Of a stretch of DNA of 43,757 nucleotides, positions 1 through 43,757 are shown one piece after another. Numbering within the stretch: position 1 is the stretch's first letter; each line of letters opens with the position of its first letter. The notes beneath the pieces were generated by a model. That model did no database searches. It worked only from the letters and a program-made list of their open reading frames with translations, and was not told the DNA's origin. The DNA is taken from the sequence record MT682706.1; one strand, 5' to 3'. A program made the translations under genes and the position numbers. The stretch comes from Escherichia phage vB_EcoS_FP.

Positions 1-7514: not shown

Positions 7515-8768
7515 ATGGTTAAGACAGACAGCTACGCCAATATCTTTCTAGGCGGCAGTGATGGTAGTGAGATTTACGGGAGTTTGCAGAACCAAGCCCC
7601 TACAATTCTGGCTTCGCTTTATGCGGATAATGCGCTGGTGCGTCGAATCATCGACACAATCCCGGAAACAGCACTAGCGGCAGGATTCCACATTGATGGT
7701 ATTGATGATGAGCCTGCATTCTGGTCGCGCTGGGACTATCTAGAACTAACAAAGCACATCAATGAAGCCTGGTCGTGGGCTAGATTGTTCGGTGGAGCAG
7801 CAATTGTTGCTATCGTTAAGGACAATAGAGCGCTAACAAGTCCGGCCAGAGAAGGTGCTGAGCTTGAAACCGTTCGCGTTTACGACCGTACTCAAGTAAA
7901 AGTACAAACTCGCGAAGAGAATCCCCGTAACGCACGTTTTGGCAAGCCACTAACCTATCGCATCACCACTAATGAGAGCGATATGTTCTATGATGTGCAC
8001 TACACCCGAATTCATATCATCGATGGCGAGCGAATTCCTAACGTAATGCGTCGGCAAAATGATGGCTGGGGCCGCAGCGTTCTATCCAGTGACATTCTTG
8101 ACTCAATCAAGGATTACACCAACTGCGAACGACTTGCTACGCAGTTACTGAAGCGCAAGCAGCAGGCGGTGTGGAAAGCCAAAGGTCTTGCTGAATTGTG
8201 TGATGATAGCGAGGGATTTGGTGCCGCAAGGTTGCGCCTAGCACAGGTTGATAACAATAGCGGCGTTGGTCAGGCGATTGGCATTGACGCGGAATCTGAA
8301 GAGTATAGCGTTCTAAACTCTGATATTGGTGGGATTGATGCGTTCCTGGATAAGAAGTTTGACAGAATTGTTGCGCTGAGCGGTATTCATGAGATTATCC
8401 TGAAGAATAAGAACGTTGGCGGCGTATCATCAAGTCAGAACACCGCATTGGAGACATTCCATAAGCTAGTCGATCGCAAGCGTAACGCTGAACTACTGCC
8501 GATTCTCGGGTTCCTGATTCCGTTCATTTCAGACGAGCAGGAATGGTCAGTGGAGTTTAATCCCCTAGCGCAGGAATCAAGTAAGGATAAGGCCGAGATT
8601 CTTGAGAAGAACGTAAACAGTATTGCGGCACTAATTGCAGCTGGCGCTATGGATACCAGCGAAGCCCGTGACACACTACGCGCTATCGCACCAGAAGTTA
8701 AGATTGGTGATGGTGATATTGAGTCCACACAAAAAGAACCAGTAGAGGAGGTTGTAATTAATGAGTAA
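7515..8768 (+). CDS. portal protein
   Basis: 417 aa; position after TerL; start at ATG 7515 with GGAGA RBS (the 7488 ATG lies inside the terminator hairpin). Confidence 0.8.
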   Translation: MVKTDSYANIFLGGSDGSEIYGSLQNQAPTILASLYADNALVRRIIDTIPETALAAGFHIDGIDDEPAFWSRWDYLELTKHINEAWSWARLFGGAAIVAIVKDNRALTSPAREGAELETVRVYDRTQVKVQTREENPRNARFGKPLTYRITTNESDMFYDVHYTRIHIIDGERIPNVMRRQNDGWGRSVLSSDILDSIKDYTNCERLATQLLKRKQQAVWKAKGLAELCDDSEGFGAARLRLAQVDNNSGVGQAIGIDAESEEYSVLNSDIGGIDAFLDKKFDRIVALSGIHEIILKNKNVGGVSSSQNTALETFHKLVDRKRNAELLPILGFLIPFISDEQEWSVEFNPLAQESSKDKAEILEKNVNSIAALIAAGAMDTSEARDTLRAIAPEVKIGDGDIESTQKEPVEEVVINE

Positions 8769-9849
8769 AATCCGCTATGACAGCGCAAAGTTTAAGGCAA
8801 TAATCGACGAGAATGGATTTCTAGTAGATACACCAGTAGTCGCACGCCTTGGCGTGCAAGTCTACTACATGGAGGACGGTAGCACGGTTCGAGAGTTTCG
8901 CCCAGCCGAGGAGGTTTTCAAGGATGAATCTCTGGCAAGTTACCAGGGTAAGCCAATGACTCTTGACCATGTTTTCGTTAACTCAGAGAACGCTAAAGAG
9001 GTAGTGGTAGGTTCCGTTACTGGCAAAGCTGAGCCATTGGGTAGCTCAGTGGTTGCTCCGATTGTTGTTTACGATAACACAGCCATTCAGGAAGCTATGG
9101 CAGGTAACGCCAAGGAGTTATCCGTTGGCTACTCTGCAATTCTTGACGAAACCCCTGGCTGGGGCGATCCTATTACTGGTGAGTACGTCCTTAAATCTGA
9201 TGGTGATCAATTCGAAGTGCCAGATGGTTGGCAGGAGTTCGACGCAATTCAGCGTGACATTAAAGTGAACCATCTCGCAATGGTATATAAAGGTCGCGCA
9301 GGTATTGCCAAATTGAACATGGACGGTGAGCAGGAAAACCCGTATACTACTGACGTTGATATCAATAAAGAGGATAAACAGGAAATGACAGTTAAAATTA
9401 AACTCGACGGCGCGCAGGAATTCGAAGTCGCCCCGGAAATCGCTTCTCACATCGAAGCACTGAACGCAAAGGCTGACACCGCAATCGCTGAGCGCGATGC
9501 ACTGAAAGCTAAAGTTGATGCAATGCCTGCTGAGATCGAGGCCGCAGTCGCCAAGGCGAAAGCTGATGCTGATGCTCTCGCTGCACTGGTTGCTGTTGCT
9601 GCTGAAGCTGGTGTCAAGGCTGACGGCCTGGATGCTAAAGGCATTAAAGTGGCTTACGTTAAAGAAGTCTCCGGCCTTGATGTTTCCGAGAAGTCTGACG
9701 CGTACATCGACGCAGCGTTCGACATTGCCAAAGAATCTGATAAAATGGCTGAAGTACGTAAAGCGACTACCGCTTCCGACAAATCTGACAGCGCCGTAGA
9801 GCCTAAGAAATTAGACCCGCGTGCTCGTTTAGCTAAAATTAAGAAATAA
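8761..9849 (+). CDS. head morphogenesis protein (prohead protease/scaffold-like, Ala-rich coiled-coil C-terminus)
   Basis: 362 aa; position between portal and capsid; alanine-rich AKADADALAALVAVAAEAG segment. Confidence 0.55.
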   Translation: MSKIRYDSAKFKAIIDENGFLVDTPVVARLGVQVYYMEDGSTVREFRPAEEVFKDESLASYQGKPMTLDHVFVNSENAKEVVVGSVTGKAEPLGSSVVAPIVVYDNTAIQEAMAGNAKELSVGYSAILDETPGWGDPITGEYVLKSDGDQFEVPDGWQEFDAIQRDIKVNHLAMVYKGRAGIAKLNMDGEQENPYTTDVDINKEDKQEMTVKIKLDGAQEFEVAPEIASHIEALNAKADTAIAERDALKAKVDAMPAEIEAAVAKAKADADALAALVAVAAEAGVKADGLDAKGIKVAYVKEVSGLDVSEKSDAYIDAAFDIAKESDKMAEVRKATTASDKSDSAVEPKKLDPRARLAKIKK

Positions 9850-9860
9850 GGAGTTATAAC

Positions 9861-10355
9861 ATGGCAATTCGTTCCGTAGCACTGGCTGGTATGGTTTCTG
9901 ATACCTCTCTGTACAACATCGATGGCGCTTGTGTAGTTGGCGGCACAGCACCAATTCCGGCTGGCACTGTTGTTAAATTCACAACCGCTCAGTCTGTAGA
10001 TGGCCACAAGCTTGTGGAGGCGACTGGCCTCACTGCGGGTAATGCTCTCGGTGTGGTTGTTCGCTCTCATTATCAGACCCCGGATGGAACTGCTCGCGTA
10101 AATGAAGCGGTTAACGTAATGACTCACGGTAGAATCTGGGTTCGCTCAAAGCTTACTTCTGCACCAACATTTGGCCAACCAGTTAAAGTTTCTACCACTG
10201 GATTGGTTGAAGATTCAGGCACGATTGACACTGGGTGGACTTTTGCGGGTGGTTACATCAAAAACACTGGCACAGACCCGCAAGACCTTAGCGTTGATGG
10301 CGCACTAGTTGAAGTTCAGCTTACTCAATCCGCAAAATCAACTACTGCAGCTTAA
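9861..10355 (+). CDS. head decoration-like protein
   Basis: 164 aa; immediately upstream of major capsid gene; strong RBS. Confidence 0.45.
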   Translation: MAIRSVALAGMVSDTSLYNIDGACVVGGTAPIPAGTVVKFTTAQSVDGHKLVEATGLTAGNALGVVVRSHYQTPDGTARVNEAVNVMTHGRIWVRSKLTSAPTFGQPVKVSTTGLVEDSGTIDTGWTFAGGYIKNTGTDPQDLSVDGALVEVQLTQSAKSTTAA

Positions 10356-10371
10356 TAATTAAGATATATAA

Positions 10372-10397
10372 AGCCTCCTTCGGGAGGTTTTTTTACA
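10372..10397 (+). terminator. intrinsic terminator followed by sigma70-like promoter (TTGCGT, 16 nt, TATAAT)
   Basis: AAGCCTCCTTCGGGAGGTTTTTTT. Confidence 0.7.
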
Positions 10398-10466
10398 CCA
10401 TTGCGTGGGTTAAAAACTCGTGTATAATGAATCCGTAGACACATAACTGAAAAGGAACAATAAAGA

Positions 10467-11411
10467 ATGGCCATTAAATTTGACGCAGAACAAGCAAAAA
10501 TCACTGCTCACCTCGAGCAAATGGGCGTAGAAAAAGCTGATGCCGCTGGTATCTGGACCGTTAGCCAGCTTACCGCTGCTCTGAACCGTGCTTACGAAAA
10601 AGAATACGCAGAAAACTCAGTTGTTAATATCTTCCCTGTAACAAATGAAATTCCTGGTCACGCGAAGTATTTCGAATACCCAGAATTTGATGGTGTTGGC
10701 ATTGCTCAGATTATCGCTGATTACTCTGACGACTTGCCGCTGGTTGATGCGTTTATGAACGAGAAACAAGGCAAAGTGTTCCGTTTCGGTAACGCATTCC
10801 TGATTTCTATTGATGAAATTAAAGCTGGCGCCGCAACTGGTCAGTCTCTGTCGACTCGCAAACAGGCACTAGCTTTCGAAGCGCACGACAACCTGCTGGA
10901 TAAACTGGTGTGGTCTGGTTCCACTCCGCACGGCATCCGTAGCGTATTCGACCACCCGAACATCAACAACGTTGTTGCCACTCCAAACTGGGGTATCGCG
11001 GACAACGCGATTAGTGATATCACTGCGATGATTGATGCGGTTGAGAGATCAACCCAGGGCCTACATCATGTAACTGACATTCTGCTTCCAGCTTCCGCTC
11101 GTCGAGTGATGCAGGAACTGTTTCCGCAGACAAACCTAAGTTACGGCGAATTGTTCACTCGTAACAATCCGGGTCTGACCATTCGCTTTATGCAGTTCCT
11201 GGACAACTACGATGGCGCAGGTGGCAAGGCTGCTCTGGCGTTTGAAAAGAATCCACTCAATATGTCTATTGAGATTCCAGAAGCTACTAACGTACTTCCT
11301 GGGCAACCTAAGGACTTGCACTTTAAGTACCCTGTAACATCAAAAGCGACGGGTTTGATTGTTTATCGCCCCCTGACGATGGCTGCAATCAAAGGCATCA
11401 CCTTCTTGTGA
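10467..11411 (+). CDS. major capsid protein
   Basis: 314 aa; own strong promoter and terminator; position in head module. Confidence 0.8.
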   Translation: MAIKFDAEQAKITAHLEQMGVEKADAAGIWTVSQLTAALNRAYEKEYAENSVVNIFPVTNEIPGHAKYFEYPEFDGVGIAQIIADYSDDLPLVDAFMNEKQGKVFRFGNAFLISIDEIKAGAATGQSLSTRKQALAFEAHDNLLDKLVWSGSTPHGIRSVFDHPNINNVVATPNWGIADNAISDITAMIDAVERSTQGLHHVTDILLPASARRVMQELFPQTNLSYGELFTRNNPGLTIRFMQFLDNYDGAGGKAALAFEKNPLNMSIEIPEATNVLPGQPKDLHFKYPVTSKATGLIVYRPLTMAAIKGITFL

Positions 11412-11416
11412 TAAAT

Positions 11417-11442
11417 CGCCCTCTTCGGAGGGCTTTTTTTTT
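11417..11442 (+). terminator. intrinsic terminator
   Basis: CGCCCTCTTCGGAGGGC plus T9. Confidence 0.75.
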
Positions 11443-11506
11443 ACGTCTGTACCAAATGGGATTGTTGGGTTATAATCACTCAATCAGATAAACAAAGGAG
11501 ACAAAA

Positions 11507-11752
11507 ATGATTCGTTTAGAACACACTGGCGCTTGCCTTATCGTTTACAAGGGTGAGAAATATTTGCCTGGTGACACTTTCGAGGTTGATGAAATTTGCG
11601 ACGGACTAAAGCGTTTAATCGCAGAGGGTAAACTCACTATTGAAGGTGACGCTAAAGCAACCAAGCAAATCGCGCAAGAAATTGTTAGCAAGAAAAAGCG
11701 CAAAGAACCGAAGACCATCTCCGAAGCTGAGACTGGTAACGAGTACAAATAA
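11507..11752 (+). CDS. small hypothetical head-module protein (81 aa), own transcription unit
   Basis: Flanked by terminators; RBS AAGGAG. Confidence 0.6.
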   Translation: MIRLEHTGACLIVYKGEKYLPGDTFEVDEICDGLKRLIAEGKLTIEGDAKATKQIAQEIVSKKKRKEPKTISEAETGNEYK

Positions 11753-11757
11753 CAAAC

Positions 11758-11780
11758 AGGGCGCTTCGGCGTCCTTTATT
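11758..11780 (+). terminator. intrinsic terminator
   Basis: AGGGCGCTTCGGCGTCCTTTATT. Confidence 0.55.
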
Positions 11781-12195
11781 GTATGGAGCTAATATGAATG
11801 ATGCAATTTTGGCGTTTATGCGCTCTCTTGTTCCTGCGCTTAAAGCGGTGGATGACGAAGCAATTAATGTATGGATTGATTTGGCACGTCTATATGTATG
11901 CGAAAGCAAGTTTGGAGCAGACAAAGATAAGGCTATTGGCCTTTGCGCGCTGCACCTAATGCTTGCTGATGGCGCGTTTAAGGGCGAGAATGAGGGCCTG
12001 GAAACATACAGCCGTAGAATGGCAAGTTACGCGCTGAGCGGTGAATTCTCTATCACCTATGATAACCAATCAGCAATCCAAGGTGATTTATCATCTTCCT
12101 CATGGGGCCGTATGTACAAGGCGCTTCTTCGCAAGAAAGGTGGCGGCTTTGGATTGATTACTTCCGCTGGTGGCGGTGGGTGCGGTTGCCGATGA
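11779..12195 (+). CDS. head-tail connector/adaptor protein
   Basis: 138 aa; position; Gly-rich C-terminus. Confidence 0.5.
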   Translation: MYGANMNDAILAFMRSLVPALKAVDDEAINVWIDLARLYVCESKFGADKDKAIGLCALHLMLADGAFKGENEGLETYSRRMASYALSGEFSITYDNQSAIQGDLSSSSWGRMYKALLRKKGGGFGLITSAGGGGCGCR

Positions 12196-12563
12196 ACTAC
12201 AACGAAATCGAATCAATTACTCGCGCTGGAATTAACTTCTTTAGTGATGCTAATGGCGTTTATGAAATGAGCACTGGTGATGGATATGTTGAAATCGTTA
12301 ACGGCGTTGAAGTTGAAGTTCCTTCGCAAACATTTCAGCTGAAAGGCTTGGTGCGAGAAATCAAGACGCGCGATATAGATGGCGAGTTTATCCAGTTTGG
12401 CGATAAGCGCGGAATCTTCACGGCGCAGGTGGAAATTAAGCAGGGTTATCAGATTAAGGTTGATGGCGAGACTTTTGTTGTTGTTGACCCTAGACCTGTA
12501 AAGCCAACCGGTACAGTTGTTGGTTATAGACCGATTCTTCGTAGGGTGGCTACTCATGGCTAG
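12192..12563 (+). CDS. head closure / head-tail joining protein
   Basis: ATGA overlap; 123 aa; position. Confidence 0.5.
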   Translation: MNYNEIESITRAGINFFSDANGVYEMSTGDGYVEIVNGVEVEVPSQTFQLKGLVREIKTRDIDGEFIQFGDKRGIFTAQVEIKQGYQIKVDGETFVVVDPRPVKPTGTVVGYRPILRRVATHG

Positions 12564-13005
12564 TTTTATACCGAAGGCTAATGGCGGGGTTATTGAATTT
12601 AGCCGCTCCATCTCTGAGTGGATAGATAAGGTTGAGTCTGGAGTTGAGGAGGTTGTCGCAGGAACCATTATCAATACAGCCAAGGGTCTGGTAGATCAGT
12701 CACCGGTTGACACTGGTAGATTTAAAGCCAACTGGCAAATAACAGCAAACTCCCCGGCTCAGCAGTCAGTAATTGACTATGATAAACTTGGAACAGAGAC
12801 CAAAAGAGCACTCGCAAGACAGGCAAGGGCGGTAGCCAGAGCAAAGGGAACAAAGGTCATTTACATAACAAACAGGCTTGATTACTCAATTCACCTTGAG
12901 TATGGCGGCTCGGGTCAGGCGCCAAACGGCATTATTAGGATTGTTCAAATGCGGCTTGGTCGATACTTCCAGGAGGCGGTAGAGGAGGCTAAACGTGCAC
13001 TATGA
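12556..13005 (+). CDS. tail completion / neck protein
   Basis: In-frame ATG overlapping upstream stop; position. Confidence 0.5.
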   Translation: MASFIPKANGGVIEFSRSISEWIDKVESGVEEVVAGTIINTAKGLVDQSPVDTGRFKANWQITANSPAQQSVIDYDKLGTETKRALARQARAVARAKGTKVIYITNRLDYSIHLEYGGSGQAPNGIIRIVQMRLGRYFQEAVEEAKRAL

Positions 13006-13396
13006 ATTGTCTATAGCTGCCAGGAAATATGTTAATGATTTGCTGGTGAGCATCTTCCCAGTCAGATATCCAGTATCTTGGGAAAACGTTGCTTTCACTC
13101 CTCCAGCAGATGGCTCTATCTGGCTAAAGTATGACTACACAGAAGTTGATACTGTAACATACGGGCTGAGCAGGAAGTGCAAATACTATGTAGGGATGGT
13201 GCAGGTTTCTGTCTTCTTCAGTCCAGGTACTGGCATTGATAAGCCGAGACAAATAGCTAATCGATTGGCAGAATCTATCGTTGATGGTACAATGCTTGAC
13301 AGCGGGACCATTTATGAGTCTGGAGTTGTTAACCCGGTTATCAAATCCAAGTCTGGGTGGTTTATCCCGGTTCATTTTTATGTTCGTCTAGACTAA
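12995..13396 (+). CDS. tail terminator-like protein
   Basis: 133 aa; position upstream of major tail protein. Confidence 0.45.
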   Translation: MHYELSIAARKYVNDLLVSIFPVRYPVSWENVAFTPPADGSIWLKYDYTEVDTVTYGLSRKCKYYVGMVQVSVFFSPGTGIDKPRQIANRLAESIVDGTMLDSGTIYESGVVNPVIKSKSGWFIPVHFYVRLD

Positions 13397-13411
13397 CAAA
13401 AGGAAAAATAA

Positions 13412-14068
13412 ATGGCTCATTTATCAAATGGCACGCAGGTCTTCGTAGAAGGATCTCGCGGAACTCCAATTGACGTAACTGCAATCTCTAACGCAGATAA
13501 ACCAGTTTTAACCGTATCTAGCGCATCTGGCCTGGCTAAGGGTGACTACCTTCTGTTTACCGCCTCCAGCTCAACCCTACTTAGCGACAAACATGTGCGA
13601 GTAACTGAAGTTTCTGGCACTTCGGTAACAGTTGAAGGTATTGATACCTCCAATACCACTAAGTTCCCTGCTGGCTTAACTGGTGAGGTTGTTAAGATTG
13701 ACTCATGGTTCGAAGTCCCGTGTGTTCAGGACGTATCTACTGACGGCGGCGAACAGCAGTTTGTTAACTTCCAGTGTCTTTCTGATGACCGCGAGCAGCA
13801 GATTCCGACTTATAAGTCTGCGGTAACAAACACCTTCACCTTTGCTCACGAGTACACCAACCCGGTCTATCCGGTTCTGCGTAAGTACGATGAGTCTGGC
13901 CAGGTTGTTGCAATTCGTCTGTTCGTACCTCGCGCTCAGGAAATGCGTTTGCAGTCCGGCACTATCGCTTTCAACGACACCCCTACCATTGGTGTTAACG
14001 AAATCGAAACGGTATCCATCGCTGTATCCATTCGTGGTCGTCTGTCCTCTGTGGCAGCTGAAGTTTAA
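13412..14068 (+). CDS. major tail protein
   Basis: 218 aa; strong RBS; followed by terminator; position upstream of chaperones and tape measure. Confidence 0.7.
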   Translation: MAHLSNGTQVFVEGSRGTPIDVTAISNADKPVLTVSSASGLAKGDYLLFTASSSTLLSDKHVRVTEVSGTSVTVEGIDTSNTTKFPAGLTGEVVKIDSWFEVPCVQDVSTDGGEQQFVNFQCLSDDREQQIPTYKSAVTNTFTFAHEYTNPVYPVLRKYDESGQVVAIRLFVPRAQEMRLQSGTIAFNDTPTIGVNEIETVSIAVSIRGRLSSVAAEV

Positions 14069-14073
14069 AACAC

Positions 14074-14098
14074 AAACCCTCTTCGGAGGGTTTTTTAT
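14074..14098 (+). terminator. intrinsic terminator
   Basis: AACCCTCTTCGGAGGGTTTTTTATT. Confidence 0.75.
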
Positions 14099-14100
14099 TG

Positions 14101-14160
14101 CACAGCACTTTTTGATAAAGCACTTATTCAGTTTTGCTGTATAGTTAACTCATCGAAACG
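14101..14160 (+). promoter_or_regulatory. phage-specific promoter-like module (variant)
   Basis: CAGCACTTTTTGATAAA, 22 nt, TATAGTTAACTCATCGAAACGA. Confidence 0.5.
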
Positions 14161-14178
14161 AAATGAGAGACTAAAGAA

Positions 14179-14427
14179 ATGAATAACGTTAAAAACATCA
14201 TCAAGCTTGCTGCGGTTCTGGTCGCTTTTTATGCAGCAGTTCAGATTGTCAACCCAACTGGCGAGGTTGATGCAAATAGCAAGGCAAACAAATATACTGT
14301 TGAGTTTGCTAAAGCTGAGCGAGCATGTCAGAATCTTGTGGGTAGCAAGGTTGACCAAATCATGAAATATGGAAAAGAGGTTTGTAAGGACTCAGCCGCT
14401 AAGATTGCAAAAGAAAACACTAAGTAA
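14179..14427 (+). CDS. small secreted/membrane-anchored protein (82 aa), moron-like insert in tail module
   Basis: N-terminal hydrophobic segment IIKLAAVLVAFYAAVQIV; own promoter module and upstream terminator. Confidence 0.55.
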   Translation: MNNVKNIIKLAAVLVAFYAAVQIVNPTGEVDANSKANKYTVEFAKAERACQNLVGSKVDQIMKYGKEVCKDSAAKIAKENTK

Positions 14428-14465
14428 TAGAATACATACTCACAAACAATAAGAGGATTAACAAA

Positions 14466-14780
14466 ATGGCAAAGTTCAAACTTTCACTGGCAGCACTCCC
14501 TGACTTTAAGTTGCCTGTAAAATTCAAGCTGGCTAACGACCAGGATGTAGAGGTTATCTTTACAGTTAAGCACAAGAAAACATCTGAGTTGCAGGAATTG
14601 CTTAGCAGGGAGGATTTAAGCACAAAAGAACTTATTATGGCAATTGCCTCTGATTGGGATTTGGAGGAGGAATACAACGAAGATAACGTTAATGAGTTCT
14701 CCGACCTGTTCCCAGCCTCAACCGTTGCACTTACTACCGCTTATATGCAGGCACTGGCAGGCCAGCGGGCAAAAAACTAA
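14466..14780 (+). CDS. tail assembly chaperone (G-like)
   Basis: Position upstream of tape measure; ends in slippery A_AAA_AAC. Confidence 0.7.
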   Translation: MAKFKLSLAALPDFKLPVKFKLANDQDVEVIFTVKHKKTSELQELLSREDLSTKELIMAIASDWDLEEEYNEDNVNEFSDLFPASTVALTTAYMQALAGQRAKN

Positions 14781-15100
14781 AGAGGGCGGTGTATCTACAG
14801 TACCAGTCAGAGCCAACTGATGCCGAACTGGAAGCTATTGGGATGCGCCGCTCTGATTACGAAGACGAAGAGCCTGAAGTTTTACACTTCGACGACAACA
14901 TGATGAAGGCTTGGGACATTTATTGTTCAATGGCCACGCAATGGAGGGTTGGAGCTAACGGAGCTACAGGGTTAGATTACAACGTGCTAAATTTCCTCTT
15001 TAGAGTGTATAATGTCTCAGAAGAAGAATTGGTGCTCAGTGATTTACGCATCCTTGAAGCTAAGGCTCTCGAGATGATGGATAATCTGAGAAAAAAATAA
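14466..15100 (+). CDS. tail assembly chaperone GT-like fusion via programmed -1 frameshift at A_AAA_AAC (14771-14777)
   Basis: Slippery heptamer in frame with the G codons; -1 frame continues as ...KKLKRAVYLQYQSEPTD into ORF ending 15100. Confidence 0.55.
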
Positions 15101-15120
15101 CCCGCTTCGGCGGGTTTTCT
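15100..15120 (+). terminator. intrinsic terminator-like hairpin
   Basis: ACCCGCTTCGGCGGGTTTT. Confidence 0.45.
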
Positions 15121-15135
15121 ATTATGGAGGCTTAG

Positions 15136-18114
15136 ATGGCAACAAATGAATTAGCCGGAATCACACTAGCCGTAGACGTCTCGCAGGTAGACAGGGGAAC
15201 GCAATCCCTACAAAAGTTCAGGCAGGCAAACCAGCAGGCTGCTTCCGGTATTAGTGAGTTCGTCAACGCTGAACAGGTCGCTAAAAACCAGGCTAGAGAT
15301 ACCGCTCGCGCACTGGCTGAACAGCAAGCATCTTTAGCTAAATTGCAAACAGCTATTGATCCAACTGCGGCAAAGTTCCGAAAGCTGCAAGAGGCTGCTG
15401 TAGGTCTTGACAAGGCTTTCGCGGCTGGAGTAGTTCCTGATGAGGAGTTTTTCCGCTTAGGTGAAGCCCTTGAAACGCAGAGCGCAAAACTTGCTCGTTC
15501 ACGTGCGGCGCTAACTGAAGAGGGAAGGGCGGCAGCTCAAGCCGCAAAGGATAAGGCAAAGGCAAAGGCTGAAGCTGATAGGTTCATTGCGTCACTTGAG
15601 CGACAGGCTCAAGCGGCAACATTGACGCGTGAGGAGTACTTAAAATTACAGGCTGCCCAGCTTGGGGTGAGCTCTCAGGCAGCACCTATTATTGACAGAA
15701 TCGCCGATGCATCACAGAAGGCAAACACCCAGCTAATTGCTCAGAGTAAGGCTTTTCAGAAATCAGGATTAAGCGCAGGTCAATACAAGAACGCAATTTC
15801 TCAGCTGCCAGCGCAGATTACTGATATTGGCACGTCTCTTGCTGGCGGCATTCCGATTTGGCTTATTGCAATTCAGCAGGGTGGGCAGATCAAGGATGCA
15901 TTTGGCGGTATTGGTAACACCTTTAGATTCGCGCTTGCTGCTTTAAACCCATTCAACGTAGCAGTTGGGGTTCTCGGTGGCGCTCTTATTGCTTTAGGTG
16001 TCGGTGCAGCTCAGGCTGAAAGTGAATTCAGAGCATTAAACTCTGCCATTGCATTCTCCAACAACTCCACAATCGCATCAATCTCGCAGGTTAGAGATTT
16101 GGTTAGCTCCGTTTCTGATGCTACTGGTGCAACCAGAGGACTTGTGACTAGCATCGCAACAAGCCTTATTGAGCAAGGGAACCTTACGCTGACGCAGATT
16201 GACAAGATTACCAAATCAACCGCCAGATGGGCGCAGTTGACAGGTAAGGATGCGAAGGAGATTACTGGTTACTATAACCAGATTGCGAGCGACCCAATTC
16301 AAGGACTTGCTGATTTAGACAAGAGGTTTAACTTCCTTACACAGGGGCAGTTAACAACAATTGAAAGATTGAGAGAGACTAGGGGTGAGGTTGAAGCTGT
16401 TACCGCCGCGATTGATATTTTCAGCAAGTCACAGGAAGCTAACCTTAACGACATAGCTGCGCAGTTAACCCCACTTGAGTTGGCCTGGAATGATTTTAGA
16501 AAGTACATCTCTGATATCTGGGATGCAATTAGTCGTAGAACGGTTGGGGCGCTGAACTTGTTTGTTGACGTAATAGCAGGAACAATTGAGCAAATCAGGG
16601 TCTTCCTTAACAGCGGTGACGTGCTGATTGGTGAATTCGTAATTAGCTCAATTCAGGCGTTGCAGAACATACCTGGTCTTGATGGTGTCGGTGATGACGT
16701 TATCAAGGCTCAGCGTGAGATTATCGATGCAGCTAAGAAGAATAACCTTGAACTAGAAAAGTCTATCAGGGAGCGAGACGCTAGAATAAGAAAAGGAGAA
16801 ATGGGTTACGTTACTAGCAGAGAAAATCAGAATACCAATGAGCAGCCAGGCACGGATGAGGAGTTTGCAAAGAGGAAGAAGGCGCTTCAGGATGAGCTTG
16901 ACGCGATTAAGAAGAACAGGAAAGAGGAAAATGGGAGGGTTAAGGAGCAAAGGGATTTAACAATAGGTTATGAATCTGGCGTTCTGGCACTTCAGGCTCA
17001 ACTCAAAGTTCTTCAGGAAAACAGGGATATTGGCGCAGTAATAAGCAACGAGCGCAAGCAGTACCTTCAGGAGGAAGCAAATTTCAGGATTCTTGAGCAG
17101 AGGCAAATTGATGGATCAATAACCAAAGAGCAGGGCAGGCTTCTTATTGAGAAAGATAAGGTTCTTCAACTGGCCAGACAGAAGGCCGAATTGGGTGACC
17201 AGATTGTTTTGCAGGAACGAGCCAATAAGTTGGCTGAAGTTAACCGCAAAAAGATTCTTCAGATTAACAATGAAGCGAGTAACATTGACTTGGGTGCTGG
17301 GTTATCATCTCGTGAGCAGCAAAGAGCTAAGGAGATTCAGGCTCTTAAGTCCAATCAGGTCAATGCTGGTGGCTCTCTTGATGATGTTGATTTTCAGCGG
17401 TTGCTGGAAGCAAGAAAGGAATACTACAAGCAGGAGGATAATCTTAGGTCAGACTGGCAATCAGGTGTAACATCCACTCTCGCCGACTTGACAGAGAAAT
17501 ATACAGACTACAATCAGATAGCTAAGGATTTAACCGTTGCGGCATTCGACGGGATCACAGAGCAAATCACCAACCTTGTAACCACTGGTGAGACCAATTT
17601 TAGGGAGTTCACATCAAACATCCTCAAAATGATTGCGAAGATTGCAACTCAGTTACTTTTGGTTAAGGCCATCGAATCAACATTGACTAGCTTTGGTGGT
17701 GGTGGAGGTAATGCGTTTGGCTCTTTTGCGTCTGCTATAGGTTTCTCCGGTGGCGGTTACACTGGTGACGGCGGTAAGTACCAGCCAGCAGGCACTGTGC
17801 ACCGTGGTGAGTTTGTATTCACAAAAGAAGCTACAAGCCGAATCGGTGTGAAAAACCTTTACGCGCTAATGAAGGGGTATGCAAACGGCGGCGCTGTAGG
17901 TGGTCCATCTGGTTATGCAAATGGCGGCTTGGTTTCTGGTGGTGCGGATGTTAATGTTAGCGGCATCACCGTTAACGTGAGCTCTGGTGTTGGTAGCGAC
18001 CCAGAGCAAGCTAAGGCGCTGCAAAGCGGAGTCAAGGCTATCGTAGCGGAAGAGATTGCGCAGTCTTTCCAGCAGGGCGGCAGGGCGTATCAGTACCTGC
18101 GCGGATTCAACTAA
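15136..18114 (+). CDS. tail tape measure protein
   Basis: 992 aa; coiled-coil-rich N-terminal half; Gly-rich C-terminal region; position. Confidence 0.9.
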   Translation: MATNELAGITLAVDVSQVDRGTQSLQKFRQANQQAASGISEFVNAEQVAKNQARDTARALAEQQASLAKLQTAIDPTAAKFRKLQEAAVGLDKAFAAGVVPDEEFFRLGEALETQSAKLARSRAALTEEGRAAAQAAKDKAKAKAEADRFIASLERQAQAATLTREEYLKLQAAQLGVSSQAAPIIDRIADASQKANTQLIAQSKAFQKSGLSAGQYKNAISQLPAQITDIGTSLAGGIPIWLIAIQQGGQIKDAFGGIGNTFRFALAALNPFNVAVGVLGGALIALGVGAAQAESEFRALNSAIAFSNNSTIASISQVRDLVSSVSDATGATRGLVTSIATSLIEQGNLTLTQIDKITKSTARWAQLTGKDAKEITGYYNQIASDPIQGLADLDKRFNFLTQGQLTTIERLRETRGEVEAVTAAIDIFSKSQEANLNDIAAQLTPLELAWNDFRKYISDIWDAISRRTVGALNLFVDVIAGTIEQIRVFLNSGDVLIGEFVISSIQALQNIPGLDGVGDDVIKAQREIIDAAKKNNLELEKSIRERDARIRKGEMGYVTSRENQNTNEQPGTDEEFAKRKKALQDELDAIKKNRKEENGRVKEQRDLTIGYESGVLALQAQLKVLQENRDIGAVISNERKQYLQEEANFRILEQRQIDGSITKEQGRLLIEKDKVLQLARQKAELGDQIVLQERANKLAEVNRKKILQINNEASNIDLGAGLSSREQQRAKEIQALKSNQVNAGGSLDDVDFQRLLEARKEYYKQEDNLRSDWQSGVTSTLADLTEKYTDYNQIAKDLTVAAFDGITEQITNLVTTGETNFREFTSNILKMIAKIATQLLLVKAIESTLTSFGGGGGNAFGSFASAIGFSGGGYTGDGGKYQPAGTVHRGEFVFTKEATSRIGVKNLYALMKGYANGGAVGGPSGYANGGLVSGGADVNVSGITVNVSSGVGSDPEQAKALQSGVKAIVAEEIAQSFQQGGRAYQYLRGFN

Positions 18115-18144
18115 TTAACGGGGCTTCGGCCCCTAAGGATTTTT

Positions 18145-18495
18145 ATGGCTATCGATACTTTTAACTGGTGCACTCAGATACAGGGTGGATCAGCTTCATT
18201 CAGTAATACGAACAACGTGAGAATTGTTAGCTTTGGCAATGGTTTTGAGCAAAGAGGCACGGGCGGTTATCGCAGCAACAAGCGTAGCTACCAGATGACT
18301 TACACCAACAAGGACTGGCGAGATGTTATGGATTTTTGCTTCAATCACATTATTACTCCATTCTTCTGGACCACACCGCAGGGTGACACATCAATGTTTG
18401 TGATTCAGCAGGATAGCATTAGTGTTACACCGCTCAGTAAGGAAGTTCAGACTGTAAGCATGCAATTCGTAGAAGTATTTAGTTCAATGCGTTAA
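18145..18495 (+). CDS. minor tail protein (lambda M-like)
   Basis: 116 aa; position right after tape measure. Confidence 0.75.
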   Translation: MAIDTFNWCTQIQGGSASFSNTNNVRIVSFGNGFEQRGTGGYRSNKRSYQMTYTNKDWRDVMDFCFNHIITPFFWTTPQGDTSMFVIQQDSISVTPLSKEVQTVSMQFVEVFSSMR

Positions 18496-18498
18496 ACT

Positions 18499-18524
18499 AA
18501 GCCCCTATGCGGGGCTTTTTTATT
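18499..18524 (+). terminator. intrinsic terminator-like hairpin
   Basis: AAGCCCCTATGCGGGGCTTTTTTATT. Confidence 0.5.
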
Positions 18525-18534
18525 GGAGAAATAT

Positions 18535-19290
18535 ATGCTAAGTCCAAAGTTTGAAAATCAGTTGCAAAGTCTTTTCCCTGGCGAGATTGTGACACTAATC
18601 CAGGTTGACGGAACCTCCTTCGGAAGTCTCGTTTACAACTTCCACAATGAGAACATTTCATACACGCCAGAAGAGATTATGCTGTCCCAGATGAATGGCG
18701 AGCCACTACCAGAGAAAACCATCACCTTTCGCGGTGAAGAGTATGGTCCTAGACCTTTCGGTATCTCTGGCATCAATATGACTTCTGACGGCAAAGCCAA
18801 CAAAGTAACACTAACAGTATCAAACGTAGACCAGCGTATTAGCGCACTTATCCGTACTTACAATGGATTGGTTAAGGCTAAGGTTACAATCTGGATCACC
18901 ACGCGGGATAACATCAATGAAGACGGAAGCATTGCTGATGGTGATTATCGCAGATTCGTTTACTTCATTGAGCGACCGAAGCAGGTTGATTACAAAACTG
19001 CGTCATTTGAGCTGAGTAGCCCGATGGATATGGATGGCATTTATATCCCCGCAAGACTTGTTCAGTCTGTTTGCTATTGGGCTTCTAGGGGCTGGTATCG
19101 TAGCGGTAATGGGTGTGCTTATGCTGGAAATAGATACTTTAATAAGGATGATGAGCCAGTGGCAGATCCTTCATTAGACTTCTGTGCAGGAACTGTTAAC
19201 AGTTGCAAACTTAGATTTGGTGAGAATAATCAGTTAGATTTCGGCGGATGCGCGGCAGCAAGCCTTCAAGCTAAAGCCAACCAGAGTTAA
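18535..19290 (+). CDS. minor tail protein (lambda L-like)
   Basis: C-terminal cysteine cluster C..C..C..C; RBS GGAGAA; position. Confidence 0.75.
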   Translation: MLSPKFENQLQSLFPGEIVTLIQVDGTSFGSLVYNFHNENISYTPEEIMLSQMNGEPLPEKTITFRGEEYGPRPFGISGINMTSDGKANKVTLTVSNVDQRISALIRTYNGLVKAKVTIWITTRDNINEDGSIADGDYRRFVYFIERPKQVDYKTASFELSSPMDMDGIYIPARLVQSVCYWASRGWYRSGNGCAYAGNRYFNKDDEPVADPSLDFCAGTVNSCKLRFGENNQLDFGGCAAASLQAKANQS

Positions 19291-19300
19291 GGGGGAACAA

Positions 19301-20059
19301 ATGCTTACACCAAAAATTAAACTTGAAATCTTCCAGCACGCAAAAGAAGCTTACCCGCATGAGTGCTGTGGAGTTGTAACTCAGAAGGGCCGAGCCCAGA
19401 AGTATCACAGAATCACCAATGCAAGCAAAGACCCTGAGAATGAATTTATCCTTGACTCAGGTGAGTATGCGAGTGTCGCCTTTAACCTGGCTGATAATGA
19501 ATCTATTGTTTACGTAGTTCACTCTCACACAGGCGACGGAGCAACAACAAGACCTAGCCCAGCGGATATTTGCAGCTGCAACGAGTGCGAGATTCCTTAT
19601 GTTATCGTCAGCATTCCGGAGGGAGATATGCGCATCCTTGAGCCATCATCTATGTCACTGATTGGTCGCCCGTGGGGGCTTGGTAGCTTTGATTGCTGGG
19701 GGCTTGTGATGGAATTCCACAAGAAATACGGAGTAAAACTGAATGACTACCGAGTTAATTACCCGTGGTGGGAGAAGCGGTACAATGAAAATATCTATGA
19801 CGACAACTGGATTAAGGAAGGATTTGAGCTGGTAAAAACTTCAGATATTCCTATTGGCTCAATGATTATGATGCAGGTGCAAAGTGAAGTGACAAACCAC
19901 GCCGGAATCTACATTGGCAACAACAGATTCATTCATCACCTTTATGGTAAAATGAGTTCAGTTGATATCTACTCCGATTACTGGCGAGAGCGCACTGTGC
20001 GAATCGTTCGCCATAAGGATTTACCAGAGGATGTAATTTATGACACAGAAACTTATTGA
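19301..20059 (+). CDS. tail assembly protein K-like (JAMM/MPN + NlpC/P60)
   Basis: HECCGVV and HSHT motifs; 252 aa; position. Confidence 0.8.
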   Translation: MLTPKIKLEIFQHAKEAYPHECCGVVTQKGRAQKYHRITNASKDPENEFILDSGEYASVAFNLADNESIVYVVHSHTGDGATTRPSPADICSCNECEIPYVIVSIPEGDMRILEPSSMSLIGRPWGLGSFDCWGLVMEFHKKYGVKLNDYRVNYPWWEKRYNENIYDDNWIKEGFELVKTSDIPIGSMIMMQVQSEVTNHAGIYIGNNRFIHHLYGKMSSVDIYSDYWRERTVRIVRHKDLPEDVIYDTETY

Positions 20060-20612
20060 TATTAAGCTGGGGCTTTCCTTGGGCCGTAAGTTTGGAAAGA
20101 TTCACCAAATGGCAGTGAGTAGTGTGCCCGAGGCTATGCGAGCACTTTGCTCACAGATTCCAGCATTCAAAGAATTCATGAACAGTCATGTCGGTCAGAA
20201 CACAAGATACGCCGTGTTCGTTGATGGCAAAAATGTGAATGAGCATAGGATTGCTGATTTTAGTGCCGTTCAGGAGATACGCATCTTACCAATCCCTCAA
20301 GGCCGTAAGTCTGGCGGGCTTTTTCAGACTATTTTAGGCGCCGCTCTTATCACGGTTGGCATCTTTACCGGGCAGATTTATCTTGTTGGCGCTGGTGTTT
20401 CTCTGGCTGCTGGCGGTATTGCTCAATTACTCTCGCCGCAAGCGACTGGATTAAAGACCCAGAGCAACAAAACAAGCAACCGCGCCTCTTACGCATTCGG
20501 CTCGGCTGTGAACACTGTAGCTGCTGGTTATCCAGTATGCCTTCCATATGGCTACCGAACGGTTGGCGGTTCTGTGTTTAGTGCAGGCAGTTATTCCGAA
20601 GACATTGCTTAA
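20040..20612 (+). CDS. tail assembly protein I-like
   Basis: 190 aa; hydrophobic Gly-rich C-terminal segment; overlaps K; position. Confidence 0.7.
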   Translation: MTQKLIDIKLGLSLGRKFGKIHQMAVSSVPEAMRALCSQIPAFKEFMNSHVGQNTRYAVFVDGKNVNEHRIADFSAVQEIRILPIPQGRKSGGLFQTILGAALITVGIFTGQIYLVGAGVSLAAGGIAQLLSPQATGLKTQSNKTSNRASYAFGSAVNTVAAGYPVCLPYGYRTVGGSVFSAGSYSEDIA

Positions 20613-20619
20613 ATATCAT

Positions 20620-20645
20620 ACCCGCCTAGTGCGGGTTTTTTATTT
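20620..20645 (+). terminator. intrinsic terminator-like hairpin
   Basis: ACCCGCCTAGTGCGGGTTTTTTATTT. Confidence 0.5.
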
Positions 20646-20692
20646 AGTGTAGAATGTTACAAATGATCAAAACAAACATGAGGCTTTGTGAT

Positions 20693-23600
20693 ATGGCTGA
20701 AGATATTAAGATTTATGGTGCTAAGGGTGGTAGTCAGAAGCCGCATCAACCGGTGGAGCAGGAAGATAACCTCATTTCACTAAACAAGGTTAAGGTGTTG
20801 CTTGCTGTCGCTGACGGAGAGGTTGATTCAAACTTCTCAATGAAGGATTTATACCTTGCTGACGTTCCGGTGCAAAACCAGGATGGTAGCTACAACTACG
20901 AAGGTGTTCGCGCTGAGTTCCGCTCTGGTACGCAGTATCAGGATTACATCGCTGGGCTTGACGGTGCTAACTCAGAGATTCAGGCTTCCAGAGAAATCAC
21001 GAACGATACCCCATACATCATTGCGGTTAACAATACTCAGCTATCAGCGATTCGTGTAAAGCTATATTGGCCTAGACTGGTTAAGCAAGAAAGCAATGGA
21101 GACCTGAACGGAACAACCTGCGAATATGCAATTGATCTTTCTGTTAATGGTGGCGCTTATCAGGAATATACTCGAGGAGTTGCTAACGGGAAGACAACTA
21201 CAGGTTACGACCGCAGCATTCGTGTAAACCTTCCAGCTGAATTTGATAGCGCATTGGTTCGCATCCGTAAGATTACAGCAGATTCGACGAGTAGCACATT
21301 GGTTAACGGGATGCAGATTACAACCTATCAGGAGGTAATCGACGCTAAATTCCGCTATCCGCTTACAGCTCTTGTTTACGTTGAGTTTGGCTCTGACCTT
21401 TTTCCTAACGGTATCCCGACAATATCTATCAAGAAGCGATGGAAGTTGATTCAGGTTCCTACAAACTACGACCCTGAAACAAGAACTTACAGTGGCACAT
21501 GGAATGGTCTATTTAAAATGGCATGGTCAAATAACCCTGCATGGGTTCTTTATGACTTAGTGACAAACCGCCGCTACGGTCTTGATCAGAGAGAGCTGGG
21601 TGTAGAGATTGATAAGTGGGGTCTGTACGAAGCTGCGCAATTCTGTGACCAAATGGTTCCAGATGGAAAAGGCGGCATGGAGCCGCGCTACCTGTGCGAT
21701 ATGGTTGTGCAGAATAAAGTTGAGGCTTACACGCTAATTCGTGATATCTGTTCGATCTTCCGTGGCCTGACTTTCTATGATGGCGAAAAGATTGGTATCG
21801 TAGTTGATAAGCCTCGTAATCCATCTTACATCTTCACGAATGATAACGTTGTAAACGGATTGTTCAGCCGCACCTTTGCCAGTGATAAAAGCCTTTACAC
21901 CACGGCAAACGTTCAGTTTGATGATGTTGAGAACAACTATCAGCAGGATGTTGAACCAGTATTCGAATTAGAGGCAACTCGTCGTTTTGGATTTAACCCT
22001 GTAGATTTAACTGCGATTGGATGTACTCGCAGAAGTGAAGCAAACAGACGTGGCAGATGGCTCCTGAAAACCAACCTAAGAAGCGAAACTATTAGCTTCA
22101 CCACTGGGTTGGAGGGCATGATTCCGATGATTGGCGAGGTGATTGCGGTCAATGACGCGGCATGGTCTAGCAACTATCAGCTAAACCTTTCCGGTCGTAT
22201 TGAATCAGTTCAGGGGTTGCAGGTTTTCACCCCATTTAAAGTTGACGCAGCGCCTGGTGACAGAATTCTCCTGAACAAGCCTGACGGAAGTCCAGAAGCG
22301 AGAACTATTGCAAGCGTATCTGATGATGGTAGAACAATAAACCTTAACACTGCGTTCAGCTTTGTAGCCCAGCCTGATACTGTATTCGCAATTGATAAGG
22401 ATAACCTCGCGCTTCAACAATATGTTGTGACAGGGATTCAAAAAGCAGATTCTGACGGTTCGGATTCATTCCAGTACACAATTACTGCTGTAGAGTATGA
22501 CCCGAACAAGTATGACGAGATTGACTACGGCGTTAACATTACTGACCGTCCTACTTCAATTGTGGAACCTGACAGATTGTCTCCACCTGATAACTTAACA
22601 GTATCAAGCTACAGCAAGGTTGTTCAGGGTTTATCGGTTGAGACGATGGTAATTGGTTGGGATAAAGCGCCATACGCTAAAACATACAATGTTCAGTGGA
22701 GGAAAGAGAATGGCAACTGGATTAACGTACCAAGAACAGCTAGTACAGAGGTTGATATCGAAGGTATTTACGCAGGAATCTATGACGTTAGGGTTCGCAG
22801 CGTATCAGATACTGAAAACGTGTCTGCCTGGTCTGACATTGTAACGGTATCACTAACTGGCAAGATTGGCCGCCCATCTGCGCCTACTGCTATCACGGCA
22901 TCAACTGATGAAGTATTTGGTATTCGTGTTAAATGGGGATTCCCTGATGGATCCGGTGATACTGCTTACACTGAACTTCAGCAGGTTCCTGATAATGGCG
23001 ATGGTACTTACAATCCTGATAACGCAAGTTTGCTTACGCTGCTGCCTTATCCAGCCTATGAATACTGGCATACTCCAATTCAGCCAGGTAAGGTTATCTG
23101 GTATCGCGCAAGATTGATTGACAGAATAGGTAATACGTCTGATTGGTCTAGTTTCGCAAGAGGCATGAGTACTGACGACGCAAACATTATCAATGATTAC
23201 ATCAAGGTTGATATTGAAGGCTCGGAAGGATTCAAATACCTCGAGCAGAATGCGATTCAAAAGAATCAGGACATTCAGAACCAGGCAGAATCAATCCTTG
23301 AGAACGCATTAGCTAATGACACTGATGTTCGTCGCATGACTAAGGAGAACGGCAAGCGTAAGGCTGAATATGTTCAGGCAGTGAATCTCATAGCTGATGA
23401 AACTCAGGCGCGCGTAGAGGCTCTCACAGCCCTTAAAGCACAGATAGATGATGAAGTTGTAGCGTCGATTACAGAAGTTCAGACTGCATTAGCCACAGAG
23501 ACAGAAGCAAGAACTACTGCAGACACGGCTCTATCAGCAAGACTTGGAGAAAACGAGGCAGCTCTAAACCAGAAGTTAGACGCATTCTCTAATGCCACAT

Positions 23601-24064
23601 CAACTGGCGTGCAATACGGAATTAGTCTTGGCCTGAAATACAATGGTCAGACTTATTCATCCGGCATGAGCATGGAGCTAGTTGGCACTGGTGGTAATGT
23701 TCGTAGTCAATTCATTTTTGACGCAAACAGATTCGCGATCAGTAACGGCATTGGTTCTGGCTCCGGTCAGTGGCAGCTCCCCTTCGTTGTCGAGAACGGA
23801 AACGTAATCATCCGAAGTGCGGTAATTGGTGATGGCTCAATTACTAACGCGAAGATTGGTGACTTTATTCAGTCCAGCAACTACGTAGCAGGAAGCACGG
23901 GGTGGAGGATTGATAAGTCTGGTAACGCTGAGATTCGCGGTAAACTGTACGCCAACAGTGGTGAGTTCGCATTCAACGGAATAAATAATACGGTACAGAT
24001 TAACGGAAACGGAATCACGGTTAACTTACCTGGAGGGGGAAGAGTTGTGGTAGGTACGTTCTAA
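20693..24064 (+). CDS. central tail fibre / host specificity protein (lambda J-like)
   Basis: About 1123 aa from ATG 20693; position after M-L-K-I; size and domain layout. Confidence 0.85.
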   Translation: MAEDIKIYGAKGGSQKPHQPVEQEDNLISLNKVKVLLAVADGEVDSNFSMKDLYLADVPVQNQDGSYNYEGVRAEFRSGTQYQDYIAGLDGANSEIQASREITNDTPYIIAVNNTQLSAIRVKLYWPRLVKQESNGDLNGTTCEYAIDLSVNGGAYQEYTRGVANGKTTTGYDRSIRVNLPAEFDSALVRIRKITADSTSSTLVNGMQITTYQEVIDAKFRYPLTALVYVEFGSDLFPNGIPTISIKKRWKLIQVPTNYDPETRTYSGTWNGLFKMAWSNNPAWVLYDLVTNRRYGLDQRELGVEIDKWGLYEAAQFCDQMVPDGKGGMEPRYLCDMVVQNKVEAYTLIRDICSIFRGLTFYDGEKIGIVVDKPRNPSYIFTNDNVVNGLFSRTFASDKSLYTTANVQFDDVENNYQQDVEPVFELEATRRFGFNPVDLTAIGCTRRSEANRRGRWLLKTNLRSETISFTTGLEGMIPMIGEVIAVNDAAWSSNYQLNLSGRIESVQGLQVFTPFKVDAAPGDRILLNKPDGSPEARTIASVSDDGRTINLNTAFSFVAQPDTVFAIDKDNLALQQYVVTGIQKADSDGSDSFQYTITAVEYDPNKYDEIDYGVNITDRPTSIVEPDRLSPPDNLTVSSYSKVVQGLSVETMVIGWDKAPYAKTYNVQWRKENGNWINVPRTASTEVDIEGIYAGIYDVRVRSVSDTENVSAWSDIVTVSLTGKIGRPSAPTAITASTDEVFGIRVKWGFPDGSGDTAYTELQQVPDNGDGTYNPDNASLLTLLPYPAYEYWHTPIQPGKVIWYRARLIDRIGNTSDWSSFARGMSTDDANIINDYIKVDIEGSEGFKYLEQNAIQKNQDIQNQAESILENALANDTDVRRMTKENGKRKAEYVQAVNLIADETQARVEALTALKAQIDDEVVASITEVQTALATETEARTTADTALSARLGENEAALNQKLDAFSNATSTGVQYGISLGLKYNGQTYSSGMSMELVGTGGNVRSQFIFDANRFAISNGIGSGSGQWQLPFVVENGNVIIRSAVIGDGSITNAKIGDFIQSSNYVAGSTGWRIDKSGNAEIRGKLYANSGEFAFNGINNTVQINGNGITVNLPGGGRVVVGTF

Positions 24065-24067
24065 AAC

Positions 24068-24092
24068 AAAAGCCCCGAAAGGGGCTTTATAT
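24068..24092. terminator. bidirectional intrinsic terminator
   Basis: AAAGCCCCGAAAGGGGCTTT between convergent genes. Confidence 0.7.
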
Positions 24093-25028
24093 TTAATACA
24101 TATCAGGAAGGTAAGGAAGTGGCATTGATATTGTTACGTCAGGCCTATTTCCTATCTCGTATCTAACAATCCTTGATCCCGTGCCAGATCTAACATACCC
24201 ATTGCTCATTACGATTCCTTTGTTTCTCAACTCCTTATATGCTCGTATTGCCCTTGTGTTAAACCCACATCTGAGTATTGGGAAGTAAGATTCGCCAATG
24301 TACTGATTGCTACCTGATAGGTTTATGAATCCAGAAACAACCAATGGCCTAGTTACGGTCGACAGCGTACAAACACCATTTGAATTAAATATGTTTAATC
24401 CAGGACCTGGCGTTGGTGCTACCATCTGAAATATAAGAAGGTCCATAGTTACACTTCCTGGAGTGTCACCAGTATCTTCCGTATTTATGTTTGTGCATAC
24501 CAGCTGGTTACTACCATTGTATTCAACTGATACGCCGGAGTTGTTCCACTTTCCAAACGGTATACCATAAATTGGCAGTGTGTATGTGTTGGTGAAAGAT
24601 ATTCTCTGAGCAAACTTGCATACTAATAGCCTGTCAGTGGTGGTTATAGAAGTAAAGTCAGTACTGTCAGTAACGTAAATACCCTGGCCTGTAGATGCTC
24701 TTAGTACCTCAACAACAGTACCAGAAAATTGAGTTATACGGTCAGAATATCCATTCTCATAACCAATCGATATTGTTCCGCTTGATGCTGTTGATGAGAA
24801 TCCATTTATGTAGTAAATCTCAACACCTCTATCAAGCTCAAATGAGTATGCGCCATTGTTAGGTATAAGGAACCTTGACGCTCCTTCATTACCCTGAATT
24901 GAAAAATTTTTGCTAAATCCACCACTGGAGACGTTGAAGTTACCAGCGAAGTTTAAAGCACGCATCCCTGCGGTTATTGTCATTGGCTTTCTTCCGTCAT
25001 TGAGGTCTATATAAATACCTTGAGTCAT
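24093..25028 (-). CDS. putative receptor-binding protein (311 aa)
   Basis: Minus-strand gene convergent with J; start ATG overlaps lipoprotein stop (TAATG) with AAGGAG RBS; Ser/Thr/Gly/Asn-rich. Confidence 0.5.
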   Translation of the reverse strand: MTQGIYIDLNDGRKPMTITAGMRALNFAGNFNVSSGGFSKNFSIQGNEGASRFLIPNNGAYSFELDRGVEIYYINGFSSTASSGTISIGYENGYSDRITQFSGTVVEVLRASTGQGIYVTDSTDFTSITTTDRLLVCKFAQRISFTNTYTLPIYGIPFGKWNNSGVSVEYNGSNQLVCTNINTEDTGDTPGSVTMDLLIFQMVAPTPGPGLNIFNSNGVCTLSTVTRPLVVSGFINLSGSNQYIGESYFPILRCGFNTRAIRAYKELRNKGIVMSNGYVRSGTGSRIVRYEIGNRPDVTISMPLPYLPDMY

Positions 25029-25258
25029 TAATTCCACTCCTTAGAACCATAATCACGAACAGATCCGCTGGAGCCTTTAATACCATCGTAGCGAATGTCA
25101 ATTTCACCAGCCGAAACTACTACGCCACCTTTCCATTTAGCTACGCACACGCCGTTTGAGGACGCTGCACACCAACCATCCGGGCGGGGAGCTGATGAAC
25201 AACCAACCGTCATGATTACTGCCGCTGCGATGATTGGTAATTTGATTAAGTTAGTCAT
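25028..25258 (-). CDS. lipoprotein, candidate superinfection-exclusion (Llp/Cor-like)
   Basis: Signal peptide plus lipobox MTVGCSS; 76 aa; adjacent to putative receptor-binding protein gene; driven by phage promoter module. Confidence 0.6.
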
Positions 25259-25282
25259 TTTTAAATCCTTAGTAAGTGCGTT

Positions 25283-25344
25283 TCGTTTCGATGAACTAAT
25301 AATACAACCGTCGGTGCGGAATGTCTTTAGCTATTCGTGCTATT
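25283..25344 (-). promoter_or_regulatory. phage-specific promoter-like module driving lipoprotein/RBP operon
   Basis: Minus strand: AATAGCACGAATAGCTAAAG ... TATTATTAGTTCATCGAAACGAAACG. Confidence 0.5.
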
Positions 25345-25720
25345 GTATACGCGTAACCAATGTAACTCGATGTATACAATCTCATCCGCGAAAAATGATA
25401 TACGCGCTGTTACGGCAATTTACGCATTGGTTACATTAAAATATCTATATATATCAACCTTTTACTCTTATTATTATTATTATATATATTACTGTGTATA
25501 TCATGTAACTACTTCTATAGAGTGTTCCGGTTATAATTTTAATATCATGTGGATTTATACAGTATTGCGTGGCAGCTATACCAATGCACCCCCTGCAAGA
25601 AACGGTATACACGATATACACGATGGTTACATTGAGCTATAGCTGGGCTGAGATGCCAAAAAGCGTAACTAGTACCAATACCTACACGGAATTACAGTAA
25701 TTCGCACGTAAACTTAATAA
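25345..25720. repeat. AT-rich non-coding control region B (homologous to region A); (TTA)n microsatellite; TACGCNNTGGTTACAT iteron-like sites
   Basis: No ORF with coding signal; shared blocks with 247-540. Confidence 0.7.
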
Positions 25721-25721
25721 A

Positions 25722-26000
25722 TTGATAGGCAAAAACGATATGACTTATCACCTGCCAATGCATATGATTACCTCATCGAAAGCAAGCAACCAGAGAGACA
25801 CAGAAATGACCTACTACATTATCAAAGAGAAAAACAACGCACTATTCGGCGACTGCTACTTTGGTGGTCCCGCTGGATACACAACGAATAAGAACGAGGC
25901 AGACCGATTCGAGACTAAAGAAGAAGCCAGAGATGTACTGACCGGTTACTTCACTGAGGAAGATTTGAAATCGGTTAAGATTGTTAAGGTTAAGGATTGA
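25722..26000 (+). CDS. hypothetical protein (start uncertain)
   Basis: ORF track. Confidence 0.45.
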   Translation: MIGKNDMTYHLPMHMITSSKASNQRDTEMTYYIIKEKNNALFGDCYFGGPAGYTTNKNEADRFETKEEARDVLTGYFTEEDLKSVKIVKVKD

Positions 26001-26224
26001 TTAAGATGAAAACATGTGAAGAGAATTTTATATCACTAAATGATTTTATTGGTGATGATTTTGACTATTCTGATGTAATTGTTACATGGACTGCTGGAGG
26101 AGACGTTTTTTCAGATATGCTGATTTATAGTACAGACTATAGCAACTATCATTGGGAAGAAGACGAAGAATACGAAGAGGCTAGACTTTATTATTCTGAA
26201 ATCATTAACGTTAAGAGCGTTTAA
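25997..26224 (+). CDS. highly acidic small protein (75 aa)
   Basis: ATGA overlap; D/E-rich (EEDEEYEE); immediately upstream of exonuclease. Confidence 0.5.
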   Translation: MIKMKTCEENFISLNDFIGDDFDYSDVIVTWTAGGDVFSDMLIYSTDYSNYHWEEDEEYEEARLYYSEIINVKSV

Positions 26225-26228
26225 GAAA

Positions 26229-27212
26229 ATGACATTTACCGTATACACACGAGAAGAGCTATCAAACTCGGAGTACCACGCTGAAACTGACCACATCTCA
26301 GGTAGCTCACTTGTCGAGATTATTCAGGGTTCACCAGCTAAGTGGAAGTTCAAGCAGCGCAATAATGACAGCAGGGCGCTTAAGTTTGGCACGCTGAGTC
26401 ACACTTACATCCTGGAAGGTGACATGTTTGATAAAAAATACCTGCGAGCAACAGACCTTGATGCAATTGAAGGCTTAATTACAAGCCAGGCTGGATTAGC
26501 AGCAGCTCTGAAAAAAGTTGGTGTAGCTGGCACGTCAGGGAAGGGGTATAGCGAGCTAGTAGAGATGATGTATCGCTCTGGCGAGGATTGGGATGTTAAA
26601 TGGTTAATTGAGCAGCAGGAGAGCGCACAGGCTCTTATAGAGGGTAAGGAGCTAGTTAGCGCAGAAGACTACGACAAAGTGGTGGCGATGCGCGAGGTTC
26701 TTTGCAATATTCCGGCTTACAATGCGATCATTAATAGCGAGACAGCACAAAAAGAGCTATCAATATTCGGCGAGATTCTAGGTGATGAAGATAATCCCGG
26801 TGTCGGCGTTAAGATTCGAATCGACCATGTTGATGTTGTTGATGGTGTTGTTTATATCACAGATTACAAGACGACAGCAGACGCAAGCCCTGAAGGATTC
26901 GGTAAGTCAGCATTCAAACATGGATACCTTGCAAAAATGGCTCTTCAGCGCGATCTGTTTGTGAAGGCATTCAACGAGAAGAGAAAGGTTGTTGTGAGAT
27001 TGCTAGCCCAGGAGAAGGTGGAGCCATACCTACCAATGTCTTACACGCTAACAGATGAGCAGCTTCGCATTGGACGACTACAATACCTTGAAGCACTTGC
27101 CACTTACAAAAAGTGCAAGGAACTAGATATCTGGCCTGGCTACTCGAATGGCATTACAGAGCAAGAGCTATTAGTTCCTGAGTGGGCTATTAAACAGTAT
27201 AAGGAAATCTAA
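26229..27212 (+). CDS. PD-(D/E)xK family exonuclease (YqaJ/lambda Exo-like)
   Basis: Block IRIDHVD...VYITDYKTT resembles the D..(D/E)xK nuclease core; position upstream of ERF and SSB. Confidence 0.55.
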   Translation: MTFTVYTREELSNSEYHAETDHISGSSLVEIIQGSPAKWKFKQRNNDSRALKFGTLSHTYILEGDMFDKKYLRATDLDAIEGLITSQAGLAAALKKVGVAGTSGKGYSELVEMMYRSGEDWDVKWLIEQQESAQALIEGKELVSAEDYDKVVAMREVLCNIPAYNAIINSETAQKELSIFGEILGDEDNPGVGVKIRIDHVDVVDGVVYITDYKTTADASPEGFGKSAFKHGYLAKMALQRDLFVKAFNEKRKVVVRLLAQEKVEPYLPMSYTLTDEQLRIGRLQYLEALATYKKCKELDIWPGYSNGITEQELLVPEWAIKQYKEI

Positions 27213-27260
27213 ATAGCACTTTTTGTTAAAACGAAATGTATGTTTCTCGCTATATTTGAA
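27212..27260 (+). promoter_or_regulatory. phage-specific promoter-like module (variant)
   Basis: AATAGCACTTTTTGTTAAAA, 22 nt, TATATTTG. Confidence 0.45.
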
Positions 27261-27283
27261 AACACACAAAATACAAATAAGGA

Positions 27284-27739
27284 TTGATTATGTTAAAATT
27301 AGAGCACGTCAATTTCCCAATCACGTTTAACAGTCATGGAAATGGTGAGATTACTTTCAACACAAAAGATTATGGGTTGTGGGCAGATGGTGAAGTTTCC
27401 ACTATTGACCTGGATCATTTCATTAAACAACACAACATAAAGAACCCCAATAACTCACGCAAAAAAGATTACTATTACTACAGTATTAGTAATGAACAGA
27501 ATACACACAATACATCTATACAGTATGCTCCGATCGAGAATATGCCAATTGGAGCAACTTTAAAAGGTGTGCAGCTTGATGTTGAATCATGGTTAGAGAT
27601 TACCATAGAGCCTAAATCAATAGAGGTGTGCGAAGATGTAGTAAAACTTACATCACATCACGGCACCATTGGTAATAAGACCGAAAATCGTGGAATCAGC
27701 ATTAAGCGCGGAACGCTTGTCCGCTACGATGTTAAATGA
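27284..27739 (+). CDS. hypothetical protein (151 aa), cassette flanked by promoter modules
   Basis: ORF track; RBS AAGGA. Confidence 0.55.
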   Translation: MIMLKLEHVNFPITFNSHGNGEITFNTKDYGLWADGEVSTIDLDHFIKQHNIKNPNNSRKKDYYYYSISNEQNTHNTSIQYAPIENMPIGATLKGVQLDVESWLEITIEPKSIEVCEDVVKLTSHHGTIGNKTENRGISIKRGTLVRYDVK

Positions 27740-27787
27740 TAATGATCGCATAGCTTGGTTTTTCCTAAGTCGCATAAAGGTGATGGT

Positions 27788-27840
27788 AAATAGCACGAAT
27801 TGCTAAAGCAATGTGGGATAGCTGATGTATAGTTACCCCA
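27788..27840 (+). promoter_or_regulatory. phage-specific promoter-like module
   Basis: AATAGCACGAATTGCTAAAG, 22 nt, TATAGTTACCCCATCAACAACGAACGAGG. Confidence 0.55.
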
Positions 27841-27862
27841 TCAACAACGAACGAGGTTAAAG

Positions 27863-28513
27863 ATGCAAATTTCAGAATCATGCAAGTCAATTTTAAACGC
27901 GCTACACACTGCTAAATCGCTATTTGCGAAGGCTGAAAAATCTAAGCAGAACTATCACTTAAAGAATAAGTACGCAACCTTAGAAGACGTATTGGCGGCC
28001 GTTGAGCCTGGTTTAGATGAGTGTGGTTTGGTTATGTTCCAGAGTGTGCTTGATGACGAACATTCGAATCGCATGAAGGTTGAGACAAAGCTGTTCCATG
28101 CGGAGTCAGGCGAATGGGTTAGCTTCTTAATGATTGTACCAATCAGCAAGAATGATGCTCAAGGTTACGGCTCAGCTTTAACATACGCTCGACGATACGG
28201 AATCACAGCGGCACTAGGTCTTAGCCAGGCAGATGATGATGGCAATCTGGCAGCGAAAGGCGTAAAAGACTTTAAACGAGAGCTTGAGAAATGTAACGCA
28301 TTGGATGAGCTTCGTAACGTATGGAAAGAGGCAAAACAATCACTTGATGCGGCAGGATGGAAGGTTTTTGAACCACACATTATTGAGCGCAAGGCAGAAA
28401 TCGAAGCTAATGCAATGACTGGCTTTAACCCAGCCACACCTAAGAAAGTTGCAGAAAAAAGTAGTGATAAAGAAAAGAATGAAGTAGAATCACAACAAAT
28501 CGACACGTTCTAA
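27863..28513 (+). CDS. erf: ERF-family single-strand annealing protein
   Basis: ERF-like block YATLEDVLAAVEPGL...ALTYARRYGITAALGL; position next to SSB. Confidence 0.7.
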   Translation: MQISESCKSILNALHTAKSLFAKAEKSKQNYHLKNKYATLEDVLAAVEPGLDECGLVMFQSVLDDEHSNRMKVETKLFHAESGEWVSFLMIVPISKNDAQGYGSALTYARRYGITAALGLSQADDDGNLAAKGVKDFKRELEKCNALDELRNVWKEAKQSLDAAGWKVFEPHIIERKAEIEANAMTGFNPATPKKVAEKSSDKEKNEVESQQIDTF

Positions 28514-28555
28514 ATTAATTGGGGCTTCGGCCCCAACAAGCACAGAGAGATAAAA

Positions 28556-28972
28556 ATGCACGTAATTACTGGTCAGATTCGCCGCGCTCCATTCACTAAA
28601 GAAGGTCAAAACGCTAACGGTAACTGGAAAATGTTCGCGGTTGATTTGAGTGAGAGATACAAGGATAAAGATGGGCAAGCTCAGTACACCAACTACCGCG
28701 CTGTGCTTTTCGCTAAAGAGTCTATGCTGGATTGGTATAACGAAGCATTTCAGGAGGGTAAGGTTGTTAGCTTAAGTTCCGAGAGCTTGTCGGTTGATGT
28801 TCGAGATAAAGATGGAAAGACCTACGTAACAGTCAATATGAACAATCCACGACTTGAGTTTAGTCAGCGTGGTGACTCACAGCCGCAGCAAAATCAGCAA
28901 CCACAGCAGCAGCATCGACAGCCCCAGCAGCCACAGCATCAAAGTCAATTCAACGATGATATCCCCTTCTGA
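28556..28972 (+). CDS. ssb: single-stranded DNA-binding protein
   Basis: OB-fold-sized N-terminus, Q/P-rich linker, acidic C-terminal tail DDIPF. Confidence 0.75.
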   Translation: MHVITGQIRRAPFTKEGQNANGNWKMFAVDLSERYKDKDGQAQYTNYRAVLFAKESMLDWYNEAFQEGKVVSLSSESLSVDVRDKDGKTYVTVNMNNPRLEFSQRGDSQPQQNQQPQQQHRQPQQPQHQSQFNDDIPF

Positions 28973-28980
28973 TAAAAGAT

Positions 28981-29005
28981 AAAGCCCCTTTCGGGGCTTT
29001 TTTAT
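28981..29005. terminator. bidirectional intrinsic terminator
   Basis: AAAGCCCCTTTCGGGGCTTTTTTAT between convergent ssb and tailspike. Confidence 0.75.
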
Positions 29006-29008
29006 TTA

Positions 29009-31525
29009 TTAAACATAGCTGTTTACAAAAGTAATTTTTCCTCCAGGTCTTTTATATGAGTAGGAGTAGTTCTTATTCTCAGGAAGAATAATATTAGGTG
29101 AACTATAAGACAAGGAAAGAAAAGGAGCATCAAACAGGTATTCGTTTTCCGTCATTATTGCGTATGTTGAACTTAGTGAGCTATTGAATCTAACAGATGA
29201 ACCAATTAAAAACCTTGTAGATGAGCCAATCAATCTTATTGCCGATAACTCATCAGTTCTTGGATTAACACCCCACTCATCAATAGTGCAGCAATCAACT
29301 GATCCACTAGAGTTTCTTAGTCTAAAGGCGTGCCCATTAATACCATTTATAACACCACTAGAAAAAGCAATTGAATTACAGTTGTAAGCATCAAGAAAAA
29401 CATCAGTTCTTGATGTTGGTGTTGAGTACGAGCCCTTACCTAAAGCGTCGAAGCTACTACATACAATCCTATCCGCATTTACAGCTTTTATGCAAACCAT
29501 GTTTGACTCAATAGTTGTCATTGAGTGAACAAAGTGAGCGTTTGAAATTTGAACACCAGAAACCCTCCTTGTGTCATTTCCAGATATTAGAAGTATTGGA
29601 ACTGACGAATTTGATGTATTTGTTGTTTCACCGATGTATATGTTTGACATGGCTGTGTTTATATGATTAGTTTCATCATCTTGCGGCTCAATAGCTATAG
29701 CTCCGACATCCATACCCCCATTGCAAAACAAATTGTTTACCCTGTTACCTCCAGCGGAAAGTCTAAGAGGTACAGATCCGCCATAAATTTCGACCGTATC
29801 AATAACACTATCAGAGTAAACCCTAATTCCACCACCCGAAGCGAATTTTGCAGGGTCTGATATATCCGTTGCATTACAGTAAATTCTCTCAAATCTTGAT
29901 AGCCCCTGACCTGAATATATAAACCAAGTATTGAATCGATTCCCTGATAAATCCCTATACTCCCATCCACCTCCAGATTCATGAAGTATAGCGTGCTGAC
30001 AAGACCATTCACCATCAAATGAAATTCCCTCAAACTTAACTGCGTCTACTCCACTAAGTCCTTTATTTGATGTGAATATTGATCTTTGATTTGGTGTGGC
30101 TGGTTTAATTATCGTCGACCCTAAATAAGCCTGATTCCCACCCTTTCCAAGAAATTTAACCCCAGAAGCTACTTGGTTTAGCTCGATCTCCGATGTTCTT
30201 ATCACTCCAGCAGGAAACTCCAAAACCTTAACCCCTGCGTAAATGGCTTTAATTATTGCATCCTTGTTATCAGCAACATGTACTCCGCCACCGTAAGATT
30301 CAATCTTTGATGATATTGGCCTTAGCTTCCATTTTTCATCTAATTCTGGAGATGATGGAAGCACCGAGCCTTCAGTTATCTGCCCATCATATGAGTATTG
30401 ATTACCATTGTAATTAAATGACTGATAGTTTGATGTCAGCTTCTTACCTTGCGTGAAATCCCCAGATGAAAAGTACCCATTAATCTTATTAATAGCAGCA
30501 TCAACATCTTGCTTCGAGTAAACATCAAGATTAGTTCTTGCTAATGACTTATTTGCAACATCAGAGAGATTCAATGACTTTTGAAAAGTCTCATTTTTTG
30601 AGTAAACATCAAGCAAACCCCTAACCCTTATAGCAGAAGAGCCACCAGCAGCAGCATCTCCACCTGGAACGCTTAGAAGCTCCCTTACATAAAAACTCCT
30701 AGAACCAGTAGCTCCAGTAAAGGTAATTTCCGCAACCCTAAAAACTGCGTTTGAGGCTGTAGAAGGAGAAACTCTTACTACGTTACTTCCATTAATACCG
30801 CGCGTCGCAAGAACATCAATACAAATAGTAGTGTTTGTCGCCGGGAACATTGAGCTTAAGTCTGCTGGAATGTTAACCATGTTGTCAATTCTGCACTGGT
30901 AACTACCACCTGAATAAAATTGCATTGTCTGCCAGTCAAGTGATCCTAGCAGTGGTGTTGTAGTACTTCCTATGCCGTGTTCTGCAAAGTAAGCCACTGC
31001 TGCGGTATTCCCAGCTGCATTTATTGCAGCAACGGTTCTTTTGTATGAGTTCTGTGCATTATTGCTGGCGCCAACGGCAGTTGATGCGCTTTCTGCGGCA
31101 GCAACCTGACTAGCAAGAGCCTCCGCAGCTCCAGTAGTGGATTGATTTGCAAGTTTCTCGAAGCGAGGCCAGTCGAAAGTGTCTTGACCAATAAATTGCA
31201 GCAATCCTTCGATGGATGTCTCCTTGGACTGGTAGTAACGCAAAGTCTCTGCTACATCCTGAGCCAACCCCTGAACGGTAATTCCATCGTGCGCAAGAAT
31301 TGCATAACCAGTTCCTGCAGGAACAGTTTCAGAATTAGGGTTGTAAACATTAATCTGCGTGTCGCTAATGATTTCAGAGATGGTGTAAATCTTTAGCGGG
31401 TTAGTTTTGAAAATGATAGTTGCACCTACGCGAATCAGTGTAAGCGGTGCTTTCCATGTTGTCCCCACGCCAGTTACCTCGCCAGTTGCGGCCAGCGACG
31501 CTGTTCCTAAGTCATAAATTGCCAT
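29009..31525 (-). CDS. tailspike / lateral tail fibre (beta-helix, candidate polysaccharide depolymerase)
   Basis: About 838 aa from ATG 31525 (RBS GGAGAC); conserved-looking N-terminal anchor, Ala-rich coiled segment, long Ser/Gly/Asn/Thr-rich repeat-like region. Confidence 0.65.
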   Translation of the reverse strand: MAIYDLGTASLAATGEVTGVGTTWKAPLTLIRVGATIIFKTNPLKIYTISEIISDTQINVYNPNSETVPAGTGYAILAHDGITVQGLAQDVAETLRYYQSKETSIEGLLQFIGQDTFDWPRFEKLANQSTTGAAEALASQVAAAESASTAVGASNNAQNSYKRTVAAINAAGNTAAVAYFAEHGIGSTTTPLLGSLDWQTMQFYSGGSYQCRIDNMVNIPADLSSMFPATNTTICIDVLATRGINGSNVVRVSPSTASNAVFRVAEITFTGATGSRSFYVRELLSVPGGDAAAGGSSAIRVRGLLDVYSKNETFQKSLNLSDVANKSLARTNLDVYSKQDVDAAINKINGYFSSGDFTQGKKLTSNYQSFNYNGNQYSYDGQITEGSVLPSSPELDEKWKLRPISSKIESYGGGVHVADNKDAIIKAIYAGVKVLEFPAGVIRTSEIELNQVASGVKFLGKGGNQAYLGSTIIKPATPNQRSIFTSNKGLSGVDAVKFEGISFDGEWSCQHAILHESGGGWEYRDLSGNRFNTWFIYSGQGLSRFERIYCNATDISDPAKFASGGGIRVYSDSVIDTVEIYGGSVPLRLSAGGNRVNNLFCNGGMDVGAIAIEPQDDETNHINTAMSNIYIGETTNTSNSSVPILLISGNDTRRVSGVQISNAHFVHSMTTIESNMVCIKAVNADRIVCSSFDALGKGSYSTPTSRTDVFLDAYNCNSIAFSSGVINGINGHAFRLRNSSGSVDCCTIDEWGVNPRTDELSAIRLIGSSTRFLIGSSVRFNSSLSSTYAIMTENEYLFDAPFLSLSYSSPNIILPENKNYSYSYKRPGGKITFVNSYV

Positions 31526-31591
31526 TGTGTAAAGTCTCCATTTGTAAAATAGCACTAATTGCTAAGTTGGATTGTAGCATCTTTCAGGCAT

Positions 31592-31612
31592 AAAAAAACC
31601 TCCCAAAGGAGG
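31592..31612 (-). terminator. intrinsic terminator (minus strand) after primase
   Basis: Minus strand: AACCTCCTTTGGGAGGTTTTTTT. Confidence 0.65.
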
Positions 31613-32539
31613 TTAGTCTAGTAATTCGCTTGCTTTGTATATTCGCTTTCTTATGCCTGACTTGAAAAAATTATCATCATTTGGCATTACCACATCAAGA
31701 TTGCGATCGTCAGCAACAGCGAGTAAATCAAAATCGTGGCGAGTACAAGCGACGCGTAACTTGTAGTTTCTAAGCGCATAAGCAACCATTTCCATGTTGT
31801 AACTGGAGTGGCAAACAAGTACGCAGCGGTTGCCAGTAGCAATATGAACGCGAACACCATCAATCCAATTATCGACCAGATAAGCGTACTCATCATCTTT
31901 AAAGGCACCAATAACAGCAATAGACTGGCGAGTGTAATCTTTTGCAGCATAACTAACATCTCCATCTTCATTGATAAACATTACATTGCACATTTCTTCC
32001 GATATGCCGTCACTATAAGCCATAAAACACGGTATTGCGTGTATTATTTCGCCTGATTTTGTTCTGCCAACATCAAAGCCAAACTCGCTATAGATACCCT
32101 CGTATGTACTGAGCGGAGTTGATTCTACTCTTTCCGTCCTTTCCATTATCTCTAAGCATCTTTCGTGGTCAATCTGGGAGCCCATTTTATAAGGGGATGT
32201 ACGTGAGGCCCTCTTATTTGCTTTAGCTACAACCTCAATAGGAACTAAGTTTAGCCAGTCACCAAGCGTATCTATTGTTTCACTATAACTCATTCCAGAA
32301 CACTTCATTACCCAACCTACACCAGAATCATTTCCACATTGGTTGCATATTGCTGCGCCATTTCCCTTTTCTTGACCTAACTCATCAGTGAATCGAAACC
32401 TATCCTTGCCAAAGCAGTAAGGGCACGGACCGTGCTTCTTGCTGAGATTCTCCTTTGTCCATCCAAGATGCGATGAGTAGAACTCACTCCACATCCCTTT
32501 CATCTTGGATATCACTTCGTTCTTATCATGGTGACTCAT
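31613..32539 (-). CDS. DNA primase-like protein (zinc ribbon CPYC...CNQC)
   Basis: Start at ATG 32539 (RBS GGAGGT); N-terminal C4 zinc-binding motif; position near helicase. Confidence 0.5.
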   Translation of the reverse strand: MSHHDKNEVISKMKGMWSEFYSSHLGWTKENLSKKHGPCPYCFGKDRFRFTDELGQEKGNGAAICNQCGNDSGVGWVMKCSGMSYSETIDTLGDWLNLVPIEVVAKANKRASRTSPYKMGSQIDHERCLEIMERTERVESTPLSTYEGIYSEFGFDVGRTKSGEIIHAIPCFMAYSDGISEEMCNVMFINEDGDVSYAAKDYTRQSIAVIGAFKDDEYAYLVDNWIDGVRVHIATGNRCVLVCHSSYNMEMVAYALRNYKLRVACTRHDFDLLAVADDRNLDVVMPNDDNFFKSGIRKRIYKASELLD

Positions 32540-32559
32540 AATTACCTCCATAAACAATA

Positions 32560-32612
32560 AAGGCACTATACATAATGCACAGTGCCATTGTTTATCAATT
32601 CGTGCTATTTCC
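32560..32612 (-). promoter_or_regulatory. phage-specific promoter-like module (minus strand)
   Basis: Minus strand: AAATAGCACGAATTGATAAA, 22 nt, TATAGTGCC. Confidence 0.5.
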
Positions 32613-33087
32613 CTTGCTCTTTAGCTTTTCGTGCTGCCTCGTTAGCGGCCTTAATCTTGCGCCATGATCGACACTCTGGCTTCGTGGCTAACTCAGCCTC
32701 AGTGACCACACGCAGCATGTGACGTTTTTTGCAACGTAGTGTAAGTGGCTTTCCGTTGCCATCGAATTGCAAATCTGGTCGGCAGAATGTAGCGCGAAAG
32801 CCTTCTCCATTTCGTTTGTAGTAGTTGTGCGACAACTGAGCACCGCGTGCAGAAATCATACCACGCTTAAACCATTCTTCCACGGCCTGTGGTGTTACCT
32901 TTAATTTCTTTGCCATATTTGCCTTTGTGCCGAAGAAATCAAGAACAATTTCCAGCCGCGCACGTAAACCCGCCCTTACCTCATCTTTCAAAACGTAGTA
33001 ACCTGAAGGTCGTTTTCGCTGCTTTTTATCTTCAGTGCGGATGGTTCCGTTATTGCCGTTAATGGTTCTCTTGTCGACTGTATTCAT
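32605..33087 (-). CDS. HTH DNA-binding protein (Cro/YdaS-like), basic
   Basis: HTH block AKKLKVTPQAVEEWFKRGMISARGA; ATG 33087 with GAGGTAATAAG RBS. Confidence 0.55.
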   Translation of the reverse strand: MNTVDKRTINGNNGTIRTEDKKQRKRPSGYYVLKDEVRAGLRARLEIVLDFFGTKANMAKKLKVTPQAVEEWFKRGMISARGAQLSHNYYKRNGEGFRATFCRPDLQFDGNGKPLTLRCKKRHMLRVVTEAELATKPECRSWRKIKAANEAARKAKEQGK

Positions 33088-33098
33088 CTTATTACCTC

Positions 33099-33146
33099 GA
33101 TAGCATTTTTTGTTAAAAGTCATCCTGATTTGATGGTAATATTGTA
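33099..33146 (+). promoter_or_regulatory. phage-specific promoter-like module (variant) for helicase operon
   Basis: GATAGCATTTTTTGTTAAAAG, 22 nt, TAATATTGTAC; divergent from HTH gene. Confidence 0.45.
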
Positions 33147-33188
33147 CTCAATTAAACGCTACAAGACAATTTTTATAGGAATTTAGAT

Positions 33189-35183
33189 ATGTTGCCTATC
33201 GAGAAGCTGGTTGCCAACTTTGATAAAGAAAGAATTAAACAGATTCAGAAAGACTATCAGTTTGGAGAGATAACCCCTTACGAATTCCAGTGCGTTACAT
33301 TTGACGCAATTGGGAAGGCTATTGGCAAGTACGAAGCGCCATTTATCGCAGACCTTTCCGTATCGGCTGGTAAGACAATCATTCTCGCTATGATTGGTAA
33401 GCGTATGGAGCAGCTTGGCCTTCCTTATATGGTGCTTTCTCGCCAGTCAGAGATAATCAGCCAGAACTCAGAAGAGCTTCGCAATTTTGGCATCCGTAAT
33501 AGCGTCTATTGCTCCGGGCTTAACGTTAAATCAGTTTATTACCCAACCATAGTTGCCAGTGAGGGCACGGCAGCTAACGGCTTATTTAAGGGGCTTGGTG
33601 ACTATGTTCCGGCTGTTATCGCAATCGATGAATGTCACATGGTCGATCACATGGATATCGTGGAAGCTGAAGAGAACGAAGAAACATTTGAACAAATGAG
33701 CACAAAGAAAGGCGAGATGGTTTTTAAGGATGGCGTTAATACTGGATTGCTTGGTACTGGTCGTGCGCAGTACACGCTAATAATCACTGAGATGAAGCGT
33801 CGCTGCCGTGAAAAATACGGGCGGGAGCTTCGTATATTCGGCCTTACTGGTAGCCCTTATCGAAACAATGATCGTATCGTCGTTAGCAATCCAAATATCC
33901 GTGGGTTCTGGCGAAAAACTGTGATTCAGGTTCCAACAAATTACCTTGTTGATTTGGGATTCGTGGTTCCAACTGTTTACGGCGAGGTTGGTGACCTTGG
34001 TTATGACCTTAGCGAATTTGCGCCTGATGGAAGCGATGGGGTTAAGGATTTTAGCAAAAAAGAAATGGATGCAATGGCTGCAAAGATTCACGACAACCAA
34101 TCCATGACTCAAAAGATAATGGGTTTTGTTGTAAAAATACTAGAGACCCGCAACGCAGCATTGGTTACTTGTGCTGGTAAGCTCCATTGTGATGAGGCCG
34201 CTGCGGCACTGCCAGATAGATACCCTTACGCTATCATTACTGATTCTACGGGGGAGAAGAAGCGCAGGGAGATTCTTGCTGATTGCCAGACAGGGAAGTA
34301 CAAAATCATATTCCAGATTGGTTGTCTAACCACGGGCGTGTCGGTTCCACCGTGGGATACAAGCGTGATACTTAGAAAGATCGGCAGCCTTACACTAATG
34401 ATCCAGTTGCTTGGTCGGGGTATGCGAATTCTAAAGAAAAAGCATATAGAAATGGGGATGAAAAAAGATGATCACCTTGTTCTGGACTTCGCTGGCGCAC
34501 TTGATGACATGGCAGAGCTTTACTTTGACCCAATAATTGAGGAGCTTCAGGCTGAGAAGTTTAAATCCTCAAGAAAAGGTGGTGATGAGGTTCGCCAGTG
34601 TCCGCAATGTGGATATGAGAACTCGCCATTTGCTAGACGCTGTAGCAATAAGATTGATGGTGTTAGATGCGATCACTTTTTCCAGTTCACAACATGTGAT
34701 GATATTACCGACCAACAAACAAAGGCGGTAATCAAGAAAGGTTGTGGAACTAAAAATGACATAGCAGCAAAAGTTTGTCGTGAATGCGGAGAAATTCTTA
34801 AAGACCCAAACGCTAACCTGACTGGAAAGATGTATCGTCGCGGAGACTATTTGCGAGTTTATGATTTTCAAGTTGGTTTAAGCAAGAATCAAACGGGCAT
34901 TGTAGTTAAGTACAATATCATGGCCCACAACGGAGAAAGATTTAACGCTTGGGAGTTCTTCAATCCAGAATCTGACCATAGGGTTTGTAGTGTGCTTTGG
35001 AAAAACTTTTGCCTTGCTCACATTGAAAATCGCGCTGAAGCAGCACGAATTGGCAGACTGAAGAATGCCAGAATGATTATGACTAACGCAGATAAGTTTC
35101 GTGCGCCAGTCCAGGTGACACACCGCAAGAATGGCAAAGGAAAGGATATAATAGCTTTTAAGAATTTTGGAGAATTGTTATGA
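33189..35183 (+). CDS. SF2 DEAD/DExH-family helicase with C-terminal zinc-ribbon motifs
   Basis: Walker A SAGKT, motif II DECH, CPQCG...C..C zinc-binding motifs. Confidence 0.85.
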   Translation: MLPIEKLVANFDKERIKQIQKDYQFGEITPYEFQCVTFDAIGKAIGKYEAPFIADLSVSAGKTIILAMIGKRMEQLGLPYMVLSRQSEIISQNSEELRNFGIRNSVYCSGLNVKSVYYPTIVASEGTAANGLFKGLGDYVPAVIAIDECHMVDHMDIVEAEENEETFEQMSTKKGEMVFKDGVNTGLLGTGRAQYTLIITEMKRRCREKYGRELRIFGLTGSPYRNNDRIVVSNPNIRGFWRKTVIQVPTNYLVDLGFVVPTVYGEVGDLGYDLSEFAPDGSDGVKDFSKKEMDAMAAKIHDNQSMTQKIMGFVVKILETRNAALVTCAGKLHCDEAAAALPDRYPYAIITDSTGEKKRREILADCQTGKYKIIFQIGCLTTGVSVPPWDTSVILRKIGSLTLMIQLLGRGMRILKKKHIEMGMKKDDHLVLDFAGALDDMAELYFDPIIEELQAEKFKSSRKGGDEVRQCPQCGYENSPFARRCSNKIDGVRCDHFFQFTTCDDITDQQTKAVIKKGCGTKNDIAAKVCRECGEILKDPNANLTGKMYRRGDYLRVYDFQVGLSKNQTGIVVKYNIMAHNGERFNAWEFFNPESDHRVCSVLWKNFCLAHIENRAEAARIGRLKNARMIMTNADKFRAPVQVTHRKNGKGKDIIAFKNFGELL

Positions 35184-35599
35184 ACATTACAGACAAAGTT
35201 GATTACATTGAGTTTTACTCTGGACCGGTTAAGTCGTGTCCGAAAGAGGATGACGAACAAATCTTTTGCTCTGATTGGGTTAAGTATAACTACCCAGATA
35301 TGGTATTTTTCCACTGCGTGAATGAGGGAAAGAAAACCATTGGTCAAGCAAGAAAGGACCAGGCTAAAGGTTTGCTTAAAGGGGTTTCTGACTGCTTATT
35401 CCTGATACCTGAATCTCTGCGTGGCAAATACCCTTTCGGAGCCATAGAGCTAAAGAGAGCAGGAAAAACCCAGGCAAGTCCAGTCAGCAATGAACAGAAG
35501 TCCTTCCTGAAAAGCGTGAGAGAATCAGGGGGTTTCGCTGCCGTGGCTTACGGACGAGAAGGTTTTCTTGCAGCATTCAAAGAAATGATTTCAAAATAG
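35180..35599 (+). CDS. VRR-NUC domain nuclease
   Basis: 139 aa; AIELKRAGKTQAS...Q.KS block; ATGA overlap with helicase. Confidence 0.6.
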   Translation: MNITDKVDYIEFYSGPVKSCPKEDDEQIFCSDWVKYNYPDMVFFHCVNEGKKTIGQARKDQAKGLLKGVSDCLFLIPESLRGKYPFGAIELKRAGKTQASPVSNEQKSFLKSVRESGGFAAVAYGREGFLAAFKEMISK

Positions 35600-35645
35600 C
35601 ACGAATTGCTAAAGAGATTTCGCAGGGATGCGATATAGTTACTCC
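35595..35645 (+). promoter_or_regulatory. phage-specific promoter-like module
   Basis: AATAGCACGAATTGCTAAAG, 22 nt, TATAGTTACTCCATCGAAACGAAACG. Confidence 0.55.
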
Positions 35646-35675
35646 ATCGAAACGAAACGCAGAGGGAGAAACAAA

Positions 35676-35876
35676 ATGGCTACTATCCTTACTGGTAAAT
35701 TCTACGAATCACGCAAAACTGGTTATGAATATGAATTAGGAATTACTCCTGATTCTTATATTCTGATTGATGTTGAAGATGCAAACTATGCATTCGAAGT
35801 TAGCCCGACATTCAAAGATGATCTGGAAACTGTTAAAAACGCATTCGGCGAAAAATTTGATGAGGTATCAGAATAA
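35676..35876 (+). CDS. hypothetical protein (66 aa)
   Basis: ATG 35676 with RBS AGAGGGAGAAA. Confidence 0.5.
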   Translation: MATILTGKFYESRKTGYEYELGITPDSYILIDVEDANYAFEVSPTFKDDLETVKNAFGEKFDEVSE

Positions 35877-36097
35877 TGGCAATCTTTACATTTGAAAATC
35901 AATGGGAAGTCTTTAAGCTAATGGCAGTTGAGGAACTAAAGAAGTCTGGATTTAACAAAAACCCCTGGGACTTAGCATTTTGCCTTGATATGAGCTTTGA
36001 AGAAGATTACCTGAACACAGATGTAGAAACATGGCGTGACCGTATGGTTGCAGACATTGCAGAAATGAAAAAAGATTGCCCAGAGGATTTTGAATAA
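35876..36097 (+). CDS. hypothetical protein (73 aa)
   Basis: TAATG overlap. Confidence 0.5.
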   Translation: MAIFTFENQWEVFKLMAVEELKKSGFNKNPWDLAFCLDMSFEEDYLNTDVETWRDRMVADIAEMKKDCPEDFE

Positions 36098-36222
36098 TGA
36101 AAATAGTAGACAAAGAGATGTTTGAAATTGCGCAATCTTACGCAAATGACGCAGTTAAAACCGGATCAGAATATTGCTGGATGTGTGCTAAAGAATACCT
36201 GAAAATGGCTTACGGATTATGA
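36097..36222 (+). CDS. small hypothetical protein (41 aa)
   Basis: TAATG overlap upstream, ATGA overlap downstream. Confidence 0.35.
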   Translation: MKIVDKEMFEIAQSYANDAVKTGSEYCWMCAKEYLKMAYGL

Positions 36223-36467
36223 TAGTTGAAACCGGACGCGCCGCAGTATGGGCGCACTGTGGAGAAGCGGGTTTGCAGGATGACATTAAGAAGATCTCCA
36301 GCTTCTTTGACATAAAAGATATCAGCGTTGTCTTTAATGGTAAATTCTCTTACATGGATGAGCGACCAAGAAAATACGTAAGAGTTAAACCAGGGGTTAG
36401 AATTGATGTTAACGAGTTCCTTAAATCTGAGGGATTCAAGTTTAAGATAACGAAGCCTAAGGATTAA
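36219..36467 (+). CDS. hypothetical protein (82 aa)
   Basis: ORF track. Confidence 0.5.
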   Translation: MIVETGRAAVWAHCGEAGLQDDIKKISSFFDIKDISVVFNGKFSYMDERPRKYVRVKPGVRIDVNEFLKSEGFKFKITKPKD

Positions 36468-36469
36468 GT

Positions 36470-36721
36470 ATGTTGGGTTTAGATTTTCAGCCAGAGCATT
36501 ACGATTTAGTATATGGGCAAAGTGGAGCTAAGTTTAGGGCGATACCTATTGCTGACTGGTTCCCTCCTGATTATGCGGATGTGAATGCAAAAACTAAAGA
36601 CGGTAAGTGGGTACAGATTTACTACTCTCCAGCATGCGGAAACCTTTGCATGACTGACCTTGACCAGAAGTTAACAATTAGTGCTGATTTGATTGACTGC
36701 TGGTTAAAAGAAGTTGAATGA
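36470..36721 (+). CDS. hypothetical protein (83 aa)
   Basis: ORF track. Confidence 0.5.
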   Translation: MLGLDFQPEHYDLVYGQSGAKFRAIPIADWFPPDYADVNAKTKDGKWVQIYYSPACGNLCMTDLDQKLTISADLIDCWLKEVE

Positions 36722-36804
36722 GAGCCCTAATACTAGTAGCATTAGTCCCAATGTTTAGCTTTACTATCTTATACTTTATCGCAATGAATTAAGGAACTTA
36801 TATA

Positions 36805-37935
36805 ATGGCAACTGCAAAAATCACTAACGAACAACTACGCGAAGAACTGGCTAATGGCATGACCAACAAGGCAATCGCAGAGAAATACGGAATGAACATT
36901 CGCAACGTTGAATTGCGTCGTAGTAAATTAGCGAAGAGCGGGGAATTGCACGGCAACCCAGGCATCAAGAAGCTAGTTCCTGAAGGTTATATGGTTAAAG
37001 GCACATCAACGATGATTGATGCCGAAGGTAACGAAAAGATTCGTTGGGTTAAAACATCCGTAGATAATGAGCGCCTTGAGGTTTTAATGGAGAAAGCTAG
37101 AGATGCATTCTGCTCTGATTTGCCAAAGGCAGATGTGGTCAACCACTCAGGAAATGAAGTTAACTCTGAATTAATGACTCTTTACCCGATTTTCGATATC
37201 CATATCGGCATGATGGCACATCGTCATGAATCTGGTGAGAATTATGACACGAAAACGGCAGAGAAATTAATGGGATCATATTTTGACCATGCAATTTCTG
37301 TATCTCCAGCCTCAGAGAAAGCAGTAATTTTAGTTGGCGGCGACTTCCTTCACTCAGACGGACTTGAGGCTGTAACCCCAGCAAGCGGACACTGCCTTGA
37401 TCAAGATAGCCGATATGCTAAGTTAGTTTATGTGGCAATTCGCTCAATTCGTGGCGCGGTAGAGAAGATGCTTAAGAAACACAAGGAAGTAGAGATTCAA
37501 ATCATAGAGGGAAATCACGACCAGAGTGGTATGATTTGGCTCCGTGCGGCAATGGCTGCATTTTATGAAAACGAGAATCGCGTGTTTGTTGATACCAGTC
37601 CGGCAATCATGCACAAGACGCGATTTGGTTCAACATTACTTGGTTACACGCACGGCCACACAATGAAGAAAGCTGAGGGTCGACTCGCGGCAATGGCGAC
37701 AGACTACCGCAAAGACTTTGGTGAATGTGAATTCGTTTACTGCCATTCCGGCCATTTCCATCATGCAACCGTTACAGAATGCACTCTTGGGATTGATGAG
37801 GTGCACCCTGCACTTGCCAGCAAGGACGCATATGCAGCACGGGGAGGGTGGCGATCATACCGACAGGCTGCTGCAATTGTTTACCACAAGAATTTTGGCG
37901 AGGTTGGTAGACACATTTATCGCCCTGGTATGTAA
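36805..37935 (+). CDS. HTH domain fused to calcineurin-like metallophosphoesterase
   Basis: N-terminal HTH-like segment; phosphoesterase motifs DIHIG, GGDFLHSDG, EGNHDQ. Confidence 0.55.
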   Translation: MATAKITNEQLREELANGMTNKAIAEKYGMNIRNVELRRSKLAKSGELHGNPGIKKLVPEGYMVKGTSTMIDAEGNEKIRWVKTSVDNERLEVLMEKARDAFCSDLPKADVVNHSGNEVNSELMTLYPIFDIHIGMMAHRHESGENYDTKTAEKLMGSYFDHAISVSPASEKAVILVGGDFLHSDGLEAVTPASGHCLDQDSRYAKLVYVAIRSIRGAVEKMLKKHKEVEIQIIEGNHDQSGMIWLRAAMAAFYENENRVFVDTSPAIMHKTRFGSTLLGYTHGHTMKKAEGRLAAMATDYRKDFGECEFVYCHSGHFHHATVTECTLGIDEVHPALASKDAYAARGGWRSYRQAAAIVYHKNFGEVGRHIYRPGM

Positions 37936-38008
37936 ATAGCACTTTTGTTAATAAAGCCTCAAAGGATTGAGGCAAAATGAATAAACGATAAAGAGATGAG
38001 GAATTGTA

Positions 38009-38482
38009 ATGATTTACGTATTTGATATCGATGGAACTATAGCTAATAATGAGCATAGAAGTCACCTCTTGCCATCCAGCGACCTTCACTTGACTTCAAG
38101 TTGGAAGGATTACAATAAAGCCTGTTCTGGAGACTCACCAATAATTCCAATGATAAAAATGATGAATGCTTTAGCTGAGTCATCTCAAGTTTACATAATG
38201 ACCTCAAGAAGTGATGAAGTTGAATGGAGAACCCTTGAGTGGCTTCAGGATAATGATGTTGAGTATGATTCGATATACATGAGAAGTCGACATGACAACC
38301 GAAAAGATTACAAAATAAAAGAGGAATGGCTCAATGAAATCAGTGGTGGCTATAAAGGCAATGTGGTTATTTTTGAAGATAACCCAAAAGTAATTAAGCA
38401 CCTAAGAAGTCGCGGATACACAGTTATGGCTGTATGTGAATATGAAGAACTACCTAAAGATTGCGAATCTCACGGAGAATGA
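38009..38482 (+). CDS. HAD-superfamily phosphatase (5' nucleotidase / PNK-phosphatase-like)
   Basis: N-terminal DxDGT motif (VFDIDGTIA); 157 aa. Confidence 0.6.
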   Translation: MIYVFDIDGTIANNEHRSHLLPSSDLHLTSSWKDYNKACSGDSPIIPMIKMMNALAESSQVYIMTSRSDEVEWRTLEWLQDNDVEYDSIYMRSRHDNRKDYKIKEEWLNEISGGYKGNVVIFEDNPKVIKHLRSRGYTVMAVCEYEELPKDCESHGE

Positions 38483-39039
38483 AAATGACTAAATTATTTA
38501 TCCTTAACGGACCGGCTGGAGTTGGCAAGGACACTATCGCAGATGTTATGCTCGAGTTGGGTGTTGTTGATGGGAAAGTTTCATTCAAGTCACCAATGTT
38601 CGATGTAGCCAGGGGGATGCTATCAAAGGATGAATTTGATTGGTTTATTGAGAACTACAACAACCGAGACGAGAAAGAAAAGCATCAAGAGATACTTGGC
38701 GGTAAAAGCATTCGAGAATTTATGATTTGGATTAGCGAGTCTGTAATGAAGCCAGTCTTTGGTGATTATGTTTTCGGTAAAAGGCTAGCCCAGTCACTTG
38801 GTGATGGTTGCTACATTTGCGCTGACGGTGGGTTTGCTAGCGAGATTAAGCCACTGATCGACACTGGTGTTGAGGTCACGTTAATCAGATTGCATAGGGC
38901 AGGGTACAAATTTGATGGCGATAGTCGCTCATACATTCATGGGGTGTGCGCAAGAGAAATTGATGTTCGTGTTGTTGATGGTGATATTGATGGAACATCA
39001 GCATTGGTAAGGCACGTAATAAATAGCACGAATTGCTAA
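38479..39039 (+). CDS. P-loop kinase (dNMP kinase-like)
   Basis: Walker A GPAGVGKDT; ATG 38479 with ACGGAG RBS; runs through a promoter motif, ending NSTNC. Confidence 0.6.
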   Translation: MKMTKLFILNGPAGVGKDTIADVMLELGVVDGKVSFKSPMFDVARGMLSKDEFDWFIENYNNRDEKEKHQEILGGKSIREFMIWISESVMKPVFGDYVFGKRLAQSLGDGCYICADGGFASEIKPLIDTGVEVTLIRLHRAGYKFDGDSRSYIHGVCAREIDVRVVDGDIDGTSALVRHVINSTNC

Positions 39040-39072
39040 AGATAATAATAAAAACTTGGTTATAGTTAACAC
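39021..39072 (+). promoter_or_regulatory. phage-specific promoter-like module
   Basis: AATAGCACGAATTGCTAAAG, 22 nt, TATAGTTAACACATCGAAACGAGATG. Confidence 0.55.
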
Positions 39073-39083
39073 ATCGAAACGAG

Positions 39084-39284
39084 ATGAACCAAGCGAGGAA
39101 AAACAAAATGACTAAAATGATTTACTGCACCAAGAACAACTCCAAGACCCTGCCATTTACTGTTAACCAGCCGTACAACGCAGAGTACCAGGGCGATGGA
39201 TACTACAAGATTTACGGAGACGATATGACGCACATCTTAGCGCCGATTGATGGTTCGTTAGTTGAATTTATTATCGCTGACTAG
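39084..39284 (+). CDS. hypothetical protein (66 aa)
   Basis: RBS GAGGAAAAAC; ORF track. Confidence 0.55.
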   Translation: MNQARKNKMTKMIYCTKNNSKTLPFTVNQPYNAEYQGDGYYKIYGDDMTHILAPIDGSLVEFIIAD

Positions 39285-39308
39285 CGCAGAAAAAACATAG
39301 CTTTACAA

Positions 39309-39338
39309 GCGGGGGGCCTTTTGGCTCCCCTTTTTTAT
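39309..39338 (+). terminator. intrinsic terminator
   Basis: GCGGGGGGCCTTTTGGCTCCCC plus T-run. Confidence 0.65.
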
Positions 39339-39414
39339 GCTTCTTTTCCGAACGGTGCTAATGTATCATTCTTTTATTAACTTAATCATTAACAAATACA
39401 TAAAGGTGGATCAC

Positions 39415-39630
39415 ATGAGGGAAGTAATCAACGCCGCTACAGCATCAACTGGCGGGGCTGCGGTAACTGGCGCAGCAACTGGTCAAATGACTATAGCAAT
39501 AATCAGCCTTATCGCTCTAATCATTTTTGGAGTTTGGGGTGCTTACTGGAAGTATAAGGATAGTCAAGCCATCAGGCGGGCGCTTGAAGCTGGAGACTTG
39601 AAAACAGCAATCAATATAAGGAACAAATAA
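39415..39630 (+). CDS. holin (candidate)
   Basis: 71 aa with one strongly hydrophobic segment MTIAIISLIALIIFGVWGAYW; immediately upstream of endolysin; RBS AAAGGTGG. Confidence 0.55.
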   Translation: MREVINAATASTGGAAVTGAATGQMTIAIISLIALIIFGVWGAYWKYKDSQAIRRALEAGDLKTAINIRNK

Positions 39631-40116
39631 ATGAAGCAGAAGCTGCTAATTAGCGCGGCTACGGCTGCGGCAATATACATCGCAGCGCCGCTTATTGAGC
39701 TCGTTGAGGGTGTGGAGAACAAGCCTTACATGGACATTGCTGGAATCCCTACAGTTTGTTCAGGTATTACTGGACCTGACGTTGTTTGGGGTAAAACTTA
39801 CAGTAACAGGGAGTGCCGGAACCTACTGGAGAAGCACATCCAGATTCATGCTAAGTATGTTCAGGATGCGGTTACCTACCCAATTGCACGGCAGACAAGG
39901 GCAGCGCTAATCAGCTTTAGCTACAACGTTGGTGGTCATGCCATGAAGAACTCAACGGCAATTAGACTTATCAATCAGGGTAAAGTGGAGCAGGGTTGTA
40001 AGGCTCTTGGGATGTGGAATAAAGCTACCGTTAACGGCAAAAAGGTTATTGTTAAGGGTTTGGTTAATCGCAGGAACGAGGAGGTTAAGCTATGCTTAAG
40101 TGGATTGCAGCGTTAG
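39631..40116 (+). CDS. SAR endolysin (lysozyme, P21 R-like)
   Basis: N-terminal SAR-like hydrophobic segment; blocks KPYMDIAGIPTVCSGIT and SFSYNVGGHA recalled to resemble phage P21 R lysozyme. Confidence 0.85.
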   Translation: MKQKLLISAATAAAIYIAAPLIELVEGVENKPYMDIAGIPTVCSGITGPDVVWGKTYSNRECRNLLEKHIQIHAKYVQDAVTYPIARQTRAALISFSYNVGGHAMKNSTAIRLINQGKVEQGCKALGMWNKATVNGKKVIVKGLVNRRNEEVKLCLSGLQR

Positions 40117-40481
40117 TAATGTGCGTGGCCTTATCTGGATGCTCAGCAACATCTGCGCTGACTGGTTTGATTGGCAGCAATCCAGAAATTAGCGCACAGG
40201 CTGGAGCAGAAAACAACAAGGTTGGTGTTGGGTTAACTAACAAGGTTGACTCCAGTAACTCCAGCGATGCTTCCTTTAAGGATTCTAGCGTAGGCTCTCT
40301 GGATAGCTCGAGCGGAAAAAAGACTGCTGACAATTCGATTAAGGCCTCAACAATCACTGCCGAAAAGATTGAAATTACCAATAACGAATCATCATCGCTT
40401 CCGTGGGTTGGAACAGGAGCTATGGGTCTACTGGTTTTGATTCTCCTGACCGTAATCTTAAGACGTAAAAAAGCCTCCTAA
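40092..40481 (+). CDS. unimolecular spanin (T1 gp11-like)
   Basis: Lipobox LSGC at N-terminus plus C-terminal transmembrane segment LLVLILLTVIL; overlaps endolysin end. Confidence 0.6.
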   Translation: MLKWIAALVMCVALSGCSATSALTGLIGSNPEISAQAGAENNKVGVGLTNKVDSSNSSDASFKDSSVGSLDSSSGKKTADNSIKASTITAEKIEITNNESSSLPWVGTGAMGLLVLILLTVILRRKKAS

Positions 40482-40497
40482 TGGAGGCTATATTTTT
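40467..40497. terminator. bidirectional terminator-like hairpin
   Basis: AAGCCTCCTAATGGAGGCT flanked by A-run and T-run between convergent genes. Confidence 0.55.
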
Positions 40498-40831
40498 AGC
40501 TAAATAACTCGTCGTCAGTCATTGTTCCTATATTCATCATCTCTTTTATGTACTTGCTCTGATACCCGTTAAGTGCCTCAAAGTTAAAGTCGAATGGCCT
40601 TTTCAAACTCCCATTACTAACAAACTCACCACACTTACCATCAATGTAACCAGCACTAAGCATCTTCGCGCAGAACTCCTTTGAAGCGGCGCTGCAAAAC
40701 TCTCGATGTGATAAACCAGCTGCCTTGCTGAATCTCTGAGAGTCCTTATGTTGGTAGATGAATCGCGCCAAATGCTGGCGCGTGAAGTGTGAATACGACT
40801 CGCAGAAGCGGTACAAATCCAAAATAAACAC
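40496..40831 (-). CDS. hypothetical protein (111 aa)
   Basis: ORF track; last gene of minus-strand early operon, downstream of ATPase. Confidence 0.5.
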   Translation of the reverse strand: MFILDLYRFCESYSHFTRQHLARFIYQHKDSQRFSKAAGLSHREFCSAASKEFCAKMLSAGYIDGKCGEFVSNGSLKRPFDFNFEALNGYQSKYIKEMMNIGTMTDDELFS

Positions 40832-40834
40832 TCA

Positions 40835-42418
40835 TCACCCCAATAGTCGTGGATTAATGTAAACTTTATCACCAATCAGGCACGTATAGTTTTTCTCATC
40901 AAGCATTGGCAGCAAGTGATCTTTAATCTTAGTCATTACTCCAGCTTGAGCCTCGAACGGCTTAACCTTGCGAGCCGCTTCATATAGCGAACGAATACCT
41001 ACTACTCCTTTCCCGCTCTTGCCTTGCTTAATCAGGATATCAATCAGCTTATTCATCTCGGCATTGTCGCCAGCGTGACCGGCGGCGTTAGCAGATGACA
41101 AATAAGTCTTACTCAGTTCCTGGAACATAATTACAGCCTCTTGCATGGTGTCGAGCTCGATTTCTCTGGACTTCTGTGGACTCCCACCGCTAGGGTTGAA
41201 CCAGTTACGCACAGTGTGAAGAACCGCCGCAATCCTGATTGCCTGCTTATCGAACTTACCCAGCGCGCCGCGCAACATGGTGTGGGAATACTTACCGCCG
41301 TCCGCAAGGTGAGGTTCCATCTCCTGACGAGCGCGGTTGAGATATTTCATTGCTGAATTGCTAACCGTTAGTTTTACATCCTGCTCATTCATGATTTCAT
41401 GAACAAGACGGAAGTAGTCAGCCTTCAACCCGCCATCAATTGGTTCATAAGTAGATTCGCCATTTTCATCAACAAATACACGCTCGCCCAGGAGTGACTT
41501 TTCACGTACAAGCAGGAAACGCTCAGATACACCGATACCACGAGCGCCAGCGTTCATGATAGCGTTGATTGTCTCATCCTGTGCAATTACAGAGATGCAA
41601 CCCATAGCAACAAAGCTCATATTGTTTTCTCCGTTCGCACGCGCAATGGACACGTTGCCAGCATCCCATGCCTTCAGTACAAGCTCGCTGTTCGTTTTCT
41701 TTGAGCCGTCACCATAGGTCATGCCTAATAGTGAGTTGACGCTAGTTGCCTCATCAGAGATTACAGCAAAGTTGCCCTGGCGGTTGTTGATTCGGGCCAG
41801 ACCTTCTGGTGTGGTATCGGATACAGGGAAAACGATATCACAGAGCTTTTCCAGCTTTTCCTCAAGATCCTCTTTCTCCTCAAAAAGTGAGGCCATCTCT
41901 GATGGTGACTTTTCCTGCTTCATCTCTTTGGATAATGCAGATAGTTTTGCCATGATCTTCTTGCGCTCACGCTTTCTCACTTCATTCAGCCGCTCAGTCT
42001 CAGCAATCATTGGAGCAATTGAAAGTGAGTTGATTGCTGATTTACCAGTCGATGGTGGCTGGCTTGTTACAACATAAAGCGAAGTCGGTTGCTGAGTTCC
42101 GTGATACTCAACGGTAAAGCGGCCTAGCATCGCAGCGGAAATACACCCCAGGAAGTGCATGTACGCGGACGACTCCGGGAACTGAACTGAGCGAGCAATG
42201 TTAGCTGACAGCTTACCAACAACATCAACATCATTGCCGAGTGAGATTGCGGGATACTTGTCATTTGCAGCATCAATCTCGACTGGTGCTTTCCAGAATG
42301 ATTGAGATTGGCGATAGCCATTTGCATTGATGGCTACTCGCAGTGGCGGGAGGTTGTCTGCGGCAGCAATTGCCATAACCTGTTCAACAGATAGTTTATC
42401 TTCGTTGAAGTCAAACAT
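40835..42418 (-). CDS. P-loop NTPase (possible SF3 helicase / replication initiator)
   Basis: About 527 aa from ATG 42418 (RBS GGAGAG); Walker A TSQPPSTGKS, Walker B FAVISDEATS; N- and C-terminal domains paralogous to 1162-1707. Confidence 0.7.
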   Translation of the reverse strand: MFDFNEDKLSVEQVMAIAAADNLPPLRVAINANGYRQSQSFWKAPVEIDAANDKYPAISLGNDVDVVGKLSANIARSVQFPESSAYMHFLGCISAAMLGRFTVEYHGTQQPTSLYVVTSQPPSTGKSAINSLSIAPMIAETERLNEVRKRERKKIMAKLSALSKEMKQEKSPSEMASLFEEKEDLEEKLEKLCDIVFPVSDTTPEGLARINNRQGNFAVISDEATSVNSLLGMTYGDGSKKTNSELVLKAWDAGNVSIARANGENNMSFVAMGCISVIAQDETINAIMNAGARGIGVSERFLLVREKSLLGERVFVDENGESTYEPIDGGLKADYFRLVHEIMNEQDVKLTVSNSAMKYLNRARQEMEPHLADGGKYSHTMLRGALGKFDKQAIRIAAVLHTVRNWFNPSGGSPQKSREIELDTMQEAVIMFQELSKTYLSSANAAGHAGDNAEMNKLIDILIKQGKSGKGVVGIRSLYEAARKVKPFEAQAGVMTKIKDHLLPMLDEKNYTCLIGDKVYINPRLLG

Positions 42419-42449
42419 TACTTTCTCTCCGTATTGTTTCTGAGCGGCC

Positions 42450-42496
42450 ATTATATCAACGACCGCTTATAATTCATTATCAATTTGTGCTATTTA
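42450..42496 (-). promoter_or_regulatory. phage-specific promoter-like module (minus strand) for ATPase gene
   Basis: Minus strand: AAATAGCACAAATTGATAA, 22 nt, TATAAT, with the -10 overlapping the first in-frame ATG at 42451. Confidence 0.5.
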
Positions 42497-42847
42497 CAGG
42501 TATTGAGCCTCGAAGTGGTAGTCCCCACAAACTGTAACAAAGCCAACATCTTCGTCACGATATAGCTGCCATGCGCTACCCTCCTTATCGTAAATGTATC
42601 CAGCGCGCTGCCCAAGTCCAGCATGGAGATCTACTTGATATCGCTTCCCTTCAGTGAAGTACTTACGAATGGATGAGCGATGATTAACCTTTGTGCAGTA
42701 AATGGTCTTTGTCTTGATGTACTTACCGCGCTCCTCCAGGTTAACCCATTTCCCATCTTTCTTGATTTGTTCTACACCATCTTTAACGCGAGCTTTGTAT
42801 AGTACGTTTTCGTTGCTAATCCAGTTTTTGGTAGTCGTAGTAGTCAT
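42494..42847 (-). CDS. hypothetical protein (117 aa)
   Basis: ATG 42847 with RBS AAGGGTAAAAG; own promoter module. Confidence 0.55.
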   Translation of the reverse strand: MTTTTTKNWISNENVLYKARVKDGVEQIKKDGKWVNLEERGKYIKTKTIYCTKVNHRSSIRKYFTEGKRYQVDLHAGLGQRAGYIYDKEGSAWQLYRDEDVGFVTVCGDYHFEAQYL

Positions 42848-42869
42848 TTCTTTTACCCTTCGTTGTTTC

Positions 42870-42930
42870 GTTTCGATGAGATTAATATACATGAAAAGCC
42901 CCGAAGGGCTTTAGCAATTCGTGCTATTGC
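42870..42930 (-). promoter_or_regulatory. phage-specific promoter-like module (minus strand) containing a terminator-like hairpin in its spacer
   Basis: Minus strand: AATAGCACGAATTGCTAAAGCCCTTCGGGGCTTTTCATG-TATATTAATCTCATCGAAACGAAAC. Confidence 0.55.
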
Positions 42931-43072
42931 GTGCCTTTTCTATCGCCTTAAGCATGATTTCGTGACTTTCCAGTAAGTCCTCTCGGAACCAATCTCCGCA
43001 AGGCCATCCCTTACCGCTGTATGCGCTTACGACCTCAAGGTCGAAATAATTTATCTCAGATGGCAGGAGCAT
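42911..43072 (-). CDS. small hypothetical protein (53 aa)
   Basis: Own translation: MLLPSEINYFDLEVVSAYSGKGWPCGDWFREDLLESHEIMLKAIEKARNSTNC; ATGA overlap with upstream gene. Confidence 0.4.
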   Translation of the reverse strand: MLLPSEINYFDLEVVSAYSGKGWPCGDWFREDLLESHEIMLKAIEKARNSTNC

Positions 43073-43269
43073 CAGTAGTCCTCCTCATCTTCTTGTTCAA
43101 AGTCCCACACAATGTATTCGCCCAATCTTTGAATCTCAGCGCCAGAAAGAAAGACACCTAAAGCGAACGATCTGTCTTCATCAGTCTTAAAATACTCCAA
43201 AGGGTATCGTTCGTAAAATTTATTAATTAAATGTGCAATGTCAAACTTATCTGATTGCTTAATCATCAC
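43072..43269 (-). CDS. acidic small early protein (65 aa)
   Basis: ORF track; acidic C-terminus FEQEDEEDY. Confidence 0.5.
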   Translation of the reverse strand: MMIKQSDKFDIAHLINKFYERYPLEYFKTDEDRSFALGVFLSGAEIQRLGEYIVWDFEQEDEEDY

Positions 43270-43505
43270 TTCACCTCATCAAAAGTTGCAACGCCAGGAA
43301 TAAACATTTTAACCTTCCAGCCTGCGATCGCAATCCATCCAGAATCGTGCTTGTGCGGTCGCTCATCGCCATTAATCAACCATTCGTTCGGGATTGTCTT
43401 GCCGTTAATGATTAGAGGCTCAGCGTCGTATACAGAGCCCTTTACGAACGGTGTCAAAACCTTCTTGTCCGTGCTGGTGATACAGTTAGTGCAGCGAATT
43501 TTCAT
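43266..43505 (-). CDS. small early protein with CxxC motif (79 aa)
   Basis: ORF track; RBS GAGGATTGAG. Confidence 0.5.
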   Translation of the reverse strand: MKIRCTNCITSTDKKVLTPFVKGSVYDAEPLIINGKTIPNEWLINGDERPHKHDSGWIAIAGWKVKMFIPGVATFDEVK

Positions 43506-43515
43506 ATCTCAATCC

Positions 43516-43695
43516 TCAAATAAATGGTAGGCATTCGGCGCATCCAAGTCCATCACAGCACAGGAATTCATCCTCTGACTGGAATTGCTTAGCCAAGTCG
43601 ATGTCCAGCTTTCCGAGCAACACAAGTTCTGTGTAATCTTCGTTAAGCCCAATCAGTGCGCATTCGTTACGTAGTTCATCTTTATCAATCTTCAT
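43516..43695 (-). CDS. acidic small protein, first gene of minus-strand early operon (59 aa)
   Basis: Own translation: MKIDKDELRNECALIGLNEDYTELVLLGKLDIDLAKQFQSEDEFLCCDGLGCAECLPFI; RBS GAGGGGATAGAT; net charge about -9. Confidence 0.5.
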   Translation of the reverse strand: MKIDKDELRNECALIGLNEDYTELVLLGKLDIDLAKQFQSEDEFLCCDGLGCAECLPFI

Positions 43696-43699
43696 ATCT

Positions 43700-43757
43700 A
43701 TCCCCTCGTTTTTGATGAGCTAACTATAGCCTCGCCAGACAAACATGTCTTTAGCAA
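43700..43757 (-). promoter_or_regulatory. phage-specific promoter-like module (minus strand), truncated by window end and completed by bases 1-20
   Basis: Minus strand: TTGCTAAAG, 23 nt, TATAGTTAGCTCATCAAAAACGAGGGG; upstream half GGCACTTTT is the reverse complement of window positions 1-17. Confidence 0.5.

Follow-up and report, generated by a model that had tools for sequence, protein, structure and literature searches.

A separate gene derived from the MCM-like helicase, without its ATPase core, in the T1-like Escherichia phage vB_EcoS_FP

Escherichia phage vB_EcoS_FP carries a putative helicase gene and a much shorter gene whose product resembles the helicase at both of its ends. This raises two questions: how did the short gene come about, and what could a helicase copy deprived of its motor do for the phage? 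We addressed them by a computational analysis of the whole sequence record (MT682706.1; 43,757 nt), referred to below as the window.

The phage, a T1-like siphovirus, belongs to the family Drexlerviridae. It is most closely related to OzMSK, with about 90% nucleotide identity, and to the Braunvirinae phages BEK1-1, vB_EcoS-2004IV, IME253 and DTL. The two genes flank the junction of the window, and the DNA spanning this junction is unbroken in the relatives. The original prediction placed them in divergent early operons about 3 kb apart. We can confirm the divergent operons, with the helicase gene in sixth place in the leftward one and the short paralog in second place in the rightward one, but the distance from start to start is closer to 2.5 kb. 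The features discussed below are collected in Table 1. Outside of them, an Rfam scan of the whole window gave a single match, a tRNA at 4244-4318.

Table 1. Positions in the window of the two paralogous genes, their domains and neighbouring features
Feature	Position	Strand	Remarks
Bidirectional terminator	40472-40489		End of leftward operon
T1 gp10-like gene	40496..40831	-	111 aa, phrog_2794; in the helicase's frame, TGA TGA between
Helicase gene	40835..42418	-	527 aa + TGA stop; T1 gp09-type DUF3987 / MCM-like AAA+ (predicted)
Helicase C-terminal winged helix, aa 448-527	40838..41077	-	Charge +4, pI 9.3; paralogous to short 54-131
DUF3987 ATPase core	41129..42178	-	Pfam match, residues 92-441 of 538-aa ORF
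SERF arginine-finger-like motif	within 41510-41533	-	S298-E299-R300-F301
Walker B	within 41744-41773	-	FAVISDE, aa 217-223
Walker A	42038-42061	-	QPPSTGKS, aa 120-127
Helicase N-terminal helical domain, aa 1-50	42269..42418	-	Net charge -3; paralogous to short residues 3-53
Conserved hairpin	42443..42467	-	Just upstream of helicase ribosome-binding site; loop with TGATATAAT
Promoter-like site	572..600	+	TTGATA, 17-nt spacer, TACCAT with upstream TG; consensus scan only
DUF7174 gene	641..1162	+	173 aa; Pfam DUF7174 E 2.6e-52; first gene of rightward early operon
Short paralog gene	1162..1707	+	181 aa, phrog_7327
Short N-domain	1168-1320	+	Part of short paralog gene
Short winged helix	1321-1554	+	Part of short paralog gene
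Short gp10-like linker	1555-1641	+	Part of short paralog gene
Short conserved C-terminal amphipathic helix	1636-1704	+	Part of short paralog gene

The long gene and its start

The long protein matches Pfam DUF3987 (PF13148) with 143.9 bits against a cut-off of 27, over profile positions 3-349 of 364, and it also matches phrog_2373, annotated as 'DNA helicase'. In the annotation of OzMSK, its orthologue is listed as a homologue of T1 gp09. Between this protein and the gp09 orthologues of six close relatives, among them Rtp, DTL and IME253, the identity is 96.5-98%.

Both Walker motifs had already been recognized in the original prediction, and the comparison bears them out: Q120, P121, P122, S123, G125 and K126 of the first and S221 and E223 of the second are invariant in 43 homologues. 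The same is true of E299 and R300, which belong to a stretch, S298-E299-R300-F301, whose residues are invariant or almost invariant. It resembles SRFD, the arginine-finger motif of MCM proteins, and is a candidate for an arginine finger. An AF2 model of the protein, made with the 43 homologues, has a pLDDT of 90 and a pTM of 0.87. It displays an MCM-type AAA+ fold with a winged helix (WH) at the C-terminus, and the N-terminal domain is modelled as three short helices with a pLDDT of about 90.

Profile matches, conserved motifs and the predicted structure together identify the product of the long gene as the phage's DUF3987 helicase of the T1 gp09 type, a predicted MCM-like AAA+ ATPase with a C-terminal WH. 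The initial assumption of a helicase was therefore well founded; the SF3 class suggested for it was not, and we rejected it in favour of an MCM-like class, given the DUF3987 Pfam match and the MCM-like fold; neither an SF3 sequence family nor a fold of the SF3 type came out as the best match. A PDB sequence search with the helicase gave no significant match, and NCBIfam and PADLOC returned nothing apart from a coiled-coil noise match.

DUF3987 has been placed in superfamily SF6, as distant kin of MCM with a C-terminal winged helix (Kazlauskas et al. 2016, PMC4889955). A distant DUF3987 member, AgaPH, was demonstrated to be a 5'-3' helicase whose activity depends on the Walker motifs, and it is the one member for which ATP-dependent unwinding of DNA by a ring oligomer was shown (PMC11724360). 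The protein studied here is an ordinary, full-length member of this known family, the experimental study of which is confined to AgaPH. It shares with other DUF3987 helicases the Walker A and B motifs, the MCM-like AAA+ fold and the C-terminal WH, and its SERF motif resembles an arginine finger. Unlike them, it has neither a fused nor an adjacent primase; according to the OzMSK annotation, a DnaG-type primase, a homologue of T1 gp24, is encoded elsewhere in the genome. At the N-terminus, the helicase does not have PriCT but a small helical domain that is specific to Drexlerviridae.

The start of the helicase gene was predicted at the second of two in-frame ATG codons, position 42418, and comparison with the homologues supports this choice. 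The methionine encoded there is invariant among them, GGAG lies 9 nt upstream, and the other ATG, at 42451, is in frame in this window alone, owing to a 1-nt insertion. The accompanying proposal that a promoter -10 element overlaps the first ATG was not borne out by a consensus scan. This sigma-70 scan found no promoter at the helicase start, and the site counts of both regions scanned did not exceed those of shuffled sequence. The supposed -10 element (TATAAT, within TGATATAAT) lies in the loop of a conserved hairpin. Its stem shows compensatory changes, from C-G to A-T in OzMSK and from T.G to C-G in BEK1-1, and the RNA is predicted to fold with -18.5 kcal/mol (z -2.3).

Origin of the short gene

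BLASTP aligned the long and the short proteins in two collinear segments. Residues 12-62 of the long protein (numbered here on the 538-aa ORF) match residues 3-53 of the short one with 69% identity over 51 aa (E 1e-21), and residues 476-538 match residues 69-131 with 57% identity over 63 aa (E 9e-23). At the level of PHROG profiles, the two families also match each other in both directions. The region in between, residues ~51-447 of the long protein, comprises the ATPase core with Walker A and B and has no counterpart in the short protein. Thus, the paralogy of the N- and C-terminal parts that had been read from the sequence is statistically significant, and the short copy indeed lacks the ATPase core entirely.

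As DNA, the N-terminal paralogous segment is 66% and the C-terminal one 62% identical between the two genes. Their synonymous sites are near saturation, with pS of 0.70 and 0.60, and dN/dS is ~0.14 and ~0.35, respectively. These values argue for an old duplication and against an assembly artefact, as was originally supposed. In a tree of the common segments, all 115 short proteins group in a single clade that includes no helicase, and they are closest to helicases of the window type. Sequence comparison thus shows the short gene to be a single-origin derivative of the helicase gene, predicted to be without ATPase.

We also noticed a weak signal of gene conversion between the paralogs. The short proteins are 1-7 points closer to the helicase of their own phage than to that of the window, and in phiEB49 the variant NSKGVVGLRS is common to the short protein and the helicase. 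The helicases are too alike among themselves to decide the matter.

The two helicase segments do not account for the whole short protein. The helicase ends in LLG-TGA-TGA and is followed in the same reading frame by the gp10-like gene, which has a GTG start. When the short protein was compared with the relatives by tblastn, alignments ran through both stop codons, placing short residues 132-161 on the first ~30 residues of the gp10-like protein. By hhalign, short residues 134-158 fall on gp10 residues 3-29, collinear with the rest (P 0.013). The tail of one type of short protein reads DVYKWCNAW where gp10 has DLYKWCESY, and shuffle tests of the best tail/gp10 pairs gave p values of 0.001-0.006. 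A gp10 HMM matches 47 of 120 short proteins at residues 131-153, each with at most 6.8 bits, which is no better than the best shuffled control; for this reason we rate the fusion as likely, not proven. The gp10-like protein itself has no match in NCBIfam or PADLOC.

Judging from these alignments, the first ~25 residues of the gp10-like protein are probably the source of short residues 132-158. There is a good chance that the helicase-gp10 region was copied and that the ATPase core (codons ~51-447) and the two stop codons were lost from the copy. The short protein would then likely be a chimera of three pieces, namely the acidic N-domain of the helicase, its basic WH and the first ~25 residues of gp10. 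Beyond them lies the conserved C-terminal amphipathic helix, which has no counterpart in the helicase.

Exchange, selection and loss

The stop codon of the DUF7174 gene overlaps the start codon of the short paralog in the sequence TAATG, and AGGAG lies 8 nt upstream of this ATG. From this arrangement, the short gene is predicted to be translationally coupled to DUF7174, and the coupling is conserved. Upstream of the operon, the number of promoter-like sites in the region of the candidate at 572-600 is not above the shuffled expectation. The intergenic control region adjoining the operon, from 43696 through the junction to 640, holds clustered TGTAGGAA repeats (405-441) and an AT-rich tract.

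The two coupled genes vary together. In five relatives, DUF7174 is 33-39% identical to the protein of the window while the flanking genes are mostly ~90% identical; in the two relatives whose short alleles come closest to that of the window, the identity of DUF7174 is 94% (OzMSK) and 82%. In most genome pairs, dS of the short gene is ~3x that of the helicase gene. Since the two genes co-vary and the synonymous divergence is raised in this way, we regard DUF7174 and the short gene as an exchangeable cassette. The TGTAGGAA repeats lie in DNA that is conserved whichever cassette allele is present. In relatives, the rightward operon also contains polynucleotide kinase (Pnk) and Stp-like genes, which argues that it is an accessory early region. 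For the DUF7174 protein, neither NCBIfam nor PADLOC had a match, and a PDB sequence search gave nothing significant.

The short family is narrowly distributed. A profile search of 1.84 billion representatives retrieved just 48 proteins, comprising full-length short proteins, full-length helicases of the Drexlerviridae type and shorter or partial matches to either. The short protein is matched by 826 phage records, 106 of them over at least 80% of its length. Full-length copies occur in Braunvirinae, Rogunavirinae and Nouzillyvirus. T1, which we examined, has no copy of the gene, and in Rtp a 19-aa stub (MFDFTEEKLTDEQVMRIVE) is all that remains of it, followed by an unrelated lipoprotein gene.

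Even where the gene is present, it is not always intact. Of the 17 alleles examined, 5 have a disrupted reading frame: that of OzMSK has stops at codons 37 and 138, those of DTL and vB_EcoS-2004IV both stop at codon 141, that of the IMG/VR genome L018 has one at about codon 37, and that of IME542 is frameshifted. Such alleles imply that the gene is dispensable for plaque formation. Together with the stub in Rtp, the absence from T1 and the small share of full-length copies among the matching records, they make it an accessory gene.

The identity of the short protein of the window to those of five close relatives is 51-86%. Over all pairs, omega is 0.014-0.036 for the helicase gene and 0.09-0.30 for the short gene, roughly ten times higher, and in a pair with matched dS the dN of the short gene is ~5x that of the helicase gene. 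It should be borne in mind that these are pairwise Nei-Gojobori counts near saturation, and that the alleles come mostly from cultured isolates. By segment, omega of the short gene is 0.14 for the N-domain (71% identity), 0.18 for the WH core and 0.22 for the C-terminal helix (75% identity), and it rises to 0.49 in the two linker regions, the most variable parts. The N-domain is thus the most constrained segment and, along with the C-terminal helix, among the best conserved ones. No segment shows positive selection in a pooled Nei-Gojobori analysis, which is crude so near to synonymous saturation.

Compared with the helicase of the same phage, the short N-domain retains 64-79% identity. The WH is much more variable in this respect, from 26% (e4/1c) to 70% (the phiEB49 type), and the helicase WH itself is nearly invariant among phages.

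One might suspect that the short gene is a decaying relic, a functionless leftover of a segmental duplication which is now being lost. The broken frames, the stub in Rtp and the roughly tenfold higher omega would all agree with this. We nevertheless find it very improbable, as omega stays at 0.12-0.30 in spite of nearly saturated synonymous sites and the family keeps a near-constant length across more than 120 clusters. Moreover, the family has 18 invariant residues and three conserved modules, one of which is the C-terminal helix absent from the helicase, and the translational coupling is conserved as well. The gene is kept in nature under purifying selection, yet it is dispensable for plaque formation. 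The purifying selection on both copies that had been proposed at the outset therefore stands in a qualified form: the short gene has the higher omega, is horizontally exchanged and is broken in several isolates.

The exchange and the losses bring another explanation to mind, namely that the short gene serves in conflicts. Its product could be an early decoy for a host sensor that recognizes the N/WH surface of the helicase, or it could poison helicase loading in co-infecting T1-like phages, and its diversity would then reflect an arms race. It is true that bacterial immune sensors are known to respond to replication proteins (PMC13581612). The two-gene cassette is hypervariable within otherwise ~90%-identical genomes, its raised dS indicates allele exchange, it heads an early operon in which relatives have Pnk and Stp-like counter-defence genes, and the short gene is often lost in cultured isolates. 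We still consider such a role doubtful. No segment has an omega above one (the maximum is 0.49), and PADLOC has no match for the protein. A decoy should mimic the near-invariant WH of the helicase, while the actual identity falls as low as 26%. Finally, the helicases of competitors are ~97-98% identical to the phage's own, so that it is hard to see how self and non-self would be told apart. It is worth stressing, however, that an accessory role, or one in conflict with the host, agrees with the exchange as a cassette and with the frequent losses no less well than that of a replication regulator.

Fold, possible role and known counterparts

Over its full length, the short protein belongs to phrog_7327 (E 1.9e-75), a family annotated as 'function unknown', and it has no match in Pfam, NCBIfam or PADLOC. 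Its AF2 model (pLDDT 82, pTM 0.68) consists of a helical N-domain (residues 13-51), a canonical winged helix (57-125), a disordered linker and a C-terminal amphipathic helix (161-178). The WH carries a charge of +7 (pI 9.9) and the N-domain one of -4.

In a fold search, the best matches of the model were the lid and WH modules of ORC2, Orc1 and Cdc6. The similarity is clear at the level of fold; with 10-14% identity, there is no relationship at the level of sequence. The helical part also differs in kind, as it corresponds to the N-terminal domain of the helicase in the short protein and to the AAA+ lid in Orc1/Cdc6. The high pTM values suggest that the N-domain and WH are packed by AF2 into a single compact unit, which would resemble the lid and WH of Orc1/Cdc6. 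A search of BFVD with the model recovered only uncharacterised T1-like proteins and helicase fragments, and a PDB sequence search with the profile of the short family gave no significant match.

These structural matches could point to a positive adaptor or loader. The basic WH, perhaps jointly with DUF7174, would read a site in the phage DNA and the N-domain would recruit the helicase or its partner, in the way of a WH factor of the Cdc6/Cdt1/WhiP type; the cassette alleles would represent different site specificities. Besides the resemblance to ORC2/Orc1/Cdc6 and the high pI of the WH, such a role would agree with a conserved N-domain next to a variable WH, with the position of the gene beside the control region with its TGTAGGAA repeats and AT-rich tract, and with the co-variation with DUF7174 as a module. 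It seems unlikely to us all the same. Viable isolates have null alleles, Rtp has a deletion and T1 lacks the gene, so that the protein cannot be an essential initiator, and the DNA with the repeats is conserved between different cassette alleles. We find it quite unlikely, too, that the short protein is a factor dedicated to loading or targeting, which would choose, by a WH module copied from the helicase itself and with DUF7174, the place at which the helicase or its partner is deposited. In that case it would be a phage counterpart of the Cdc6/Cdt1/WhiP logic, made independently by self-duplication and with alleles as interchangeable specificities.

The reading that we tentatively prefer, as possible rather than probable, is that the short protein is a non-essential, non-catalytic modulator which competes with the N/WH module of the helicase for a partner or a site. 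It retains the N-domain and the WH and is devoid of the ATPase, as one would expect of a truncated competitor. It would be made early, in coupling with DUF7174. It would hydrolyse no ATP and would lack the AAA+ core through which MCM-type rings assemble, but it would still display the N-domain of the helicase, its best-conserved part, as well as a WH. It could thereby occupy the partner or DNA site that is used by the N/WH module of the helicase. Helicase loading or partner recruitment would in this way be modulated, and probably restrained or timed. Such a role would be accessory and not part of core replication.

Which of the two domains would compete? We infer that the short protein most likely binds the target of the helicase N-domain, because its own N-domain is both the most constrained segment and the one nearest to the helicase. 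The short WH would have drifted more freely. Its divergence, to 26-70% identity with that of the helicase, makes it less likely that every allele competes strictly for the WH ligand of the helicase.

The replication of T1-like phages is poorly understood, and the annotation of OzMSK lists no DNA polymerase. These coliphages include common laboratory contaminants as well as candidates for therapy. A natural copy with the motor deleted marks the N-domain and WH of the helicase as an independent module and is at the same time a ready probe with which to look for their partners. Should the short protein modulate or target the loading of the helicase, it would make initiation accessible to experiment in a large coliphage family; if it is a conflict gene, a core replication protein would have been copied to serve competition between phage and host or between phages. 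The likely chimeric origin would mean, moreover, that an accessory phage gene was built from essential ones, namely from the N-terminus and C-terminus of the helicase and the start of the next gene.

In the searchable literature, we found no statement that phrog_7327 derives from a helicase, and no paper on DUF7174 or on the pair of helicase and short paralog in T1-like phages. Proteins of comparable design are known from elsewhere. WhiP is an archaeal initiator factor that consists of WH only. Several viruses make shortened forms of their initiators: OBPC (UL8.5) of HSV-1 next to the origin-binding helicase UL9, A* next to A in phiX174, and E8^E2 next to E2 in papillomaviruses. These forms keep the part that binds DNA or a partner, are without the catalytic or activating part and are thought to act as competitors. 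By analogy, such truncated, non-catalytic initiator forms, for example OBPC in relation to UL9, may be the nearest functional precedents of the short protein. OBPC, A* and E8^E2 are, however, nested in-frame products of one gene, whereas the short protein is encoded by a separate, old and diverged gene on the opposite strand from the full-length one. Unlike forms of the OBPC type, it also keeps both termini and not the C-terminus alone, and it is likely a chimera with the downstream gene.

Reduced and possibly converted forms of the short paralog

The 181-aa short paralog, which carries the N-domain and winged helix of the 527-aa helicase without its ATPase core, is truncated or interrupted in several relatives. 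In the phage Rtp, the annotated 19-aa protein rtp2 is the leftover N-terminus of the short paralog (MFDFTEEKLTDEQVMRIVE and then a stop), and the remainder of the gene has been replaced by the lipoprotein gene rtp3. In OzMSK, DTL and vB_EcoS-2004IV, we observed in-frame stops in the short paralog gene, which is annotated there either as fragments or as a protein of 140 aa. The stops of DTL and vB_EcoS-2004IV lie just 5′ of the conserved C-terminal helix, at essentially one site, and are different codons (TAG and TGA). Beyond its stop, DTL still encodes a protein sequence 100% identical to that of the window.

In phiEB49 (gp73; records L019 and L035) and in one further record, L020, the short paralog has a different tail and its winged helix is 69–70% identical to that of the phage's own helicase. 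Both proteins of this lineage also share the lineage-specific motif NSKGVVGLRS. Gene conversion between the paralogs could account for this likeness, as could slower divergence.

The DUF7174 gene and the early region

The gene preceding the short paralog encodes a DUF7174 protein without characterised relatives. It is hypervariable: in five relatives its identity is only 33–39%, against about 90% for most of the flanking genes. DUF7174 is present in 207 phage records, more than the number with the short paralog; in Rtp, it adjoins the 19-aa stub.

Two short intergenic elements recur between other genes in relatives at 75–93% identity. They may represent shared promoter or terminator boxes as well as recombination joints of the mosaic early region. 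At the 3′ end of the short paralog gene, dS is unusually low (0.64). A tRNA-Arg is annotated in related phages at the place corresponding to the single tRNA gene of the window.

Features of the window and their counterparts in related phages
Feature	Phage	Position	Strand	Remark
(TTA)n / AT-rich palindrome	window	~322–362
TGTAGGAA cluster, 3 copies	window	405–441		intergenic control region
DUF7174 gene	window	641–1162	+
Intergenic elements	window	1698–1780; 2212–2282		3′ of early genes
tRNA gene	window	4244–4318	+	Rfam, 55 bits
T1 gp10-like gene	window	40496–40831	−	downstream of helicase
Hairpin	window	42443–42467	−	directly 5′ of helicase ribosome-binding site
Region with short paralog remnant	Rtp	1064–1383		rtp2 and rtp3
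Short paralog with stops	OzMSK	1093–1638
Short paralog with stops	DTL	8671–9195
Short paralog with stops	vB_EcoS-2004IV	8001–8528

Candidate control elements and the gp10-like protein

The DNA around the TGTAGGAA cluster is conserved whichever allele of the DUF7174–short paralog cassette is present. The motif occurs four times in the whole window against 1.1 expected, and the cluster could be an operator or an origin-like element. Its copies form one palindromic pair and one direct copy, and it adjoins the AT-rich palindrome.

The stem of the hairpin upstream of the helicase shows compensatory changes in relatives, and IME253 and e4/1c carry unrelated hairpins at the matching position. This suggests a conserved element of control or processing at the RNA level, acting instead of or besides a promoter. 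The loop of the hairpin holds TGATATAAT.

The T1 gp10-like gene starts with GTG in the helicase frame, directly after tandem TGA TGA stops. Its product carries an invariant DDELF motif at or close to the C-terminus, which is reminiscent of acidic-aromatic interaction motifs of the SSB-tail type.

Follow-up and report, generated by a model that had tools for sequence, protein, structure and literature searches.

A GC hairpin on the minus strand of Escherichia phage vB_EcoS_FP (MT682706.1) lies in the 22-nt gap between a 21-nt repeat and a −10-like hexamer, and is one case of a family-wide structured slot in which most hairpins are not terminator-like. It is itself the clearest terminator-like case in the slot. 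The most likely reading, to which we give somewhat better than an even chance, is that a weak-to-moderate terminator or attenuator and a predicted promoter are combined here in one T1-like junction cassette. The window, that is the whole 43,757-nt stretch of DNA analysed, comes from a Drexlerviridae coliphage of the Rtp/T1-like kind, near Msk/OzMSK, Veterinaerplatzvirus and Rtp. A first-pass annotation had proposed a terminator-like hairpin between two conserved promoter-module elements, and this was borne out by folding and by the recurrence of the module. A single hairpin is ordinary; the interest lies in the architecture, in a family whose promoters have been elusive.

Organization of the junction

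Read from the sequence, the order on the minus strand is AATAGCACGAA-TTGCTA-AAGCCCTTCGGGGCTTTTCATG-TATATT-AATCTCATCGAAACGAAACAACGAAGGGTAAAAGAA-ATG, and the junction comprises the following features:

42911..43072, minus strand: upstream gene of 53 aa, PHROG 4548, function unknown (full-length match, E = 1.3e-30)
42909..42929, minus strand: 21-nt T1-like direct repeat caATAGCACGAATTGCTAAAG, containing TTGCTAA
42912..42917, minus strand: TTGCTA hexamer at predicted −40 to −35, separated by exactly 22 nt from the −10-like hexamer downstream
42911..42913, minus strand: TAA stop codon of the 53-aa gene, within the repeat and overlapping the stem base
42895..42912, minus strand: hairpin A-AAGCCC-UUCG-GGGCUU-U, from folding
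42909-42898, minus strand: GC core of the hairpin 42895..42912
42911-42906 and 42901-42896, minus strand: 5′ stem arm AAGCCC and 3′ arm GGGCTT
42905-42902, minus strand: cUUCGg tetraloop, loop TTCG
42890..42897, minus strand: tail TTTTCATG that follows the GC core, with a short U-run; presumed release zone (tail score 4.43)
42884..42889, minus strand: −10-like hexamer TATATT, with A at position 2 and T at position 6
42877, minus strand: predicted transcription start A with a C before it, 7 nt past the hexamer (conserved C−1/A+1)
42861..42878, minus strand: conserved A-rich leader CATCGAAACGAAACAACG (leader matches in the window)
42856..42860, minus strand: Shine-Dalgarno AAGGG, 8 nt ahead of the ATG (read from sequence)
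42494..42847, minus strand: downstream gene of 117 aa, PHROG 2684 (residues 1-117 matched, E = 8e-50)

The TAGCA and TGCTA halves of the 21-nt repeat form a dyad, and the start of the repeat lies 82 nt from the ATG of the 117-aa gene (42847-42845). The stem can be extended by an optional seventh pair, A-T (42912/42895), and the bases TTCATG separate the 3′ arm from TATATT on the minus strand. The 53-aa upstream gene is conserved, and the Rtp counterpart of the 117-aa gene is annotated as rtp69, 'similar to gp07 of phage T1'. When the neighbouring early genes were considered as candidates for a repeat-binding protein, no Pfam domains were found in them, and their PHROGs are of unknown function. 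The overlap of stop codon and stem means that a terminating ribosome would, judging from its known footprint, cover the 5′ arm and could hinder folding.

Two details of the first-pass annotation required correction. It had placed a 22-nt spacer between TTGCTAA and TATATT; the length is right when counted from TTGCTA, but only 21 nt follow TTGCTAA, one A having been counted twice. Because of this 21-nt gap, the literal pattern TTGCTAA-N22-TATATT misses its own site, and a search for it with ≤3 mismatches was uninformative (23 matches in the window against 21.8 expected). It had also described a GC hairpin with a UUCG loop and a T-tract, of which the hairpin and the loop are present and the tract amounts to only four T (42897-42894).

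The repeat and a −10-like hexamer recur at a fixed distance

TTGCTA is the 3′ half of the published T1-like 21-nt repeat aaATAGCACnnnTTGnTAAAA. The copy at this site, caATAGCACGAATTGCTAAAG (42929-42909), is exact over the 17-nt core and fits the TLS consensus aaATAGCACnnnTTGnTAAAA. In the window, ATAGCACGAATTGCTAA was matched 12 times with ≤3 mismatches, compared to 0.14 expected, and all repeat copies are co-directional with the next gene. TTGCTA-N22-TATAGT/TATAAT/TATATT was found at +1714, 2225, 3160, 27800, 35606 and 39033, and at −42917, and the cut copy at 43757 has a spacing of N23. If one mismatch is tolerated, the window has 13 matches, 11 of them spaced by exactly 22 nt. Aligned TTGCTA-N22-TATAGT copies share a longer unit, in which aaATAGCACgaaTTGCTAAa, 22 nt, TATAGT, TAcCcCATCGAAACGAAA, a Shine-Dalgarno sequence and an ATG follow one another; the A-rich leader has 7 matches in the window (1.37 expected), and about 14 copies of the module are present there.

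For the family, IMG/VR contigs carrying the repeat were collected (about 120, with 392 distinct copies). In 277 of the 392 copies, exactly 22 nt separate TTGnTA from the best −10-like hexamer, the next commonest distances accounting for 18, 17 and 11 copies, which upholds the earlier proposal of a fixed spacer length. The ATG follows ~30-35 nt past the hexamer across modules. Among the 316 modules with a nearby upstream ORF end, the upstream stop codon lies in or adjoins the repeat in 280: it is the TAG of ATAGCAC in 183, the TAA of TTGnTAA in 41, the present site included, and stands 2-3 nt ahead of the repeat in 56. As the repeat usually holds the upstream stop, the unit is a complete junction, consisting of stop, gap, −10, leader, Shine-Dalgarno sequence and ATG.

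Promoter-like signals

The hexamer TATATT (42889-42884) has the A at position 2 and the T at position 6 that the selection filter forces; the positions that it does not force are T1, T3, G−14 and C−1/A+1. Among 336 modules, T−12 (T1 of the hexamer) occurs in 77% and T−10 (T3) in 86%, while C−1 and A+1 are found in 77% and 88%. Further upstream, G−14 is present in 80%, T−17 in 66% and the dinucleotide TG at −15/−14 in 39%; the copy at this site has its TG at −14/−13, one base off the family-typical position. Twenty modules head units without a co-directional upstream ORF. Nowhere in the window do canonical −35/−10 pairs exceed chance, and the TLS authors likewise list only three sigma-70-like promoters (PMC11447400).

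These signals point to the module being an extended −10 promoter of the sigma-70 type, with a predicted start 7 nt past the hexamer. Extended −10 promoters need no −35 contact, so the 22-nt distance, impossible for a −35 box, would be tolerated. We infer that all early promoters in the window carry the repeat, in which case it must be read either by the host enzyme or by a factor that is injected or acts very early. The earlier suggestion that distance and not sequence is conserved holds for positions −30 to −18, each below 0.35 bit, but not for AAAc at −34 to −31, T−17 and G−14, which are conserved.

Several other assignments of the repeat were tried and rejected. A spacing of 22 nt is unsuitable for TTGCTA as a sigma-70 −35 element, and the interval of 16-18 nt contains nothing resembling a −35 hexamer (AAAGCC stands at 17 nt). 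A sigma-54 promoter (TGGCAC-N5-TTGCW compared to TAGCAC-N3-TTGCT) would have AG for GG and a spacing 2 nt short, and nothing is conserved at its implied start site. The repeat does not resemble the A/T-tract consensus of an UP element, the distance to the −10 is wrong for a T4 MotA box (TGCTT), and the spacer contains no conserved dyad as expected for a long-spacer promoter of the MerR type.

Stability and terminator score of the hairpin

Both the MFE structure and the centroid structure of an 81-nt region, which is overall not unusually stable (z = −0.75), contain the hairpin. Its energy is −8.8 to −9.7 kcal/mol, with a GC stem of 6-7 bp and 4 G-C pairs, and the 22-nt spacer alone gives −8.9 kcal/mol, the strongest among the copies in the window. 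The stem begins on the TAA of the 53-aa ORF and thus directly follows a co-directional gene. Two or three of the four T's of the tract pair with A's of the stem, and the terminator index varies with the stem register.

The index, d'Aubenton-Carafa in style, with ViennaRNA energies and a calibration within this window only, is −2.3 for the full stem and +14.3 for the GC core plus UUUUCAUG, compared to −3.5 to +62 for 16 canonical terminators of the window. The U-tract UUUUCAUG has a tail score of 4.43, and those of the window terminators range from 2.7 to 6.1. None of 3000 random segments had an index above 0, and the other foldable spacers in the window (1704, 3150 and 35596) gave −26 to −48. 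The site was missed by a simple terminator scan of the window. In AHP42 the same module holds an identical hairpin, which the annotation lists as a TransTermHP terminator. An Rfam scan of the window returned only a tRNA, with no known RNA family at the hairpin, and a literature search for transcript-end data on T1-like phages found none. Pairing of the 5′ arm with the Shine-Dalgarno region (GCCCTTCG/CGAAGGGT) was also considered; it occurs only in the window and in BEK6 and is probably due to chance. Termination at the hairpin is predicted to be partial at best.

Conservation of the hairpin among relatives

Orthologues were taken from GenBank relatives, as an IMG/VR scan through the 5′ arm found only 4 loci. 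The spacer AGCCCTTCGGGGCTT is unchanged in AHP42, Rogue1, JK06, Sadiya, P817, PH1062, ESCO41, Sd1, CY1 and two IMG contigs, spanning at least 5 genera and different flanking genes. BEK6 has a C-to-T change that keeps the pairing through G·U. In 2725-N35 the closing pair is altered on both sides with the UNCG loop kept, and another pair is lost. The stem is degraded in SU57 and also in OzMSK, the closest relative, where the spacing is 23 nt; these phages can therefore do without the element. In Rtp and 12397V the spacer is unrelated and forms another hairpin.

Genera with ~70% identity in the flanking DNA share an invariant stem, and the six bases past it vary among orthologues (TTCATG, TTATTG, TTCCTG, ATGCTG and others; the natural variants include TTTTATTG in AHP42 and TTATGCTG in Sd1). 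The index varies among orthologues from −7.5 to +23: Sd1, Sadiya and L063 have only UU after the stem and an index of −2, and BEK6 has −7.5. Although 94.9% of the cells in the hairpin alignment are paired, the site hairpin varies too little to show significant covariation: a single compensatory pair was counted, along with 1 wobble and 5 unpaired cells, a result equalled in 56 of 500 shuffles. As a putative RNA element, the hairpin is backed by conservation, not by covariation.

A structured slot across the family

Spacers of −8 kcal/mol or below make up 21.8% of 326 modules, compared to 1.7% of shuffles and 1.3% of random 22-mers, and the spacer hairpins, with 39 distinct 5′ arms, are enriched roughly 13-17-fold, although these family statistics pool related phages and so overstate independence. 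Of 52 tetraloops, 24 are GNRA and 12 UNCG (~5% expected), with 0 antisense equivalents. The sense strand is more stable than the antisense strand in 215 modules and the reverse holds in 103; G·U pairs are equally numerous on both strands. An index above 0 was obtained for 46 of 336 modules (14%), compared to 0.9% of random windows. Since most module hairpins are without a U-tract, termination cannot be the general role of the slot.

Three positional classes were distinguished. In class A, which includes the present site, the hairpin lies within the spacer and has its own T-run (~7-24 distinct modules). In class B (~80 modules), a GC hairpin ends 0-3 nt into the −10 hexamer. Class C, the largest (~130 modules; in the window +2215, +27790, +5318, −42493 and −32608), has the spacer paired with the discriminator and the −10 held in the loop, its 3′ end peaking at −1, after which AUCGAAACGAAA follows. 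An apparent flush end at position 22 in 82% of spacer hairpins was discarded as partly an artefact, since wider folds run 0-3 nt into the hexamer or end at −1. Class C stems covary: a spacer pairs with its own downstream arm at −10.7 kcal/mol and with the arms of other modules at −5.9 kcal/mol, and 75 of 181 own spacers contain an exact complement of positions −5 to −1, compared to 27 of 871 cross-comparisons.

Spacer hairpins are found in 33% of the modules with a co-directional upstream ORF and in 0 of the 20 without one, a small group. In folds of 46 nt the corresponding figures are 66% and 20%. Judging from these sequence patterns, slot structure is selected at the RNA level. They further indicate that the module hairpin forms in RNA coming from upstream and is absent from transcripts of the module's own promoter, because it ends at or before −1 of that promoter.

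Proposed mechanism and alternatives

In the proposed mechanism, RNA polymerase arriving from the five small upstream early genes would transcribe both repeat and hairpin, and some of it would be released in the U-run, at ~42897-42886. Host polymerase would restart at about A 42877, some 15-20 nt downstream, from the extended −10-type promoter of the cassette, and the 117-aa gene and the DUF3987 helicase-like gene downstream of it would be expressed independently of upstream traffic. The predicted transcript end (about 42894-42888) and the predicted start (A 42877) thus fall within ~15 nt of each other. A strong terminator is opposed by the short and variable U-tract, by the dispensability of the stem in close relatives and by the stop codon in the stem.

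The hairpin might instead be a 3′-end protector or processing barrier, with the leader cut, the upstream mRNA shielded from 3′ exonucleases and termination as a side effect at hairpins followed by a U-run, a role that all module hairpins would then share. We consider this unlikely as the main role, even though it would suit the many module hairpins without a U-tract (46 of 336 score above 0), the largest class ending exactly at −1 ahead of AUCGAAACGAAA, the enrichment of stable RNA tetraloops and the association of hairpins with upstream co-directional genes. RNase E prefers single-stranded A-rich sequence, and the conserved leader is of that kind; however, the leader is equally explained by translation initiation, and the present site has a U-run right after its GC core and scores within the range of the window terminators. 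A role of the inverted repeat as DNA, either as a cruciform or palindrome tuning the promoter, for instance through sensitivity to supercoiling, or as a recombination hot spot between cassettes, would make the RNA hairpin incidental. Homology breakpoints with relatives fall on the module, crossovers of the PeSLs discussed below were mapped in or beside the stem-loop, in many modules a covarying inverted repeat has the −10 in its loop, and G·U counts are equal on both strands. Nevertheless we judge it distinctly improbable: the loops are strand-specific (36 GNRA/UNCG sense compared to 0 antisense equivalents), the sense strand is the more stable, hairpins are depleted where upstream transcription is absent, and most of the breakpoints fall in the leader or at the repeat edge, not in the site stem. 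A stem of 6-7 bp with a 4-nt loop moreover extrudes poorly as a cruciform.

It would also be conceivable that the spacer is unconstrained and that its allele was spread by descent and cassette exchange as a neutral passenger. The covariation is not significant, SU57 and OzMSK show no obvious consequence of their decayed stems, the spacer of Rtp and 12397V is unrelated, and one recent origin could account for all the orthologues; we still hold this to be very improbable, given the roughly 13-17-fold enrichment of spacer hairpins with 39 distinct stems, the invariance of the stem across genera ~70% identical in flanking DNA while the next 6 nt vary, and the presence of a hairpin in the replacement alleles of Rtp and 12397V as well. 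The least probable of the explanations weighed is that there is no promoter, the repeat being a stoperator-like or other protein-binding or processing signal, the hexamer a coincidence, and nothing re-initiating. The 22-nt distance is incompatible with a standard −35/−10 pair, the site copy has no TG at −15/−14, and the TLS authors did not decide between stoperator, enhancer-binding site and UP element (PMC11447400). Against it stand the variation profile of the hexamer, which fits a sigma-70 −10 (T1 77%, T3 86%, G−14 80%, C−1/A+1), the constant orientation of the module and its constant distance to the ATG, the modules that head units without an upstream gene, and the deficit of promoters otherwise. 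To our knowledge T1-like phages are virulent and no repressor is known, which also speaks against a stoperator. A partial terminator joined to a predicted promoter thus remains the reading that we prefer for this junction.

Implications

Beyond the single site, the 22-nt gap may tentatively be regarded as a dedicated 'structure slot' in the Drexlerviridae promoter set, with a covarying RNA hairpin at nearly every junction, a generalization that we put well short of an even chance. If it is true, read-through and promoter-initiated transcripts of the same gene would differ by the hairpin, and the form of the hairpin (terminator, GC hairpin flush with the −10, or −10-enclosing stem) would set the insulation of each cassette. 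The fixed, non-canonical distance would further imply an additional factor, or an unusual RNA polymerase contact, reading the repeat, which is centred near −42.

T1-like phages frequently turn up as contaminants in laboratories and in industry and are considered for use in phage therapy, and their promoters are essentially unmapped. A repeat tied at 22 nt to an extended −10 hexamer, a start and a leader provides a testable promoter map for the family. Compact terminator-promoter units could also be useful as parts for synthetic biology, and the PeSL idea, of cassettes with their own stop, insulator and promoter that shuffle genes, would reach beyond T4-like myoviruses to siphoviruses of an unrelated family.

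Comparison with known systems

The repeat itself is already known from TLS, and the identical hairpin in AHP42 already bears a terminator annotation. The TLS paper (Kropinski and co-workers 2024, PMC11447400) reports the 21-nt repeat aaATAGCACnnnTTGnTAAAA in 21 copies ~76 nt upstream of start codons, notes it too in T1, Rtp and Rogue1, and does not settle whether it is a stoperator, an enhancer-binding site or an UP element. Terminator T62 lies immediately next to repeat DR12 there, and T57 next to DR10 (PMC11447400). The element at this site is the same and has the same orientation, with copies ~76-82 nt upstream of start codons, whereas a fixed 22-nt link to a −10, a structured slot and a stop-codon role do not appear in the part of that paper covered here (PMC11447400). 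Niu et al. 2014 give only counts of terminators and promoters. Within the literature searched, a set to which the T1 and Rtp genome papers did not belong, we found no description of the fixed link between repeat and −10, of hairpins nested in the gap, of the role of the repeat as stop codon or of a covarying −10-enclosing stem.

The hairpin shares with the intrinsic terminators of E. coli and its phages a GC stem, a UUCG tetraloop, an upstream A-run that matches a short downstream U-run and a position after a stop codon, but with its 4 G-C pairs, and with 4 U's where the class has a U-rich tract of ~7-9 nt, it is weaker than nearly all 16 canonical terminators of its own genome. In the same way, the modules have in common with extended −10 (TGn/TRTGn) sigma-70 promoters T−17, G−14, a TATAAT-like hexamer, C−1/A+1 and the absence of a −35 at 17 ± 1 nt. 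They differ from that class in having a sequence-specific upstream repeat at a fixed distance. The stoperators of mycobacteriophage L5 are likewise present as many oriented copies of a short repeat between genes; however, they are repressor sites of a temperate phage with no fixed link to a −10, whereas the repeat here is phased with promoter-like signals.

[quoted passage not shown] In lacZ fusions their stem-loops terminate and the PeSLs promote (Arbiol et al. 2010, PMC2839356; Comeau et al. 2014, PMC4122927), and crossover points were mapped in or beside the stem-loop, the cassettes mediating modular gene shuffling (PMC2839356, PMC4122927). Like PeSLs, the modules are repeated intergenic cassettes running from an upstream stop codon to a Shine-Dalgarno sequence and ATG, and they combine a host-type promoter, here a predicted one, with a stem-loop within or overlapping it, the position classes of the hairpins being parallel. 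They also sit at gene-shuffling junctions, with insertion, deletion and replacement: in comparisons of the window with 18 relatives the homology blocks end at the module, the leader contains insertions of 180-340 nt in OzMSK, 2725-N35, AHP42, Rogue1, e4/1c, SU57, CY1 and Rtp, and similarity to ESCO41, Sd1, PH1062 and GH-K3 starts exactly at the first base of the repeat.

There are equally clear differences. PeSLs have a consensus −35/−10 pair at normal spacing with an AT-rich upstream region, while the module has no usable −35 and a 21-nt repeat 22 nt upstream. The stems here favour GNRA/UNCG tetraloops and not the polyG/polyC of PeSLs, and PeSLs are a sequence family of T4-type myoviruses, to which the sequence of this Rtp-like module of Drexlerviridae is unrelated. 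By this comparison, the T1-like module would work like a PeSL in all respects testable here, yet it is not a member of the PeSL family, because it belongs to an unrelated phage family, has no usable −35 and carries a specific repeat at a fixed non-canonical distance.

Coding and pairing within the module

Considering every copy of the module (42911-42913 in the window and the matching positions elsewhere), the 21-nt repeat furnishes a stop for the gene upstream, using either of two frames: 183 of 316 modules end that gene on the TAG within ATAGCAC, and 41 of 316 on the TAA within TTGnTAA. In modules without a hairpin inside the spacer, the spacer at about -25 to -19 relative to the predicted start is complementary to the module's own discriminator (-6 to -1). 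Covariation of the two paired arms extends over 96 distinct discriminator hexamers. The resulting stem places the -10 hexamer in its loop and ends exactly at -1, with no U-tract following it. The pairing is seen at many of the related-phage loci L002-L121 and at these modules of the window:

2215, plus strand, module with spacer-discriminator pairing
27790, plus strand, module with spacer-discriminator pairing
5318, plus strand, module with spacer-discriminator pairing
42493, minus strand, module with spacer-discriminator pairing
32608, minus strand, module with spacer-discriminator pairing

The 5' arm and loop of the terminator-like hairpin under study (GCCCTTCG, 42909-42902, minus strand) are able to pair instead with CGAAGGGT (42862-42855, minus strand), covering the next gene's Shine-Dalgarno sequence. 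This alternative is the minimum free energy structure of the 60-nt region (-15.3 kcal/mol); it is probably a product of chance, since it is confined to the window and the related phage BEK6.

The longest ORF downstream (42494-42892, minus strand) encodes 132 aa, and its ATG (42892) falls within the promoter spacer. The real start is almost certainly the ATG at 42847, given the Shine-Dalgarno sequence AAGGG and a match to PHROG 2684 over residues 1-117. The long form is the version annotated in the BEK6 GenBank record.

Signals across the window

Canonical sigma-70 -35/-10 pairs in the window (1-43757) are at or below the shuffled expectation (25 vs 32.0; 24 vs 39.8 ± 6.4; 15 vs 11.2), and intrinsic-terminator-like sites are present at about twice expectation (34 vs 17.5; 22 vs 14.2; 9 vs 4.0). 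The sole Rfam match lies amid the closely spaced modules 1704, 2215, 3150 and 5318:

4244-4318, plus strand, tRNA gene (Rfam, 55 bits)

Differences in gene content

One small ORF is missing in most relatives and found in OzMSK; its breakpoints lie near 43263 and 43088, not at a module:

43072-43269, minus strand, 65-aa ORF (PHROG 27229)

The related phage SU57 (L122) carries an additional 192-nt gene past the orthologous module. On the 3' side of this gene, at SU57 1018-1085, is a partial module consisting of an ARNold-annotated hairpin followed by TATATAGAAACGAAAC, without the repeat; it has the appearance of a scar left where a cassette was inserted by recombination in the leader.

Atypical repeats and terminators

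The repeat copy at 31549-31565 (plus strand) has no -10-like hexamer at 22 nt. It is flanked by two minus-strand genes, opposite in orientation to both, and adjoins a canonical minus-strand terminator (31614-31597). At 14074-14118 (plus strand), a canonical terminator, AAACCCTCTTCGGAGGGTTT-TTTATTG, continues straight into a degenerate repeat (ACAGCACTTTTTGATAA), so that the terminator precedes the module and is not within it. At 15099-15138 (plus strand), where no repeat lies 5' of the hairpin, AACCCGCTTCGGCGGGTT is followed by TTCTATTATGGAGG, and the TATTAT abuts the Shine-Dalgarno sequence of a 992-aa gene starting at 15136; the hairpin is of the same type as the spacer-embedded terminators of other phages (e.g. 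locus L018).
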